Origin: Nitrospiraceae bacterium
GTDB lineage: Bacteria; Nitrospirota; Thermodesulfovibrionia; Thermodesulfovibrionales; UBA1546
Reading direction: 5' to 3'
DNA length: 64,000 nucleotides
NCBI GenBank assembly: GCA_021373015.1
Contig: JAJFTJ010000007.1
Span: 43,135 to 107,134 of the forward strand
Below the pieces are notes generated by a model that was given only the letters and a program-made list of their open reading frames with translations, made no database searches and was not told the DNA's origin. A program made the translations under genes and the position numbers. Position 1 is the stretch's first letter, and the number at the start of each line of letters is the position of its first letter. Shown piece after piece: positions 1 to 64,000 of this stretch.

Positions 1-513
1 TTCGATTTTTTCCAGATCATAGGCATCACCATAACCCTGCTCTACTGCCCAGCGCGCTCCTTTTAGCAAAAGTTTTTTTTCTGCATCAAGTGTAAGACGC
101 ACTCTGCCCTTAGAACCAACACCGGATGGGATTTCATTATATAAACTAATCACCAAGTCTTTTAATCTTGGCAGGATATCTTTTTTTTGAAGATTGCTTT
201 TTAGAAGTCTGACCCCACAGTTGATATCGTACCCAACACCGCCGGGGGATACGATCCCTTCTTTAATATCAAAAGCCGCTACTCCTCCTATTGGGAATCC
301 ATACCCTGAATGGATATCCGGCATTGCAAGAGAGGCATTTACGATACCCGGCAGAGTTGCTACATTTGCAGTCTGTTCTATTGATTGGCTTTCAAGTCCT
401 TTTTCCAATAGTTCGTCTACATAGATAATACCTTTAACTCTCATTCCTTCTTTGTAGTCTTTTGGTATCTCTATTTTTGTTTTATCGATTCTTTTGAGTT
501 TTTCCAAAGGCAT
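1..513 (-). CDS. rtcB: RNA ligase RtcB, N-terminal 171 codons (the gene continues past the window start)
   Basis: Reverse translation from the ATG at 511-513 (AAGG SD upstream) reads MPLEKLKRIDKTKIEIPKDYKEGMRV...LAMPDIHSGYGFPIGGVAAFD...GGVGYDINCGVRLL. This is the RtcB metal-site signature. It is missing from the ORF track only because it is open at the window edge. Confidence 0.9.
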   Translation of the reverse strand, partial: MPLEKLKRIDKTKIEIPKDYKEGMRVKGIIYVDELLEKGLESQSIEQTANVATLPGIVNASLAMPDIHSGYGFPIGGVAAFDIKEGIVSPGGVGYDINCGVRLLKSNLQKKDILPRLKDLVISLYNEIPSGVGSKGRVRLTLDAEKKLLLKGARWAVEQGYGDAYDLEKIE

Positions 514-589
514 AGAATAAATACCTTCTTTATTAAAATTTTAATTTTAATTTTAATTGAATACAGTATAGAGGATTTGATTTATTAGG

Positions 590-644
590 TGGGTGTCATC
601 CTTATTCTTCACGAGGCCTACCGGAGGATAACTGATGACACCCA
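590..644. other. Inverted repeat or hairpin, 11-bp stem (TGGGTGTCATC / GATGACACCCA) with a 33-nt loop
   Basis: Arms at 590-600 and 634-644 were read directly. It lies between the small membrane ORF and rtcB. On the + strand it is followed by GATTTT. Function unknown. Confidence 0.3.
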
Positions 645-658
645 GATTTTAAAAGATA

Positions 659-829
659 TTACAATCCTTTAATCGTATTGCCTGCAGCTAGGATAATAAA
701 ACCTATTACAACCAACCAAAAGGCGAACCCGGACAGTACAGGTATGGCAACAAAACTGGAAATTACACCGACCACTGCCACTACCAGAGCGATTAAAAAT
801 GTAATCTGCTTTGGTGCATTAAGTTTCAA
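659..829 (-). CDS. Small membrane protein (56 aa, two predicted TM helices), not in the ORF track
   Basis: GGAGGTG SD sits 5 nt upstream of a TTG start at 827-829. Translation: (M)KLNAPKQITFLIALVVAVVGVISSFVAIPVLSGFAFWLVVIGFIILAAGNTIKGL, then TAA at 659-661. Hydrophobic pattern is coherent. It lies between archease and rtcB on the same strand. Confidence 0.55.
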   Translation of the reverse strand: MKLNAPKQITFLIALVVAVVGVISSFVAIPVLSGFAFWLVVIGFIILAAGNTIKGL

Positions 830-1031
830 AATTCACCTCCGAAATAAATTATTATCACTAATATCAGATCAATCGCTATCGGCCCCGTTGCCTCACGGCA
901 AGTCATATATAGCGTTTAATCTCAGGGCGTTTATTATTGGAATATTAGCACACTAAGACATGCTGGTAAAGACAAAACAACTAACTTAGAGATTTGCATA
1001 ATATTGTTGTAATGCCTATTGCTCCAAATTA

Positions 1032-1448
1032 TCAGATATCAAAGATAACCTCTGACTCCCAGATATTATTTTTCTTCTCAACTTTGAGCATGTGATAGGT
1101 AGCTGCTTTTATTAATAATTTTTTTTCATGTTTTTGAAGGTCGAATCTTTCTCCTGAAACAACCGCCCTAAGTTCATTATTTTTTATCTCGGATATACTT
1201 ATGTTTCTGCCTAAAAAATTGTATGCATCAAACTCAAATATTAATTCGTTGAGCCATGAAATCAAAAGGCTTTCGACTGAGGAATTTTCCGTAGCGATCT
1301 CCACCGTCTTTCTTTCATCTATTTTTTCAAGATCAGTGATGAGGCTGTACATCCCAAGCGCAGTGTTTACAAATAACTGTTCGAGATTTTCTCCCCAAGC
1401 CCTGATACCTATGTCGCCTGATATGTCAATTATCTCGAACTTTCTCAT
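1032..1448 (-). CDS. Archease (RtcB activator)
   Basis: 138 aa. N-terminus MRKFEIIDISGDIGIRAWGENLEQLF and C-terminal IKAATYHMLKV are typical of the archease family. The start overlaps the rsmA stop by 4 nt. Confidence 0.85.
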   Translation of the reverse strand: MRKFEIIDISGDIGIRAWGENLEQLFVNTALGMYSLITDLEKIDERKTVEIATENSSVESLLISWLNELIFEFDAYNFLGRNISISEIKNNELRAVVSGERFDLQKHEKKLLIKAATYHMLKVEKKNNIWESEVIFDI

Positions 1449-2293
1449 GCCTTTTTATCATGCAATTGTTCATCACTCAGGATATCAGCCAGTCTTGCAA
1501 AATCCTCGATGCTCAGCGTGCCTGCTCTTCTCATATGGTCAATTCCTGCTGATGAGAGAATCTCCCTTATATTTTCAGAGAACGATTTTAAAGAGTTAGA
1601 GATTATTTTTCTTCTCTGTGTGAAAGAAGCTTTTATGAGACGAAACATGAGTTTTTCATCGTTAACTTTTATTGGAGGTGATTCTCGCATTTTCATCTTA
1701 ACAACAGCAGAGTCTACTTTAGGAACAGGCCTGAATGCGCCTCGTGGGATTATGAACTTCAATTCAGGCTCAGAATAATATTGGATCATCAATGAAAGAA
1801 CTCCATAATCTTTAACCCCAGGTTTTGCAACGATTCTTTCCGCCACTTCTTTCTGGATAGTGAGTGTCATGGACTTAAGATTTTTTCTGCTCTCGATGAG
1901 GCGGAATATTATTGGAGTTGTGATGTAGTATGGGATGTTTGCAACAACCATGAATTCTGACAGTGTTTCATAAGGGTAGTCAAGCGCATCTCCATTGATC
2001 AGCACTATGTTCTTATGTCTGTTTAGCTCTTCTTTTAAGTTTTGGTACAGGTCTCTGTCATATTCTATTGCAATAACATTATCAGCCTTTATTGCAAGCA
2101 TCTTTGTCAGTCTTCCGTGTCCGGGACCTATCTCTACAACAGTATCTCCCAGTTTGATTCCTGAGACCTCGACGATCCTCTGGAGAATAGAAGGGTCAAA
2201 AAGAAAATTCTGTCCAAGATGTTTTTTAGCTTTTAACGGGCATTTAAGTTTTTTAACCTTATCGCTGACTTTGAGAAACTTGAGCGGTTTCAT
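1445..2293 (-). CDS. rsmA: 16S rRNA (adenine1518/1519-N6)-dimethyltransferase RsmA/KsgA
   Basis: HLGQNFLFDPSILQRIV, VVEIGPGHGRLT (SAM motif I) and NIPYYITTPII. Confidence 0.92.
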   Translation of the reverse strand: MKPLKFLKVSDKVKKLKCPLKAKKHLGQNFLFDPSILQRIVEVSGIKLGDTVVEIGPGHGRLTKMLAIKADNVIAIEYDRDLYQNLKEELNRHKNIVLINGDALDYPYETLSEFMVVANIPYYITTPIIFRLIESRKNLKSMTLTIQKEVAERIVAKPGVKDYGVLSLMIQYYSEPELKFIIPRGAFRPVPKVDSAVVKMKMRESPPIKVNDEKLMFRLIKASFTQRRKIISNSLKSFSENIREILSSAGIDHMRRAGTLSIEDFARLADILSDEQLHDKKA

Positions 2294-2356
2294 AGATTAA
2301 TTATATCAGAAGGAATATCTGGAGTCTGGTTCTGAGTTTTATAAAACTTATTAGTT

Positions 2357-3202
2357 TTAATAAATTGAGAGCAGATATAAAAAATGTCCCTTTATTGTGA
2401 GAGCATCCTCTTTCCAGCCTTCAGGCAAAGGCAAAAAGCGACCAGCATCTTTGATTGCTCTCATTGCTGCATCATCAAGGAGTGTATAGCCGGATGTCCT
2501 GATAAGCTCAATGCTACCGAGCGTGCCATCTTTTTTTATGGTGAAATTAATATAGAGGTCTCCATAGATGCCTCTGGATAATGCCTCGTAAGGATAAATC
2601 CACACACTTTGTATCCTCATTTTTACTGTTTCGAGATATCTAAGGTAAATAAGGTCTTTTGAGTCTGTGGCAAGTCCAATGCTCTGCTCACTAAGAATCC
2701 TGCCGGGGCCTTCTGTAAGCGAACGGGATAATTTCCCTCCGCTGCCTGATGGGATCAGATCTTTCGGATTCAATAATGATGTCCCCTGTTCTTTTTTCTG
2801 TTCTGTTTTTTTCTGAGCATGTTTTGCGATTGTCTCAGGATCAAAAAGATTGTATTTGCTCAGAGGCGCTGATGGAAAAATTCCTGAAGGTGAAGGAGCA
2901 AGGTTTGCTGGCGAAGAAGATTTTTTTTCTTTTTTATTAATCCCTTTTCCCTCTGATGTGCCTTTTGAAACTTTGCGAGGCTGTTTAGGTTTGCTTATGC
3001 CAGGCGGGACAGGCAAGACCTTTGTTTTTGGAGGAGTGCTTTTTAGCATTCCGCCTCCTGGTTTTATCTCATCAGGCGAAACAAGATTTGCAAAAAAAGG
3101 CTGAAGTTCAGTTCTTTTTCTTTCAGGCAGTTTTAAGAAAAATGACAGAACTACTATTAAATGGAATATCAGTGAGAAAACTATAAAACGCTTTATTGTC
3201 AA
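2357..3202 (-). CDS. TonB-family energy transducer
   Basis: N-terminal TM helix, then a Pro/Lys-rich spacer (PPKTKVLPVPPGISKPKQPRK), then a C-terminal TonB fold (IYGDLYINFTIKKDGTLGSIELIRTSGYTLLDDAAMRAI). Confidence 0.8.
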   Translation of the reverse strand: MTIKRFIVFSLIFHLIVVLSFFLKLPERKRTELQPFFANLVSPDEIKPGGGMLKSTPPKTKVLPVPPGISKPKQPRKVSKGTSEGKGINKKEKKSSSPANLAPSPSGIFPSAPLSKYNLFDPETIAKHAQKKTEQKKEQGTSLLNPKDLIPSGSGGKLSRSLTEGPGRILSEQSIGLATDSKDLIYLRYLETVKMRIQSVWIYPYEALSRGIYGDLYINFTIKKDGTLGSIELIRTSGYTLLDDAAMRAIKDAGRFLPLPEGWKEDALTIKGHFLYLLSIY

Positions 3203-3256
3203 TTAAACCTTCTTCTCTATAATTATACTCAAATGAAATATCCTAAGCAGGACTCC

Positions 3257-3763
3257 TCAGAATCCAGGAGGGAATGGGCAGTGAATTCTTGCTCTTTTTA
3301 TATTCAAATTACCTTTCATGTAATATGCGGCTATCTTAAAAAAGAAATTACCAACAGAACCGGATATTGTGCCGTCTCTGTTTTCCCTCCAACTCATGGT
3401 TTTCTCATTATTGTTTATGGCTACAATCAGATATATGGACCCCTGCCTCATCTCTTTTATGTCTTCTTCGCTTGGTATCGGGAGTCCTTTTGTAATTCCG
3501 AATTGCGTGTGTGAATGAAAATCACCTATTATCTGCAGCCTTTCGAATTTTTCAAGTATAGGCTCGATCTTTTTATGATTTTTGTGCTGGAATACAACTC
3601 CCTTATGTTTTCTCCTTGCCGTCTGCAAGCTGAATGCATGTTCAATTACGAATCTATCCTCGGGTTTATAACCAAGCAGAAAACCAAGACTTTCCTTCTT
3701 ATACACCTCTGCTGAACTCAGCAGGAGATCGATAAATGCATTATCTGATAAATATATTTTCAT
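3257..3763 (-). CDS. Stand-alone JAB/MPN (JAMM) metalloprotease-domain protein
   Basis: It carries E-x2-G-x-L-x-G (KKESLGFLLG) and HSH...SEED (DFHSHTQFGITKGLPIPSEEDI). The H-x-H to S-x-x-D spacer is 12 residues, against the canonical 7. Confidence 0.65.
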   Translation of the reverse strand: MKIYLSDNAFIDLLLSSAEVYKKESLGFLLGYKPEDRFVIEHAFSLQTARRKHKGVVFQHKNHKKIEPILEKFERLQIIGDFHSHTQFGITKGLPIPSEEDIKEMRQGSIYLIVAINNNEKTMSWRENRDGTISGSVGNFFFKIAAYYMKGNLNIKRARIHCPFPPGF

Positions 3764-3771
3764 GCGATTCC

Positions 3772-4233
3772 TTATTTATTTTTTATGTGATGGGCAGGCT
3801 GTCTTACGCTCAGCACAGGGCATGGAGCATCTCTTACTACGCGTTCTGCTGTGCTGCCGAATAATACCCTGTCTATCCCTCTTCTGCCATGCGTTCCCAT
3901 TACGATAATGTCTATGGTGTTTTCCTTTGCAAATTTAATTATCTCTGAATATGGCGTGCCTTTTAATATTATTTTCTCGACGCTGCTTAAATTTTTAGGA
4001 ATATCATTACTGTATCTTTCCATTTCTTTTTTTGCGTTTTCAGCAATGTCTTTGTAAAGGTCGTCTATTGATATATGCGTTACATGCCAGCCAACAGCTC
4101 TTGCTATGTCATAGATTACATGAACTATATACAGCTTTGCATTGTAATTCCTTGCCATGTCAATGGCATAGGGAAGGGCATGGTCTGACCCTTCTGAAAA
4201 ATCAGTAGGAAAAAGTATTCTTTTGATTTCCAT
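3772..4233 (-). CDS. Universal stress protein (UspA family)
   Basis: MEIKRILFPTDFSEGSDHAL...IVMGTHGRRGIDRVLFGSTAERVVRDAPCPVL. Confidence 0.9.
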   Translation of the reverse strand: MEIKRILFPTDFSEGSDHALPYAIDMARNYNAKLYIVHVIYDIARAVGWHVTHISIDDLYKDIAENAKKEMERYSNDIPKNLSSVEKIILKGTPYSEIIKFAKENTIDIIVMGTHGRRGIDRVLFGSTAERVVRDAPCPVLSVRQPAHHIKNK

Positions 4234-4234
4234 C

Positions 4235-5257
4235 TCAGCCTCCTCTTAGGTAACTTGCCGCGTCTTCAGGGGATGTAGTTATAATATGAAAATCTGATCC
4301 CCATTCAAATCCGCTTATATGTACAAGTCTTGGTATTACCTCCAGATGCCAGTGATAGTCTTCTCCGAGCGTGTGCCAGTGGTTTTGTCTTGGAACCCTG
4401 TTGGGCGCTGTATGAATAATATAATTATAGGGAGGATTTTTCAATACTTTGCGTAATTTTTTTATTGCAGTCATAAGCATAAGACTGAAATCATCAAGTT
4501 CATCCTTGTTCATGTCTTCAAAGGCGCATGAATGTCTCTTAGGCATTATCCAGAACTCAAATGGAAAACGCTGTGCATAAGGGCAAAAAGCAGTAAAATT
4601 CTTGGTCTCAAAAATTAATCTTTTGCCGTAGTTTATTTCTTCTCTCATTATGTCGCAAAAAATGCAGCGTTCCTTATAAGCAAAGTAGTTTTTTGCGCCG
4701 ATAAGCTCTTCTTTTACATACTTAGGCAGCACCGGCGTGGAAATAATCTGTGAATGCGAATGGGAGTTTACAGCTCCGGCCTCATGTCCTGAATTTTTAT
4801 ATATCATTATATATCTAAGCCTCATATCTCTCTGGAGATCAGAAATCCTGGCTTTGTAGATCGATGCTATCCGTATCATCTGAGCAAGCCCCATGTCTTC
4901 AGGTTTTATATTGTGTTCAGGCGCTTCGATTATTACCTCGTTGGCGCCTATACTGCTCATTTTGTCGTACATACCTATACCTTTTCTTCCCATATCGCCT
5001 TCAACCTGAAGTATCGGATTGGATTTTGGCACAACTCTCACCCACCAGTCAGAGCTGTTTGGCTGTGATCCTTCTTTCCTGATTGCAGTTATCTCTGGAG
5101 AAGTTTCTTTTTCTCTGCCTGAGCAATATATGCAGGAGGACTCTGCTTCTGCTTGTTCTTTATCTTGATCCGCAATGTATTCTTCGGGAGCTTTTGAATC
5201 TGAAAGCACAACAACCCATCTGTTAAGAAGAGGATCTTTTCTCAGTTCGTGCATCAT
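4235..5257 (-). CDS. GalT-like nucleotidyltransferase/phosphorylase (HIT superfamily), paralogue 1
   Basis: N-terminus ELRKDPLLNRWVVV, Zn motif CIYC, active-site HSHSQ, C-terminal HWHLEVIPR...GFEWG. The start overlaps the coaX stop by 4 nt. Confidence 0.8.
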   Translation of the reverse strand: MMHELRKDPLLNRWVVVLSDSKAPEEYIADQDKEQAEAESSCIYCSGREKETSPEITAIRKEGSQPNSSDWWVRVVPKSNPILQVEGDMGRKGIGMYDKMSSIGANEVIIEAPEHNIKPEDMGLAQMIRIASIYKARISDLQRDMRLRYIMIYKNSGHEAGAVNSHSHSQIISTPVLPKYVKEELIGAKNYFAYKERCIFCDIMREEINYGKRLIFETKNFTAFCPYAQRFPFEFWIMPKRHSCAFEDMNKDELDDFSLMLMTAIKKLRKVLKNPPYNYIIHTAPNRVPRQNHWHTLGEDYHWHLEVIPRLVHISGFEWGSDFHIITTSPEDAASYLRGG

Positions 5258-6015
5258 ACATTCCTCTCATAAATAAATTTAAGGCCTTTCAAGACGAGAT
5301 CAGGTTCGATAAAATCAATTTTTGAAAGAAAAGGAAGCATGATCTCATGATTGCCTCCTGTAATAACCACTTTGTAATGATCTTTTCCGTTTTTTTCAGC
5401 TTCTTTTATTATTTTTTCTACAGCTCCGGCTGTGCCGTATATGATTCCTGAAAGGATGTTCTCTCCTGTATCTCTGCCAACGGCTGTTTTGGGTTTTGTC
5501 AGATTCACATCAGGCAGCTGTGCAGTCTCTGATGCAAGTGAATTTTTCATGAGCTGCAGTCCAGGCATTATCGCACCGCCTTTATATACATTATCTTTTA
5601 CCACGAAATTTATCGTTGTTGCAGTCCCGAAATCTATAACAACAACCGGCGGCCCAAATAATCCGCAGGCTCCGGCGCAGGCTGCAATTCTGTCAACACC
5701 AAGTTTTTCTGGTTCTCTTATGTCGAGAGTCATTCCTGTGTTCATTTTATGATTAAGTATAAGAGGTTCTTTTTTGCATAAGGATTTACAAGCGTTTTTA
5801 ATGTTTTCAGTATTATCAGGGACAACTGATGAGATAATAGATCCTTCGAAAGAAGAAGGCGTTTTATCTTCTTTCAGAATTTTGTTTATTGCAGTCTCAT
5901 AGCCGGAAGATGACAATGCCGGACGGGCGCTGATTTTTTTTGATACTATGGTTAGGCCTCTAAAAAAACCTATATTTATCGATGAATTGCCTATGTCTAT
6001 TGCCATGATATTCAT
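5254..6015 (-). CDS. coaX: Type III pantothenate kinase
   Basis: AIDIGNSSINIGFF, GVDRI and VVVIDFGTATTINFV. The start may instead be the ATG at 6006. Confidence 0.9.
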   Translation of the reverse strand: MNIMAIDIGNSSINIGFFRGLTIVSKKISARPALSSSGYETAINKILKEDKTPSSFEGSIISSVVPDNTENIKNACKSLCKKEPLILNHKMNTGMTLDIREPEKLGVDRIAACAGACGLFGPPVVVIDFGTATTINFVVKDNVYKGGAIMPGLQLMKNSLASETAQLPDVNLTKPKTAVGRDTGENILSGIIYGTAGAVEKIIKEAEKNGKDHYKVVITGGNHEIMLPFLSKIDFIEPDLVLKGLKFIYERNV

Positions 6016-6273
6016 CTAATTAACAAGACCTCATCAATAGGATTTTAGTAGAAAAACAGCATATTTATTCTGCCACTTATAAGTATTTATCGCAATATTT
6101 TTCTCTTACGGATGAAGAACATACGGCAGATTCCATATTCAGTTACCAGATTAGTTGTGATACAATGAGATTGTGATAATGCGTTGCAATATAACTGTTG
6201 TTACAACAGCAGAAACAATGCTGAGTGACTATATGCGTTCATCTTTTACCTTTTCATACCAAAAGGTTGACTC

Positions 6274-8421
6274 ATGAGAAAAATCAAAAAATCGAATATT
6301 ATATGGATGAGTCTTGTTTTTGGAGCTTTTTACTGGCTTCTTGATTCGATAATAGACAGCATTTTTTTTCATTCGGATAGAGGATTTTTTTCGATTTTTT
6401 TTATTGATGAGCCAAGACATCTTTGGATGAGAATATTTACAGTTGTTGTTCTCTTAGTATTTGGATTTTTTGTCTTGTTTGTTATATACAGACAAAGGCT
6501 TAAAGAAAGCAAGCTTACTGAAGAAGAACTGTTCGAAAAAGAAGAACGCTACCGAAGGCTTGTGGAACTCTCTCCTGATACGATTTTTATACAGAACGAA
6601 GGAATAGTCACATTCATAAATCTTGCGGGAGTCAGACTCTTGAGAGCATCCAGCCCTGATCAGATCATCGGCAAAAAAGTTGTGGATTTTATCCACCCTG
6701 ATTATAGAGATATAGTTAAGGAGAGGATACATAAGCTTAGAGATGACAAGGAAATAGTTCCTGTTATAGAAGAAAAATATTTGAGATTTGATGGAACATA
6801 TGTTGATGTTGAAGTGACTGCAACACCTTTTGCTTATAAAGGCAAGACAGGGGCTCAGGTTATTGTAAGGGATATAACAGAGCGCAAGAAAGCAGAAAAT
6901 TTATTAAGAGAATCTGAGGAAAAATACAGGTCAATTTTCGAAGAATCAGAAGATGTAATTTACATAAGTACGCCTGAAGGAAAATTTCTGGATATTAATC
7001 CGGCAGGTGTCCGGCTGTTTGGATACTCTTCAAAAGAAGAAGTTTTAAATCTTGATATAGACAGAGATATATATTTCAGTCAATCAGATAGACTTAAATT
7101 CAAAAAGATGGTTGAAGAAAAAGGTTATGCAAAGGATTTTGAGACTGTCGTGAAAGTAAAAGGCGGGGATGTTGCAATAGCGCTTATAACTGCAAAGGCT
7201 CACAAGGATGAAAAAGGCAAAACTCTTTTTTATAGAGGCATAGTAAGAGATATCACTGATAAAAAAAGAATGGAGGCACAGCTTTTTTATGCCCAGAAGA
7301 TGGAGGCAATCGGACAGCTTGCAGGAGGAGTAGCCCATGATTTCAACAACATAATCACAGCAGTAGTAGGATATGCGACTCTTATAAAGATGAAAATAAA
7401 AAAGGATGATGAGTTGAATACATTCGTTGATCCGATACTCAGCTCTTCGGAGAGGGCTAAAAAACTTACACAAAGTCTTCTTGCATTTGGAAGAAAGCAG
7501 CCTATAAATCTTAATCCAGTTGATTTGAACAGCATTATAAGGGATATTGAAAAGCTTCTTTTAAAGCTCATAAGAGAAGATATAATCTTTAAGTTTGAGC
7601 TTACAGAAAAAGACACTGCTATTTTTTCAGACCATGTTCAGATAGAACAGATACTGATGAATCTTGCTACAAATGCGAGCGACGCAATGCCTGACGGCGG
7701 AGAGATAATTTTAGAGACAGATGTTGTATGGCTTGACAAAGAATTTATAAGTGCGCATGCCTGTGGAGCACCAGGCATGTATGTGCTTATGTCATTCACA
7801 GACACAGGGACAGGAATGGATGAGGCTACAAAGTCAAAGATTTTCGAGCCTTTTTTCACTACAAAAGATATTGGAAAAGGAACAGGACTAGGGCTTGCCA
7901 TGGTATATGGAATAGTTAAGCAGCACAATGGTTATATCAATGTATACAGCGAGCCCGGCAAAGGCACGATATTCAGAATATATATTCCGTCTTTAATCAA
8001 ACATGAAACAGCAGAAAAAGAACAGCTGAAGCAAAAGGGAAGTTTAAGGCAAGGGACTGAGACAATTTTATTAGCAGAGGATGATGAATCAGTAAGAAAA
8101 ATAATAGAATCAGTTCTTAAGGAATTCGGTTATAAAGTTCTTACGGCAGAAGACGGCGAGGAAGCAATAAAAAAATTCAGCGAAAATAAAGATAAGATAA
8201 AACTCCTGCTGCTTGATTTAATAATGCCGGGCATAGACGGGAAAGAGGTTTATGAAAGGGCTAAAAAAATAAAGCCTGGTATAAAAGCTATATTTACAAG
8301 CGGGTACACAATGAATGTGATAAAGAGAAAAGGTATACTTGATGAAGGATTCAATTTTATTTCCAAGCCAATTTTACCTCTTGAACTTATCAAGTTGGTG
8401 AGTAAGGTTCTGGAAGAATGA
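6274..8421 (+). CDS. Hybrid sensor histidine kinase (TM, PAS, PAS, HisKA, HATPase, REC)
   Basis: Two PAS-like blocks (both ending ...RDITERKKAE / RDITDKKRME). H-box GGVAHDFNNIIT. N/G boxes NLATNASDAM and GTGLGL. C-terminal receiver LLLLDLIMPGIDG...SKP. Confidence 0.9.
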   Translation: MRKIKKSNIIWMSLVFGAFYWLLDSIIDSIFFHSDRGFFSIFFIDEPRHLWMRIFTVVVLLVFGFFVLFVIYRQRLKESKLTEEELFEKEERYRRLVELSPDTIFIQNEGIVTFINLAGVRLLRASSPDQIIGKKVVDFIHPDYRDIVKERIHKLRDDKEIVPVIEEKYLRFDGTYVDVEVTATPFAYKGKTGAQVIVRDITERKKAENLLRESEEKYRSIFEESEDVIYISTPEGKFLDINPAGVRLFGYSSKEEVLNLDIDRDIYFSQSDRLKFKKMVEEKGYAKDFETVVKVKGGDVAIALITAKAHKDEKGKTLFYRGIVRDITDKKRMEAQLFYAQKMEAIGQLAGGVAHDFNNIITAVVGYATLIKMKIKKDDELNTFVDPILSSSERAKKLTQSLLAFGRKQPINLNPVDLNSIIRDIEKLLLKLIREDIIFKFELTEKDTAIFSDHVQIEQILMNLATNASDAMPDGGEIILETDVVWLDKEFISAHACGAPGMYVLMSFTDTGTGMDEATKSKIFEPFFTTKDIGKGTGLGLAMVYGIVKQHNGYINVYSEPGKGTIFRIYIPSLIKHETAEKEQLKQKGSLRQGTETILLAEDDESVRKIIESVLKEFGYKVLTAEDGEEAIKKFSENKDKIKLLLLDLIMPGIDGKEVYERAKKIKPGIKAIFTSGYTMNVIKRKGILDEGFNFISKPILPLELIKLVSKVLEE

Positions 8422-8470
8422 ATAACTTTTGTTAATGAATGGCAATAATTTGAGATAACTGGAGATTGTA

Positions 8471-9541
8471 ATGGAAAAGAAGAGAGAATCAGTTCTTGTT
8501 GTTGATGATGACCAATTCGTAAGAGAATCTTCCAGTATGCTTTTATCTGAACTCGGGTATAACGTATATGTAGTTGAAAACGGTCAGGCTGCAATTGAAA
8601 GACTTGAAAAAACAAAGATAGATATTTTATTAACGGATATAAGAATGCCCGGGATCTCAGGAATAAAACTGCTTGAGCATGCCCATGATCTTCACACCGA
8701 ACTGCCAGTAATACTGATGACTGCATATGCAAACATCGATCTGGTTGTTGATGCCATAAAAGGCAATGCATTTGATTTTATCATTAAGCCCTTTAATCCC
8801 GAGGATTTGATCAATGCTATTAACAAGGCAAGCAGGCATAACAGGCTTCTTGACATGGAAAAAAACTACAAAACCATGCTTGAGTCTACTGTTAAGAAAC
8901 AGACAAAGGAAATTGCTGATGCTCTTGAGATGGTCAGGAATATAAGCAAAGAATTAATACTTAAGCTTACAGCTGCTGCTGAATTCAGGGACACAGACAC
9001 AGGGACTCATATCGTAAGAATAGGATTGTATTCAGAGACGATTGCAGAAGCATTAGGCATGCCGCATGAATTCATCGAGGGGGTAACCTTTACCAGCCCG
9101 ATGCATGATATTGGAAAGATAGGAATACATGATGATATTCTTCTGAAGCCTGGACCGCTGACGCCTGAAGAGTTCGAGATCATGAAAACACACACAACAA
9201 TAGGCTGGAAGATATTATCAGGGTCGTCTCATGAAAGCATACAGATGGCTGCTGCTGTCGCGCTTTCCCATCATGAGCGATGGGATGGCACAGGATATCC
9301 AAAGGGTTTAAAGGGTGAAGATATACCAATCGAAGGAAGGATAGTTATGCTGGTGGATCAGTATGATGCCTTGATAAACAAGCGGCCTTATAAGCGCGCT
9401 TATACCCATAAGGAAACCGTGGATATCATAATCAAGGGAGACGGAAGAACCATGCCTCATCACTTTGACCCTGATGTACTAAATGCCTTTGCCAAATCAA
9501 AACAGCGTTTCGAGGAAATATTCAATTCGAATCAGGATTAA
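8471..9541 (+). CDS. Response regulator with HD-GYP phosphodiesterase output
   Basis: The REC domain has a canonical acceptor ([14 protein letters not shown]). The output carries HDIGKIGI and [11 protein letters not shown]. Confidence 0.9.
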
Positions 9542-10515
9542 ATTAAGAAAGTCAGATCGCCGGCATTAATTCTTTTGATAGTATTTGAAGGCAGTCTTAA
9601 AAGCAGCATTCCTTCGTCATCAATATCCTCGGCAATTCCTGTGAATGTTTCATTTCCTGCGCTTACCCTGACTTTTCTTCCCAGAGTTGAAGACAATTTC
9701 TTCCATTCCTCCAGCAATGGTTGTCTGCCTTGTTTTATAAGTTTTTCATGCCAGTATTCCATTCCTTTCAATATCTCAGCAATAATTTGTGTTCTTGATA
9801 ATGGTTTTTCGAGATGTTCTTTTAAAGATGTGGCTGCAGCTTTTACATCAGCAGGAAGGGAGTCTGGTATTATGTTTACGTTGATGCCTATGCCTATAAC
9901 CGCGGTTACTATTCTATCAGGATCTAATCTCATCTCAGTAAGGATTCCGCCAAATTTCTTATTAAGGAGCATCAAGTCATTAGGCCATTTTATTTTTACC
10001 TGAAGCTCTTCTGAATGTTTTGAAGTCAGAGACCTGACTGCCTTTGCACACGCTATTGCAGCCATAATAGTAAGCAGGGTTCCGTCTTTTGGCTGAATCT
10101 CAGGCTTAAGAATAACACTCATGTAGATATTACCTTTTGGCGGAGATATCCATGTTCTTCCGAGACGTCCCTTACCTTTTAGCTGCGTGTCTGCTATTAG
10201 AACAGCGCCGTGGCCAAGACCTTTTTCTGCAAGTTCCATCGCCTTGTTGTTTGTAGAATCAATGCTTTCGAAATAAACAATCTGGGCGCCAAAAGTTCCT
10301 TTTATAATACCGCTTAATTCCTCAACAGAAAAATCAGGTGATTCTGTGAGTTTGTATCCTTTTGCAGTAGAACCTTTAATCTTATATCCTTTTGCCCTCA
10401 ATGTTCTTATCTTTTTCCATACTGCTGCCCTTGTAATCCCCAGCTTTTTGCTCATCTCCTCACCAGAAATAAAGCCCTCAGTTTTCTGAAGCATTTTTAT
10501 TATCATATCTAACAC
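9538..10515 (-). CDS. birA: Bifunctional biotin-[acetyl-CoA-carboxylase] ligase / bio repressor BirA
   Basis: N-terminal wHTH ([29 protein letters not shown]). Ligase motif [14 protein letters not shown]. Confidence 0.9.
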
Positions 10516-10524
10516 TGTAGTCTC

Positions 10525-11163
10525 TCAATTTTTTATAAATTTATTCTTCTCAATCCATTCGCATTCATTATACAGTATGCATATACTGCATGAAGGTTTC
10601 CGAGCCTTGCAGGTCTCTCTTCCGTGGAGTATCAATGCATGGTTGAATTTTGTCCATTTGTTTTTTGGTATTGAAGCCATAAGTTCCTGTTCCACTCTAT
10701 CAGGATTATTGGAATCGGCAATGCCAAGTCTGTTCGAGACTCTTAAAACATGAGTATCGACTGCAATGGACTGTTTTCCGAAGGCTCCGCCCAATACCAC
10801 GTTAGCTGTTTTTCTGCCGACTCCCGGCAGTTGTGTGAGTTCTTCTATTTCGGAGGGGACTGCACCTTTGAATTTTTCCAGCAGCATTCTGCAGCATCCA
10901 ATTATCATCTTTGCCTTGTTCCTGAAGAATCCAGTTGACTTTATCTCTTGTTCAAAGATTTTCAGATCAGCTTTGGCATAATCCTCTGCTGTTTTATATT
11001 TTTTAAATAAGGTTTTTGTAACTTCATTAACCCGGACATCAGTGCACTGCGCAGATAATATAGTTGCAACCAGAAGCTCCAGAGGGCTCGAAAATTTAAG
11101 AGCTATCTGCGGGTCAGGATATTTTTTAAGCAGAAGAGAAGTTATCTCTCTGCCGTCAGCCAT
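10525..11163 (-). CDS. nth: Endonuclease III
   Basis: LVATILSAQCTDVRVN, HhH-GPD motif LPGVGRKTANVVL, DTHVLRV, and a C-terminal 4-Cys cluster CKARKPSCSICILYNEC. Confidence 0.92.
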   Translation of the reverse strand: MADGREITSLLLKKYPDPQIALKFSSPLELLVATILSAQCTDVRVNEVTKTLFKKYKTAEDYAKADLKIFEQEIKSTGFFRNKAKMIIGCCRMLLEKFKGAVPSEIEELTQLPGVGRKTANVVLGGAFGKQSIAVDTHVLRVSNRLGIADSNNPDRVEQELMASIPKNKWTKFNHALILHGRETCKARKPSCSICILYNECEWIEKNKFIKN

Positions 11164-11192
11164 TTGTTATTTGTAAAATCATTTTAAGGATT

Positions 11193-11891
11193 TTATTCCT
11201 CTTTAAGTATTATTACTTCAATTTTACCTTCAAGGGCTGACTTGAATTTTTCTGCGTCTGCTTCTGTTCCAACTATCGAACCATAGTGCATTGGGATTGC
11301 AATTTTTGGCTTGATATCAAGGGCTGCTTTTACTGCTTCATCAGCTGTCATCACATATGTGCCTGATACGGGCAGGAGTGCAATGTCAACCTTGAAATTT
11401 TTCATCTCAGGAATATAATCTGTGTCGCCTGCCAGATATATCCTCTGGGTTTTTACAGTAAATATGAATCCTACCCATCCTTTATCCTTTGTGTGAAACT
11501 GCTTGTTGGTGTTATAGGATGGAACTGTTTCTATATCAATGCCATGCACATTTATCTTATCGCCGGGTTTTACGATCTTTATGTTCCCGTTTAATTTTTT
11601 GGCGCAGTCAGAGACTGTTACGATAACCGTATCATGTCCCTGGATTTTTTTTATATCTTCAGGTGAACAGTGGTCGCGGTGTTCGTGAGTAACAAGGATT
11701 ATGTCCGCCTTCCCAGTGTTTTTAATCTTAAAAGGATCGGTGTAGATTATCTTTTCGCCTGAAATTTTGAATGTATCATGACCCAGCCAGTGGATATCTT
11801 TTATCATTGTCTTTGCCTCCTTGCATTCAGAATCCAAAGCGAGTAAAACTAAAAAAGTGAAAAAAAATATAGTGAAAATGGATCTTTTCAT
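11193..11891 (-). CDS. MBL-fold metal-dependent hydrolase with N-terminal signal peptide
   Basis: GGAGGG SD precedes the ATG at 11889-11891 (Met33 of the track ORF). Signal-like MKRSIFTIFFFTFLVLLALDSEC, then HWLGHDTFKI...ILVTHEHRDHCS. Confidence 0.75.
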   Translation of the reverse strand: MKRSIFTIFFFTFLVLLALDSECKEAKTMIKDIHWLGHDTFKISGEKIIYTDPFKIKNTGKADIILVTHEHRDHCSPEDIKKIQGHDTVIVTVSDCAKKLNGNIKIVKPGDKINVHGIDIETVPSYNTNKQFHTKDKGWVGFIFTVKTQRIYLAGDTDYIPEMKNFKVDIALLPVSGTYVMTADEAVKAALDIKPKIAIPMHYGSIVGTEADAEKFKSALEGKIEVIILKEE

Positions 11892-12013
11892 TAATCCCTC
11901 CTTTGAGCCTAAGATTATTAGAAAAATTATAACATAAAAATTTTTTATCAAAAAACTGTTAATCTCTAGACGGATAAACAATTCCATGGTAAAATTTTAA
12001 ACATGGTGAAAAA

Positions 12014-13546
12014 ATGAAAAGCAAGGTAAATCACCAGTCAAGAATCAGGGTGCTGTTAGTCGATGATAATGCGAGAAATGCCTCGCTTGTTGAGGGGTAT
12101 CTGAACACTTTTTATGAAGTAATCGAATTAAAATCCGGCGAAGAATGCCTTCAATTCTTGCAAAAAGAAAAAGTCGATTTAGTCCTGATTAACGCTGGCA
12201 TGCAGGAAATGAACGGTTATGAAACCTGCAAAAAAATTAAAACCGACAGGGAAACTCTGCATATTCCTGTAATATTAATGTCTTCCTTGCCAACCGGACA
12301 AGAAAGGATGAGAAGTCTACAGTCCGGAGCTGATGATTTTATAAGCAAACCTTTTGGCATGGATGAAGTTGTTGCAAGAGTCAGGGCACATTTGAGGATA
12401 AAGGAAACATGCAATTATCTTGAAAGTGCGAACAGTAATCTATCTGCATTGGTTTCAAATGTCTCGACTATTTTTAAAAAATTTGACCCTGAAAGCTTTA
12501 ATGACAAGGAATTTGATAAATCAATTCTCGACATGATATTGAGAAAAGATATAACAGAAAAGAATAAGGCCTCTCATGTTTTTATGGGGATTCAGAATGG
12601 TGACAGGATAAAAGGAGAAATATATAGCGCAGGCGCTAAGGCTGTTGAATGCACCATTCCTCTGAATTTTTATCAGCCCAAGCATAAGGCAGAAAAAGAT
12701 GAGAGTCTTCCGCTGATTTATTCAAATCATACTGATGCAGAATCAGATGCAGAATATCAGGAATCTTTTGCTGTTGAGCTTTCAAATATTATAGGCAGGA
12801 TAAGCAACTTCGCAGCATATGTATCGAATTTGAAGGAAGTAATTGCATTTAATTACGGACACCCTGCAGCACATTCAAATGCTCAGCTGCTTAAGGGGCT
12901 TGAGCTTTATGCCCCGCTTTTCAAAGGAATTTCAAGAAAAATAAAAGAAATGGATGAGGCGCTGGTGCATTCCCTTGATGCACTGGCAGTTGCATCAGAA
13001 GTGCTGGTTGGAAAGCCGAACCATATATACAGGATTAATAAATATGCCACTATATTAGCAAAGCAGCTTGTGTTATCAGACAAATTTGTTCGTGATATTG
13101 GTATTGCTGCTAAGCTTCATGATGTCGGTAATTTTCATGTATCTCCTGATATTCTTAGGAAAAGTCAGAAACTTACTCATGAAGAGCTTGAAGCCGTAAA
13201 ACAGCACCCTCTTCATGGCGCTAAACTATTGGGAGATAATCCTAAGCTGAAGATGGCGAAATCAGTTGCGCTTACACACCATGAAAGATGGGATGGAAGC
13301 GGTTATCCTTATGGATTGAAAGGGAATAAGATTCCATTAGAAGGAAGGATTGTGAGCATTGCAGACCATTATGATGCTCTAAGAAGTTGTCGCTCTTACA
13401 GGCCTGCATACGGTCACGTTGAGACATGCATGATAATAACTGAAGGTGACGGGAAGACAACCCCGCATCACTTTGACCCTCAGATAATGAATGCATTCAA
13501 GTATGTCTGCGGTCAGTTCGAAGAAATTCACGAAAAACTAAAGTAA
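12014..13546 (+). CDS. Atypical receiver (Asn at acceptor position), unknown central region, HD-GYP domain
   Basis: REC-like N-terminus RVLLVDDNARN...VDLVLINAGMQEMNG...SKPF, where the canonical acceptor Asp is N60 (AAC at 12191-12193). C-terminal HDVGNFHV and HHERWDGSGYP. Confidence 0.85.
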   Translation: MKSKVNHQSRIRVLLVDDNARNASLVEGYLNTFYEVIELKSGEECLQFLQKEKVDLVLINAGMQEMNGYETCKKIKTDRETLHIPVILMSSLPTGQERMRSLQSGADDFISKPFGMDEVVARVRAHLRIKETCNYLESANSNLSALVSNVSTIFKKFDPESFNDKEFDKSILDMILRKDITEKNKASHVFMGIQNGDRIKGEIYSAGAKAVECTIPLNFYQPKHKAEKDESLPLIYSNHTDAESDAEYQESFAVELSNIIGRISNFAAYVSNLKEVIAFNYGHPAAHSNAQLLKGLELYAPLFKGISRKIKEMDEALVHSLDALAVASEVLVGKPNHIYRINKYATILAKQLVLSDKFVRDIGIAAKLHDVGNFHVSPDILRKSQKLTHEELEAVKQHPLHGAKLLGDNPKLKMAKSVALTHHERWDGSGYPYGLKGNKIPLEGRIVSIADHYDALRSCRSYRPAYGHVETCMIITEGDGKTTPHHFDPQIMNAFKYVCGQFEEIHEKLK

Positions 13547-14428
13547 AAGATATCTTTTTGGATTATCAAATGCAGCTGAAATAATCTCGGCATCAGGAAT
13601 CCCTATGGCTTTAAGTATCTTGATAGCTTCACTTATTGTAAGACTGCTACCTTTCAATATTGTTTTCTTGTCTTGAATAGATTTTTTTACAGCAGATGTT
13701 TTTTTAATTGAGTCTGATACTATTATAATCTTATCAAGGCGTTTCTTTGAAAAAATCAATTCCAGTGTCTTTGGATGAAGATGGATTCCGTCTGCTATGA
13801 CCTCTATGTAAATGTCCTCATCAATCAGGCCAAAGCCGGAAAGTCCTGGCTCTCTATGATGAAACGGCTTCATTGCATTGAAAATATGTGTTATTCCAGT
13901 TGCCCCGGCCTGTTTTCCTTCAAATGCCTGTTCATAAGTTGCATCAGAATGACCCATGTTGACTCTGATATTAAGATCATTAAATTTTTCTATAAGTTTT
14001 AATGCACCAGGGATTTCAGGGGCAAGTGTTGCTATCTTTATCATGTCCTCGTATCCATCAATCAGTTTTTTCAGCGCAGAAGTTGAAGGCTTGATAAAGT
14101 GTTTTTTATCCAATGCTCCAGCCCTTAGTGGATTTAAAAAAGGACCTTCAAGATGAACTCCCAGAATAAGAGAAGAGCTTATCTTAGAATTCTGGATTTC
14201 ATAGCTTCTGACTTTTAATTTTGAAGCCTGGATATCCATTGCTTTTTTTACGGCTTCCATCTGTTTTCTCATCAAGCTTATTGGTCCAGGATATATGGTT
14301 GGAAGTATTGCAGAAGCGCATTTATTTGCATGAAGTTCAGCCATCTTTAAGATATCTTCTGAACAGACTGTCTTGGTATCATATTTCCCAATGCCATGAG
14401 TATGCAGGTCTATTAGTCCCTGAAACAT
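13538..14428 (-). CDS. NagA-like amidohydrolase (N-acetylglucosamine-6-phosphate deacetylase family), short form
   Basis: DLHTHG, GVHLEGPFLNP, ATLAPE, GHSDATYEQA and THIFNAM. At 296 aa it lacks the usual N-terminal beta-sandwich. GGAGG SD present. Confidence 0.7.
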   Translation of the reverse strand: MFQGLIDLHTHGIGKYDTKTVCSEDILKMAELHANKCASAILPTIYPGPISLMRKQMEAVKKAMDIQASKLKVRSYEIQNSKISSSLILGVHLEGPFLNPLRAGALDKKHFIKPSTSALKKLIDGYEDMIKIATLAPEIPGALKLIEKFNDLNIRVNMGHSDATYEQAFEGKQAGATGITHIFNAMKPFHHREPGLSGFGLIDEDIYIEVIADGIHLHPKTLELIFSKKRLDKIIIVSDSIKKTSAVKKSIQDKKTILKGSSLTISEAIKILKAIGIPDAEIISAAFDNPKRYLLL

Positions 14429-14547
14429 AAATCAATCCTCCTTGGTTTGTAACAACTTTATTTTGTTGCTGTGACAATGCGGTAAATAAATAATATTCTA
14501 CCTTAGAAAAAGTAGAAAGTGAATACCGATTTCTGCTAAAGTTATAA

Positions 14548-15351
14548 ATGATGAATTATGCAAAGATTTCCAGCGCAGTTAATCAAAAAATCAAAGAAAT
14601 CATCGATATAAAAAACAAGAGAGGGAAATATAAAGGCAATGCCTTTATTCTTGACGGTCCTCATCTTATTGAGATGGCTCTTGCCTCTGGTACAAAGATC
14701 AGCAGGGTTTTGATTACAGAAAAGTTTGCATCAAAAAAAGAGGGAAGGGCTGTTTTGACTTTACTGAAAAATAAAGCTGAAATTTTTGAGGTTGAAGAAC
14801 GCATAATTGCAAAGATAGCTGACACAGAAACTCCGCAGGGCATATTAGCAGTCGCATCATATCCTAGTGTGAGACTTTCAGACATAAAATTTAAATCAGA
14901 TCCGTTTTTGATAATTATAGATAACATTCAGGAACCAGGGAATCTTGGCGCGATAATCAGGACTGCTGATGCTGCCGGAGCAGATGCAGTGATTATTTTA
15001 AAAGGCACATGTGATATATTTATGCAGAAAACACTGCGTGCAACCGCAGGAAGCATATTCAATATTCAGGTTGTCAGCTCAAGCACAGATGAGGTCATTA
15101 AATGGCTGAAAGCAAATAATATAACCCTTATATCTACAGCAGCGGATGCACAGCTCTCGATATTCGATGCAGATATTAAAAAAGCCTCTGCATTTGTATT
15201 CGGGAATGAGGCCCATGGCATAAGCGCAGAAATACAAAAGAATGCCGACCTTGTTTTGAGTATCCCGATTATGGGAAAAGCGGAAAGCCTGAATGTTGCC
15301 GTTTGTGCTGCTATATGTTTATATGAAGCAGTAAGACAGAAAACAAGATAA
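14548..15351 (+). CDS. SpoU/TrmH-family RNA 2'-O-methyltransferase (RlmB-like)
   Basis: EPGNLGAIIRTADAAGADAVI, FVFGNEAHGIS and IPIMGKAESLNVAVCAAICLYE. Confidence 0.88.
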   Translation: MMNYAKISSAVNQKIKEIIDIKNKRGKYKGNAFILDGPHLIEMALASGTKISRVLITEKFASKKEGRAVLTLLKNKAEIFEVEERIIAKIADTETPQGILAVASYPSVRLSDIKFKSDPFLIIIDNIQEPGNLGAIIRTADAAGADAVIILKGTCDIFMQKTLRATAGSIFNIQVVSSSTDEVIKWLKANNITLISTAADAQLSIFDADIKKASAFVFGNEAHGISAEIQKNADLVLSIPIMGKAESLNVAVCAAICLYEAVRQKTR

Positions 15352-15764
15352 TTATTTTGGAGTTTTCACCTTTGAAATGTTAACTCCTGTTACTGCTCTT
15401 TCAAGGGCAGCTTCAGCCTTGTGTGCATCGCAAGTCTCGCATTTTCTGAATCTTTCTTCAGCTTCTTTCATTGCAGCCCTTGCCTTTTCAATATCGCTTT
15501 CTTCTGAAAGCTCTGCTCTATCGGCAAGAATAACGATTTTATCAGAACTTACTTCTGCATATCCCCAGTTCACAAAAAAGAATTTATAATCCTTTCCTAC
15601 TCTGCCTGAGACCATTCCTATTTTTATTGTGGTTATAAATGGTGCATGTCCCGGAAGGACTCCAAATTCTCCTTCAGAGCCGCTTGCAGTTACCTCGTCT
15701 ACTTTTCCGCTGTAGACGAGGCCCTGAGGTGTAACTATTTCAAGTAAAAGCTTTTCTTCAGCCA

Positions 15765-15765
<1 letters not shown>
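15352..15765 (-). CDS. atpC: F1 ATP synthase epsilon subunit
   Basis: LEIVTPQGLVYSGKVDEVTASGSEGEFGVLPGHAPFIT. The start overlaps the atpD stop by 1 nt (TAATG). Confidence 0.93.
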
Positions 15766-17204
<1,439 letters not shown>

Positions 17205-17246
17205 TTATACATAAATTATTTTTTAAAATTAATAAGATTTTTCATT

Positions 17247-18113
17247 TTATCCTTTAAGAGCTTCAACGCCTCCGACAATATCCATAAGTTCTGTTGTGAT
17301 AGAAGTCTGTCTGGCCTTGTTGTACTGCAGGGTAAGGCTGTCTATCATGTCATTGGCGCTTTTTGTTGCATTTTCCATTGCAGTCATTCTTGCTGCCTCT
17401 TCAGAGCCTTGTGACTCAAGCAGCGCGCTGAATATCTGTATCTCGACGTTTTTAGGAAGCAGATCATCGAATAACTCTTCTTTATTTGGCTCATAGATAA
17501 AATTGGATACCGGCTGAACCTCTGCTGTTGTTTCTAAAGGAGCCATAGGCAAGAGTCTTGGTGTAACAGTCTCTTGGGCTATGACTGATTTGAATTCATT
17601 GTATATAAGTATGACTTCATCCACTGCCTCGCTCACATAATTTTCAATTATGTTTATTGAAATCTCCTGAGCATTGGTAAATGCAACGCTTCCTGCAATA
17701 TTCCATGATTTTCTTAGCTGGATATTTCTTCTTTTGTAATATTCATAAGCCTTTCTTCCTATTGTGCTTATGGTTACCTCTATCCCCTTTTGTTTAAGCT
17801 CTGCTATTTGCTTTACTGCATTCTTTAGAATATTAGAGTTAAAAGCGCCGCAAAGACCTCTGTCACTTGTAAAAACTACAACTTCAACCTTTTTTACTGG
17901 TCTTGTTACAAGTAAAGGATGAGTCTCAGCCTCTACGCTGTTTGCAAGGCTTGAAATGACGGCATTCATTCTGGTGGCATAAGGTCTCATTTCAATTAGT
18001 CTCTCATGAGCTCTTCTGAACTTTGCAGCAGAAACCATCTTCATAGCACGTGTTATCTGCTTAGTGCTGTGAACAGCCTTTATCCTTCTTTTGATATCTC
18101 TTAATGTTGCCAT
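17247..18113 (-). CDS. atpG: F1 ATP synthase gamma subunit
   Basis: MATLRDIKRRIKAVHSTKQITRAMKMVSAAK ... ITTELMDIVGG. Confidence 0.95.
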   Translation of the reverse strand: MATLRDIKRRIKAVHSTKQITRAMKMVSAAKFRRAHERLIEMRPYATRMNAVISSLANSVEAETHPLLVTRPVKKVEVVVFTSDRGLCGAFNSNILKNAVKQIAELKQKGIEVTISTIGRKAYEYYKRRNIQLRKSWNIAGSVAFTNAQEISINIIENYVSEAVDEVILIYNEFKSVIAQETVTPRLLPMAPLETTAEVQPVSNFIYEPNKEELFDDLLPKNVEIQIFSALLESQGSEEAARMTAMENATKSANDMIDSLTLQYNKARQTSITTELMDIVGGVEALKG

Positions 18114-19631
18114 TTATGCCTTGAACCCAACCTTAAAATGATTGATTGCCTCTGTTAGCCTTGCCTTGAGGTTGTCGTCAATTGTTTTTTTCTCTTTCAG
18201 ATCTTTCTTTATGTCAGCTTTTTGGTCTCTCATGTAAACGAGAAGTTCGGTCTCAAATTCTTTTACAGCTTCAACAGCTATATCATCAAGGAAGCCTTGT
18301 GTTCCAGCAAAAAGAACTATTACCTGTTCTTCCATTGACATAGGAGCATATTGTCCCTGTTTCAGGAGCTCGCTGAGTCTCTTGCCTCTTTCTATCTGCG
18401 CAAGCGTTGCCTTATCAAGATCGCTTCCGAACTGTGCAAATGCAGCGAGTTCTCTGAACTGAGCAAGCTCAAGTCTTATTGTTCCTGCAACCTGTTTCAT
18501 AGCTTTTGTCTGCGCAGCTCCGCCAACACGGCTGACTGAAAGACCCACGTTAACAGCAGGTCTTACTCCAGCATAGAAAAGCTCTCCCTCGAGGTATATC
18601 TGACCATCTGTGATTGAGATAACGTTTGTTGGAATATAACCCGACACGTCACCTGCCTGTGTCTCGATTATAGGCAGCGCTGTGAGTGAACCTCCGCCAA
18701 GCTCTTTCGAGAGTTTGGCAGCTCTTTCCAGAAGTCTTGAGTGTAAGTAGAAAACATCGCCGGGGAATGCTTCACGTCCAGGCGGTCTTCTGAGAAGAAG
18801 CGACAGTTGTCTGTAAGCAGTTGCCTGTTTTGAAAGGTCATCATATATTATTAAAGCGTGTTTGCCTTTATCCCTGAAATATTCACCTATGGCACATCCT
18901 GTATATGGAGCAATATACTGAAGAGGTGCAGGTTCGCTTGCAGTAGCTGAAACTATGATCGTATGCTCCAGTGCTCCGTGTTCTTCAAGGGTCTTCATAA
19001 CACGTGCAACGTTTGCGCGTTTCTGGCCTACTGCAACATATATGCATACAACATCTTCGCCTTTTTGATTTATGATTGCATCTATAGCAATTGCTGTCTT
19101 TCCTGTCTGACGGTCGCCGATAATAAGCTCTCTCTGTCCTCTTCCGATTGGGATCATTGAGTCGATCGCCTTAAGTCCTGTCTGGAGAGGCTCTCCAACA
19201 GGCTGTCTGTCAATAATACCAGGGGCGACAACATCAACCATTTTTCTGTCCTTTGTAACAACAGGACCTTTTCCGTCAATGGGCTGGCCTATTGCATTTA
19301 CAACCCTGCCTTTCATATTATCGCCTACTGGCACAGACATGATCCTGCCTGTGCGCTTTACAACATCGCCTTCTTTAATTAAAGAGTCATCACCAAAAAG
19401 AACCGCACCGACAGTATCTTCTTCAAGGTTAAGCGCCATGCCCATGACGCCGCTAGGGAACTCAAGAAGCTCTGACGCCATACACTTCTCAAGGCCGTAA
19501 ACCCTTGCGATACCGTCGCCTACAGCGATGACAGTTCCTATTTCACTTACATCTACTTTTTTTTCAAAATCAGAAATCTGTTTTTTTAAAAGTTCACTAA
19601 TCTCATCAACCTTAATCTGCATCTCCATCAC
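18114..19631 (-). CDS. atpA: F1 ATP synthase alpha subunit
   Basis: GDRQTGKT Walker [21 protein letters not shown] and ITDGQIYL. Confidence 0.97.
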
Positions 19632-20167
19632 CCCTTTATAAGCTCATCTTTTAAAAGCCTAAGCTGGCCTTTTATGCTTGTATCATACATAGTGCTTCCG
19701 ACCTTGACGAGAATTCCACCAATAAGCGTGGGGTCAAGTACAAAGTCCATGTCCACGTCTTTGTTTGTAAGTTTCTTAAGCGCCTCAGAGAGCCTGCTCT
19801 CATGGGTCCTATCAATTTTCATTGGAGTTATTACAACTGCCTTGGCCTTGTGTTTCTTTTCAAGATATATGTTTGTAGTCATCCTGATAATCTCAGGAAG
19901 GCTAGTAATCGTCATGTTATTAGAAAGATATGTCACGAATTTAATTGTATAATCTGAGAATCCTGCTATTTTTCCTAACTGTTTAAGGACTTTTTCCTTT
20001 TCTCCTGAAGTAAACTGGGGACCCATGAGAAGTCCTTTTAGCTTTTTACTTTTGTTCATAAGGCTGGTTACTGCTGTCAGTTCATCTATATATGTAATTG
20101 CATCTTCGATGCCGACCATATTCAGAAACATCTTGGAATATTTTTTTGCCTGCTTGTTGTGTTTCAT
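19628..20167 (-). CDS. atpH: F1 ATP synthase delta (OSCP) subunit
   Basis: Call is based on size, its position between b and alpha, and the C-terminal [21 protein letters not shown]. Confidence 0.85.
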
Positions 20168-20754
20168 TTTTTATCCTCTATTTCCTTGATTGACTCTTCA
20201 AGAAAAGCTGAAAGCTCCTTACTGCTTATCTTGTCTTTGAGCTTTTTTCCTGCAAGCTCCATTGCTATGTCGACAGCTTCAGCTTTTATCGCTGCCTTTG
20301 CTTCTCTGAGTTCATATTCTATGTTAACTTTTGTCTGCTCGAGTATTTTTTCTCTGAGATGTTTGATTTCCTCTATTATCTTTATTTTTTCTTCTTCGCC
20401 GTGCTTTTTTGCTGATGAAATGATCTCTTCTATCTCTTTATCCTTTGTCCTGTATCTTTTTTCGACCTCAGCAAGCGATTTTTCAGCAAGTTCTTTAGCC
20501 TCTTTTGCTTCCCTCAAAGTCCTTTCTATGAGTTCTGTTCTGTTTTTTAAGGATCCTTTAATATCTGCTTTTTTAATAAGAAGAACCAGTAAAGCCACGA
20601 GTATGCTGAAATTGATTACCTTCCACAGGTATTCTTTCCATAATGGAGTGTGTTCAGTTTCTCCGCCTGAGGCGAAGGCAAGTCCTGCAGTAAGCAGAGT
20701 AAAAAAACAGAATGTAATAAAAATGAAATTTCTAATATTTATTTTTGATTTCAT
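20164..20754 (-). CDS. atpF: Fo ATP synthase subunit b
   Basis: N-terminal TM segment followed by a long charged coiled coil (EAKELAEKSLAEVEKRY...). Position in the operon supports the call. Confidence 0.85.
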   Translation of the reverse strand: MKSKINIRNFIFITFCFFTLLTAGLAFASGGETEHTPLWKEYLWKVINFSILVALLVLLIKKADIKGSLKNRTELIERTLREAKEAKELAEKSLAEVEKRYRTKDKEIEEIISSAKKHGEEEKIKIIEEIKHLREKILEQTKVNIEYELREAKAAIKAEAVDIAMELAGKKLKDKISSKELSAFLEESIKEIEDKK

Positions 20755-21170
20755 GCTTTTATCAATTTCCTTACGATTTCATCTGAGAATTTATCAACAT
20801 CGACCCTAAGCGCCTGTTTTGCCTTTTCAGCTTCGGCTTTTAGTTCTGCTCTTGCTTTTTGTAAAATTTCTGCTGCCTCGTTTTCAGCCTTGGAAAATAA
20901 TTTTTTATGTTCGATCAAACCTTCTTCTTTAAGCGACTCAAAAATTTTCATTGCCTTGTGTCTTGCATCAGACAATTCCTTGTTTAGCTTAAGAGATTTT
21001 TGTTCTTGTTTTTGCGCCAGATTTTTTGCGTCAGTCATCGAGCTTTTTATCGTTTTCTCTCTTTCCTTAAAGAGATTGAGAATAGGCTTGAACAGCAGTT
21101 TATTTAAAATCCATATAAGGAAGAGAAAATTTGCAAGCAGAACAAAAAACCAATAATTAAACTCTAACAT
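20751..21170 (-). CDS. Fo ATP synthase subunit b' (second b-type stalk subunit)
   Basis: AGGGGA SD precedes the ATG at 21168-21170 (Met14 of the track ORF). MLEFNYWFFVLLANFLFLIWILNKLLFKPI is followed by a coiled coil. The stop overlaps the atpF start by 4 nt. Confidence 0.8.
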   Translation of the reverse strand: MLEFNYWFFVLLANFLFLIWILNKLLFKPILNLFKEREKTIKSSMTDAKNLAQKQEQKSLKLNKELSDARHKAMKIFESLKEEGLIEHKKLFSKAENEAAEILQKARAELKAEAEKAKQALRVDVDKFSDEIVRKLIKA

Positions 21171-21310
21171 TTTTTCCCCTTTGAAGGTTGAGTGTAAAAA
21201 ATAAAGCAATCGACTTTATCATAGAGAGATTCGCTTTGTCAATATAGATAATGTGCAATATAAGCCTATAAAAAAAGATAATAGGAGATTTGTTCTTGTA
21301 TAATATTTTC

Positions 21311-22438
21311 ATGTTCGTAAAAATGCTTGATTTTATTAAAAAACAGAAACTTTTCAGACAGATAAGAGACATAGATTCTTCTCAGGGTTCACATGTAAAA
21401 ATAAACGGCAGGGAATATATAAATTTTTCATCAAATGATTATCTTGGCCTTTCAAGCAATAAAACTCTTATAAATGCTGCTGAACAGGCCTTCAAAAAAT
21501 ATGGTTTTGGGTCAGGCGCATCAAGACTTCTTTCTGGCGGGACCAGTATTTTCGGAGAACTTGAAAAGAAGATCGCTGAATTCAAATCAACTCAGGCAGC
21601 GCTTGTTTTTAACTCAGGATATGCAGCAAACATCGGGATTATCCCTGCGATTGCAGATGAAAAAGACATAATATTCAGCGATGAATTTAATCATGCAAGC
21701 ATTGTTGACGGATGCAGGTTGAGCAGGGCAGATAAATATATATATAAACATAAGGATATCTATGAACTCGAAAATGCTCTTAAAAAATCCGATGCAGTAA
21801 AAAAAATTGTTGTTACAGATTCCATATTCAGCATGGACGGTGATATAGCCCCGATATCTGATATGTATAATATATGTAAGAAAAACAATGCCATCCTTTA
21901 TATTGATGATGCGCATGCAACCGGTGTTCTTGGAAAAGGCAGAGGATCTCTGGCACATTTTAATCTCAAACCGGATTCATGGATTATACAGATGGGCACT
22001 TTTTCTAAGGCATTGGGTTCATTCGGAGCTTTTGCAGCCGCGAATAATGAGGTGATCGACTGGCTAATCAACAGAGCAAGAAGCTTTGTTTTTTCAACAG
22101 CATTGCCCTCATGCGTTATAGGCGCTTCTATTGCAGCGCTCGAAACAATACAGAAAGAACCCGAGAGAATCAGCATGCTCTGGGCTAACAGAGATATGGC
22201 TGCAAAAGAGATTGAATCGCTTGGTTATGATATCTCAGATAGTGAGACGCCGATAATCCCTCTAAAATTTGATAATGTTGATGATGCGCTTCAAAAATCG
22301 AAGCTTTTTTTTGATAATGGCATACTCGCTCCTGCTATAAGACCGCCCACAGTCAAAAAGCCTATTATAAGAATAACAATTACTGCGGCCCATAGCAGCG
22401 AAGATATTGAGGCTCTAAAAAAAATTCTGTCTTTATGA
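21311..22438 (+). CDS. bioF: 8-amino-7-oxononanoate synthase
   Basis: NFSSNDYLGLS, DDAHATGVLG and a PLP-lysine block GTFSKALGSFGAF. The start is uncertain among TTG 21290, ATG 21311 and ATG 21323. 21311 lies 6 nt after a TATAAT (21299-21304) with no SD. Confidence 0.88.
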   Translation: MFVKMLDFIKKQKLFRQIRDIDSSQGSHVKINGREYINFSSNDYLGLSSNKTLINAAEQAFKKYGFGSGASRLLSGGTSIFGELEKKIAEFKSTQAALVFNSGYAANIGIIPAIADEKDIIFSDEFNHASIVDGCRLSRADKYIYKHKDIYELENALKKSDAVKKIVVTDSIFSMDGDIAPISDMYNICKKNNAILYIDDAHATGVLGKGRGSLAHFNLKPDSWIIQMGTFSKALGSFGAFAAANNEVIDWLINRARSFVFSTALPSCVIGASIAALETIQKEPERISMLWANRDMAAKEIESLGYDISDSETPIIPLKFDNVDDALQKSKLFFDNGILAPAIRPPTVKKPIIRITITAAHSSEDIEALKKILSL

Positions 22439-22450
22439 TATCCTTTTTAT

Positions 22451-23443
22451 ATGCCTGAACTAAGACTTAACCTTATAACAAGAGAATGGGTGATCATAGC
22501 CACTGAGAGGGCAAAAAGGCCTGATGAATTCAGATCTAAAAAAGACAAAAAAATTCTTCCTGAGTTTTCAAAAACCTGTCCGTTTTGTCCTGGCAACGAG
22601 AGCAGGACTCCAGAAAAAGTCATGCAGATAGCTTCTGACGGAAGATGGAAGGTAAGGGTAACCCCCAATAAATTTCCTGCGCTCAGCATTGACGGCGAGA
22701 AAACAAGAATAAATAATTCTCTTAAACATCTTGTCACAGGAGTAGGCAGACATGAAGTTGTAATCGAATCCCCGCTTCATAATATGACGCCTGCATTAAT
22801 GCCGATAGAGGATTTATCAGATGTTGTTAGAGCTTATAAAATGCGTTTTATGGATATATATAATGACCCCAGAATTGAACATGTAATAATCTTTAAAAAT
22901 AATGGATATAACGCAGGAACATCAATTGAACACACGCATTCCCAGATTGTCGGCACTCCTGTTACGCCTCTTCAGGTCAGAGACAGGCTGTATGAAACAG
23001 TAAAATATTTTGATAACACAGGCGAATGCCTGATGTGCGCAACAGCGAAAAACGAGCTTGAAGATAACAAAAGAGTAGTGCTTGATACAAAACATTTTAT
23101 TTCATTCATTCCATACGCTGCGCTTTCTCCGTTTCACACATGGATCTTTCCAAAACAACACAATGCATGTTTTGGTGATATAAATGATGATGAAATAAAA
23201 GATCTCGCATATCATTTGAAAACCATGCTTGCAAAGTTTTACTATGGACTGGAGAATCCTGATTACAATTATGTAATCAGATCTGAAAGCCCCAAGGAAA
23301 GCGGTTCTGAATATTATCACTGGTATCTTAGTATTGTTCCAAGAGTCAGCCAGGTTGCTGGTTTTGAGCTGGGTTCGGGAATGTATATAAATACAGCCCT
23401 TCCTGAAGACAGCGCAGAGTTTTTAAGGAATATAAAGTATTAA
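22451..23443 (+). CDS. GalT-like nucleotidyltransferase/phosphorylase (HIT superfamily), paralogue 2
   Basis: ELRLNLITREWVII, CPFCPGNE, HTHSQ and HWYLSIVPR...GFELG. Confidence 0.8.
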   Translation: MPELRLNLITREWVIIATERAKRPDEFRSKKDKKILPEFSKTCPFCPGNESRTPEKVMQIASDGRWKVRVTPNKFPALSIDGEKTRINNSLKHLVTGVGRHEVVIESPLHNMTPALMPIEDLSDVVRAYKMRFMDIYNDPRIEHVIIFKNNGYNAGTSIEHTHSQIVGTPVTPLQVRDRLYETVKYFDNTGECLMCATAKNELEDNKRVVLDTKHFISFIPYAALSPFHTWIFPKQHNACFGDINDDEIKDLAYHLKTMLAKFYYGLENPDYNYVIRSESPKESGSEYYHWYLSIVPRVSQVAGFELGSGMYINTALPEDSAEFLRNIKY

Positions 23444-24204
23444 ACCTTTAAGCCTTCGAACACTTCAAAAGCTGTTTTAACAGCAGATGAGTCTTCAGTA
23501 AGTTCTGTGATTGGCTTCCCCTGCAGGTCGTATTCAAAAACCTTTTGGTCTTGCGGAATAATTCCCGCAACATCGAGTCCGAGTGATTCGCCGAGTTTTT
23601 TGAGATCCTTACCTTCATTGCTTGTCACTCTATTAATAATAAGAACGTGTTTTTCAACATCAAGGTTTAGTTCTTTGACAAGGTCTGAGATTCTCTTCGC
23701 TGTCTTTATCCCCCTTACGCTTGGATCGCTTACTATGAAAAGCAGATTTACTTTGTGCGTTGTCCTTCTGCTTAAGTGTTCCATCCCGGCCTCATTGTCG
23801 ATCACAACATAAGAATAGGTCTCAGAAAGTTTGTCTGTGTATTTTCTTATTATATTATTCGCTGCACAGTAGCACCCTGGTCCTTCAGGCCTTCCCATGA
23901 CCATAAGATCAAAACCCTTTGCCTCTATCACTGACTGCTGGACCTGATAATCAAAAAGCTGCTCCATTGACATGCCGCCCGGTCTCTCTCCTCCGCTTCT
24001 GACAGTCTGAAGGGATTCTTCACGGAGGCCTCCTATCGTGGCGTGTATATTTACGCCTAATGCTTCATTAAGGCATGCGTTGCTGTCAGCATCAACAGCC
24101 AACACAGATTTTTTCTTTTTTTCGACTATATACTTGACTGCAAGCGCAGCAATGCTTGTCTTTCCTGTTCCGCCTTTTCCTGCAACTGCTATTACAAAAG
24201 CCAT
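23440..24204 (-). CDS. CooC/AcsF-type Ni-insertion ATPase (MinD/ParA fold)
   Basis: Deviant Walker A AGKGGTGKTS and the CooC-type Cys motif GPGCYCAANN. Confidence 0.75.
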   Translation of the reverse strand: MAFVIAVAGKGGTGKTSIAALAVKYIVEKKKKSVLAVDADSNACLNEALGVNIHATIGGLREESLQTVRSGGERPGGMSMEQLFDYQVQQSVIEAKGFDLMVMGRPEGPGCYCAANNIIRKYTDKLSETYSYVVIDNEAGMEHLSRRTTHKVNLLFIVSDPSVRGIKTAKRISDLVKELNLDVEKHVLIINRVTSNEGKDLKKLGESLGLDVAGIIPQDQKVFEYDLQGKPITELTEDSSAVKTAFEVFEGLKV

Positions 24205-24231
24205 ATTCTCCTATGGATTAATTTTTCTATT

Positions 24232-26535
24232 CTACCACAATGTAAAAAGTGCTCTAATGTTTTTTATCTCGCCGCTGAAAGTTTTAGTTTTCTCAAACTG
24301 AAAATCCTTATATGTCTTAACCTCAAGCTGATCATCTCTTGCAGTTATCTTTACGGCTCCGTTTCTGTCTGTTCTTAGAATTTTTACAGCGCTCAGTTTC
24401 TCGACCATTTCCTGATGAGGATGACCGAATGAATTATCTCTTCCTGCGCTTATCACAGCAATTTCAGGCGAAACTGCATTAAGAAAAACATCTGAAGCAG
24501 ATGTCCTGCTGCCGTGGTGCGGAATTTTTATCACGCTGCTTTTTATCCATTTATCGAGATGCGCGATGTCTTCTTCTGCTTCTTCTTCGACATCACCAGT
24601 AAAGATAAAAGATTTGTTTTTTCCTGCAATCCTGATCACGAGCGAACTGTTGTTTTCTTCGTTATATTCGTCACCGTTTAATGTGTAAAATTCCTTATAA
24701 GGGTGGAGAACAAAAATAAAATATCCCTTGCTTTTGTACACATCACCTCTCTGGAGTGTTTTGTGCGTTATGTCTTCTAAAATTTCTTCAGTATAGGAAA
24801 ACCTGCCATTATCCCATATCTCTTTAATCGAAAAATTTCCAGCCAGGTAATTAATGCCTCCAATATGATCAGGATGAGGATGTGTAAGAACAAGCACGTC
24901 AATTGTTTTCCTCCCTTTGTATTTAAGGAATGAAGCTGTTTCTTTTCCTGTCCTGCCTGAATCCATGACAATTATTTTGTTATCAGGAAGCGTTATCACA
25001 GATGAATCGCCCTGACCTACATCAAGATATGTGACACTGACTCCGCTGCTTTTATTGAGAGTTGATATTAATACGAAGACAATTAATATGACTGAAGGGA
25101 TTATAAGCGCATATTTATTTTTCTTTACAAAATAGAATACGGCCCCGGCATAGAATAAGATTACAAGAAAAACAGGGAATGCAGGAATAGCTATGTTAGT
25201 AAAAGGTATGCTCCCTGATTTAAGAACAAGATAAACAGTAAAATCAGCTAACATTCTGTTTAAATCAGTGAAAATGTAATGTTCTGTTATGAGGAATGAG
25301 AATCCTGATATTAGGGATATCGGCAGTAGAACAAAACCGATAAAAGGAGTTATGAACAGATTTGTTGCAGGCGAGATTATAGAAAAATAATGAAAGTGAT
25401 ACGCAACCAGCGAAGCAGTGCCAAGTGATGCAGCAAGGGTGATAAAAACAGTATTTTTGATAATTTCTTTTATGGAACTTTTAGTTTTTATATTCTCATA
25501 CTCATGCTCTATAAAAAATCCTATGAATAAAACGGCAATAAATGAAAGCTGAAAAGAAAGAGTTAAAACAGAATCTGGCTGCCATAGCATTATGACAACT
25601 GCCGCAAATAGCAAAGAATTCAACCAGAATCCTTTTCTTCCTATGAGAAGACCTGCAAGAAAAAGACTGATCATGATAAAGGAGCGCAGAGCTGGAGTGC
25701 TTGTCCCTGATATGCCGAGATATGCAATCATAAATGGAAGACAAAGAAGCGCTGATAACTGGGAGGGGGCAAGATAAACAGTAATCCTCTGCAAAAACCT
25801 ATGGGGAAGCAGGTTTATCAAGAATCTGAAGATGCCAAATAAAAAGACAGAAAAAAGTCCAAAATGTGTCCCTGACACGCTTAATATGTGAGTAAGTCCT
25901 GTTGAGTTGAATGCCTGCTTGAGTTCTTCACTCATGCCAGTTCTCTGCCCTGTTGTTATTGAGGCAATCAACGCACCTGAATCGGGTTTAAAATTTTCAT
26001 ATATGTATTTGTTGAGCTTGCCCCTTGATTTTTGAAGCGATGACCATATAGATATACTTTTAGTAGTATCAGGATATTCGATGATATTTATCAGTCTTGC
26101 ATATAGATTTTCATTTTTTATCATTCCCGGGTTCAGTCTTGTATTGTCTCTGTTTGTTTTTATCAGCAGTTTATAATTTTTACCTACTTCGAATTCATCT
26201 TCAGAAATTAAATTTATACTTATTGAATTTGTCTCAAATTTCTGGATGAATTCTTCAGAATCAACTGAATATGGGGAGAGATTTCTGACAGGCTCTGATA
26301 TAAAAACTCCTGATGCGATAAATTCTTTTCCACTTATGCCTTGCATGTCAATCTCAGGCGAGTATCTGAAAAATGCATATATTATTCCGAACATCAGAAA
26401 AGGTACTAAGAGATATTTCTTTTTATAAACGAGCAGGACTGCTGCTGATATTGTTATGAGACTTGCTGTATAGGGGAAATAGAGAAAGATATAGAACAGG
26501 ACAACTCCGGCAATAAATAAAAGGAAAAAGGGCAT
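24232..26535 (-). CDS. comEC: ComEC/Rec2 DNA-internalisation channel with C-terminal MBL domain
   Basis: 767 aa with many TM helices. Carries LTHILSVSGTHF (ComEC core) and VLVLTHPHPDHIGG ... KIPHHGS (MBL domain). Confidence 0.88.
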   Translation of the reverse strand: MPFFLLFIAGVVLFYIFLYFPYTASLITISAAVLLVYKKKYLLVPFLMFGIIYAFFRYSPEIDMQGISGKEFIASGVFISEPVRNLSPYSVDSEEFIQKFETNSISINLISEDEFEVGKNYKLLIKTNRDNTRLNPGMIKNENLYARLINIIEYPDTTKSISIWSSLQKSRGKLNKYIYENFKPDSGALIASITTGQRTGMSEELKQAFNSTGLTHILSVSGTHFGLFSVFLFGIFRFLINLLPHRFLQRITVYLAPSQLSALLCLPFMIAYLGISGTSTPALRSFIMISLFLAGLLIGRKGFWLNSLLFAAVVIMLWQPDSVLTLSFQLSFIAVLFIGFFIEHEYENIKTKSSIKEIIKNTVFITLAASLGTASLVAYHFHYFSIISPATNLFITPFIGFVLLPISLISGFSFLITEHYIFTDLNRMLADFTVYLVLKSGSIPFTNIAIPAFPVFLVILFYAGAVFYFVKKNKYALIIPSVILIVFVLISTLNKSSGVSVTYLDVGQGDSSVITLPDNKIIVMDSGRTGKETASFLKYKGRKTIDVLVLTHPHPDHIGGINYLAGNFSIKEIWDNGRFSYTEEILEDITHKTLQRGDVYKSKGYFIFVLHPYKEFYTLNGDEYNEENNSSLVIRIAGKNKSFIFTGDVEEEAEEDIAHLDKWIKSSVIKIPHHGSRTSASDVFLNAVSPEIAVISAGRDNSFGHPHQEMVEKLSAVKILRTDRNGAVKITARDDQLEVKTYKDFQFEKTKTFSGEIKNIRALFTLW

Positions 26536-26559
26536 TGTATTTTTAAAATTAAATGGCCA

Positions 26560-27912
26560 TCAATCATCAACCATTTTCTTTTTGATAACCTTTGATATTT
26601 CTGCTGCAAGCTCTTTTATAAGATGTTTGTCCCTGCCTTCTACCATGACTCTTATTTTTGGTTCTGTTCCTGACGGTCTGACAAGAATCCTTCCTTTGTT
26701 ACAGAGTTTCCCTTCGGCATTTTTTATCGCTGCCTCGATCTCAGGGATTGTTCTTATGTCTTTTCTTTTTTCAACTTCCACATTCATCAATATCTGTGGA
26801 TAAAGCTTGATCTCCGATACAAGTTTTGATAAAGGTTCGCCTCTGTTTACCATCACGTAAAGAAGCTGTAATGCTGTTATAGGGCCGTCTCCTGTTGTGT
26901 TATAGTCAGAAAAAATTATATGGCCTGACTGCTCTCCTCCAAAGTTATATCCGTCTGCACGCATTTTTTCAGCAACAAATCTGTCTCCAACCTTAGTGCG
27001 TATAAATTTTATGTTTTTTTTCATTAAATAATGCTCAACGCCCAGATTACTCATCACAGTGGAGACAACAGTATCTCCTTTGAGCTTACTTTCTTCTTTC
27101 AATTCAACAGCGCATATGCCCATAATCTGGTCGCCATCAATGATATTTCCTTTTTCATCGCAGAACATTGCCCTGTCTGCATCGCCGTCATGAGCTATAC
27201 CAACATCTGCTTTGTGTTCTCTTACTGCTTTCTGCAATCCTTCAAGGTGCATTGCGCCGCAGTCCTCATTTATATTTATTCCATCAGGTCTGTCATTTAT
27301 AACAACAACTTCTGCCCCGAGTTCGCGCAGTACCCACGGTGTTACCTTGTAGGCTGCGCCGTTTGCGCAGTCTACAACAGCTTTGATGCCTTCAAGCGTA
27401 ACACCCCTTGGTATTGTTGCTTTTATGTATTCAATGTATCTTCCTGTTGCATCATCAAGCCTGAATGCTTTTCCAATATGATCCCCTGATGTTCTTTTTT
27501 CTCCAAGCTTATCATCTATAACCATCTCTTCTATTTTTCTTTCGAGTTCATCATCTAGCTTGAATCCGTCAGATGAGAAGAATTTTATCCCGTTATCTGT
27601 GTAAGGATTGTGTGACGCTGATATTACAATGCCTGCGTCAAGTCTTAATGCCCTTGTGAGAAATGCAATGCCGGGAGTAGGAATAGGGCCGACCAGAGTT
27701 ACATTCATTCCCATTGAGCAGATGCCTGATGTTAGCGCGCTCTCTATCATATAGCCCGAGAGTCTTGTATCTTTTCCTATCAATACAGTATTTCTGCTGT
27801 GTTCTTTTTTAAGAACCTTTGCAGCAGCCATTCCGATCTTGAGAACATTCTCAGGAGTCATAGGATGTTTATTGACTCTGCCTCTTATTCCGTCTGTACC
27901 GAATAATTTCAT
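26560..27912 (-). CDS. glmM: Phosphoglucosamine mutase
   Basis: MKLFGTDGIRG, phospho-Ser loop ISASHNPYTDNGIKF, DGDADR and GGEQSGH. Confidence 0.95.
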   Translation of the reverse strand: MKLFGTDGIRGRVNKHPMTPENVLKIGMAAAKVLKKEHSRNTVLIGKDTRLSGYMIESALTSGICSMGMNVTLVGPIPTPGIAFLTRALRLDAGIVISASHNPYTDNGIKFFSSDGFKLDDELERKIEEMVIDDKLGEKRTSGDHIGKAFRLDDATGRYIEYIKATIPRGVTLEGIKAVVDCANGAAYKVTPWVLRELGAEVVVINDRPDGININEDCGAMHLEGLQKAVREHKADVGIAHDGDADRAMFCDEKGNIIDGDQIMGICAVELKEESKLKGDTVVSTVMSNLGVEHYLMKKNIKFIRTKVGDRFVAEKMRADGYNFGGEQSGHIIFSDYNTTGDGPITALQLLYVMVNRGEPLSKLVSEIKLYPQILMNVEVEKRKDIRTIPEIEAAIKNAEGKLCNKGRILVRPSGTEPKIRVMVEGRDKHLIKELAAEISKVIKKKMVDD

Positions 27913-27918
27913 CTTGTT

Positions 27919-28563
27919 TTATTTTTTCCTTTCCTTTAAAACAATCTTTATACGGACATCCTGCTTTACTCTTATGTTTCTACCATTGGTTTCAAGCCTG
28001 ATCTCCTTAGTAAATGTCCTGCTTGAGCCGGTAATATCAACAGGTTCTGTCCTGATGGATGTCATGCCATTTATCTCTGAACTAACACCTTCTATAGTAA
28101 CTTCTTTAGGCGAGACCTCTATTGATTTCACAATAAATTTTGGATCAGGGGTTCCTGTTACAACAGGTATTACAAGAACTTTTGCAGTTGCAGTCTCTTC
28201 GATATCAATTGTTATGGACGAAGGGCTTATGCTTAATACATGCATTGTAGAAGGAAGTTTAACATCGTCTTTGTTTATAAAATAAGCGCTTCTTCCTTTT
28301 TTGGCTTTTCCTAAATCTATATAAACGTTTATATCAGCTGGTTTTGCATTTTTTAGAAATATTTCCTGCCCTCTTATAGTCAGGCTCACTGATTTTGTAT
28401 TTTGCTTTACGCACTCAAGTCCCTGTGGTATGTTCTTCAATTCGATAGGCACATCAATTGCAATCTCTGATTGCCCCTTTGATACAACAAAGAACCATAG
28501 GATTATTGCCATGCTGACAGCCAGTATCTTTAGTCCGAGATTTTCTATAAAGATTTTTTTCAT
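27919..28563 (-). CDS. cdaR: YbbR-domain protein (CdaR-like regulator of CdaA)
   Basis: N-terminal TM, then repeated YbbR-like beta modules. Its position between cdaA and glmM supports the call, and its start overlaps the cdaA stop by 4 nt. Confidence 0.75.
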   Translation of the reverse strand: MKKIFIENLGLKILAVSMAIILWFFVVSKGQSEIAIDVPIELKNIPQGLECVKQNTKSVSLTIRGQEIFLKNAKPADINVYIDLGKAKKGRSAYFINKDDVKLPSTMHVLSISPSSITIDIEETATAKVLVIPVVTGTPDPKFIVKSIEVSPKEVTIEGVSSEINGMTSIRTEPVDITGSSRTFTKEIRLETNGRNIRVKQDVRIKIVLKERKK

Positions 28564-29327
28564 TTTGCTTTCTTCTTTGTTGTTGTAAACAAATCTGTAA
28601 GCGCAGTTCTCAATGTTGCCATATTAAAATTAGTCTGAAGCTTTCCTTCTGTTGCAACTGATATGTTCCCTGTTTCCTCAGAAACAATAATCACAACAGC
28701 ATCTGTTTCCTCTGTTACGCCAAGTGCTGCCCTGTGCCTTGTGCCCATTGTTTTTTCAGCTTCTGTTTTCAATGCTATTGGCAGAAAACAGCCTGCAGCG
28801 AGAATCCTGTTACCATTGATTACTACCGCACCGTCGTGTATCGGAGAACTGGGATGAAATATGCTCAATAGTATCTCTTTTGTAACTTTTGCATCCAGGG
28901 GCGTTCCTATTTCAACAAAATCTCCAAGACTTGTATCGCGTTCTATTGCAATCAAGGCTCCAACTTTTCTATTTGCAAGAGCAACAGCAGCCTTGACTAT
29001 TTCTTCAAGTGATTTTAATTCTTCAGCAGATGTGAATGAATGTATGAACGAAGCCTTGCCCATCTGTGCAAGCGCCCGTCTTATTTCGGGTTGGAATAAG
29101 ACTATCAATGCAATTACAATCTGAGCCCAGAAACTCTGAATCAACCAATCTATTGTATACATGCCTACTGCGCTTGACAGCAGAGACGCAAGCAGCAGCA
29201 CGCCCAGACCAATCAGCATCTGCACTGCTTTTGTACCTTTTATAAATAAAAGCAGACGATAAATCAGGATAGACACTATAAGTATGTCTAAAATATCCTG
29301 CCATCTTATCTGTCTTAACATTTCCAT
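28560..29327 (-). CDS. cdaA: Diadenylate cyclase CdaA (membrane-anchored DAC domain)
   Basis: Three N-terminal TM helices. DAC motifs DGAVVI and GTRHRAALG. Confidence 0.92.
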   Translation of the reverse strand: MEMLRQIRWQDILDILIVSILIYRLLLFIKGTKAVQMLIGLGVLLLASLLSSAVGMYTIDWLIQSFWAQIVIALIVLFQPEIRRALAQMGKASFIHSFTSAEELKSLEEIVKAAVALANRKVGALIAIERDTSLGDFVEIGTPLDAKVTKEILLSIFHPSSPIHDGAVVINGNRILAAGCFLPIALKTEAEKTMGTRHRAALGVTEETDAVVIIVSEETGNISVATEGKLQTNFNMATLRTALTDLFTTTKKKAK

Positions 29328-29331
29328 TTTG

Positions 29332-29832
29332 TTATACTCGTTTTTTGAGCCATTTCTTTGGATTGATTATATGATGTCTGCCATTGCCGTCCGAATAAAC
29401 AACCTTTGCTATCTTTGCGTTGAGTATCATCCTCTTGCACATCATGCAGGGTTCTGATATGCATTCTGAACCGTGGTCTTCAGCTCCTGATACATATATT
29501 GTTGCCCCGTTTAATTCATGGACTGATGCACGGATGATTGAATTTGCCTCGGCATGAACACTATGGCATAGCTCATATCTTTCGCCATGCGGTATCTGCA
29601 GCTTTTTCCTTGTGCATTTACCTGCTTCCATGCAGTCTTTCATTCCAGCGGGCGCACCGTTGTATCCGGTGCTGACTATAATATTGTCTTTTGTTATTAC
29701 AGCGCCGTACTTTCTTCTTAGACATGTAGCCCTTGATGAAACAGCTTTAGCAATATTAATAAAATACTCGTCCCAGCTTGGGCGCTTGCATTTAACGGAT
29801 TTTTCTTTTGCTTTTCTCTTTGTTTTAGGCAT
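29332..29832 (-). CDS. comEB: dCMP deaminase (ComEB family)
   Basis: SVHAEANSI and PCMMCKRMI zinc motifs. There is a Lys/Arg-rich N-terminal tail. Confidence 0.88.
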   Translation of the reverse strand: MPKTKRKAKEKSVKCKRPSWDEYFINIAKAVSSRATCLRRKYGAVITKDNIIVSTGYNGAPAGMKDCMEAGKCTRKKLQIPHGERYELCHSVHAEANSIIRASVHELNGATIYVSGAEDHGSECISEPCMMCKRMILNAKIAKVVYSDGNGRHHIINPKKWLKKRV

Positions 29833-29853
29833 AATCTTCAGATGATTTTTATA

Positions 29854-30552
29854 TCAGTCCTTTAAATAAAATTGCAGCTTGATATTCCCGCTCTCAACTA
29901 TGTCGCCGTCTTTTAACTCATAGCGTCCTTCAACCTTCTGGCCATTGATCTTAATTTTCCTCTCGCTTTCAGAAGGAGCTATAAAATATCCTGTTTTTGT
30001 TTTATTAACCAGAGCTGCAATTTTAGGGGCAAAAAACCCTTTTAATCTTATGCCTGCAGTTTCGTCTTTTCCTATTACAGTCAGCCTGTCTTTCAGCTCA
30101 TATTCGGTTTTATCAGCAGAGCCTTCGATCACAGAAAAACAACCGAGTTTTTCCCCTATCTCTTTTCCTGTTTTTTCGTCTGTCTTGTGTTTTGATATGT
30201 CAATTACCATTGTTGCATCAAGCGACGGTTTTTTAGTTATCACTGTTTTGTCCTCATCTTTTGACTCAGGACAACTGAATACAAGCGTGTGCTTGCCTAT
30301 AGTGATAACATCATTATTCTTAAGAAGAACCTTGTCTATTTTATTGCTATTGACAAATGTTCCGTTAGTGCTGTTTTGGTCCTCAATGAAAATCTCGCCT
30401 GATTCTTTTATCAGCTTTGCGTGAAAATTTGAAACAATAGGATTATCGATATAAATGTCGTTATTAGGATTTCTGCCGATAGTGGTAATTTCCTTATCAA
30501 TAGGCATTTCTTTCATAACTGCTTCTTTAAACTTGACTGTAATCTTAGCCAT
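29854..30552 (-). CDS. FHA-domain protein (two FHA-like modules)
   Basis: Module 1: TTIGRNPNNDIYIDNPIVSNFHAKL...STNGTFVN. There is also a more degenerate C-terminal module (LTVIGKDETAGIRL...INGQKV). Confidence 0.85.
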   Translation of the reverse strand: MAKITVKFKEAVMKEMPIDKEITTIGRNPNNDIYIDNPIVSNFHAKLIKESGEIFIEDQNSTNGTFVNSNKIDKVLLKNNDVITIGKHTLVFSCPESKDEDKTVITKKPSLDATMVIDISKHKTDEKTGKEIGEKLGCFSVIEGSADKTEYELKDRLTVIGKDETAGIRLKGFFAPKIAALVNKTKTGYFIAPSESERKIKINGQKVEGRYELKDGDIVESGNIKLQFYLKD

Positions 30553-31381
30553 ATTTAACCATCCTATTTATGAAATTTTTTAAAATATCAGAAAACCGGC
30601 TGCCGCTTATATAAACAATCACAACAGATATATTATCCTTACCGCCATTTTTATTTGCAATATCAATAAGCCTTCTGCATGCAAGATCAGGATTCGAAGA
30701 CAATCTGACTGTTGAAAGAATTATATTGTCAGGGACCATTGCAGTCAATCCGTCGGTGCAGAGAAGTATGCTGTCATTGTTCATGAGAGTTATCTCAGCA
30801 ATGTCCATATCAACAGAAGCAGCCCTTCCCAGAGATCTGGTTATGATATTTTTAAAATTAGATTCGCCTGCGTCTTTTTCAGTTATTAATCCCTTTTTCA
30901 GCTGTTCTGATATCAAGGAATGGTCGTCAGTCAACTGTTCGATATTATTCCCGCGTATTAAATATGCCCTGCTGTCTCCAACGTGCGCAATGCTCAATCT
31001 ATTTTCCTTGATAAGTGCAGCGGCGATAGTTGTTCCCATTCCGCGCCATGGATCGTTTTTCTGTGCTGCTTCATAAATAGATGAATTGGCCAGTCTTATT
31101 GCAGATGCAAGTTTGCTTGCTGCCTCAGAATACATATCACTTTTTTCTTCCGTGGACTTTTCGGGGTTGTCTTCTGATTTTGAGATATAGTCCCTTATTA
31201 TGTCTATTGCCATTCTGCTTGCGATCTCGCCTGCGGAAAAACCTCCGATCCCATCAGCAACAGCAAATAGACCTGATTTTTCTTCAACGCAGAAAAAATC
31301 TTCGTTGTTTGCTCTTACAATACCTTTGTCTGTCTGTCCGCTTGCCAGGTATCGCAATTTCAACTCAGATTTTCCATGCAT
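30545..31381 (-). CDS. PP2C-family Ser/Thr protein phosphatase
   Basis: TDKGIVRANNEDFF, VADGIGG, GDSRAYL, LCTDGL and GGKDNISV. Confidence 0.92.
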   Translation of the reverse strand: MHGKSELKLRYLASGQTDKGIVRANNEDFFCVEEKSGLFAVADGIGGFSAGEIASRMAIDIIRDYISKSEDNPEKSTEEKSDMYSEAASKLASAIRLANSSIYEAAQKNDPWRGMGTTIAAALIKENRLSIAHVGDSRAYLIRGNNIEQLTDDHSLISEQLKKGLITEKDAGESNFKNIITRSLGRAASVDMDIAEITLMNNDSILLCTDGLTAMVPDNIILSTVRLSSNPDLACRRLIDIANKNGGKDNISVVIVYISGSRFSDILKNFINRMVKYG

Positions 31382-33846
31382 TTACTGATATCAGATGCAA
31401 TATCTCTTCCTCTTTGATATCTCATATCAACATCTTTTTCGAGCATCATGTTAATGAGAGGAACACAGCAGCCGGGTATATCCTGTGCGAGTTCTCTTAC
31501 TTGCGGATGCTGAGTATTTGCAATATTGAACATTAGAGTTGCAATACTGTCTCCGGTAAAAGGTTTTGCAGATGAGACAAGCTCAAAGAACACGACTCCA
31601 AGAGAGAAAAGGTCAGAGCGTCCGTCGACTTTTTTACCCAAGACCTGCTCAGGAGACATATAACTTGGAGTGCCAAGCACTACACCTGTCTGTGTTTTTG
31701 ATGATGCTATGACCCTTGCTATGCCAAAATCAGTTATCTTTACATCTCCTGTTTTAAGAAGCATGATGTTTGCGGGTTTTATATCTCTGTGTACAATGCC
31801 TTTGCTGTGAGCATAATCAAGCCCTTCTGCTACCGAACCGACGATCTTGAGGATTTCCTTAACAGGCAGTCTGTTATTTTTTGAGGCAAAGCTGGTCAGA
31901 TCTTTTCCTTCCAAAAGTTCCATTGCAACATATGCAACATCATGATCCTCTCCAGCATCATAAATTGTTACTATGTTTGGATGTGAGAGTGTGCCAGCTG
32001 ACTCTGCTTCTCTGAAAAATCTCTTTTTAGCCTCTGCCAGCTCGGCAGGATCTATTTCGTCAAATCGTATTGTCTTTATTGCAACAAGTCTGTTTATCTT
32101 TGGATCTTTGCCCAGAAACACAGTGCCCATTGCTCCGCGACCCAGTTTTTTTTGTATCTCGTATCTGCCTAGAGTTGGTTTTATTGGAGAGTCTTCAACC
32201 AGTATTGTGGCTTCTTTTTTTGAGCTGGTGGTTCCGAATATCATCGTCTCTCCGGCAACCTTCAGTCTTTTGATCCTTTCTTTTATGTCCTTGAAATTAC
32301 CTGTTTTAAGAATGTGTTCATAAACAGCAGCAGCTTTGTTGAACATTCTTTTGCGTTCAAAATCCAGTCCAAGATTGTATAAAAGTTCCCTGACAGATTC
32401 ATCTTCGATAGGACATTTTCTGAATTTTTCGAATGCAAGATCCAGCATACCCTGTCCTTGAAATGACAGCCCCAGCATCTTATTTGTTTCTACGCTGTCA
32501 GCCTCAACGCGCTCCTTGAGTTCTTCTGTCAGCAGATAGCGCTTAGACATAATGATTGTATACCCCAGCGCGAGGAAAACTGTAGGGATAAACATATTCA
32601 GCCATAATCCTTGGGAAGTGAAAAGATAGATTGCAGCGCTGTTCCATGCAATTAACAGCAATAATGAGATTATTGCGCTTACCCCTGCCTTAAGTTTTGG
32701 GATGATGAAAGAAAGAAAAATTCCGAAGAATACGATAATCCCGAACTCTGCAAGATCAGCCCATCCCGGACGAGAAATAAAATTATTATTAAGAAGATTT
32801 TCTATTACATTTGCCTCTATCTCAACAGTCGGCAGTGTATTGTCGACCGGTGTCACGGCAAGAGTTGCAATCCCTGTAGCAGTGTGGCCGACCAAAACAA
32901 TCTTATTTTTAAAAGCATCAGGCGGGACTTTATTATTTATTGCATCCACAAAGGAAAAATAAGGGAATGTGTTGAATTTCCCGTTGTAGCTGATGAGCAT
33001 TCTCTGTTTTTCATCGGTTGGGATGGTGATTTTCCCCAAACTCATGCCATCAAATATTTTTGCATCATGGACATTCAGATCAAGATATTTTATGACTGTC
33101 TGTAATGCAAATGAGGGATAAATCCTTCCTTTATAATTTATGAAAAGAGCTTCCCTCCTTATGGTTCCATCTCTGTCAGCAAGAAGGTTAATATGTCCAA
33201 GAGCGAGTGCGCCTGATACATATTCCTGTATTGGCGCAGATACTTCAGCTGCATTTATATACAATAAGTTTTGTGTTGTTTCAGAAGAATTTTTTTTAAG
33301 ATACTCCGGTACATCAGAGTCAGTACCGCCGCTCTGTTCTCCAATCGTAAAGAAGAGTGGGAGGATGACTTTTTTTGAAGATGCGATCGAGGCAGACAGT
33401 ATCGCATCATTATTAAGGCGTCTCTCTGCGTCAGACAGGGAATTGTAGAAGCGCATTAACTGCTGATTTTTCTGGAATCTGGGAATGCTCTCTATTTCTT
33501 CTCTTAATGCCTTTATCTCGATCAGCCCGGAATTCCTGTCAGGCTCAGTGTAAAGAACATTTACTCCGATCACCTTTGCGCCATATTCAGTGAGCATGTC
33601 GATCATTCCTGCCATGTAAGCCCTTGGCCATGGCCAGCGTCCTATGCTTGCTATGCTTGTTTCATCTATAGCAACTATCACAACAGGCGCGGATGCTTTT
33701 TTCTGGCGAAATATTGACCGTAAATCATATGTTGTATATTCAAGTGTCTGCAATGGATGCCATTCATTAGAAAAGGCAAAGAGTATGAGTATGGTGAGTA
33801 AAATTCCGATCAGCCAGTCAGGAAATATATTTTTTATACGGTTCAT
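31360..33846 (-). CDS. CHASE2 sensor, TM, TPR-like linker, C-terminal Ser/Thr protein kinase
   Basis: CHASE2 start VVIVAIDETSIASIGRWPWPRAYMAGMI. Three TM helices. Kinase motifs GRGAMGTV, VAIK, HRDIKPANIM, DFGIAR and GTPSYMSPEQ. Confidence 0.9.
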   Translation of the reverse strand: MNRIKNIFPDWLIGILLTILILFAFSNEWHPLQTLEYTTYDLRSIFRQKKASAPVVIVAIDETSIASIGRWPWPRAYMAGMIDMLTEYGAKVIGVNVLYTEPDRNSGLIEIKALREEIESIPRFQKNQQLMRFYNSLSDAERRLNNDAILSASIASSKKVILPLFFTIGEQSGGTDSDVPEYLKKNSSETTQNLLYINAAEVSAPIQEYVSGALALGHINLLADRDGTIRREALFINYKGRIYPSFALQTVIKYLDLNVHDAKIFDGMSLGKITIPTDEKQRMLISYNGKFNTFPYFSFVDAINNKVPPDAFKNKIVLVGHTATGIATLAVTPVDNTLPTVEIEANVIENLLNNNFISRPGWADLAEFGIIVFFGIFLSFIIPKLKAGVSAIISLLLLIAWNSAAIYLFTSQGLWLNMFIPTVFLALGYTIIMSKRYLLTEELKERVEADSVETNKMLGLSFQGQGMLDLAFEKFRKCPIEDESVRELLYNLGLDFERKRMFNKAAAVYEHILKTGNFKDIKERIKRLKVAGETMIFGTTSSKKEATILVEDSPIKPTLGRYEIQKKLGRGAMGTVFLGKDPKINRLVAIKTIRFDEIDPAELAEAKKRFFREAESAGTLSHPNIVTIYDAGEDHDVAYVAMELLEGKDLTSFASKNNRLPVKEILKIVGSVAEGLDYAHSKGIVHRDIKPANIMLLKTGDVKITDFGIARVIASSKTQTGVVLGTPSYMSPEQVLGKKVDGRSDLFSLGVVFFELVSSAKPFTGDSIATLMFNIANTQHPQVRELAQDIPGCCVPLINMMLEKDVDMRYQRGRDIASDISKCMENLS

Positions 33847-33851
33847 GCTAG

Positions 33852-33880
33852 ATTTTATCAGTTACAAAAATCAAATTCAA
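33852..33880 (-). promoter_or_regulatory. Candidate sigma70 promoter of the kinase operon (TTGAAT-N17-TAAAAT)
   Basis: Minus-strand reading: TTGAAT (33880-33875), a 17-nt spacer, TAAAAT (33857-33852), then 5 nt (CTAGC) and the ATG at 33846. No SD is present. Confidence 0.5.
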
Positions 33881-34017
33881 TTAGATAAGCTTGTTAATAT
33901 ATATGAGATATTTTTTGATATGCTCCCAAAAAGTTACAGAATTAATGTCGTTGCGACTCGTGCCTAGAGCTAGTACAACCGCATCTTCTTTGCGATTTTC
34001 AATAACTAGCGATATAA

Positions 34018-34902
34018 CTATTGCTTCAAATCCTCCAGTAGGATATCTGCGCACTGTTTAGCAATTCCCTTATCATATTGAGCATTAATCTCATTGATTA
34101 CAGCATTTTTTATGTTTGTAGATGTTTTTATGTCGCCAGACTCATATTTCTTTTTCAACTCTAAAAGCTTTTTGCTGATTGAATTGTAAATTCCTTGATT
34201 TTTTATAAAACCAAGAATGTAACAACTTTCCCATTCATTGTTTAGATTTACAGGACTTACTACCTTTCTGATTTTGTTCTCAGACAGATTTGTATAGTTA
34301 TAAAAAATTTCAATAGTCTGTGTATTATTTGGAGTGATTATTAGATTTTTATTAAATTCATCAACTGTACAAAGTACATTTGTAAGTTCCGTCTGATCTG
34401 TACCAAAGGAATAGCAAAAATCTAAAATGGCATTCTTATCTGGAACTATAAAAATTTCATACTTGCCGTCTTTAGCTTTATTTAAACCAAATGAGTATCC
34501 AGACGAAATAAATACATTTTCACCACTTACCTTATTTCTACAATATAAAGCATTATTTACAGAATATCCTCCATTAATATCTGAGGGCAAAATAACTTTT
34601 CTCTCAAAATATTCAAAATTTGATGTACATTCTTGATCTGGCTCAGGATAATCAAAAGGCTTATCTCTAAGAAGTGATTTTCTGAAAGTCCCCATCCATA
34701 TTTTTTTAGTTTCATCCCAACCAAGTATTTCTCCGTCTGGAGTTTTAACATAAAATTTAAATGAAGGGTGTGAAAAATCACTACTTCTATAATCATAGAC
34801 CCTAAAACTAAAACCTCTTAGTGTTTCCATTACATTGTTGTCTATGGCAAAACAGTTACTAACCATAATAAATATCACAAAAGATAAAATTATAATTCTC
34901 AT
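34018..34902 (-). CDS. Secreted hypothetical protein (294 aa), no recognisable domain
   Basis: AGGAGGG SD. Signal peptide MRIIILSFVIFIMVSNCFA. Scattered Cys residues and a helical C-terminus. Visibly more AT-rich than the neighbouring genes. Confidence 0.6.
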   Translation of the reverse strand: MRIIILSFVIFIMVSNCFAIDNNVMETLRGFSFRVYDYRSSDFSHPSFKFYVKTPDGEILGWDETKKIWMGTFRKSLLRDKPFDYPEPDQECTSNFEYFERKVILPSDINGGYSVNNALYCRNKVSGENVFISSGYSFGLNKAKDGKYEIFIVPDKNAILDFCYSFGTDQTELTNVLCTVDEFNKNLIITPNNTQTIEIFYNYTNLSENKIRKVVSPVNLNNEWESCYILGFIKNQGIYNSISKKLLELKKKYESGDIKTSTNIKNAVINEINAQYDKGIAKQCADILLEDLKQ

Positions 34903-34914
34903 TTTATATCCCTC

Positions 34915-36183
34915 CTATTTAAATCTTCTGTAACCACATATCTCACTAACTGTTGTTACTCTGTTTGCAGGATCAATAACTTGCAATTCGCTACAGTCAT
35001 CGGAAATACCTTTTAATAAAACAAAGTGACTGCATCTCCCGTCAGAACCTTGGATTTGTAAAATATACTTATAGCCATTTTCAAAATCGTCTCTTAGTTG
35101 CGTGATATTCAAAACTGATTGGAGTGGCTCTGGGAAATCATAGCTAAAATCCTTACGTTTATTATATTTAACTTGTGGGCAATATTTTATTAGCACTTTC
35201 CCCCAATCAACTTCCCCAGATTTAAAACATTCTTGGCAGCTGTTAACTGTATGCAAATCCACATAACAACCTGCCGAATTCATTAACATAGTAAGAGAAG
35301 ACATGGCACACCCTTGCCTGCATATTGTTTTCTTGGTGTTGTCATATTTAATTTCTGTAGTATTAAATTTTGAATCACATTGTCTTATTTGCTCTGGCAT
35401 AATTGGAAGCGTTATTCCGCATCCGCATCCCTCATCCACCTGTCCATTACAATTGTTATCTAAATTGTCTCCACAGATCTCTTCTGTTGGTAAAACCTCG
35501 CCAACACATGTTCCCCATTGACCGCCTGAGCATGTCTGTGTTCCTGCCTGGCATAATCCTACTCCTTTTGTCTCTGAAGCTCCTGAATAGCAGGATTGAG
35601 TTTGGCCGTCTGTGCAGACTGATTGGCATACCCACTCGTAAACTCGAGCAAGTGAACACGTGCAAGTTGTCAATACACCTTGAGTGCATGTTAATCCAGG
35701 CTGAGGTAGAAGAGGTGTTTGACATGGGTTTTTACAAGGTCCGAATACATCACATGTAATATTGTCGCGCACACACAACATATTAAAACCAGCTTGATAC
35801 AAATATTTTCCGATTATAGTGTTCTCAGCACTCCAATTTGGCCATGTGCAGGTTGAATCCCAACAGTCGCTTCTTTTTAACCAAATTCCTGCGTTCGTAA
35901 CTCTCACTTCTTTTGCCGCAATCGCTTCATCAGAACATCCTGCCGTCACAGTTATCCCACCGCAGGAAGACGATGTTGTTGTAAGAATACCGTTTAAATT
36001 TATAGTTGCTCCTATTCCTGTTACACTCCACCATACTGTTCCGTTACAATCTGTTGTATATTGATTGATACTGTTTGTTGTGATTCCTTCAGAGCCAGTT
36101 ATGGTGAGTGCATATGAGTTACTTACAAATAGGGGAAAAATTGTTAGGAATGCAAGGCAAATGAACAGAACAGTCTTTTTCAT
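34915..36183 (-). CDS. Secreted Cys-rich protein: Ig-like (Big_2-type) module, Cys-rich repeat region, C39-like papain-fold peptidase domain
   Basis: GAGGGA SD. Signal peptide MKKTVLFICLAFLTIFPLFVSNSYA. Big_2-like module: VWWSVTGIGATINLNGILT...ITVTAG...VRVT. Cys-rich motif: CQAGTQTCSGGQWGTCVGEVLPTEEICGDNLDNNCNGQVDEGCGC. Putative catalytic residues: Cys in ICRQGCAMSSLTMLMNSAG, His in CSHFVLLKG, Asp in VIDPAN. Confidence 0.6.
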   Translation of the reverse strand: MKKTVLFICLAFLTIFPLFVSNSYALTITGSEGITTNSINQYTTDCNGTVWWSVTGIGATINLNGILTTTSSSCGGITVTAGCSDEAIAAKEVRVTNAGIWLKRSDCWDSTCTWPNWSAENTIIGKYLYQAGFNMLCVRDNITCDVFGPCKNPCQTPLLPQPGLTCTQGVLTTCTCSLARVYEWVCQSVCTDGQTQSCYSGASETKGVGLCQAGTQTCSGGQWGTCVGEVLPTEEICGDNLDNNCNGQVDEGCGCGITLPIMPEQIRQCDSKFNTTEIKYDNTKKTICRQGCAMSSLTMLMNSAGCYVDLHTVNSCQECFKSGEVDWGKVLIKYCPQVKYNKRKDFSYDFPEPLQSVLNITQLRDDFENGYKYILQIQGSDGRCSHFVLLKGISDDCSELQVIDPANRVTTVSEICGYRRFK

Positions 36184-36236
36184 AAGTTTCCCTCGAAAAT
36201 TATTTCCAAAAGTAAAAATTATGAAATTTAATTGGG

Positions 36237-36265
36237 ATTGTATTGCTTGAAAACATCATTGTCAA
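36237..36265 (-). promoter_or_regulatory. Candidate sigma70 promoter of the two-gene island (TTGACA-N17-TACAAT)
   Basis: Minus-strand reading: TTGACA (36265-36260), a 17-nt spacer, TACAAT (36242-36237). It sits about 50 nt upstream of the SD and ATG of the 422-aa gene. Confidence 0.5.
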
Positions 36266-36414
36266 GAAAAAACTCCAGCTTTCGTATCTTTTTCAGAATT
36301 TCTAAATAAACTTTTATGAGTTATTGAAATGAGAAAAACGACGGTTCTATTTATTTTTATTTTCATCTTTTCCCAATTTTTCCTTTAGTTTAATCAGCGC
36401 CTCTCTATTCAATA

Positions 36415-37215
36415 TCACTTTTTCTTGAATTTAGCAAGGGTGATAAAAAACAGCGCTGTCAGCGTAAGAACTATTGCGCCGCCCGGAGAAATATCAAACC
36501 TGTATGAGAGATAAAGGCCTGCTATTGTGGAGAACAGGGCTGTGAGGCATGAAATTATTAACATGGGATAGAATCTTCTTGTCAGCAGCTGCGCTACTGC
36601 GCCGGGAATAACAAGAAGCGCTGATACAAGGATTATCCCGACGACCTTGATAGACATTACGATCGCAACTGCCATTGAAACAAGAAAAATTGATTTAATA
36701 AAGTTTGTCGGTATTCCGCTTACAACTGCAAGCTCTTCGTTAAATGTTATCAGCAGAAGATATTTGATTATCAGCGACAGAATTATCAAGATTACAAAAG
36801 ATGTGATTATTGTGAACCACATTTCGCTTTCGCTTATTGCTAGTATGCTTCCGAAAAGATATCCGAAGAGATCAACGTTGTAGCTTTTTGAGAGACTGAT
36901 AAGAACAATTCCAAGAGCCATTGAGCTTGAGAAGAATATGCCTATTGCCGTATCTTCAGCAACCTTGCCTTTTGAGCTGATCCTTTCTATTGAAAAGGCG
37001 ATTATGACCGAGTATATCATTGCTGTTATCAATGGATTTATTCCTGCAAGAAATCCTATTGCAACTCCGCCGAATGCAGCATGAGAGATTCCTGAACCCA
37101 CGAAAGATACCCTTCTTAAGACTACAAATACAGATATTATGCCTGTAAGAATTGCCACCATAATTCCTGTGATGATTGACCTCTGTATAAATCCGTATGA
37201 CAATATCTCTGTCAT
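36415..37215 (-). CDS. Metal (Zn/Mn) ABC transporter permease
   Basis: Polytopic membrane protein of the ZnuB/MntB type (FGGVAIGFLAGINPL...). The preferred ATG at 37213-37215 overlaps the ATPase stop (ATGA). Confidence 0.85.
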   Translation of the reverse strand: MTEILSYGFIQRSIITGIMVAILTGIISVFVVLRRVSFVGSGISHAAFGGVAIGFLAGINPLITAMIYSVIIAFSIERISSKGKVAEDTAIGIFFSSSMALGIVLISLSKSYNVDLFGYLFGSILAISESEMWFTIITSFVILIILSLIIKYLLLITFNEELAVVSGIPTNFIKSIFLVSMAVAIVMSIKVVGIILVSALLVIPGAVAQLLTRRFYPMLIISCLTALFSTIAGLYLSYRFDISPGGAIVLTLTALFFITLAKFKKK

Positions 37216-37982
37216 TTTTTCAGCCTTTCGCACTTGTCGCATGTCTCAGTGTGCATCAGTATCTCGATATTTTTCCCGTAAAGTTTTTCCAGCATTTTTT
37301 CATTTATCGCACCCAAAGGCGCTCCGTGATAATAAAGTGTTTTATTCAGACATGCGATCTCATCCACATAAGCTGTCACTGATCCTATGTCATGAGAGAC
37401 CATAATAATAGTCAGCCCGAATCTTTTCTGAAGTCCTTTAAGCAGGTGATAAAAATCTTCCTGCCCTACAACATCGATCCCTGTGCTTGGTTCATCGAGT
37501 ATCAGGACTTTCGGGTCATTAATAAGAGCGCGTGCAATAGAAATTCGCTGCTGTTCCCCTCCTGAAAGATCATAAAACTGGCGGTTCTCGTTGCCTGACA
37601 TACCTATGAGTTTTATGTATTCCATTGCCTTGTTTTTTTCCTTTGATGAAGGCCATCTTAATATCCCGAGTTTTCCATACAATCCCATAAGAACAACGTC
37701 CAGTGCGCTTGCAGGGAAATTCATATCAAGATTTATGTGCTGCGGCAAGTAACCGAATATCCCGTCTTTCATGCCTTGTTCCGGGAGTCTGTTAAATATC
37801 CTGATTGTGCCGTTCGAAGGTCTTATAAGACCGAGCATCACTCTGAGCAGAGTTGTTTTCCCGCTCCCATTTGGTCCGACAATTCCGAGAAACTTACCTT
37901 GTTCGAGCGAGAGATTTATATCTTTCAGAATTTCTCTTCTGCCAAGAACTGTGGACAGGTTATTTATTTCTATTGCATTCAT
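37212..37982 (-). CDS. Metal (Zn/Mn) ABC transporter ATPase
   Basis: Walker A GPNGSGKTT, signature LSGGEQQR, Walker B LILDEP. Confidence 0.92.
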   Translation of the reverse strand: MNAIEINNLSTVLGRREILKDINLSLEQGKFLGIVGPNGSGKTTLLRVMLGLIRPSNGTIRIFNRLPEQGMKDGIFGYLPQHINLDMNFPASALDVVLMGLYGKLGILRWPSSKEKNKAMEYIKLIGMSGNENRQFYDLSGGEQQRISIARALINDPKVLILDEPSTGIDVVGQEDFYHLLKGLQKRFGLTIIMVSHDIGSVTAYVDEIACLNKTLYYHGAPLGAINEKMLEKLYGKNIEILMHTETCDKCERLKK

Positions 37983-38875
37983 TATTTCATTGCCTCTTCC
38001 ATTACTGAGAGATTATATCTCAGTAGTCCGATGTATGTGTCTCTGTTTTTGATATTTCGGTCTCCAATCGGGTCGAGAAAGAGTATTTTTGCTCCTGACT
38101 CGTCTGCTATTACTTCAGCAGCCTTTGGATTGAACTGAGGCTCTGCAAAGACCACCCTGGTATGCAATTTTTTGAGCTCCCTAATGATCTTTGCTATATG
38201 CTTTGGGCTGGGTTCTCTGCCCGGAGCTTCCTCTATAACCCCTGTAACTTTTAACCCGTATCTGTTGGAAAAATAATTCCATGTGGAGTGAAAGCTGACG
38301 TATTCTTTTGTCCTGAACCGTCCTGTTCTTTGTGCTATCTCTTCATGGAGCTTATCCAGCCTTTTTTTATATGTCTCGGCATTATGTGAATAAAAGTTTT
38401 TATTCTGAGGATCTGCCTTTATCAATGCCTCAAGGATTTTATCCACAAAACCTTTTGCAAAAACAGGATCCAGCCAGAAATGAGGATCAACGCTTCTGCT
38501 GGAATTTTTTTCCTTATGCTCATGCGAATCAATGCCATAAATAAGTGGGATATTATCAGAGAGGTCAACAATAGCCAGATTTTTATTTGAAGCTGTTTTT
38601 AATGCTTTTTCAGCCCAGAACTCAAGCCCTGCGCCTATTTTTACAAAGACCTTTGCCCTTGCCAGCTCTGCCATATCGAGAGGCGTCAGATCGAATGTGT
38701 GGGGTGAGGCTCCCGGAGGAAGCATTACCTTTACATCGATTTTATCTCTTCCGACATTTTTTGCGATATCTCCGACAGGATAGATGCTGGCAATGACCTT
38801 AATATTTTCTGCATTGGATTCATAAGCATAGAATAATAATAAAATTGATATAATTATCTGGAATAATCTTTTCAT
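37982..38875 (-). CDS. Metal (Zn/Mn) ABC transporter substrate-binding protein (ZnuA/TroA cluster)
   Basis: Signal peptide, then ASPHTFDLTP, DPHFWLDP and FHSTWNYF motifs. It has a short His/acidic loop DSHEHKEK. Confidence 0.88.
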   Translation of the reverse strand: MKRLFQIIISILLLFYAYESNAENIKVIASIYPVGDIAKNVGRDKIDVKVMLPPGASPHTFDLTPLDMAELARAKVFVKIGAGLEFWAEKALKTASNKNLAIVDLSDNIPLIYGIDSHEHKEKNSSRSVDPHFWLDPVFAKGFVDKILEALIKADPQNKNFYSHNAETYKKRLDKLHEEIAQRTGRFRTKEYVSFHSTWNYFSNRYGLKVTGVIEEAPGREPSPKHIAKIIRELKKLHTRVVFAEPQFNPKAAEVIADESGAKILFLDPIGDRNIKNRDTYIGLLRYNLSVMEEAMK

Positions 38876-38949
38876 GAATTTCCTGCCTTATAAATATCTA
38901 AGATTTCTAATATCATATATGAATTCGAGATTGGTGTAAAATATCATTG

Positions 38950-40194
38950 ATGAATAACTCTGAGAAAATTTCGGCCCTCTATTTCAGGGATTTTCGTCTC
39001 TTCTGGTTCGGCCAGCTTATTTCCCTGTCAGGGACATGGATGCAGGCTGTTGCACAGGGCTGGCTTGTTTATACCCTGACAAAATCGCCTTTATATCTGG
39101 GCATTGCTGCAACTGCATCATCTCTGCCTATCTTATTTTTCAGTCTGATAGGCGGAATTGTGGCAGACAGATTCAGAAAAAGAAATTTGATAATCCTCAC
39201 ACAGGCGCTGTCGATAATCCCTGCATTGGCGCTGGGAATGCTCACAGATCTTCATATTGTTACAGTGTATGAGGTGATTCTGCTTGCGTTTTTTCTGGGC
39301 GTAGTCAATGCGTTTGATATGCCTGCAAGACAGTCATTTCTTGTTGAGATGGTGGGCAAAGGCAATCTGCTTAACGCAATTGCGCTTAATTCTGCTGCAT
39401 TCAATGGTGCGCGGCTTATTGGACCTGTTATTGCAGGATTTGTAATAGCGAATATGAGCCTTCCGGCATGCTTCTATCTTAATGCCCTGAGTTTTGTTGC
39501 AGTGATAATAGGTCTTTCAATGATAAAAACAAAAGGTGAGATCAAGACTCATTCAAGCGGATTTTTCAAAGACATGATGGAGGGAGTGCATTTCATAAGA
39601 AAAGAAAAAGATGTTCTTTATCTTATGATGCTTATTGCTTCATTAAGCCTGTTCGGTATTCCATTTACAAGTTTTCTGCCTGTTTTTGCTGAAGATATTT
39701 TTGGCGCCGGCGCAAAAGGATTTGGTCTTCTTGTAAGCGCTACAGGGCTTGGCGCATTAACTGCTGGGGTTATGATTGCTGTCAGGGGCGACATCCGGAA
39801 TAAGATGAGATATATGTCTATTGCAGCGCTATGTTTTTCAGTCTCGCTTCTTTTTGTATCTGTCTCAAAGGTTTTCAGCATCACCTTGATTTTGCTTGTG
39901 TGTGCGGGCTGGGGGATTGTGAGTTTTCTTGCAACAGCCAACAGCTTCATACAACTTTCTTCTACGGATAATCTGAGGGGAAGGCTGATGAGCATTTATG
40001 CTATCGTGTTTCTGGGGTTTACTCCGATAGGAAGTTTTATGATTGGAGCGCTGTCAGACTCTATCGGCACCACCCTTGCAATAACATTTTCATCAATAGT
40101 ATGCCTTACTGCTTCAGGGTTGTTCCTTGTCAGATATCTGAAAACAAAAAAAACAGACGGCATATTGCTTATTAACGAGACAGACGAATATTAA
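38950..40194 (+). CDS. MFS transporter (EntS-like MFS_3 type)
   Basis: About 12 predicted TM helices. FRLFWFGQLISLSGTWMQ and GGIVADRFRKR. ATG at 38950; the track lists a TTG at 38947. Confidence 0.85.
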   Translation: MNNSEKISALYFRDFRLFWFGQLISLSGTWMQAVAQGWLVYTLTKSPLYLGIAATASSLPILFFSLIGGIVADRFRKRNLIILTQALSIIPALALGMLTDLHIVTVYEVILLAFFLGVVNAFDMPARQSFLVEMVGKGNLLNAIALNSAAFNGARLIGPVIAGFVIANMSLPACFYLNALSFVAVIIGLSMIKTKGEIKTHSSGFFKDMMEGVHFIRKEKDVLYLMMLIASLSLFGIPFTSFLPVFAEDIFGAGAKGFGLLVSATGLGALTAGVMIAVRGDIRNKMRYMSIAALCFSVSLLFVSVSKVFSITLILLVCAGWGIVSFLATANSFIQLSSTDNLRGRLMSIYAIVFLGFTPIGSFMIGALSDSIGTTLAITFSSIVCLTASGLFLVRYLKTKKTDGILLINETDEY

Positions 40195-40221
40195 GATAAA
40201 CAAAGCGATCTCAGTCAGCCG

Positions 40222-40938
40222 CTATTTTCCAAATACAGTCTTTAAAAGGTCTGTGACTCTGGCCATTGGATCTTTTCTTATCTTCTTTTCCTCTTCTCCG
40301 ATCATGTAGAAAAGACCGTCAAGCGCCTTGTTTGTTACATAATGGTCGAGGTCAAGGGACTCTGCTTTCATTAGAGGGATCGCCTCATATTTTCCTATCA
40401 TGTTTTTGTATGTGCGTGTTACTCCAACCTCATTCATGCTGTTTGAGATGACGGGCTTGAACGACTTGTATATTTTATCATTGGTTTTTTCTTTGAAAAA
40501 TTCTGTTGCAGCAGTGTCTCCTCCGTTTAGAATCTTCTTGGCATCGTCAAAGGTCATCTGTTTAATCGCATCCACAAAATAATCAAATGCCTGAGGCGCT
40601 GCTTTTTCGGCTGCACGGTTCATGCTTAATACAAAATCATCGACCTGTTTCTGGAGACCGACTTTTCTCAGGACATCAGCTGTTTTTTGAATTTTTTCGG
40701 GCATCAGAATCTTTATCATCTCATTCCCGAAATATCCATCGAGTTTTGATACTTTTTTTACTGCATTATCAGAGCCGATTGAGAGCGCTTCTTTCAAGCC
40801 TGCAACTATTGTCTGATTATCAGTTCCTTTTTGTGTCTTACTGCCAACAGCTTTTATCAGGTCATCAAAAAAACCCGCATAAGAAATTCCAACAAAAAAA
40901 ATTAAAGAAAGGATTACAAAAAGGCATATTTTTTTCAT
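40222..40938 (-). CDS. DUF4197-family periplasmic protein
   Basis: Signal peptide, then [39 protein letters not shown], which is typical of DUF4197. GAGGAGG SD. Confidence 0.7.
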
Positions 40939-41071
40939 GTAAAAATCCTCCTCAGTATATTTTGTAAAACTTCTGTTTTGAATGTCTTGTTTACATAATA
41001 TCTTTTTTTGTTCGTATCTTCAATATCTGTTTCTTGAAGATATTAATCAGTTTGTATAATATTGATTAGTA

Positions 41072-41773
41072 ATGAAGATACTAGCGATAGATACATCAAC
41101 AATGCTGGGCGGCGTTGCCATAATGGATGAAGAGCATCTTATTGCAGAAGGCAGATTAAACGTCCTGTCCACGCATTCAGAAAGGCTCATGACAGAGATA
41201 GAACATTGTCTTAAACAGGCGGGACTTAATATATCTGATATTGATGTGTTTGGCGTTACGATCGGTCCGGGCTCTTTCACAGGCATAAGAATAGGGCTGA
41301 GCACAATCAAGGGCTTTGCATATTCAACAGCAAAGCCAATAGTTTCCATTCCAACTCTTGATGCTTTTGCATGGAATTTTACTCACAGCAAATATCCTGT
41401 ATGCACAATGCTTGATGCAAGAAGGAAAGAAGTTTATGCAGCATTGTATAAATGGGAAGATAATGATTTCAGAAAAATAATGCCCGAGGAATCATCAAAT
41501 CCTAAAAATTTTTTAGAGAGAGTTTTATCAGCTATTAAATCCGATAAATATATCTTTGCCGGTGAAGGAACTCTGCTTTATAAAGATAAGATATTAAGTA
41601 TTTTTAAAGAAAGAGCAGTTTTCCCTTCCCCTGAAAAAATGGCGGCATGTCCTTCAAATGCTGCGTATCTTGGACTCAAGAAGGCATTAAAAGGAGATTT
41701 TTCAGAGCCTTTAACACTTACCCCGCTTTATATCAGAAAGTCAGAAGCAGAATTGAAATTTCAAACTAAATGA
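41072..41773 (+). CDS. tsaB: tRNA t6A37 biosynthesis protein TsaB
   Basis: MKILAIDTSTMLGGVAIM ... GPGSFTGIRIGLSTIKG. Confidence 0.92.
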   Translation: MKILAIDTSTMLGGVAIMDEEHLIAEGRLNVLSTHSERLMTEIEHCLKQAGLNISDIDVFGVTIGPGSFTGIRIGLSTIKGFAYSTAKPIVSIPTLDAFAWNFTHSKYPVCTMLDARRKEVYAALYKWEDNDFRKIMPEESSNPKNFLERVLSAIKSDKYIFAGEGTLLYKDKILSIFKERAVFPSPEKMAACPSNAAYLGLKKALKGDFSEPLTLTPLYIRKSEAELKFQTK

Positions 41774-42219
41774 AGATGAAATTCACTCTTAGGGAGATGA
41801 CAGAGGCAGACCTGCCTCAGGTTATCGAGATAGAGAATCTCTCTTTCAGCACTCCGTGGTCAGCAGAATCTTTTAAAACAGAAATCTCAAGCAGTAGCTC
41901 TATTGCAAAAACCGCTGTTTCGGAAAACTATAATGTAATTGGATATATCTGCGCAAAAAAGATTCTTGACGAGGCCCATATTCTTAATATTGCAGTCCAT
42001 AAGAATTTCAGAGAAAAAGGAATTGCCAGAAAGCTTATCCAAAGTGTACTTGATGAATTAAGGGAGAATGAGTGCAGAATTCTGTATCTTGAAGTCAGAG
42101 CATCGAATAATATTGCACGAAAGTTATATGAGAGTTTTGGGGCAGAGGTAATTGGTTTAAGGAAACAGTATTATACTCATCCGGCAGAAGACGCTGTATT
42201 GATGAAGCTTAAGCTTTAG
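41770..42219 (+). CDS. rimI: Ribosomal-protein-alanine N-acetyltransferase RimI (GNAT)
   Basis: ILNIAVHKNFREKGIARKLI ... LEVRASNNIARKLYESFG. The start overlaps the tsaB stop by 4 nt. Confidence 0.88.
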   Translation: MKMKFTLREMTEADLPQVIEIENLSFSTPWSAESFKTEISSSSSIAKTAVSENYNVIGYICAKKILDEAHILNIAVHKNFREKGIARKLIQSVLDELRENECRILYLEVRASNNIARKLYESFGAEVIGLRKQYYTHPAEDAVLMKLKL

Positions 42220-42604
42220 TCTTTTTCGCTTTTTTCTCAGACAATTCTGCAGCTCCTTTGATTGCCATGAGAAACACATTCTTTAACTTCTTGTCTTTTA
42301 TGGTCCTGAATAGTTTGAGTAATTTAATTTCATCATCATCTAGCGAACCGTAAAGACTTGCGGATTCAGACACAAACATTTTTTCATCATCTGATGATAT
42401 AAATCTGCTGGCCGGCATGCCCAGTGCATTAGCAATCTGTGAGAGTCTTGATATCCTGATTTCACTTAACCCTTTTTCATATTTCTGAATCTGTTGATAT
42501 GAAATTCCGATTTTTTCAGCTAATCCCATCTGAGATAGCCCGGCTGTTTTTCTGGCAATTCTAATCATATTTCCAATATGTTTCGTGTCCACATTTCTCT
42601 CCAT
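42209..42604 (-). CDS. XRE-family HTH transcriptional regulator
   Basis: HTH motif IRIARKTAGLSQMGLAEKIGISYQQIQKYEKG. The ATG at 42602-42604 is preferred over the TTG-initiated extension in the track, but the start is uncertain. Confidence 0.75.
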   Translation of the reverse strand: MERNVDTKHIGNMIRIARKTAGLSQMGLAEKIGISYQQIQKYEKGLSEIRISRLSQIANALGMPASRFISSDDEKMFVSESASLYGSLDDDEIKLLKLFRTIKDKKLKNVFLMAIKGAAELSEKKAKKTKA

Positions 42605-42666
42605 GTGCAATGCATAATTTTGCGTGTCAACAAAGGAAAAGTCTATAAACTCGCAGTTGTAACTCC

Positions 42667-42695
42667 TTGACAAATACAACCTGAAGTGGTAAATA
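42667..42695 (+). promoter_or_regulatory. Candidate sigma70 promoter (TTGACA-N17-TAAATA) ending 5 nt before the ATG at 42701
   Basis: TTGACA at 42667-42672, a 17-nt spacer, TAAATA at 42690-42695. No SD lies between it and the ATG. Confidence 0.45.
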
Positions 42696-42700
42696 ATAAC

Positions 42701-43063
42701 ATGAGGGTAAATGATAAAAAAGTCCTTGTTGTCGACGATGATTCTTATGTCAGAGAGTTTTTAAAGGAATTTTTCGATTTTTATGGATACAATGCAGACT
42801 GCGCCTGCAGCGGAGATGAGGCAATTATGCTGGTAAAAAAGAAGCGCTATCATATTGTTATAACAGAATATATTATTCAAGGGATTAGCAGTATTGAACT
42901 TATAGAAAGAATAAAAAACCTGAACTCGTCGCTGCCGGTAATAGCTATGAGTTGTTTATGCCCGGAAGGCGAGTTTCTAAAAACAGGAGCGGATTTTTTT
43001 ATCAACAAGCCTATTAAATTCAGCGTGTTGAAAGATATTCTGGATAAGGTCTCGTCTACTTAG
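42701..43063 (+). CDS. Single-domain receiver protein with Glu at the phospho-acceptor position
   Basis: KKVLVVDDDSYV ... YHIVITEYIIQGISS ... VIAMS ... INKPI. E56 (GAA at 42866-42868) aligns with the canonical acceptor Asp. Confidence 0.8.
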   Translation: MRVNDKKVLVVDDDSYVREFLKEFFDFYGYNADCACSGDEAIMLVKKKRYHIVITEYIIQGISSIELIERIKNLNSSLPVIAMSCLCPEGEFLKTGADFFINKPIKFSVLKDILDKVSST

Positions 43064-44021
43064 AATTTTTTAATGATCTGATTATCTTCGCAGTGGTTGT
43101 GACTGCTGTGCCGATCTCTCCTACAACTATTCCTGCTGCATGATTGGCAATAACTGCTGCCTGCTGGAGTGTTGCCCCTGATGCATGTGCAAGCGCAAAT
43201 GCTGCAATTACAGTATCACCAGCTCCTGTTACATCATAGACTTGTCTTGCAACTGTCGGTATGTGAGCGACCTTTCCTTTTTCGAATAAACTCATGCCGT
43301 CTTCGCCTCTTGTTAAAAGCACGGCCTTGCATGATAGTTTTTTAAGGAGTATTCTGCCTGCCTTAATCAGTGATTCTTCATCTTTTATTTCTATTCCTGC
43401 GCCGTTTGATGCTTCCATTATGTTCGGTGTAATCAGCGATACATTTTTGTAAAGATGGAAATGCCCCATTTTTGGGTCTACTGCAACAAATCTGTTCCTG
43501 GGTTTTGCGGCCTTCATTACTTCCTGTATTAATTCAGGAGTTACCACCCCTTTCTTGTAATCAGATATTATTACTGCATCATATTCAGGAACCATTCTTC
43601 TCAGACAATCAATTATTGCTTTGAGAGTATTACCTGATATTTTGCTCTTTTCTTCCCTGTCAAATCTTACAACCTGCTGGTTATGCGCAACAACCCTTGC
43701 CTTTATTGTTGTGGGTCTTTTGTCATCGAATAAATAACAGGCAACTCTTTTTTCCTGAAGAAGCTGTTTCATCATCTCGCCGGCCATGTCTTTTCCAACC
43801 AGACCAACAACCGCCACATGTCCGCCAAGGCTTGAGATGTTGTTTGCAACATTGCACGCGCCGCCCAGAAGAAAGTTTTCTGATGTTACATCAACAACAG
43901 GAACCGGCGCTTCTGGTGAAATCCTGTTAACATTTCCCCATATGTACTGATCCAGCACAAGATCGCCGATAACAAGGACTTTTCTTTTTCTGAAATTGCT
44001 AAAAATCTTTGTGAAATCCAT
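43056..44021 (-). CDS. PfkB-family sugar kinase, RfaE domain I-like (D-glycero-beta-D-manno-heptose-7-phosphate kinase)
   Basis: KVLVIGDLVLDQYIWG, GGACNVANN and DVTGAGDTVIAAF. The preferred start is the ATG at 44019-44021. Confidence 0.8.
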   Translation of the reverse strand: MDFTKIFSNFRKRKVLVIGDLVLDQYIWGNVNRISPEAPVPVVDVTSENFLLGGACNVANNISSLGGHVAVVGLVGKDMAGEMMKQLLQEKRVACYLFDDKRPTTIKARVVAHNQQVVRFDREEKSKISGNTLKAIIDCLRRMVPEYDAVIISDYKKGVVTPELIQEVMKAAKPRNRFVAVDPKMGHFHLYKNVSLITPNIMEASNGAGIEIKDEESLIKAGRILLKKLSCKAVLLTRGEDGMSLFEKGKVAHIPTVARQVYDVTGAGDTVIAAFALAHASGATLQQAAVIANHAAGIVVGEIGTAVTTTAKIIRSLKNSK

Positions 44022-44028
44022 AGTAGTA

Positions 44029-44057
44029 AGAATAAAACATAAGTCTGCAAAAATCAA
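44029..44057 (-). promoter_or_regulatory. Candidate promoter (TTGATT-N17-TATTCT) ending 7 nt before the ATG at 44021
   Basis: Read on the minus strand. The TTG that the ORF track uses as a start codon is the first triplet of this -35-like hexamer. No SD is present. Confidence 0.35.
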
Positions 44058-44121
44058 TTTAATTAGTTTTATTTCGTAGCAGCTTTGTGTTAGATTTTAT
44101 AAAGCCTCTCAGGAGAGAAAC

Positions 44122-45171
44122 TTGAATAATAAAAAAAATATTGCTTTGATATTGTTAGTTATTGGAATTTTTTTATTTTCATATTCAGCGGAAGCTGGAG
44201 AAAAGATAAGCATTGTTGCTGTAGGCGATATAATGATGGGCACTACATTTAAGAAAGTGATGCTTCCTCCTGATGACGGGGCAGGCATATTCAATAATGT
44301 CGGGCAGGAGCTAAAAGGGCATGATATTGTATTTGGAAATCTGGAAGGTCCTTTTTTAGACGCAGGAGAGCCGGCGAAATGCCTCCGCAAAACCAAGGAT
44401 TGTTTTGTCTTTAGAATGCCTACAAGATATGTGTACCATCTGAAAGATACCGGATTTAATGTTATGAACTATTCGAATAATCATACTTTTGATTTCGGCC
44501 TCAGAGGAATAGAAAGCACAAAAGATACTCTTATTTCAGCCGGCATAAAACATGTAGGTTGTAATGACATTGCTTATTTTGAAATTAGAGGCAAGAAGAT
44601 AGCAGTAGTGGGTTTTTCATTCCCATCTTCAGCTCCAGATACTTTATTAATAAATGATATCCCAAACGCTGCGTTGATTGTTGGTGAGCTTAAGCAGTCA
44701 AATGATATTGTTATAGTTTCATTCCATGGCGGCGCTGAGGGTGAAAAAGCCCTTCAGACATTGTACAAGGAAGAGATTTTTTTAAATGAGAGAAGGGGGA
44801 ATGTGATAAAGTTTTCCCGTGCAGTAGTTGACGCAGGAGCTGATCTTGTCATTGGTCACGGACCCCATGTTCTTAGAGCTATGGAAGTTTATAGAGAAAA
44901 GCTGATTGTTTACAGCCTTGGAAATTTTTTGACGTATGGATTTAATACTAGTGGGTCAAATGGCGTAAGCGCTATACTCAAGGTCTCACTTGCTGCAGAG
45001 AACGGAAATTTTATGGAAGGTGAATTAGTTCCGATAAAATTAATGAATAAAGGCATACCTGAGATTGATGCTGATAAAAAGGCAATTAAACTTATCAAAA
45101 AATTAACTATCAAAGACAGACCCGATTCCAGGCTTATCATACTCAATGACGGTTACTTGTCGGTTTTTTGA
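44122..45171 (+). CDS. CapA/PGA_cap-family metallophosphatase-fold protein
   Basis: AGGAGAG SD with a TTG start. Signal/TM segment, then VAVGDIMMG, GNLEGP, NNHTFDFG, SFHGGAEG and GHGPHVLR. Confidence 0.8.
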   Translation: MNNKKNIALILLVIGIFLFSYSAEAGEKISIVAVGDIMMGTTFKKVMLPPDDGAGIFNNVGQELKGHDIVFGNLEGPFLDAGEPAKCLRKTKDCFVFRMPTRYVYHLKDTGFNVMNYSNNHTFDFGLRGIESTKDTLISAGIKHVGCNDIAYFEIRGKKIAVVGFSFPSSAPDTLLINDIPNAALIVGELKQSNDIVIVSFHGGAEGEKALQTLYKEEIFLNERRGNVIKFSRAVVDAGADLVIGHGPHVLRAMEVYREKLIVYSLGNFLTYGFNTSGSNGVSAILKVSLAAENGNFMEGELVPIKLMNKGIPEIDADKKAIKLIKKLTIKDRPDSRLIILNDGYLSVF

Positions 45172-45183
45172 AGTATTAAAAAA

Positions 45184-46581
45184 TTAAGAAAGCTGTTCAA
45201 GAGCGTTCTTAATACAGTCTGCAAGGGGTTCTATTTCCTGTTCATTAATTGTTTTTGCATCGATTATGATAGAGTTATCTTTTATCCTGCATATTACGGG
45301 TGGTGTTCCTGAGCGCAGTTGTTCTTCGAACTGATTAACAGATATCTCTTTTGGTTTTATTGAAACAGCATATGTGGGGAAATCAATCCCAGGAAGAGAA
45401 CCTCCTCCTGCCTGTGAAAAATCCTCCATGACTTCGATCTTCATTTTTTTTAGAAGATATTTAAAATTCGATGCGATTTTTTCAGCGCGCGCTTTTATTA
45501 TTTCTGGTTTTTGCAAAAGCATTCTCAGCGTTGGGATATTTTCTATAGCCTTTTCCTCATCAAGATATTCATGAAGAATTGATTCCAGCGCCGCAAGTGT
45601 TAGTTTGTCTATTCTCACAGCTCTTGTTAATGGATTTTTCTGGATCATCTCAATATATTTTTTCTTGCCTATGATTATTCCTGCCTGCGGTCCTCCGAGG
45701 AGCTTATCTCCGCTGAATGTTATTACATCGACTCCTGCCTTCACTATCTCCTGCACTGTTGGTTCATTTAATATGCCATATGGCTTAAGGTCTATCAGAC
45801 ATCCGCTTCCAAGATCAAAAAGCAGGGGTATATTGTGTTTATCGGAGATAGTTTTCAACTCTTCTATTGAAACACTGTCAGTGAATCCCACTATCTTAAA
45901 ATTAGACTGATGGACTTTCAGTAAAAGCGCTGTATTTTGATTTACGGCATTTATATAATCATCGAGACGGGTCTTATTTGTTGTGCCGACCTCTTTAAGT
46001 ATAGACATTCCTGATATCATGACATCAGGGAGCCTGAATGAACCGCCTATCTCAACAAGCTCGCTCCTTGAAACAATTACTTCTTTATCTCTTGCCAATG
46101 TGTTGAGACACAATAGCACAGCAGCTGCGTTGTTATTAACTATTATTGCATCTTCAGCTCCTGTCACTTCTTTTATTATTTCTACGACATGTGCGTATCT
46201 CTTGCCTCTCTTGCCTTCTTTAAGGTCATATTCAAGATTAGAATAATTTTCAGATACCCTTGCAACATTATCCAAAGCATTGTGTGTAAGTACCGATCTG
46301 CCAAGATTTGTGTGTATGACTATCCCGGTTGCATTTATGACAGGTCTGAGACTGAACGAGGAGAGTTTGTAAATTCTTTTTTCGATTGCTGTGTAACTTT
46401 CCTCTTTTGATAAATCTTTTTTATCATCCAATATTATTTTTCTTCTAATTTCTATTATTTCTCTTATTGCCTTAAGCACATGCCTTCTAGGGAATATCTT
46501 GCACCATTTTATTCCCTTAGGACTTTTTATTATCTCGTCAACAGATGGAAGTTCTTTCAAGAGTTTTTGTTTTGGATTCAT
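45184..46581 (-). CDS. selA: L-seryl-tRNA(Sec) selenium transferase
   Basis: LPSVDEIIKS, NATGIVIHTNLGRS and the PLP-Lys block FSGDKLLGGPQAGIIIG. Confidence 0.92.
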   Translation of the reverse strand: MNPKQKLLKELPSVDEIIKSPKGIKWCKIFPRRHVLKAIREIIEIRRKIILDDKKDLSKEESYTAIEKRIYKLSSFSLRPVINATGIVIHTNLGRSVLTHNALDNVARVSENYSNLEYDLKEGKRGKRYAHVVEIIKEVTGAEDAIIVNNNAAAVLLCLNTLARDKEVIVSRSELVEIGGSFRLPDVMISGMSILKEVGTTNKTRLDDYINAVNQNTALLLKVHQSNFKIVGFTDSVSIEELKTISDKHNIPLLFDLGSGCLIDLKPYGILNEPTVQEIVKAGVDVITFSGDKLLGGPQAGIIIGKKKYIEMIQKNPLTRAVRIDKLTLAALESILHEYLDEEKAIENIPTLRMLLQKPEIIKARAEKIASNFKYLLKKMKIEVMEDFSQAGGGSLPGIDFPTYAVSIKPKEISVNQFEEQLRSGTPPVICRIKDNSIIIDAKTINEQEIEPLADCIKNALEQLS

Positions 46582-46585
46582 ATCA

Positions 46586-47788
46586 CTATTCTCTTTTGCT
46601 CAGGAAAGCAAGCGCTTCGACATGATAGGTATTTGGAAAGAAGTCTATCATGCGGATAGAATCAATATTGTATCTTTCCTTCAATTTTTTCAGGTCTCTT
46701 GCGAATGTGGCAGGATTGCATGAAACATAAACTATTTTTTCAGGCAAATTATCTACAATCTTTTTTAAGATATCAGAGGTAAGCCCATGTCTTGGCGGAT
46801 CGAGAATTATTATGTCAAATTTTTCATTTAATCTATATTTTTCTGCAGAGGTTTTAATAAATCTGCAGTTAATAATGTTATTTAGTTTGGCGTTTCTTTC
46901 ACCGTCTTCGACTGCATGTGGGTTCTCCTCAACAGCAGTAACTTTTGATGATCTCTTTGCAAGCAAAAGGGAAAAATTGCCTGCCCCTGCATAAAGGTCG
47001 AGCACTGATCTGTTTTCAAGAGCGCCAAGTTCGTTTAAAATCAATTCTACAACTTTTTTATTCAGTTCCCAGTGAGACTGAAAAAAACTCCATGGTGTAA
47101 CCGTGTATTCAAGTCCATTCAGATCAAGCCTGACATGATCCTTGCCAATAGAATCACCGCTCTCAAGCACGATTCCCGACAGCCCAATACCTGCCATCAG
47201 ATACTCCATGTTTTCAATGGATGATTTTGTTTTTATTAATGCTATTGCTTCATCACCGTACGAGATATGCATTTCACTGATTCCCAATAAAGTCATTTCG
47301 TCCGCTTTTTTAAGTAGCTCATTTATTTTTTCTATCATCAGAGGGCATTTTTTTAACGGTACTACTTCTCTTGTGCCTTTTTTGTAAAAACCTGCTTTGC
47401 CGTCTGGAGATATCTTAAGCTGTGCCCTGTGCCTGTAGTTATATTCTTTGTCTGTGAGGGAAGGGGCGAGGGGCATTGCGATATTAGCGATTCTCAAAAG
47501 TGAATCAAGTAGCACTTCTTCTTTCATGGTTATCTGTTTATCATAAGATATAAATTGCAGATGGCATCCTCCGCAAATGCCGAAGGCAGGGCAGAGAGGT
47601 TCTATTCTGTGGTCCGAAGGTTCAAGGACATTACTGACTTTGCAGATCATGTAGTCTTTTTTCTTTTCAACTATAGAGACCTCAACAGTTTCTTCAGGAA
47701 TGGCTCCACTTATAAAAATGATGCCATTATCGCGGGCAATGGTATATCCACCGTAAACAGGAGTTTCTGCTTTTATTATCACTGACAT
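46586..47788 (-). CDS. RumA/RlmD-type RNA (uracil-C5)-methyltransferase with TRAM domain and 4-Cys cluster
   Basis: CPAFGICGGCHLQ, DLYAGAGNFS and YVSCNPATFARD. Confidence 0.88.
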   Translation of the reverse strand: MSVIIKAETPVYGGYTIARDNGIIFISGAIPEETVEVSIVEKKKDYMICKVSNVLEPSDHRIEPLCPAFGICGGCHLQFISYDKQITMKEEVLLDSLLRIANIAMPLAPSLTDKEYNYRHRAQLKISPDGKAGFYKKGTREVVPLKKCPLMIEKINELLKKADEMTLLGISEMHISYGDEAIALIKTKSSIENMEYLMAGIGLSGIVLESGDSIGKDHVRLDLNGLEYTVTPWSFFQSHWELNKKVVELILNELGALENRSVLDLYAGAGNFSLLLAKRSSKVTAVEENPHAVEDGERNAKLNNIINCRFIKTSAEKYRLNEKFDIIILDPPRHGLTSDILKKIVDNLPEKIVYVSCNPATFARDLKKLKERYNIDSIRMIDFFPNTYHVEALAFLSKRE

Positions 47789-48135
47789 TATTTAGCTGTA
47801 AGTTTTTTAATTGTATTTTTAAGTTCGGCAAGATCTGCTGATTTTACAATGTATGCCTCTGATGCCCACACAGCAAAATCATCTCTGTAATCATAGGCAG
47901 TAGACATTATTATAGGGAGTCTCGGTTTTTTTTCTTTCATCTGTCTCAAAAGCTTTATCCCGTCTATATCAGGCATCAGTATATCAAGTGTTACAAGATC
48001 AGGGTTTTCTTTTTCAAAAAGCTCCATGGCTTTTTGTCCTGTGCCGGCGATGATTACCTCATAACCTTCTTCTTCAAGTTCTTCCTTGTAAAGTTTTTGA
48101 ATATGAATGTCATCATCGACTACCATTATTTTCAT
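47788..48135 (-). CDS. Single-domain CheY-like response regulator (canonical acceptor Asp)
   Basis: MKIMVVDDD ... DLVTLDILMPDIDG ... IMSTA. The stop overlaps the next start by 1 nt (TAATG). Confidence 0.9.
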   Translation of the reverse strand: MKIMVVDDDIHIQKLYKEELEEEGYEVIIAGTGQKAMELFEKENPDLVTLDILMPDIDGIKLLRQMKEKKPRLPIIMSTAYDYRDDFAVWASEAYIVKSADLAELKNTIKKLTAK

Positions 48136-48145
48136 GTTTCCTCCT

Positions 48146-51100
48146 TTATTGCTTTTTTGGAAAAGAAACTCTGAATGTTGTTCCTTTTCCTATTATACTA
48201 TTAACTTCGATTTTCCCTTTATGTTCTTCTACAATCCTGTTGGTAATAGCAAGCCCAAGACCAGTTCCTGATGCCTTTGTAGTGTAAAACGGCACAAATA
48301 TAAAAGGCAGATCTTTATCTTCAATTCCGGGTCCAGTGTCTTCTACTGCTATTACAACATAATCCCCTTTTGTATATGTCTTAACAGTAATCCTGCCGTT
48401 TATGCTTAGTACCTGAATTGCATTGTTGAATATATTGAGAAGCGCTTCCCTGACACGGTCAATATCTACATTTACAGATGGCACATTGGATAACTCTTTC
48501 ACAAGGACAATATTTTTTTCTTTAATCTCTACATTTATAAGATTGATGATGTCATCTATAAGATTGTTAAGATTAACCTCTTGTTTAAAAATTCTTATGT
48601 CCTTAACAAAGCCGAGTATCTCTTTGAGTATGTCTTCGAGTCTTCCCACTTCTTTGGCGATTATCTCTGCATATTCCTTGAGATTGCCGTCGAGCTTTTT
48701 TTCGAGTCTTCTTGCAAATCCTCCTACAGATACCAATGGGTTTCTTATTTCATGCGCAACTTTTGCTGCCACTTCGCCTAATGCAGCCATCCTCTGTGTT
48801 GAGACAAGTTTTTCTCTAAGGTTATTAAGTTCTGTTACATCCCTGACAACATGAACTGTTCCTATGAATTCTCCTTCAGAATCGAATAACGGCGAATTAG
48901 ACGTGAGAAATGTCCCGCCAAGATTGTCATCTTTTACTTCTTCAATATACGATTTTTTGTTTTCTACAGATTTATGATGCGGACATTCAACCCATGGCTC
49001 TTTCATTTTATGAAATATCTCATAACATTTTTTGCCTAGAATTTCATTTACAGGTTTGCCTATTCTTTCGACAACAGCTTCGTTGATTTTTTTTATTGTG
49101 TATTCCTTGTCTGTTATAAATATCATGTCAGAAATTGATCTGAAAATATTTTCAAGCTCGGCCTCGGCACGGGATATTTGTTCGAATAACCTTGCGTTTT
49201 CTATCGCGCTTGCTACCTGGTTGGAAAATCCTTTTAGAAAATTCATGTCTTCATCGGATATCAATTGGTTTGTGAAAAAATTATCAGCCCATAGAACTCC
49301 AATAACTCGTCCCTTTGATATAAGGGGAACAGTAGCATATGCATGGGTTCCAAGCTGTTGTATCAGCGCTATATCTGAAAGTTTTTCCTGCTTCACGTCA
49401 GTGATATTGAATGCGGTTTTCTCAAGTACTGTTTTTGTAAGTATGGTTTTTTCTTTAAGAGAGATTTCAATACCTCTACTCAGTTTGTCAAAATACGAAT
49501 CTTTTTTAAGAGGGCTCTTTTCAATGTCAGCCATGATTTCATTGAGTGTTCTTTTTTTAACTGAAAGTTCTTCCCATATTTTCCATGCCTCTTCATGGTT
49601 TGCAGGGCCAACACCCATCACACCTTTGATCATGTCTTTTTTTTCATCTATTAGAAAAAGCATTGCCCTGTTAAAGCCAAGTCCATCGCTCATTGTTGCT
49701 GCAGTGAGAACCATTCTCAAGAGTTTTTCTAGCTGCAGTGTTTCTCTCATTGCGGAGCTGATGAAGGAGAGTCTCGAAAGTTCCTGATTCCTTCTTATTA
49801 GTTCTGTTTCAACCCGTTTTTTCTCTGATATATCTCTTGATATTCCGCTTATGCCTATGATTTCTCCAGAGGTGTTTTTTATTGGTGAGAGTGTCAGGCT
49901 GACTTCTATAATTGAACCGTCTTTTTTTTGTCTGATTGTTTCAATGTTTCTGAGGATATCTCTGTGTTTTATTCTCTCTATATATTCTTTTTCCGTATTT
50001 ATTGTATGCGGCAGGGCAAACGGAAGAAATTCTCCGACAGCTTCTATTTCTGAGAAGCCGTAAATTTTTTCCGCACTTGGATTCCATGAGATTATAATTC
50101 CGTTCAGGTCAGATGTGATTATGGCATCTGCGGAGTTATTTATGAAGCTTTCAAGATAGTCTTTTGTATGTGCAACTTCTTTGTAAAGACTCAGTATCTC
50201 TTCATGATAGAGTATCCTGTCTGTTATATCCTGAATGAAGACAACACTTTCAATAACATTATCATTCTCGTCTTTGATGGGGTAAGATGTGAGTTCTGCA
50301 AAATCCCCTTCCTTTGACAAGGTGATAGAATTCGTCTGTCCTGTTTCAAATGTTACTTTTGAAACGCAGTGCGGACATATTCCGCCCTGTTTATGAAAAA
50401 TATCTACTGCATTTTTCCCGATCACCTCATCTGTTTTAATGCCGGTCCAGTGTTCCATAAATTTATTAGCTGAAGTTATGATGTAGTCTTTGTTTAGAGT
50501 TACTATGCCTCCTTGAACACTATCAAAAAGTATATCCTTTTTCTTTTTTGCTTCTAATGCGAGTTCTTCGTTTTTTCGCAGATTATCATAAAGTTTTGCT
50601 TTTTCAATAGCCAAAGCAGCCATTGATGAAAATGCAATTGAAGTCTCAATGTTGTCATCTGTAAATGATATCTTGTTCCCTTCTGAATCAGTTTTATCGT
50701 ACAAACCCAATGTTCCTATAATATTGCCTGTTATGTATAAAGGCATGCATAATGCAGACATGTTATTTAAATCGATCAGGATAGGTTTTTTCTCTTTTAT
50801 AACCTGTTCTGCAATGGAATTTTCAGCCGGAATGTCAAACTGCTCATTTGTTTTATTATAAAAAGATTTTATATTAAGGTTATTTTCTTCAAACAATCGT
50901 ATAATGCAAACCCTTGCATTAAGCAGTTTGGATATCTCTGCTGCAATCATTTTTAATAATTCATCGAGATTTACAGTAGAGGCCATGGTTGTTGCAAGGT
51001 CATATAATACGGTCAGCTTCAGAAGCTGATTTTTTGCAGCGGCATAGCTCTGCGCTTCAGCATTTACAGATGTTTGAAGCTTTTCAACCATTTCATCGAA

Positions 51101-51811
51101 TCTATTAGAAATAATTCCTATCTCGTCTGTTCTTTTTGAATCTATGCGGTAGCTGAATTCACCTTTCCCTATCTTTTCTGTTGCTTCCATGAGGTCATTA
51201 AACGGATTGCTTATGACTCTTCTTATCAGGAGTATCAAAGACAAGGAAGCAATGATGCCAAATGCAAGAAGTGAACTTAGGTAGAATCTAAGATTTTTTT
51301 TGATATCAGTGCCTTTTGCTGCAATCTCAGAAACTCTTCTTATGTTTTCTGACTGAACAAATTCTATCTCAAGAAGTATTCGCTCTTTTCTTGCTTCAAT
51401 CCTAAGAATCTCTTTTGCAGCTTCCTTATTATCTTTAGGAGATTCTGCGTCTAGTATTATTTTTGTTGTTGCCTGAATGTGTGCCAGGTCTTTTTCTATT
51501 CGTTTTAAAGCTTCTCTGTTTCCTGCTGTTTCTTTTAGCTCTGTTGATTTTTTGAAAAGAGCAGAAAGTTTTTCCTTTGCTTGTTTTTTACTGTTGTTGT
51601 CGCCTGTGACTGACCAATCCTTTATGTTTTTGAAAAAAACATTGACAGATGTTCCCATTTCCTGATAGAGGCGGTGTTCAACCGCTGATCTTTCGAGTAT
51701 GTCAAGACTCTGGTCAAGGGAATTGAATATATATAGAATGCTTGCACCCAAGGCCAGAATTATAATTAACCATGCAATAAGCAATATTGAAAATTTCAGT
51801 CGTAAGCTCAT
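48146..51811 (-). CDS. Large multi-domain sensor histidine kinase (TM, HAMP, GAF, PAS x3, GAF, PAS, HisKA, HATPase)
   Basis: 1221 aa. HAMP-like RRVISNPFNDLMEATEKIGKGEF. Several PAS blocks ending in DIT/DIS-E/D-R/K-K. H-box AKVAHEIRNPL. Also DTGPGI and GTGLGLA. Confidence 0.9.
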   Translation of the reverse strand: MSLRLKFSILLIAWLIIILALGASILYIFNSLDQSLDILERSAVEHRLYQEMGTSVNVFFKNIKDWSVTGDNNSKKQAKEKLSALFKKSTELKETAGNREALKRIEKDLAHIQATTKIILDAESPKDNKEAAKEILRIEARKERILLEIEFVQSENIRRVSEIAAKGTDIKKNLRFYLSSLLAFGIIASLSLILLIRRVISNPFNDLMEATEKIGKGEFSYRIDSKRTDEIGIISNRFDEMVEKLQTSVNAEAQSYAAAKNQLLKLTVLYDLATTMASTVNLDELLKMIAAEISKLLNARVCIIRLFEENNLNIKSFYNKTNEQFDIPAENSIAEQVIKEKKPILIDLNNMSALCMPLYITGNIIGTLGLYDKTDSEGNKISFTDDNIETSIAFSSMAALAIEKAKLYDNLRKNEELALEAKKKKDILFDSVQGGIVTLNKDYIITSANKFMEHWTGIKTDEVIGKNAVDIFHKQGGICPHCVSKVTFETGQTNSITLSKEGDFAELTSYPIKDENDNVIESVVFIQDITDRILYHEEILSLYKEVAHTKDYLESFINNSADAIITSDLNGIIISWNPSAEKIYGFSEIEAVGEFLPFALPHTINTEKEYIERIKHRDILRNIETIRQKKDGSIIEVSLTLSPIKNTSGEIIGISGISRDISEKKRVETELIRRNQELSRLSFISSAMRETLQLEKLLRMVLTAATMSDGLGFNRAMLFLIDEKKDMIKGVMGVGPANHEEAWKIWEELSVKKRTLNEIMADIEKSPLKKDSYFDKLSRGIEISLKEKTILTKTVLEKTAFNITDVKQEKLSDIALIQQLGTHAYATVPLISKGRVIGVLWADNFFTNQLISDEDMNFLKGFSNQVASAIENARLFEQISRAEAELENIFRSISDMIFITDKEYTIKKINEAVVERIGKPVNEILGKKCYEIFHKMKEPWVECPHHKSVENKKSYIEEVKDDNLGGTFLTSNSPLFDSEGEFIGTVHVVRDVTELNNLREKLVSTQRMAALGEVAAKVAHEIRNPLVSVGGFARRLEKKLDGNLKEYAEIIAKEVGRLEDILKEILGFVKDIRIFKQEVNLNNLIDDIINLINVEIKEKNIVLVKELSNVPSVNVDIDRVREALLNIFNNAIQVLSINGRITVKTYTKGDYVVIAVEDTGPGIEDKDLPFIFVPFYTTKASGTGLGLAITNRIVEEHKGKIEVNSIIGKGTTFRVSFPKKQ

Positions 51812-53247
51812 TTTTTTAACCTGATTGCCTCATTATAAATCTCTATATATTTCCTTGCAGAATTTTCCCAGGAGAAATCGGTTCTCATTGCATTTAAAAT
51901 TAATTTTTGCCATTTATTTTCATTTTTATATGTATCAAGAGCATTTTTTAAAACAGTGTAAAGAGCGTTTGGTGTATATTCAGAAAAAAGAAAACCTGTG
52001 CCTTTGTCATTCCCAGTGTTGAACTCTGAAACTGTGTCGGCAAGTCCGCCTGTTTTTCTTACAACAGGAATTGTACCGTATCTCATTGCTATAATCTGGC
52101 CAAGTCCGCATGGCTCATATCTCGAAGGCATAAGGAATATGTCAGCTCCTGAATATATTCTGTGCGCAAACTCATCATTGAATCCAATCGTTAGATTTAA
52201 CATGTCCTTATATTTTTTTGACGCAGCAGTTAATTTTTTATGAAAGATATCATCCCCTTTGCCAAGAATTACAATGTTCGCTTTTTCTGAAATTATACTC
52301 TCAATTATTGGGAGAAAGAGATCAATTCCTTTTTGTGCAGAAAGCCTGCTTATGATTGCTATGATAGGAATTTTCGGATCGGGATTAATAGAGCATTCCT
52401 TGATAAGCTGAAGTTTGCATTGTTTCTTGCCGCTTAAATCGTTGACACTGTATTTTTTGCTTATGTATTTGTCTTTTTCAGTGTTCCATTCATCATAGTC
52501 TATCCCATTAATAATGCCTCTGATATCAGATTTTCTTTTTCTTAATAGTCCATCCAGACCAAATCCATATTCCTTGGTCGATATTTCTCCTGCATATGTA
52601 TTGCTTACAGTAGTTATCAGATCTGCAGATATAAGTCCAGCTTTCAGAAAATTCATCTTGCCGTAAAATTCTATTCCTTCAGGCGTAAATAGAGCAGGGC
52701 TTAGTCCTGTCAGATTCATCAGAAATGCTGAGAACAACCCCTGATAGCCAAGATTGTGTATCGTTATTATAGAGGCAGTTTTACTGAAGAATACGTCATT
52801 CCTGTACAGAGTTTTAAGATATAAAGGAACAAGGCCTGTCTGCCATTCATTGCAGTGGATTATATCAGGCTTTAGGTTCAATGCCTTGCATGACTCAAGG
52901 ATTGCCCTTGAGAAAAATATAAAACGTGATGCGTTATCAGGATAATCATTTTGTGATGTGCCGTATAGTTCATCTCTGTCGAAGAATTCAGGACAGTCAA
53001 TGAAATATACGGAATCATCAAGAGTGAAAACACAAGCTTTGATAATCCTGTTACCCAATGGCACTGTAATTGAAACTTTTGTGTCTTTGAGTTTGAATTC
53101 TTTGCGGATTTTTTTATAGAGAGGAAGTACTAGATATGATTTTTTGCCGAGTTTTCCGAATTTTTTGTGAAGAGCGCTGGTAACATCCGCAAGCCCCCCG
53201 GTTTTGGCAAAAGGTACAGCCTCAGATGCAGCTATCAAAATTTTCAT
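51808..53247 (-). CDS. glgA: Glycogen (starch) synthase
   Basis: MKILIAASEAVPFAKTGGLADV and PSRYEPCGLGQI. The stop overlaps the kinase start (ATGA). Confidence 0.93.
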   Translation of the reverse strand: MKILIAASEAVPFAKTGGLADVTSALHKKFGKLGKKSYLVLPLYKKIRKEFKLKDTKVSITVPLGNRIIKACVFTLDDSVYFIDCPEFFDRDELYGTSQNDYPDNASRFIFFSRAILESCKALNLKPDIIHCNEWQTGLVPLYLKTLYRNDVFFSKTASIITIHNLGYQGLFSAFLMNLTGLSPALFTPEGIEFYGKMNFLKAGLISADLITTVSNTYAGEISTKEYGFGLDGLLRKRKSDIRGIINGIDYDEWNTEKDKYISKKYSVNDLSGKKQCKLQLIKECSINPDPKIPIIAIISRLSAQKGIDLFLPIIESIISEKANIVILGKGDDIFHKKLTAASKKYKDMLNLTIGFNDEFAHRIYSGADIFLMPSRYEPCGLGQIIAMRYGTIPVVRKTGGLADTVSEFNTGNDKGTGFLFSEYTPNALYTVLKNALDTYKNENKWQKLILNAMRTDFSWENSARKYIEIYNEAIRLKK

Positions 53248-53301
53248 TTACCTCTCAGTTGTTATCCAGAGCTGTCTTTGAAATTCCCGATTGCTTCTTG
53301 C

Positions 53302-54297
53302 TTAAATCTTTGCCTCACGCATAAATTTTGCAGCTTCTTCAGGAGGAGTAGGGTTAATATAAAAACCTGAACCCCATTCAAATCCAGCTATTTTTGTGAG
53401 TTTGGGTATGATCTCAATGTGCCAATGGTAATAATCATTTGCCTCGCTGGTGAATGGCGATGTATGGATAATGAAATTGTATGGAGGAATGTCAAGAATC
53501 CTGTCCATCTGTTTAAGTATCTTTTGGAATATATCGCCAAGAGAGGAAAAATCTCTGCCTTTTGGCCCAAAAAGTGATTCGTGTTTTTTTGGCAATATCC
53601 ATGTTTCAAATGGAGCCATTGAAGCAAACGGCGAGATTGCAATATAGTCATTGTTTTCATAGATTATGCGTTTTCTTGAATCAAGCTCCTGATTTATAAC
53701 ATCGCAAAATATGCAGCGTTCTTTCAGGTTATAGTATTTTTCTGCTGCATTTATTTCTTCTTTTACAAGCTTGGGCACTATGGGAAGAGCAATAAGCTGG
53801 CTGTGCGAGTGCTCAAGTGTAGCGCCTGCGTCTTCGCCTTCATTTTTGAATATGAGAACATATCTGAATCTTATGTCTTTTTTCAGATCATTCAGTCTGA
53901 AAAAGTATGCCCATAAAACATCTTGAAATGCTTTCTGAGACATTGTGGATAAAGAAAGATTGTGCTCAGGAGTTTCTATTATGACCTCGTGTGCTCCGAT
54001 ACCGTTCATTTTGTCAAATATGCCTTCGCCTGATTTTGTCAGGTCCCCGTGTATCTGTAACGCAGGAAATTTATTGGGAACTGTTCGAAGTGTCCAGCCC
54101 GGAGAATCAGGCTGTTTTTTTTCTGGTCTGAATGCAAGTATTTCATTTGGAGTAGTATGTTCATTCCCTGGGCAGAACGGGCAGAAGCCGCCTTTTTTCT
54201 TCTGAGAAGGTGACAAAAAATCAGTCGGTCTTTTCCCTCTTTCAACAGAGATTATGACCCATCTGCCGCTGATAGGGTCTTTTCTGAGCTCAGACAT
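53302..54297 (-). CDS. GalT-like nucleotidyltransferase/phosphorylase (HIT superfamily), paralogue 3
   Basis: ELRKDPISGRWVII, CPFCPGNE, HSHSQ and HWHIEIIPK...GFEWG. GGAGG SD. Confidence 0.8.
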   Translation of the reverse strand: MSELRKDPISGRWVIISVERGKRPTDFLSPSQKKKGGFCPFCPGNEHTTPNEILAFRPEKKQPDSPGWTLRTVPNKFPALQIHGDLTKSGEGIFDKMNGIGAHEVIIETPEHNLSLSTMSQKAFQDVLWAYFFRLNDLKKDIRFRYVLIFKNEGEDAGATLEHSHSQLIALPIVPKLVKEEINAAEKYYNLKERCIFCDVINQELDSRKRIIYENNDYIAISPFASMAPFETWILPKKHESLFGPKGRDFSSLGDIFQKILKQMDRILDIPPYNFIIHTSPFTSEANDYYHWHIEIIPKLTKIAGFEWGSGFYINPTPPEEAAKFMREAKI

Positions 54298-54370
54298 CTA
54301 GCCTCCGTAGCGAATAGTTAAAAAAAGATTTCTAATTTTCATATTATATCACAATAGGATATAATCCCTC

Positions 54371-55345
54371 ATGAAACCTATTTTTCATCACAGACTGGTA
54401 AACAAGCCATTTGAAGATCCCTGTGTTTTTATAAGATTGATGAGAGAAAAGCGCGCTATTTTTTTTGATCTCGGAAACATTAACAAGTTAAGCCTAGCGG
54501 ATATGCAGAAGATTACTGATGTTTTTGTTACCCATACTCACATAGATCATTTCATTGGATTCGATACCCTTCTTAGAGCGCTTCTCAGACGTGAAACTCC
54601 GCTTAATATATTTGGGCCGTCAAATATTATTGAGTGTGTCGAGGGCAAGCTAAAGGGATATACATGGAATCTTATAAAAGAATATCCGCTCAAGATTAAT
54701 GTATTCAGCATAAATGAAAAAACAGTCGGACATTCAGGTTTTTATTCTGAAAACTGTTTCGAAAGAGTTGATTATGATAATAATGAATTTAACGGCATTG
54801 TTTTCAGGGAACCTGTTTTTGAGATAAGGGCTGAATGCCTGACTCATCAAATACCAAGTCTTGGTTTTTCATTGAAAGAGGATTTTCATATAAATATTGA
54901 TAAAGCAGCGTTGACAAGGCTTGGGCTTCCTGTTGGTCCGTGGCTTTCAGAATACAAGAAAGCGCTAAGGGAAAATGGTTCTTTTGAGGCGGAATTCAAG
55001 ATTGCAGGCAAAAAATACAAGATGAAAGACCTTTCAGAAATAGCCAAGATAACAGCAGGACAAAAGATATCATATATTGCTGACTCTTCTTTGGATGAAC
55101 AGAACATAAAAAAGATAATAGCCTTTGCTAAAGATTCTGATACGCTTTACTGTGAGGCGTATTTTCTTGATGAAGACAGGGACAGGGCTCTGGACAGGCA
55201 TCATCTGACAGCAAAGACTGCCGGAAGGATTGGAAGAGAGGCAGGAGTGAAGAGACTTGTAGTTATGCACTTTTCTCCAAAATACAGAGAATGTCCTGAT
55301 GCACTTTTTGAAGAAGCAATGAAAGAATATAATAATAAGGACTAA
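54371..55345 (+). CDS. MBL-fold metallo-hydrolase, RNase Z/ElaC-like
   Basis: VFVTHTHIDHFIGF (HxHxDH) and a C-terminal VVMHFSPKY. TATAAT at 54360-54365 ends 5 nt before the ATG, and there is no SD. Confidence 0.6.
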   Translation: MKPIFHHRLVNKPFEDPCVFIRLMREKRAIFFDLGNINKLSLADMQKITDVFVTHTHIDHFIGFDTLLRALLRRETPLNIFGPSNIIECVEGKLKGYTWNLIKEYPLKINVFSINEKTVGHSGFYSENCFERVDYDNNEFNGIVFREPVFEIRAECLTHQIPSLGFSLKEDFHINIDKAALTRLGLPVGPWLSEYKKALRENGSFEAEFKIAGKKYKMKDLSEIAKITAGQKISYIADSSLDEQNIKKIIAFAKDSDTLYCEAYFLDEDRDRALDRHHLTAKTAGRIGREAGVKRLVVMHFSPKYRECPDALFEEAMKEYNNKD

Positions 55346-55347
55346 CT

Positions 55348-55419
55348 GCCGGGATAGCTCAGTGGCAGAGCAGCTGATTCGTAATCAGCAGGCCGTGGGT
55401 TCAACCCCCATTCCCGGCT
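55348..55419 (+). tRNA. tRNA-Thr (anticodon CGU), no encoded CCA
   Basis: Cloverleaf folded by hand. Acceptor GCCGGGA/TCCCGGC. D arm GCTC-AGTGGCA-GAGC. Anticodon arm GCTGA-TTCGTAA-TCAGC. T arm GTGGG-TTCAACC-CCCAT. Discriminator T, followed by a T-run. Confidence 0.9.
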
Positions 55420-55439
55420 TTTTTTGTGCTTATATTAAT

Positions 55440-55457
55440 TTGTCAATTTTGACAAAA
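55440..55457. promoter_or_regulatory. Perfect 18-bp palindrome TTTGTCAA-TT-TTGACAAA upstream of the fdh operon
   Basis: Read directly. It lies about 170 nt upstream of the fdhA ATG. The TGTCA-N4-TGACA core resembles CRP/FNR-type dyads in geometry only. Confidence 0.4.
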
Positions 55458-55625
55458 GATCAATATTTTTTTGTTATGGCCGGATTAGTATTTAATATTG
55501 GTTTTTTTATTGACATTTGGACTAATATAATTTGCTTAATATATTTCGTTATGCAAAAAAAGCATAAGGGCTTGGCAAATACTAGGTTAAGCCCGTAAGA
55601 AGTTAAATATTAGGGGGAGGTTTGT

Positions 55626-58600
55626 ATGAGTCTTTCGAGAAGAGATTTCCTGAAGCTCTCGGGCGGAACAGCAGTTGCAGGCGCTATTGCAACAGGTCTT
55701 TCTCCTGAGGATGCCATTGCCAAAGAACGGGAATTAAAGATCAAAGGCACAAAAGAAACAACGACTATTTGTCCTTTCTGTTCTGTTGGCTGCGGTATTC
55801 TGGTTAACACAAAAGACGGCAAGGTGGTAAACACCGAAGGCGATCCAGAGCATCCAATCAATGAGGGAACGCTTTGCAGTAAAGGCAGTTCTATTTATCA
55901 GCTTGCGAACAACCCAAAAAGGCTTACAAAACCACTTTATCGCGCTCCAGGCGCATCAGAGTGGAAGACGGTTGAGTGGGATTGGGCGCTGGACGAGATC
56001 GCCAAGAAGATAAAAACATCTCGTGACAAGTCTTTCAAGAAAACTTCAAAATCAAAGGTCAAAGAAAAAGGGCCTGATGGCAAAGAAGTTGAAGTAGAAA
56101 AAGAATTTGTAGTAAACAGGACAGACGCCATTGCGCATATTGGAAGCGCGGCGCTTGATAACGAAGAGTGCTATATTCTTCAGAAATGGCTGCGTTCTCT
56201 AGGGCTTGTTTATATAGAACACCAGGCGCGAATATGACACTCCGCAACTGTAGCGGCTCTGGCAGAGTCGTTTGGTCGCGGCGCAATGACAAATCATTTT
56301 ATTGATTTCAAAAATGCTGATGTGATTCTTGTAATGGGCGCAAACCCTGCAGAAAACCATCCTATATCAATGAAATGGATACTCAAGGCTGTTGAAAAAG
56401 GCGCTAAGCTTATTGTTGTTGATCCTCGTTTCACAAGAACAGCTACAAAGGCTCATGTATATGCACCGATGCGTTCTGGAACAGACATAGCATTCCTCGG
56501 AGGAATGATCAGATACATTATCGACAACAGTCTCTATTTCAAGGAATATGTCGTCAAATATACAAACGCATCTTATCTTGTAAACCCTGAATACAAAGGA
56601 CCTGGCGAACTTAACGGTCTCTTCTCAGGTTATGATGAAAAGACAAGAAAGTATGACAAAAAGACATGGTCTTTCCAGATGGATGAAAATGGGGTTCCAA
56701 AAAAAGATCCATCACTGACAAATCCAAACTGTGTATTTCAGGTAATGAAAAAACACTATTCACGCTATACCCTTGATAAGGTTTCTTCAATAACAGGAAC
56801 ACCAAAGGAGAAACTTTTAGAGGTATACAAAACTTACGGTTCGACTGGGAAGCCTAATAGAGTAGGAACAGAGCTATATGCAATGGGATGGACGCAACAT
56901 ACTGTCGGCACGCAGAATATCAGGGCAATGACGATAATACAGCTTTTACTAGGGAATGTCGGCATGGCAGGCGGCGGCATTAATGCACTCAGAGGAGAAT
57001 CAAATGTTCAGGGTTCAACTGATCAGGGACTTCTCTTCCATATACTTCCCGGATATCTGCCTGTACCAACAGCCGCAGTCACGGATCTAAAAACATATAT
57101 TGAAAAACACACGCCAAAGACAAAAGAGCCAAAGAGCGTTAACTGGTGGAGTAACAGAAACAAATACATCACAAGTTATCTCAAGGCCATTTACGGAAAC
57201 AAATCAACAAAGGATAATGATTTTGGTTATTCATGGCTCCCAAAGCTTGACGAAGGCATGAATGCATCATGGCTGATTCTCTTTGACAAGATGTTACAGG
57301 GCAAATTCGAAGGGTTTTTTGCGTGGGGAATGAATCCTGCCTGTTCAGGAGCAAATTCCAATAAAACAAGAACTGCTCTTTCAAAGTTGAAATGGATGGT
57401 AAATGTTAACCTCTTTGACAATGAAACAGGATCTTTTTGGAGAGGTCCGGGTATGAACCCCAAAGACATACAAACAGAGGTCTTCATGCTACCATGCGCA
57501 TCTTCAATCGAAAAAGAGGGAAGCATCTCAAACTCAGGAAGATGGGCACAGTGGAGATATAAGGCGATTGCACCAATAGGAGAATCGAAGCCTGATGCTG
57601 AAATTATCAATGAACTTTACTTTAAAGTTAAAAAACTCTACCAGACGCAGGGCGGAAAATTTCCTGAACCTATATTAAATCTCACATGGAACTATGGAGC
57701 AAAAGATGCTGAAGGAAAAATTAAAGAAGTAAACATACACAAGATCGCAATGGAGATTAATGGTTACTATCTTGAAGACATTGTTGATACAAAGGTTACG
57801 CCTGCAAAACATATAGGTAAAAAAGGCGAACTCTGTACAAACTTTGTTTCTCTTCAGGCAGACGGAAAAACTTCATGCGGTAACTGGATATACAGCGGAA
57901 GCTACACGCATAAAGACGGAAAGATTATCAATATGATGGCGAGAAGAGGTAAAAAGGATATAGGTGGACTTGGGATGTTCCCTGAATGGTCATGGTGCTG
58001 GCCTATTAACAGAAGGATAATTTATAACAGGGCTTCGGTTAATCCGGATGGTAATCCATGGGATCCAAAACGCACTGTTATAAAGTGGAACCCAAACAAG
58101 CTTGATCCTATAACTAAAAAGACTGCTCCTGGATGGGACGGTGATATCCCTGATGGGCCTGCCCCGCCTTATTCAGCACAAAACGGTAAATTCCCATTTA
58201 TTATGAGAGTTGATGGAATGGGAGCGTTGTTTGGTCCTGGGCTTGCAGAAGGTCCGTTCCCTGAACACTATGAAGCACTTGAATGTCCTCTCCAGGAAAA
58301 CATAATGTCAAAACAGAGGATTAACCCAACAATCAAACTCTTTTTTGATAAAGGCAAGGGAGCTGCTGAAGACATATATTATTCATGTGATGTCAGATAC
58401 CCTTATGTGGCATCAACATATAGAGTGTCAGAGCACTGGCAGTCGGGTGTTATGACAAGACACGAACCATGGCTTCTCGAGATGATGCCTCAGCAGTTTG
58501 TTGAGATGAGCGAAGAGCTTGCAAAAGAAAAGGGCATTAAATCAGGAGATAAAACAAAGGTCAAGTCTGGACGCGGCGAAGTTGTGGCAGTTGCAGTAGT

Positions 58601-58814
58601 AACGCGCAGATTGAAGCCGTTCAAGATAGGCGGGACAACAGTGCATCAGGTAGGACTGCCTTGGTGTTTTGGCTGGCAGTATCCAGAAGATGGCAGCGGA
58701 GGAGACAGTGCGAATCTTCTTACGCCGACTATCGGAGATGCAAACACAATGATACCTGAATCAAAGGCCTTTATGGTTGACGTCGAAAAGATTGGAGGTA
58801 AACATGGTATCTAA
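55626..58814 (+). CDS. fdhA: Formate dehydrogenase alpha subunit, Tat-exported, selenocysteine-containing (UGA at 56235-56237 read through)
   Basis: GGGGGAGG SD. Twin-arginine signal MSLSRRDFLKLSGG. FeS motif CPFCSVGCG. Track ORFs 55626-56237 and 56286-58814 are in the same frame with no stop other than this TGA. The junction reads IEHQARI-U-HSATVAALAESFGRGAMTNH, which is the Sec site of FDH enzymes. Confidence 0.9.
56242..56281 (+). promoter_or_regulatory. Candidate bacterial SECIS stem-loop for fdhA
   Basis: Lower stem CCGC (56242-45) pairs with GCGG (56278-81). The apical hairpin CGGCTCT-GGC-AGAGTCG (56254-56270) starts 16 nt after the UGA. Confidence 0.5.
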
Positions 58815-59610
58815 TACTATGCCTGTAGACACAAAAGCTGTAAAAAAAGGCGTTTTGATAGATCTTACGAAGTGCATAGGATGCCGCGGCTGTCAGGTTA
58901 TATGCAAAAACTGGAACAACCGTGCAGTGAAAAAAACAGTCCTTACTGGAAATTTCACTAACCCTTTAGAGATGAACTCAGAGACATATACAACAGTAAA
59001 ATTCTTTGAAGAAGAAAAAGAAAATAAAATGAGTTGGAATTTTGTTAAAACCCAGTGTATGCACTGCAAAGACCCAGCGTGTGCATCTGCATGCCCTGTT
59101 GGTGCGTTTACAAAAGATCCAAGAGGCCCTGTAACCTATAATGCTGAAAAATGCATAGGTTGCAGATACTGCATGATGGCATGTCCATTTGGAGTCCCGA
59201 AGTATGAGTGGGAAAAATTGTTTCCTGTAATTCAAAAATGCACATTCTGTGTTGACCGCCTTGATGCAGGGCTTATCCCTTCATGCGCAAAGACCTGCAC
59301 ATCAAAGGCCATATTCTTCGGCGACTATGATGCTATAGTTGCAGAGGCTGAGAAGAGGATAAAAGACAATCCGGAAAAATATGTAAACCATATTTATGGG
59401 AAAGAAGAAGCAGGAGGCACCTCATGGATGTATCTTTCAAGCGTACCTTTTGAACAGTTAGGTTTCAAGACAAATATCCCCAAGAGAGCATTGCCAGATC
59501 TGACATGGGCATCACTTTCAAAGGTCCCTGCTGCGGTCGGAACTCTGATAACTGTGCTTTCACTTGTTGCCTACTTTAGGAACAGGGGAGACAAGGATAA
59601 GGGGGAATAG
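58804..59610 (+). CDS. fdhB: Formate dehydrogenase iron-sulfur subunit (4x[4Fe-4S], C-terminal TM anchor)
   Basis: GGAGGT SD, then 4 nt, then the ATG at 58804. Cys clusters CIGCRGCQVIC, CMHCKDPACASACP, CIGCRYCMMACP and CTFC. C-terminal hydrophobic helix. Confidence 0.9.
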   Translation: MVSNTMPVDTKAVKKGVLIDLTKCIGCRGCQVICKNWNNRAVKKTVLTGNFTNPLEMNSETYTTVKFFEEEKENKMSWNFVKTQCMHCKDPACASACPVGAFTKDPRGPVTYNAEKCIGCRYCMMACPFGVPKYEWEKLFPVIQKCTFCVDRLDAGLIPSCAKTCTSKAIFFGDYDAIVAEAEKRIKDNPEKYVNHIYGKEEAGGTSWMYLSSVPFEQLGFKTNIPKRALPDLTWASLSKVPAAVGTLITVLSLVAYFRNRGDKDKGE

Positions 59611-59612
59611 CC

Positions 59613-60752
59613 ATGAAGGCACTTGATAAAACAATGAAAGATGTTCAGTTTTTTTCTAAGGGAACAAAGATTCTTGTTGTCCTGCTTGGCCTTGCTGCGA
59701 TAGCAGTTATATACAGATATGTATTTGGGCTCGGTGGAGCGACAAACCTGTCAGATGATGTGCCATGGGGTTTATGGGTTGCATTCGATGTTTTTGCAGG
59801 AGTTGCGCTTGCTGCTGGAGGCTTTGCTGTAACAGCGGCTGTCTATATATTCAATATGAAGAAATACAAACCAATAGCAAGACCTGCGATTCTAACAGCC
59901 TTCATAGGCTATTCAGTGGTTATGTTAGGTTTACTTATTGATATTGGACAGTCTCAAAGATTCTGGCATCCGCTTTTAATGTGGCAGCACAGGTCGGTAA
60001 TGTTTGAAGTTGTTATATGTATAACTTTGTACTCAAATGTACTTGCACTTGAGTTTGCTCCTGCAGTTCTTGAAAAACTGAAACTGACAGGGCTTCTTAA
60101 GATACTTAAGTTTTTCACATTCCCTCTGGTAATAGCCGGGATAGTTCTCTCATTCCTGCACCAGTCTTCGCTTGGAGCCTTCTTCCTTATAATGCCTGCA
60201 AGACTGAGTCAGCTCTGGTATTCTCCGATAATGCCGCAGATGTTCTACATCTCTGCAATTGCAGTCGGTCTTGCAATGGTTTCTTTTGAGTCGATCGTAA
60301 GTGCAAAGGCATTCAAGAAAGAATATGAGATGGATATACTTAAGGGACTTGGCAAGGGTACAAGGATAACACTGGGTATCTATCTTCTGGTTAAGATCAT
60401 AGATATGATTGTGAGAGGTACATTCCCAATGCTCCTTGATGGAAGTCTGGCAAGCAAATTCTATATAGCGGAAATTTTGATCGGCGCAATAATTCCGATT
60501 ATTCTTTACTCAATAAAGAGCACCCAGGAATCAGTGGGCGGAATTCTTACCTCCTCAAGCTTTGTAATATTCGGTGTTCTCTTCAACCGCTTCAATATAA
60601 ATTTCTTTGCACAGCTTCGTCCAGGCATATCATACTTTCCTTCAGTAGCTGAGATTGCTATTACCGTAGGATTGGTGGCGCTCGGTATCTTCGCATACAG
60701 GATTGCGGCTGTTTATTTTCCTGTAATGCATGATTCTCAGGAACAACATTAA
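59613..60752 (+). CDS. NrfD/PsrC-type integral membrane quinone-interacting subunit
   Basis: 379 aa with about 10 TM helices. NrfD-like VPWGLWVAFDVFAGVALAAGGF. It directly follows fdhB. Confidence 0.8.
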   Translation: MKALDKTMKDVQFFSKGTKILVVLLGLAAIAVIYRYVFGLGGATNLSDDVPWGLWVAFDVFAGVALAAGGFAVTAAVYIFNMKKYKPIARPAILTAFIGYSVVMLGLLIDIGQSQRFWHPLLMWQHRSVMFEVVICITLYSNVLALEFAPAVLEKLKLTGLLKILKFFTFPLVIAGIVLSFLHQSSLGAFFLIMPARLSQLWYSPIMPQMFYISAIAVGLAMVSFESIVSAKAFKKEYEMDILKGLGKGTRITLGIYLLVKIIDMIVRGTFPMLLDGSLASKFYIAEILIGAIIPIILYSIKSTQESVGGILTSSSFVIFGVLFNRFNINFFAQLRPGISYFPSVAEIAITVGLVALGIFAYRIAAVYFPVMHDSQEQH

Positions 60753-60765
60753 TTTTTGAATCTGA

Positions 60766-60797
60766 AACAGGAGGCTTTAGAAGCCTCCTGTTTTTTT
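60766..60797 (+). terminator. Rho-independent terminator of the fdh operon
   Basis: AACAGGAGGCTT-TAG-AAGCCTCCTGTT followed by a T-run (stem about 12 bp). Confidence 0.85.
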
Positions 60798-60846
60798 CAT
60801 GCTATAATCAAATCAGAAGCTACCAAAAATCTGACAGGGGTTTAAA

Positions 60847-61449
60847 ATGAAAGTAAGAATATTGGTCCTCGCTGTTGTCATGATTTTAAGCAGTGTTATT
60901 TTCTCCTATGCAGATGAGAAACGTTATTCTCTTCCTATCGAAAATTCTCCCTCTTACGGTCCAGCAGATGCGCCAGTCACAATAATAGAATTTCTTGACT
61001 ATCAATGACCGCACTGCGTTGCGGTCGGTCCGACCGTACTAAGGCTTTTAAAAGAATTCAAGGGCAAGATGCGTCTTATTATCAAAAACTATCCTTATAA
61101 ATACAGAGATTACTCGCATATTGCTGCTGAGGCAGCTCTTGCTGCGCAAGATCAGGGCAAATTCTGGGAGATGCATGAATATCTTCTTAAGAAATCACCC
61201 GATCTTGACAGGAAAAGTCTTATAAAATACGCAAAAGATTTAAAACTAGATGAAAAGAAATTCACAGATGATCTGGATAAGATGAAACACTTGGCTGTTA
61301 TTGAGAGAGACAAGAAACTGGCCTTAGACCTTGACCTTTATAATACTCCGACTTTTTTCATTAATGGGAGAAAGGTTGTAGGTAACAGGCCATACGAATA
61401 TATAAAAAAGATTGTAGTGGAGGAGATAAAAAATGCAAAAACGAAATAA
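60847..61449 (+). CDS. Periplasmic DsbA-like (thioredoxin-fold) oxidoreductase with in-frame UGA (Sec) at 61006-61008; redox motif U-P-H-C
   Basis: AGGGG SD. The ATG at 60847 opens MKVRILVLAVVMILSSVIFSYA (signal) DEKRYSLPIENSPSYGPADAPVTIIEFLDYQ-TGA-PHCVAVGPTVLRLLKEFKGKMRLIIKNYP... This continues in frame into track ORF 61069-61449 (QGKFWEMHEYLL, YNTPTFFINGRKV). The TGA occupies the first Cys position of the DsbA F-x-D-Y-x-C-P-x-C motif. Confidence 0.75.
61021..61037 (+). promoter_or_regulatory. Candidate SECIS apical hairpin for the DsbA-like selenoprotein
   Basis: GCGGTCGGTCCGACCGT is almost fully self-complementary (6-7 bp GC-rich stem, loop containing GGUC). It starts 12 nt after the UGA. 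This is close to the geometry of the E. coli fdhF minimal SECIS, and it stands out in an AT-rich context. Confidence 0.55.
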
Positions 61450-62512
61450 AGGGATATTCAGATTTCTTATAATCTTTTTAGTGCTGATTGGTTTTGCATT
61501 GCCTTTCTCTATTTATGCAGGACACCTCGAGCCTTTTAAAACAGTACCTATTCCCGAAAAAAACCCACAGACACCCGATAAAATTGAACTTGGCAAAATG
61601 CTTTTTTTTGACAGGAGATTATCCGGCGACAGCACAATGAGCTGTGCAACGTGTCATGTGCCGGAACAGGCGTTCACAGACGGACAGGAACTGTCACTAA
61701 ACTATCCAACAACAAGAAACTGGAGGAATGCACCAACACTGATTAACATAGCTTTCCAGAAGTATCTGTTCCATGACGGAAGGGCAACGACACTAGAGGA
61801 TCAGGCGCTGTTTCCGATAATGTCTGCATTTGAGATGAACAAAAATCTTGATTTTCTCGAGGAGCAGATACGTATTGTTCCTGAATATGCCAAGTTGTTC
61901 AAAAAAGTATTTGGCGGCGATGTTACAAGAGAAAAAATCTCAATGGCAATAGCAGCATTTGAGCGCACATTAATATCGCTCGATGCTCCGATTGATAAAT
62001 ATCTGAAAGGGAATGAAAAAGCTCTGTCTGCTGATGCAAAGAAAGGACTTGAAATATTCAAAGGCAAGGGTAAATGCGCTGACTGCCACAATGGAGTAAA
62101 CCTTTCAGACGACAAGTTCTATGCGCTTGGAGTGCCTGAAAAGTCAGAGCACCAGCAAGACCCAAGAATCACTGCAACAAGAAGATTTGTTGCTAAGGTC
62201 TATCACTATCCCGACTATAAGACCCTTAATGAAGACCCTGGGAGGTATCTGATAACTAAAGATAAAAAGGACTGGAAGGCATTCAGAACACCAACCCTCC
62301 GTGAGATATCGAGAACAGCGCCTTATATGCATAACGGAATTTTTAATACTCTTGACGAAGTTATCGAATTTTTCAATAAAGGCGGAGGCAAAGGCAACAA
62401 GGTTTTAAAACCTCTGGGGCTTACTTCCGAAGAAAAGAAAAATTTAAAAACATTTATGATAGAGGCGCTTTCAGGAAAAGAGATTGTAATAAAATTCCCC
62501 AAAGTGCCATAG
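61433..62512 (+). CDS. Di-haem cytochrome c peroxidase (CCP/MauG family)
   Basis: Signal peptide. Haem motifs CATCH and CADCH. Also FHDGRATTLEDQA and PYMHNG. The start overlaps the preceding gene by 17 nt. Confidence 0.9.
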   Translation: MQKRNKGIFRFLIIFLVLIGFALPFSIYAGHLEPFKTVPIPEKNPQTPDKIELGKMLFFDRRLSGDSTMSCATCHVPEQAFTDGQELSLNYPTTRNWRNAPTLINIAFQKYLFHDGRATTLEDQALFPIMSAFEMNKNLDFLEEQIRIVPEYAKLFKKVFGGDVTREKISMAIAAFERTLISLDAPIDKYLKGNEKALSADAKKGLEIFKGKGKCADCHNGVNLSDDKFYALGVPEKSEHQQDPRITATRRFVAKVYHYPDYKTLNEDPGRYLITKDKKDWKAFRTPTLREISRTAPYMHNGIFNTLDEVIEFFNKGGGKGNKVLKPLGLTSEEKKNLKTFMIEALSGKEIVIKFPKVP

Positions 62513-62632
62513 AAGTCTTTTTCTGTTTATCAAGAGGCTGGCTTCAGAATGAGGCAGTCAAAGTGTTGCTGATCCGCAGATTCTGTTATAAATTATTCTG
62601 GTTAATCCGCTTGTTATTTTTTTTAAAAAATA

Positions 62633-62661
62633 TTGCTTGCTATTTTCATATGTGCTAGTAT
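62633..62661 (+). promoter_or_regulatory. Candidate sigma70 promoter (TTGCTT-N17-TAGTAT) upstream of comEA
   Basis: Hexamers at 62633-62638 and 62656-62661. The pair is bracketed by a 7-bp inverted repeat, TATTGCT (62631-37) and AGCAATA (62663-69). Confidence 0.3.
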
Positions 62662-62691
62662 TAGCAATATTATCCTAATTAAGGAGGCGTT

Positions 62692-63237
62692 ATGTTTTCA
62701 AAAAAGACAAGAGCATTAAAGTTTTTGTTCATTTTCTCGTTGGTTGCAGTTGTTGTTTTTTGTCTCTCGACACAGGGAGCATTCGCGGCAGCTGTAGATA
62801 TTAACTCAGCATCTCAGAAAGAGCTTGAAGGGCTTAAAGGGATAGGAGCTGCAAAGGCAAAGAAGATAATAGCAAACAGACCTTATTCCTCAGTGGATGA
62901 ACTTTCAAAGGCAGGACTATCTAAAAAAGACATAGACACGATCAGACCGAATGTTACTGCAGGAACAGCTGCTACAAAGGCCGAGACAAAACCTGCAGCT
63001 GATAAAAAAACCGCAAAGACCGAAAAATCAAAAACACAGAAGTTAGCTCCTGGCGAAAAAGTTAATATAAATACAGCTTCAAAAGAAAAGATCGAAGCGC
63101 TACCTGAAATAGGCCCTAAGAAAGCACAGGCTATTATTGATGCAAGACCCTTTAAAACTAAAGAAGACATTATGAAAGTCAAAGGCATTAAACAAAAGAC
63201 ATACGATAAAATAAAAGACAGCATTACAGTAGATTAG
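62692..63237 (+). CDS. comEA: ComEA-family helix-hairpin-helix DNA-binding protein (two HhH modules)
   Basis: AAGGAGG SD and signal/TM segment. DINSASQKELEGLKGIGAAKAKKIIANRPY and INTASKEKIEALPEIGPKKAQAIIDARPF. Confidence 0.85.
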   Translation: MFSKKTRALKFLFIFSLVAVVVFCLSTQGAFAAAVDINSASQKELEGLKGIGAAKAKKIIANRPYSSVDELSKAGLSKKDIDTIRPNVTAGTAATKAETKPAADKKTAKTEKSKTQKLAPGEKVNINTASKEKIEALPEIGPKKAQAIIDARPFKTKEDIMKVKGIKQKTYDKIKDSITVD

Positions 63238-63288
63238 CTTTAATATGCGCTCTTTGGAGTGCTATATCCTTATTAATAGGAGAATATT

Positions 63289-63582
63289 ATGAAACGCATA
63301 GCAGTTTTGTTCTTGGCTTTAATGTTGTTTGCTTCTTTTTCATTTGCAGCAACAAACACCTATCAGGTTACTGGTCCTGTGCTGGAAGTGAAAGATGATT
63401 CGATCACAGTTCAGAAAGGCAAAGAAAAGTGGCAGGTCGCCCGCGATAAAGATACAAAGATAACAGGTGAACTCAAGGTTGGATCAAAAGTCACAATTCA
63501 GTACACAATGAAAGCTGTATCAGTCGAAGTAAAGGAAGTAAAAAAAGCTAAAGACAAAAAAACTGACACAAAGAAAAAGTAA
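63289..63582 (+). CDS. Small secreted hypothetical protein with Lys-rich tail
   Basis: AGGAGAA SD. Signal peptide MKRIAVLFLALMLFASFSFA. Beta-rich body and a KKAKDKKTDTKKK tail. Confidence 0.6.
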   Translation: MKRIAVLFLALMLFASFSFAATNTYQVTGPVLEVKDDSITVQKGKEKWQVARDKDTKITGELKVGSKVTIQYTMKAVSVEVKEVKKAKDKKTDTKKK

Positions 63583-63598
63583 TTTTATTTTATATGTT

Positions 63599-63642
63599 AG
63601 GCGGCTCTATCAACCTTAATGGAATATTGAAGTGAGCCGCCT
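63599..63642 (+). terminator. Hairpin (9-bp GC-rich stem AGGCGGCTC/GAGCCGCCT, 26-nt loop), possible terminator
   Basis: Read directly. It lies 17 nt after the stop of the preceding gene. The loop is long and the tail (TAATAATTT) is only weakly T-rich. Confidence 0.3.
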
Positions 63643-63659
63643 TAATAATTTAGGAGGAG

Positions 63660-64000
63660 ATGATGGGACTTTTAAATGATATTGCAGGCGGTATACTGGG
63701 AAAACTTACAGGTTCAGGGCAGCAAAACAAGATTGTGGAAACACTTAAAGATGTGCTGACAAATCCTGAAACCGGCGGATTAGAGGGGATGATACAATCT
63801 TTTAAGACCAAAGGGCTTGGGGAACTTATAGGTTCGTGGATAGGCACAGGCAAAAATATTCCGATATCAGCTGATCAGATAAAAGATGCGTTCGGTTCAG
63901 GACAGCTGCAAAAAATCGCAGGAAATCTGGGAATATCAAAAGAGATGGCATCAGAAAAACTGGCTGAATTTCTGCCAAAGATAATTGATAAGCTTACTCC
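63660..64000 (+). CDS. YidB-family (DUF937) protein, N-terminal part (open at window end)
   Basis: AGGAGGAG SD, then ATGATG. MMGLLNDIAGGILGKLTGSG...GLEGMIQSFKTKGLGELIGSWIGTGKNIPISADQIKDAFG. Absent from the track because no stop lies within the window. Confidence 0.75.
   Translation, partial: MMGLLNDIAGGILGKLTGSGQQNKIVETLKDVLTNPETGGLEGMIQSFKTKGLGELIGSWIGTGKNIPISADQIKDAFGSGQLQKIAGNLGISKEMASEKLAEFLPKIIDKLT

Follow-up and report, generated by a model that had tools for sequence, protein, structure and literature searches.

Does the stretch between positions 60847 and 61449 hold a broken gene, two small genes, or one gene whose internal stop codon is read as an amino acid? The open reading frame list of the window (the whole 64-kb stretch of DNA that was analysed) splits it in two, a 53-aa piece (60847–61008) and a 126-aa piece (61069–61449). 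Translation of the plus strand shows one frame of 200 codons with a single internal stop, the TGA at 61006–61008, and a terminal TAA. Judged by this frame and those of its relatives, 60847–61449 is very probably an intact selenoprotein gene, with selenocysteine (Sec) inserted at the UGA of codon 54. An earlier note on this DNA had described a single frame with this TGA as its sole internal stop, an AGGGG Shine-Dalgarno sequence ahead of an ATG at 60847, and a typical signal peptide, of which the reading frame track displayed just the 126-aa fragment. All of this holds; the 53-aa piece is listed alongside the fragment. The features of the gene are as follows.

60800–60808, plus strand: extended −10-like promoter element TGCTATAAT, 38 nt 5′ of the ATG, picked out by eye, with a presumed promoter function.
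60836–60840, plus strand: Shine-Dalgarno-like AGGGG, 6 nt 5′ of the ATG, read from the sequence.
60847–61449, plus strand: predicted coding sequence of a Sec-containing DsbA/BdbD-like oxidoreductase, 200 codons with U54, from the complete frame, homology and orthologue frames.
60847–60912, plus strand: predicted Sec-type signal peptide, residues 1–22, ending ...SYA/DEK, by inspection.
61006–61008, plus strand: UGA as putative selenocysteine U54, from alignment to the BdbD CPSC motif, TGA in 82/82 relatives and Cys in orthologues P0041 and P0095.
61019–61039, plus strand: putative bacterial SECIS hairpin, +14 to +34, from its fold when taken alone, synonymous constraint and covariation.
61345–61350, plus strand: T167-P168, at the cis-proline loop position, invariant in the family; the equivalent in the AF2 model of P0041 precedes a β-hairpin.

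A two-hexamer promoter scan did not report the TGCTATAAT element at 60800–60808. The product begins MKVRILVLAVVMILSSVIFSYA/DEKRY, which by eye looks like a Sec-type signal peptide, and a K/R segment, a hydrophobic stretch and an A-x-A site are visible on inspection in the window protein and its orthologues. Around the stop the sequence runs ...APVTIIEFLDYQ-TGA-PHCVAVGPTV..., giving a U-P-H-C redox motif (61006–61017) with U54 at the nucleophilic first position; the first 53 residues contain no cysteine. The mature product is predicted to be ∼20 kDa, and the predicted tryptic peptide spanning U54 is YSLPIENSPSYGPADAPVTIIEFLDYQ-U-PHCVAVGPTVLR.

Homology extends across the stop codon. Pfam Thioredoxin_4 (PF13462) matches residues 33–190 at 1.3e-28 (100.7 bits, cut-off 23.2), the N-terminal part included, and Pfam DSBA (PF01323) matches at 1.1e-15 (58.3 bits, above the gathering score of 25.6). 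BdbD (3eu3) matches at 1.2e-18 in an alignment that crosses the TGA and sets the first Cys of its CPSC on it. The DsbA/BdbD active-site block with TGA at the nucleophilic Cys, as proposed in the earlier note, is thereby recovered by the search across the TGA that the note had suggested. For the fold, an AF2 model was made of P0041, a natural Cys orthologue 50% identical to the window protein. The model (pLDDT 83) has an insertion of five helices as well as a T-P loop: it comprises a strand at 73–79, C83PHC86 at the N-terminus of helix 1, helices at 116–190, and T196-P197 just ahead of a β-hairpin. Its best Foldseek matches are 3GYK, BdbD, ScsC and α-DsbA2 (TM 0.79–0.85), and the BdbD, ScsC and α-DsbA2 types are the closest solved structures, at 1.2e-18 by sequence and TM ∼0.8 by fold. 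On this sequence and model evidence, the product is predicted to adopt a thioredoxin fold of the DsbA/BdbD class that carries a helical insertion and the redox centre U54-P-H-C57. It shares a helical insertion and a cis-Pro loop with Bacillus subtilis BdbD (3EU3/3EU4) and ScsC/α-DsbA2, and its redox motif sits where they have CPxC, but BdbD and ScsC use Cys where the window protein would use Sec. The partner of BdbD is BdbC and that of ScsC is ScsB, neither of which adjoins the dsbA-like gene; in the window and the loci examined, no gene for a DsbB, BdbC, VKOR or DsbD/ScsB partner adjoins it.

The TGA is conserved. It occupies the same codon in 82/82 clade members (61–77% identity), which come from independent metagenomes and MAGs. 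One orthologue, L001, is carried by the complete chromosome CP070737.1. Two orthologues carry Cys forms, CPHC in P0041 and CPQC in P0095, and no frame disruption was found among the orthologues, which have TGA or Cys at this site, the outcome that the earlier note had set as a check on its proposal. Ahead of the TGA the consensus is ..R..VP..DSP..GP..APVT.IEF.D.Q, and no clade member has a stop in the 30 codons 5′ of it. Codon-position entropy is 0.55/0.44/1.52 on the 5′ side of the TGA versus 0.51/0.28/1.37 on the 3′ side; the coding sequence is equally constrained before and after it. Standard annotation misses the gene, as had been claimed: about 105 of the best 120 database homologues are truncated calls of 126–145 aa that begin just past the active site, labelled ‘thioredoxin domain-containing’ or ‘DsbA family’, some with a spurious Trp.

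Immediately past the UGA lies a hairpin in which +14 to +21 pair with +27 to +34, an 8-bp stem closed by the apical loop G22 G23 U24 C25 C26 (61027–61031). Its core, GCGGUC-GGUCC-GACCGU (61021–61037), begins 12 nt past the TGA and is the self-complementary 17-mer with a GGUC loop noticed earlier, which the sequence confirms. Folded alone, the hairpin reaches −11.0 kcal/mol (z −3.5, 0/200 shuffles). The earlier suggestion to fold the region past the UGA met with a divided result: the hairpin alone stands out, and the longer stretches 61000–61065 and 61006–61045 do not (z −0.2 and −0.9), their minimum free energy (MFE) structure being a different hairpin. That alternative (+2 to +25) was rejected; it is without covariation (185–224 of 500 shuffles equal it), and its pairs 6-21 and 8-20 are broken in 33/74 and 54/74 sequences, respectively. 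The published bacterial SECIS (bSECIS) model has a loop of 3–9 nt with G within its first two positions, an upper stem of 4–16 bp, a UGA-to-loop distance of 16–37 nt and an MFE of −7.5 kcal/mol or lower (PMC13188914, Fig. 2). The window hairpin falls inside all four limits, with its 5-nt GGUCC loop, 8-bp stem, 18-nt spacing and −11.0 kcal/mol, in keeping with the bacterial SECIS geometry that the earlier note had assigned to it, and its loop fits the N1-G-[G/U]-N-N2 pattern. Neither a whole-window Rfam search at the gathering threshold nor one of 60980–61080 at E ≤ 10 returned a SECIS or tRNA-Sec match.

The strongest evidence for the hairpin is evolutionary. Third codon positions at +18, +21, +24, +27 and +30 are fixed at 92–99%, while the 4-fold controls at +6 and +60 vary freely: GGT makes up 96% of Gly codons within the hairpin versus 3% at control +60, and CCG 99% of Pro codons versus 54% at control +6. 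Within the SECIS zone, third positions have an entropy of 0.73, versus 1.37–1.52 elsewhere. Double-sided changes occur at five of the eight pairs, a value that 0/500 shuffles attain and that collapses in controls with slid pairing; pair 18-30 records at least five independent G-C to A-U events with G·U intermediates. The hairpin is kept by selection, and the conservation and covariation that the earlier note had wanted to see are both there. G23 is invariant among the orthologues and +24 is U in 71/74 and A in 3. Pair 20-28 is a C·A mismatch in 41/74 orthologues, the window itself being paired there, and 17-31 is unpaired in 20/74.

The hairpin is similar to the SECIS elements of Escherichia coli fdhF and fdnG in lying within the coding sequence directly past the UGA, in a minimal stem-loop that begins 10–12 nt past it, and in G and U at +23/+24 of a GGUC-type apical loop. 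In E. coli numbering, G23 and U24 are apical and the upper stem carries a bulged U. The window hairpin, unlike that of E. coli, has no bulged U, and most orthologues have the C·A at 20-28; its loop differs as well, being either the 5-nt GGUCC or, with G22 and C26 paired, a GUC triloop.

Part of the decoding machinery and a second selenoprotein gene are encoded in the same window, as the earlier note had said.

45184–46581, minus strand: selA (L-seryl-tRNA(Sec) selenium transferase), Pfam SelA 1.1e-155.
55626–58814, plus strand: FdnG/FdhA-type formate dehydrogenase (FDH) alpha subunit, TAT-exported, with its own Sec-UGA at 56235–56237.

The in-frame TGA of the FDH gene (56235–56237) lies within the motif ARI-U-HSATVA. 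selA is the sole dedicated Sec-machinery gene within the 64-kb window, and a search of the window with ARAGORN, Rfam and, for 20 large ORFs, Pfam found no selB, selC or selD. In Nitrospirae, selC is reported to lie embedded within selB (PMC13188914). In the mechanism that we infer, from selenium insertion and export through to redox direction and client, the hairpin at +14 to +34 would display G23 and U24 in its small apical loop and recruit SelB·GTP·Sec-tRNA(Sec), so that the ribosome would put in Sec and not terminate. The product would then leave the cytoplasm via its Sec-type signal peptide. By analogy with DsbA-class proteins, U54/C57 would cycle between selenol/thiol and selenenylsulfide, the latter being exchanged with paired cysteines in periplasmic clients.

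Could the UGA be read through without Sec? Near-cognate insertion of Trp or Cys, or a lineage-specific reassignment, would also yield a full-length product, with the hairpin acting as a generic stimulator of read-through or pausing. Three database proteins (P0001, P0018 and P0121) have W at this codon, which raised the idea of a Sec-to-Trp subclade. That idea was dropped: pipelines give W in P0018 and P0121, but the codon in both is TGA, and the W comes from the use of a different genetic code. A genuine TGG is found only in P0001, and its nearest relatives, P0123 (98%) and P0122 (92%), are truncated calls, the pattern expected for TGA carriers. At the level of loci, one MAG (L126) has a real TGG at the codon and one orthologue (L127) is a Cys form, and both still keep the hairpin; this could reflect recent conversion or some Sec-independent hairpin role. 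Against read-through of this kind, TGA is the ordinary terminator of 13/43 long frames in the window, and therefore there is no global recoding. Trp at this codon, moreover, would take the place of the catalytic nucleophile and leave the site inactive; the hairpin has SelB-type bSECIS geometry with G/U at +23/+24; and genes for SelA and a Sec-FDH lie nearby. We regard Sec-independent read-through as very unlikely.

Less credible still is a locus with two products, a 53-aa exported peptide and a 126-aa cytoplasmic helical-domain protein that starts at Met75 (61069) and has no redox centre. Databases do annotate it in this way (P0002, ∼105 similar entries and the Logan calls), but the internal start varies, relatives being called from different starts to give 119–145 aa; the stretch from the UGA to Met75 is conserved as coding in the same frame; and a thioredoxin fold is impossible without strand 1 and helix 1. 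The least tenable reading, a decayed pseudogene in which a Cys-DsbA suffered a nonsense mutation and the 126-aa ORF is a remnant, would suit the fragments that standard gene callers yield and the ordinary local MFE fold but is effectively refuted, to the point of having next to no probability, by an identical TGA codon in 82/82 relatives whose divergence (61–77% identity) excludes one recent clonal lineage, by the lack of further stops or frameshifts, by purifying selection equally strong on either side of the TGA, and by the co-varying downstream hairpin.

Selenoproteins of this kind have precedents. The Sargasso Sea survey (Zhang, Fomenko & Gladyshev 2005, PMC1088965) already predicted DsbA-like UxxC selenoproteins, as did later work on genomes (Zhang et al. 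2006, PMC1794560; Peng et al. 2016, PMC5029168, in 41 organisms), in agreement with the precedent from metagenome surveys that the earlier note had mentioned. Since they have been predicted since 2005, the window protein is a known kind of protein and not a new class. Like the members of that family, it combines a DsbA-type thioredoxin fold with a UxxC motif led by Sec and a bSECIS right past the UGA; Cys homologues are widespread, and the family, too, is known from computation alone. Unlike the 2005 set (COG2761, FrnE-type), the window protein matches best with Thioredoxin_4 and with exported proteins of the BdbD/ScsC type. A 2026 review (PMC13188914) describes a ‘DsbA-like protein form 1’ with PF01323, which the window protein resembles in domain and motif, PF01323 and U-P-H-C; the published representative of that form, of the COG2761 type, is NIP15863.1. 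The best NCBIfam match (residues 36–190) is NF041057, the Rcas_1661 (seleno)lipoprotein family, which has Sec and Cys UxxC forms and corresponds to the ‘DsbG-like’ selenoprotein of PMC13188914. The score of 85.5 bits against a 190-bit cut-off places the window protein outside this family; it also differs in length (200 aa versus a 247-position profile) and has an A-x-A signal without a lipobox Cys.

What might such a protein act on? Its neighbours offer the following.

58777–59610, plus strand: FDH electron-transfer subunit, 4Fe-4S, from a Pfam search.
59613–60752, plus strand: NrfD-type membrane subunit, from a Pfam search.
60764–60797, plus strand: terminator-like hairpin and U-run 3′ of the NrfD-like gene, from its fold.
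61433–62512, plus strand: di-haem cytochrome c peroxidase (BCCP) gene, here ccp, Pfam CCP_MauG 2.7e-53.

In the window, the terminator-like hairpin (60764–60797; −21.1 kcal/mol, z −5.7, 0/200 shuffles) stands between the FDH operon and the dsbA-like gene; a consensus terminator scan did not list it. On the other side, the start of ccp overlaps the stop of the dsbA-like gene by 17 nt, and the two genes are probably co-transcribed and translationally coupled. The best PDB matches of the peroxidase are Geobacter MacA and CcpA (5e-53). Among relatives, ccp lies directly 3′ of the dsbA-like gene in 64/65 loci. FDH lies 5′ of it in 22/37 loci, and the other 15 have unrelated neighbours, which rules out the notion that FDH is always upstream. 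fdhE is found downstream in 22/36 loci, coming after ccp in loci without a neighbouring FDH too. The conserved unit in relatives reads Sec-dsbA-like gene, ccp and, often, fdhE, frequently just after an operon for a periplasmic Sec- and W- or Mo-containing FDH. In the searchable literature we found no mention of this Nitrospirota/Thermodesulfovibrionales clade, nor of ccp, fdhE and FDH as its linked genes; this synteny is the new element here.

Gene order suggests that the protein may protect or mature FDH under oxidative stress, and the most likely role, because of the order of the dsbA-like gene, ccp, fdhE and FDH, is periplasmic redox maintenance tied to FDH and to stress from peroxide or oxygen. 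The competing possibility is a Sec-DsbA-like protein with no tie to FDH, a general thiol-redox or apocytochrome c factor in the manner of BdbD or ResA that would serve the peroxidase and other cytochromes. The linkage to ccp in 64/65 loci, as against 22/37 for FDH, speaks for it. So does the closest solved relative, BdbD, a member of the B. subtilis cytochrome c thiol redox pathway. The cysteines of the peroxidase also suit this possibility, being confined to two CxxCH haem-attachment motifs, and for the same reason a structural disulfide of the peroxidase was discarded as a client. Set against it are FdhE, an FDH-specific accessory factor that follows ccp even where there is no adjacent FDH, and the oddity of a factor for a single cytochrome in a lineage that makes many multihaem cytochromes. 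We consider cytochrome handling without FDH somewhat unlikely, though a serious contender.

A more specific version of the tie to FDH draws on the enzyme itself. The window FDH matches Desulfovibrio (Nitratidesulfovibrio) vulgaris FdhAB at 2.4e-128 and has equivalents of its Met405, Cys845 and Cys872, all three of which are kept in 21/21 linked FDHs. Reports on DvFdhAB describe an allosteric disulfide, C845-C872 (bioRxiv 10.1101/2024.01.10.571421, PMC11134731, PMC13397495); the residue numbers are those of a preprint by the same group following Oliveira et al. 2024. A Dsb-type partner for the C845-C872 switch goes unmentioned in the sources consulted. Reduction of the pair raises the activity of the enzyme about tenfold. 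From gene order, we hypothesize a tie between a switch of the DvFdhAB type and the Sec-DsbA-like protein. In its fullest form, the Sec-DsbA-like protein, the di-haem peroxidase and FdhE would make up a dedicated oxidative-protection module for periplasmic W/Mo-Sec FDH. The U54 selenol would react fast with H2O2 or oxidised species, and the resulting selenenylsulfide would be relayed to Cys845-Cys872 of FDH, locking the O2-protected resting state. Alternatively, the Sec-DsbA-like protein might re-reduce the FDH pair once anoxia returns; either way, the peroxidase would clear H2O2. We hold this complete scheme to be improbable, a conjecture with an outside chance of being right. If true, a published FDH redox switch would gain the physiological partner it has lacked, and DsbA-like selenoproteins their first defined client.

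For the family, the consequences begin with annotation: at least 82 loci and ∼105 of the best 120 database homologues are affected by mis-annotation, which makes this a clean, well-controlled case for fixing selenoprotein annotation in Nitrospirota/Thermodesulfovibrionales MAGs. The hairpin is a compact natural case of an RNA structure encoded at synonymous sites, with stepwise change from G-C through G·U to A-U. DsbA-like selenoproteins have been listed for some twenty years with no client or pathway assigned, and the synteny described here gives a testable hypothesis. The pairing with ccp, FdhE and FDH suggests a reason for using selenium in the periplasm of an anaerobe: fast, reversible oxidation chemistry.

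An earlier note, made from the sequence alone, had proposed a hidden selenoprotein gene at window positions 60847–61449 (forward strand), with TGA at the first Cys codon of a CxxC motif. The finding is real: every coordinate proved correct when the sequence was re-read, and homology, TGA conservation and hairpin covariation support the interpretation. We consider it very likely that this DsbA-like gene is intact, encodes Sec and carries a SECIS that looks functional. Translation of the 200-codon frame gives a single internal stop, TGA at 61006–61008 (flanked as APVTIIEFLDYQ-TGA-PHCVAVGPTV), and a terminal TAA; AGGGG lies 6 nt 5′ of the ATG. Inspection suggests a Sec-type signal peptide at the N-terminus (MKVRILVLAVVMILSSVIFSYA|DEKRY). 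Our ORF list splits the gene into 53 aa (60847–61008) and 126 aa (61069–61449), and a gene caller yields the same two pieces, 53 aa and 126 aa, on an identical public contig.

DsbA homology extends across the TGA. With the stop read as Cys, the Pfam model Thioredoxin_4 spans residues 33–190 (1.3e-28; 100.7 bits, cut-off 23.2), and the Pfam model DSBA also matches (1.1e-15). The best solved relative, B. subtilis BdbD (1.2e-18), aligns without a break from residue 31 to 196 and places the TGA opposite the first Cys of its CPSC motif. A structure model was made of P0041, a natural Cys-form orthologue (CPHC, 50% identical). In the predicted structure (pLDDT 83), a beta strand leads to the CPHC at a helix N-terminus; five inserted helices follow, and then the invariant T-P loop, a beta hairpin and one terminal helix. 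Foldseek matched this model to 3GYK, BdbD, ScsC and alpha-DsbA2 (TM 0.79–0.85), and the modelled fold is DsbA-class.

About 105 of the best 120 database homologues are 126–145 aa long and align with no more than the C-terminal two-thirds of the query, the pattern left when a gene caller restarts past a stop. One of the homologues (P0002), labelled ‘thioredoxin domain-containing protein [Nitrospiraceae bacterium]’, is 100% identical; others come from Thermodesulfovibrionales sources. We compared DNA from 80 metagenomic relatives (61–77% identity), one MAG chromosome (L001) and the window. TGA occupies the identical codon in every one of these (82 of 82), within the motif FLD[YF]Q-TGA-PHC, and no clade member has a stop in the 30 codons 5′ of it. 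Entropy by codon position shows the same coding periodicity upstream of the TGA (0.55/0.44/1.52) as downstream (0.51/0.28/1.37). Cys forms also occur among the relatives (P0041, CPHC; P0095, CPQC), so that orthologues carry TGA or Cys and never a broken frame. Together these observations exclude a decayed pseudogene. Nor is UGA globally reassigned, since TGA terminates 13 of the 43 long frames in the window.

The earlier note had also likened a hairpin around the 17-mer at 61021–61037 (GCGGUC-GGUCC-GACCGU) to a bacterial SECIS (bSECIS). Counting the U of UGA as +1, this hairpin spans +14 to +34, with pairs 14-34 to 21-27 and the loop G22 G23 U24 C25 C26. Folding gave a divided answer: alone, the hairpin reaches −11.0 kcal/mol (z −3.5), but longer stretches (61000–61065 or 61006–61045) have unremarkable energies (z −0.2 and −0.9), and their MFE fold is a different hairpin in which the UGA region pairs with +16 to +25. 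Comparative data decided between the two. The SECIS-like hairpin is paired in 84% of cells and shows double-sided changes at five of eight pairs (30 cells), values reached in 0 of 500 shuffles; in slid controls, pairing drops to 20–49%. The MFE alternative was rejected: it lacks covariation, is equalled by 185–224 of 500 shuffles, and has two pairs that fail to form in 33 and in 54 of the 74 sequences, respectively. The change from G18-C30 to A18-U30 involves two synonymous third positions and occurred separately in five or more lineages; G.U intermediates (loci L103 and L105) adjoin A-U carriers (L091 and L124), and in L111 C21-G27 is replaced by U-A. Third codon positions +18, +21, +24, +27 and +30 are 92–99% fixed among relatives, versus a free four-fold site at +6 (G 54%, T 22%, C 14%, A 11%) and a likewise variable +60. 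The Gly codon at +22 to +24 is GGT in 96% of sequences, against 3% for the Gly at +58 to +60, and third-position entropy is 0.73 bits over +1 to +36 versus 1.37–1.52 elsewhere.

With its 5-nt loop fitting N1-G-[G|U]-N-N2, 8-bp stem, 18 nt from UGA to loop and folding energy when isolated, the hairpin agrees with all four criteria of a published bacterial SECIS model (PMC13188914, Fig. 2). Rfam contains no family matching it. Unlike the E. coli fdhF SECIS, it has no bulged U, and 41 of 74 orthologues carry a C.A mismatch at 20-28, where the window itself has U-A. The remaining orthologues (within L046–L125) have U-A, C-G or U-G. The mismatch might be a protonatable wobble or the counterpart of the bulged U in E. 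coli SECIS elements. G23 and U24 correspond to the positions recognised by SelB in E. coli fdhF.

P0001, encoded at L126:62–667 (GCA_030636905.1, DAOVWB010000181.1), has a genuine TGG at the Sec codon (FLDYQ-W-PHC) and retains GGGUC-GGUCC-GACC, the core of the SECIS. The relatives nearest to it, at 98% and 92% identity, appear as truncated calls, which is what TGA carriers would produce. This TGG reflects either an assembly error or a recent point mutation, inactivating or tolerated. In P0018 and P0121 (L130:250–855 and L131:283–891), the active-site W arises solely from TGA translated under another genetic code. Read directly, L130 has TGA and the compensated A18-U30 hairpin; we infer that L131 carries TGA as well, since translation under table 11 fails to give its database protein. 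Such W-for-TGA calls are artefacts of annotation, by which selenoproteins pass for ‘WxxC’ proteins. The Cys-form P0041 (TGC; L127:431–1117, Ga0259481_10574509) keeps its SECIS-like hairpin intact (CGAUC-GGUCC-GAUCG); in it, G19-C29 has become A-U, a compensated change. It is either a fossil SECIS after recent Sec-to-Cys conversion or a hint of a Sec-independent role for the hairpin. Proteins of ∼340 aa from Myxococcales-like sources (P0003, P0004, P0033, P0075 and others) contain two tandem related DsbA-like domains, one with CPFC and the other with a degenerate CPFS.

As the earlier note recognised, the window also encodes SelA and a Sec-containing formate dehydrogenase (FDH). The relevant features are as follows.

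45184–46581, reverse strand: SelA (Pfam 1.1e-155)
55626–58814: TAT-signal FDH alpha subunit, with its own in-frame TGA at 56235–56237 (ARI-U-HSATVA)
60764–60797: strong terminator-like hairpin and U-run, 3′ of an NrfD-like gene (−21.1 kcal/mol, z −5.7)
60800–60808: TGCTATAAT, 5′ of the dsbA-like gene (read directly; function putative)
61433–62512: di-haem cytochrome c peroxidase (CCP) gene, whose start overlaps the dsbA-like stop by 17 nt

No tRNA-Sec, SelB or SelD was found within the 64-kb window. Within 56235–56290, the long hairpin 3′ of the FDH Sec-UGA (+6 to +49, −20.7 kcal/mol, apical loop GGC, G at +27/+28) differs in shape from the dsbA-like SECIS, and both are presumably read by the same SelB.

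The terminator-like hairpin followed by TGCTATAAT, neither of which a consensus scan for promoters and terminators reported, suggests that here the dsbA-like and ccp genes form their own transcription unit and not the tail of the FDH operon. Of the 65 loci offering 400 nt or more of sequence, 64 encode the peroxidase (closest solved relatives Geobacter MacA and CcpA, 5e-53) immediately downstream and on the same strand; FdhE follows it in 22 of the 36 with enough sequence. FDH genes lie upstream of the dsbA-like gene in 22/37 loci; the others have unrelated neighbours (acetyl-CoA synthetase, EF-G, TPR proteins). This near-constant ccp linkage beside varied upstream genes defines a conserved unit of Sec-dsbA-like gene, ccp and, often, fdhE. 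The Cys-form P0095 (CPQC; L128:408–6658, SDBV01001443.1) directly follows an fdnG(Sec-split)-fdnH-fdnI (cytochrome b) operon and is flanked on its other side by a MoaA-like radical-SAM gene, in a region with no peroxidase gene. FDH linkage thus reaches beyond the Sec clade, and ccp linkage may be specific to it.

These neighbours suggest candidate clients. The window FDH is closely related to D. vulgaris FdhAB (2.4e-128), an enzyme that an allosteric Cys845-Cys872 disulfide switches between O2-protected and active states (bioRxiv 10.1101/2024.01.10.571421; PMC11134731; PMC13397495). The window FDH retains the equivalents of both cysteines (C887 and C921) and of Met405 (YAMGW motif). Both switch cysteines, and the signature including Met405, are kept in all 21 linked FDHs from related loci that could be examined. 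The FDH surface disulfide is therefore an appealing candidate client, and a selenol quick to react with peroxide would suit the part of sensor or relay. The idea draws on gene order and conservation, and we consider it improbable. A serious alternative is a BdbD-like role in handling thiols during the maturation of cytochrome c or CCP. A structural disulfide of mature CCP was rejected as the client, because the window peroxidase has no cysteines outside its two CxxCH motifs.

DsbA-like UxxC selenoproteins have been predicted before. The Sargasso Sea data yielded nine sequences, assigned to COG2761 (PMC1088965); further cases were predicted in Anaeromyxobacter, Desulfovibrio desulfuricans and Desulfotomaculum (PMC1794560), and a 2016 survey predicted them in 41 organisms (PMC5029168). 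A 2026 review describes them as ‘predicted with high confidence’ and functionally uncharacterised (PMC13188914). Among curated NCBI models the nearest is NF041057, which describes the thioredoxin-like (seleno)lipoproteins of the Rcas_1661 family (‘DsbG-like’); our protein scores 85.5 bits against its cut-off of 190 and has no lipobox, making it a relative and not a member. In the literature, of which our coverage was incomplete, we found no report of a DsbA-like selenoprotein tied to cytochrome c peroxidase or present in Thermodesulfovibrio-type bacteria. The gene is a lineage-specific new case of a selenoprotein type already predicted computationally, and so should be only moderately surprising to specialists. 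What it adds is the quality of its comparative support, the exposure of systematic mis-annotation, and a conserved ccp/fdhE/FDH neighbourhood that lets a testable hypothesis take the place of ‘function unknown’.
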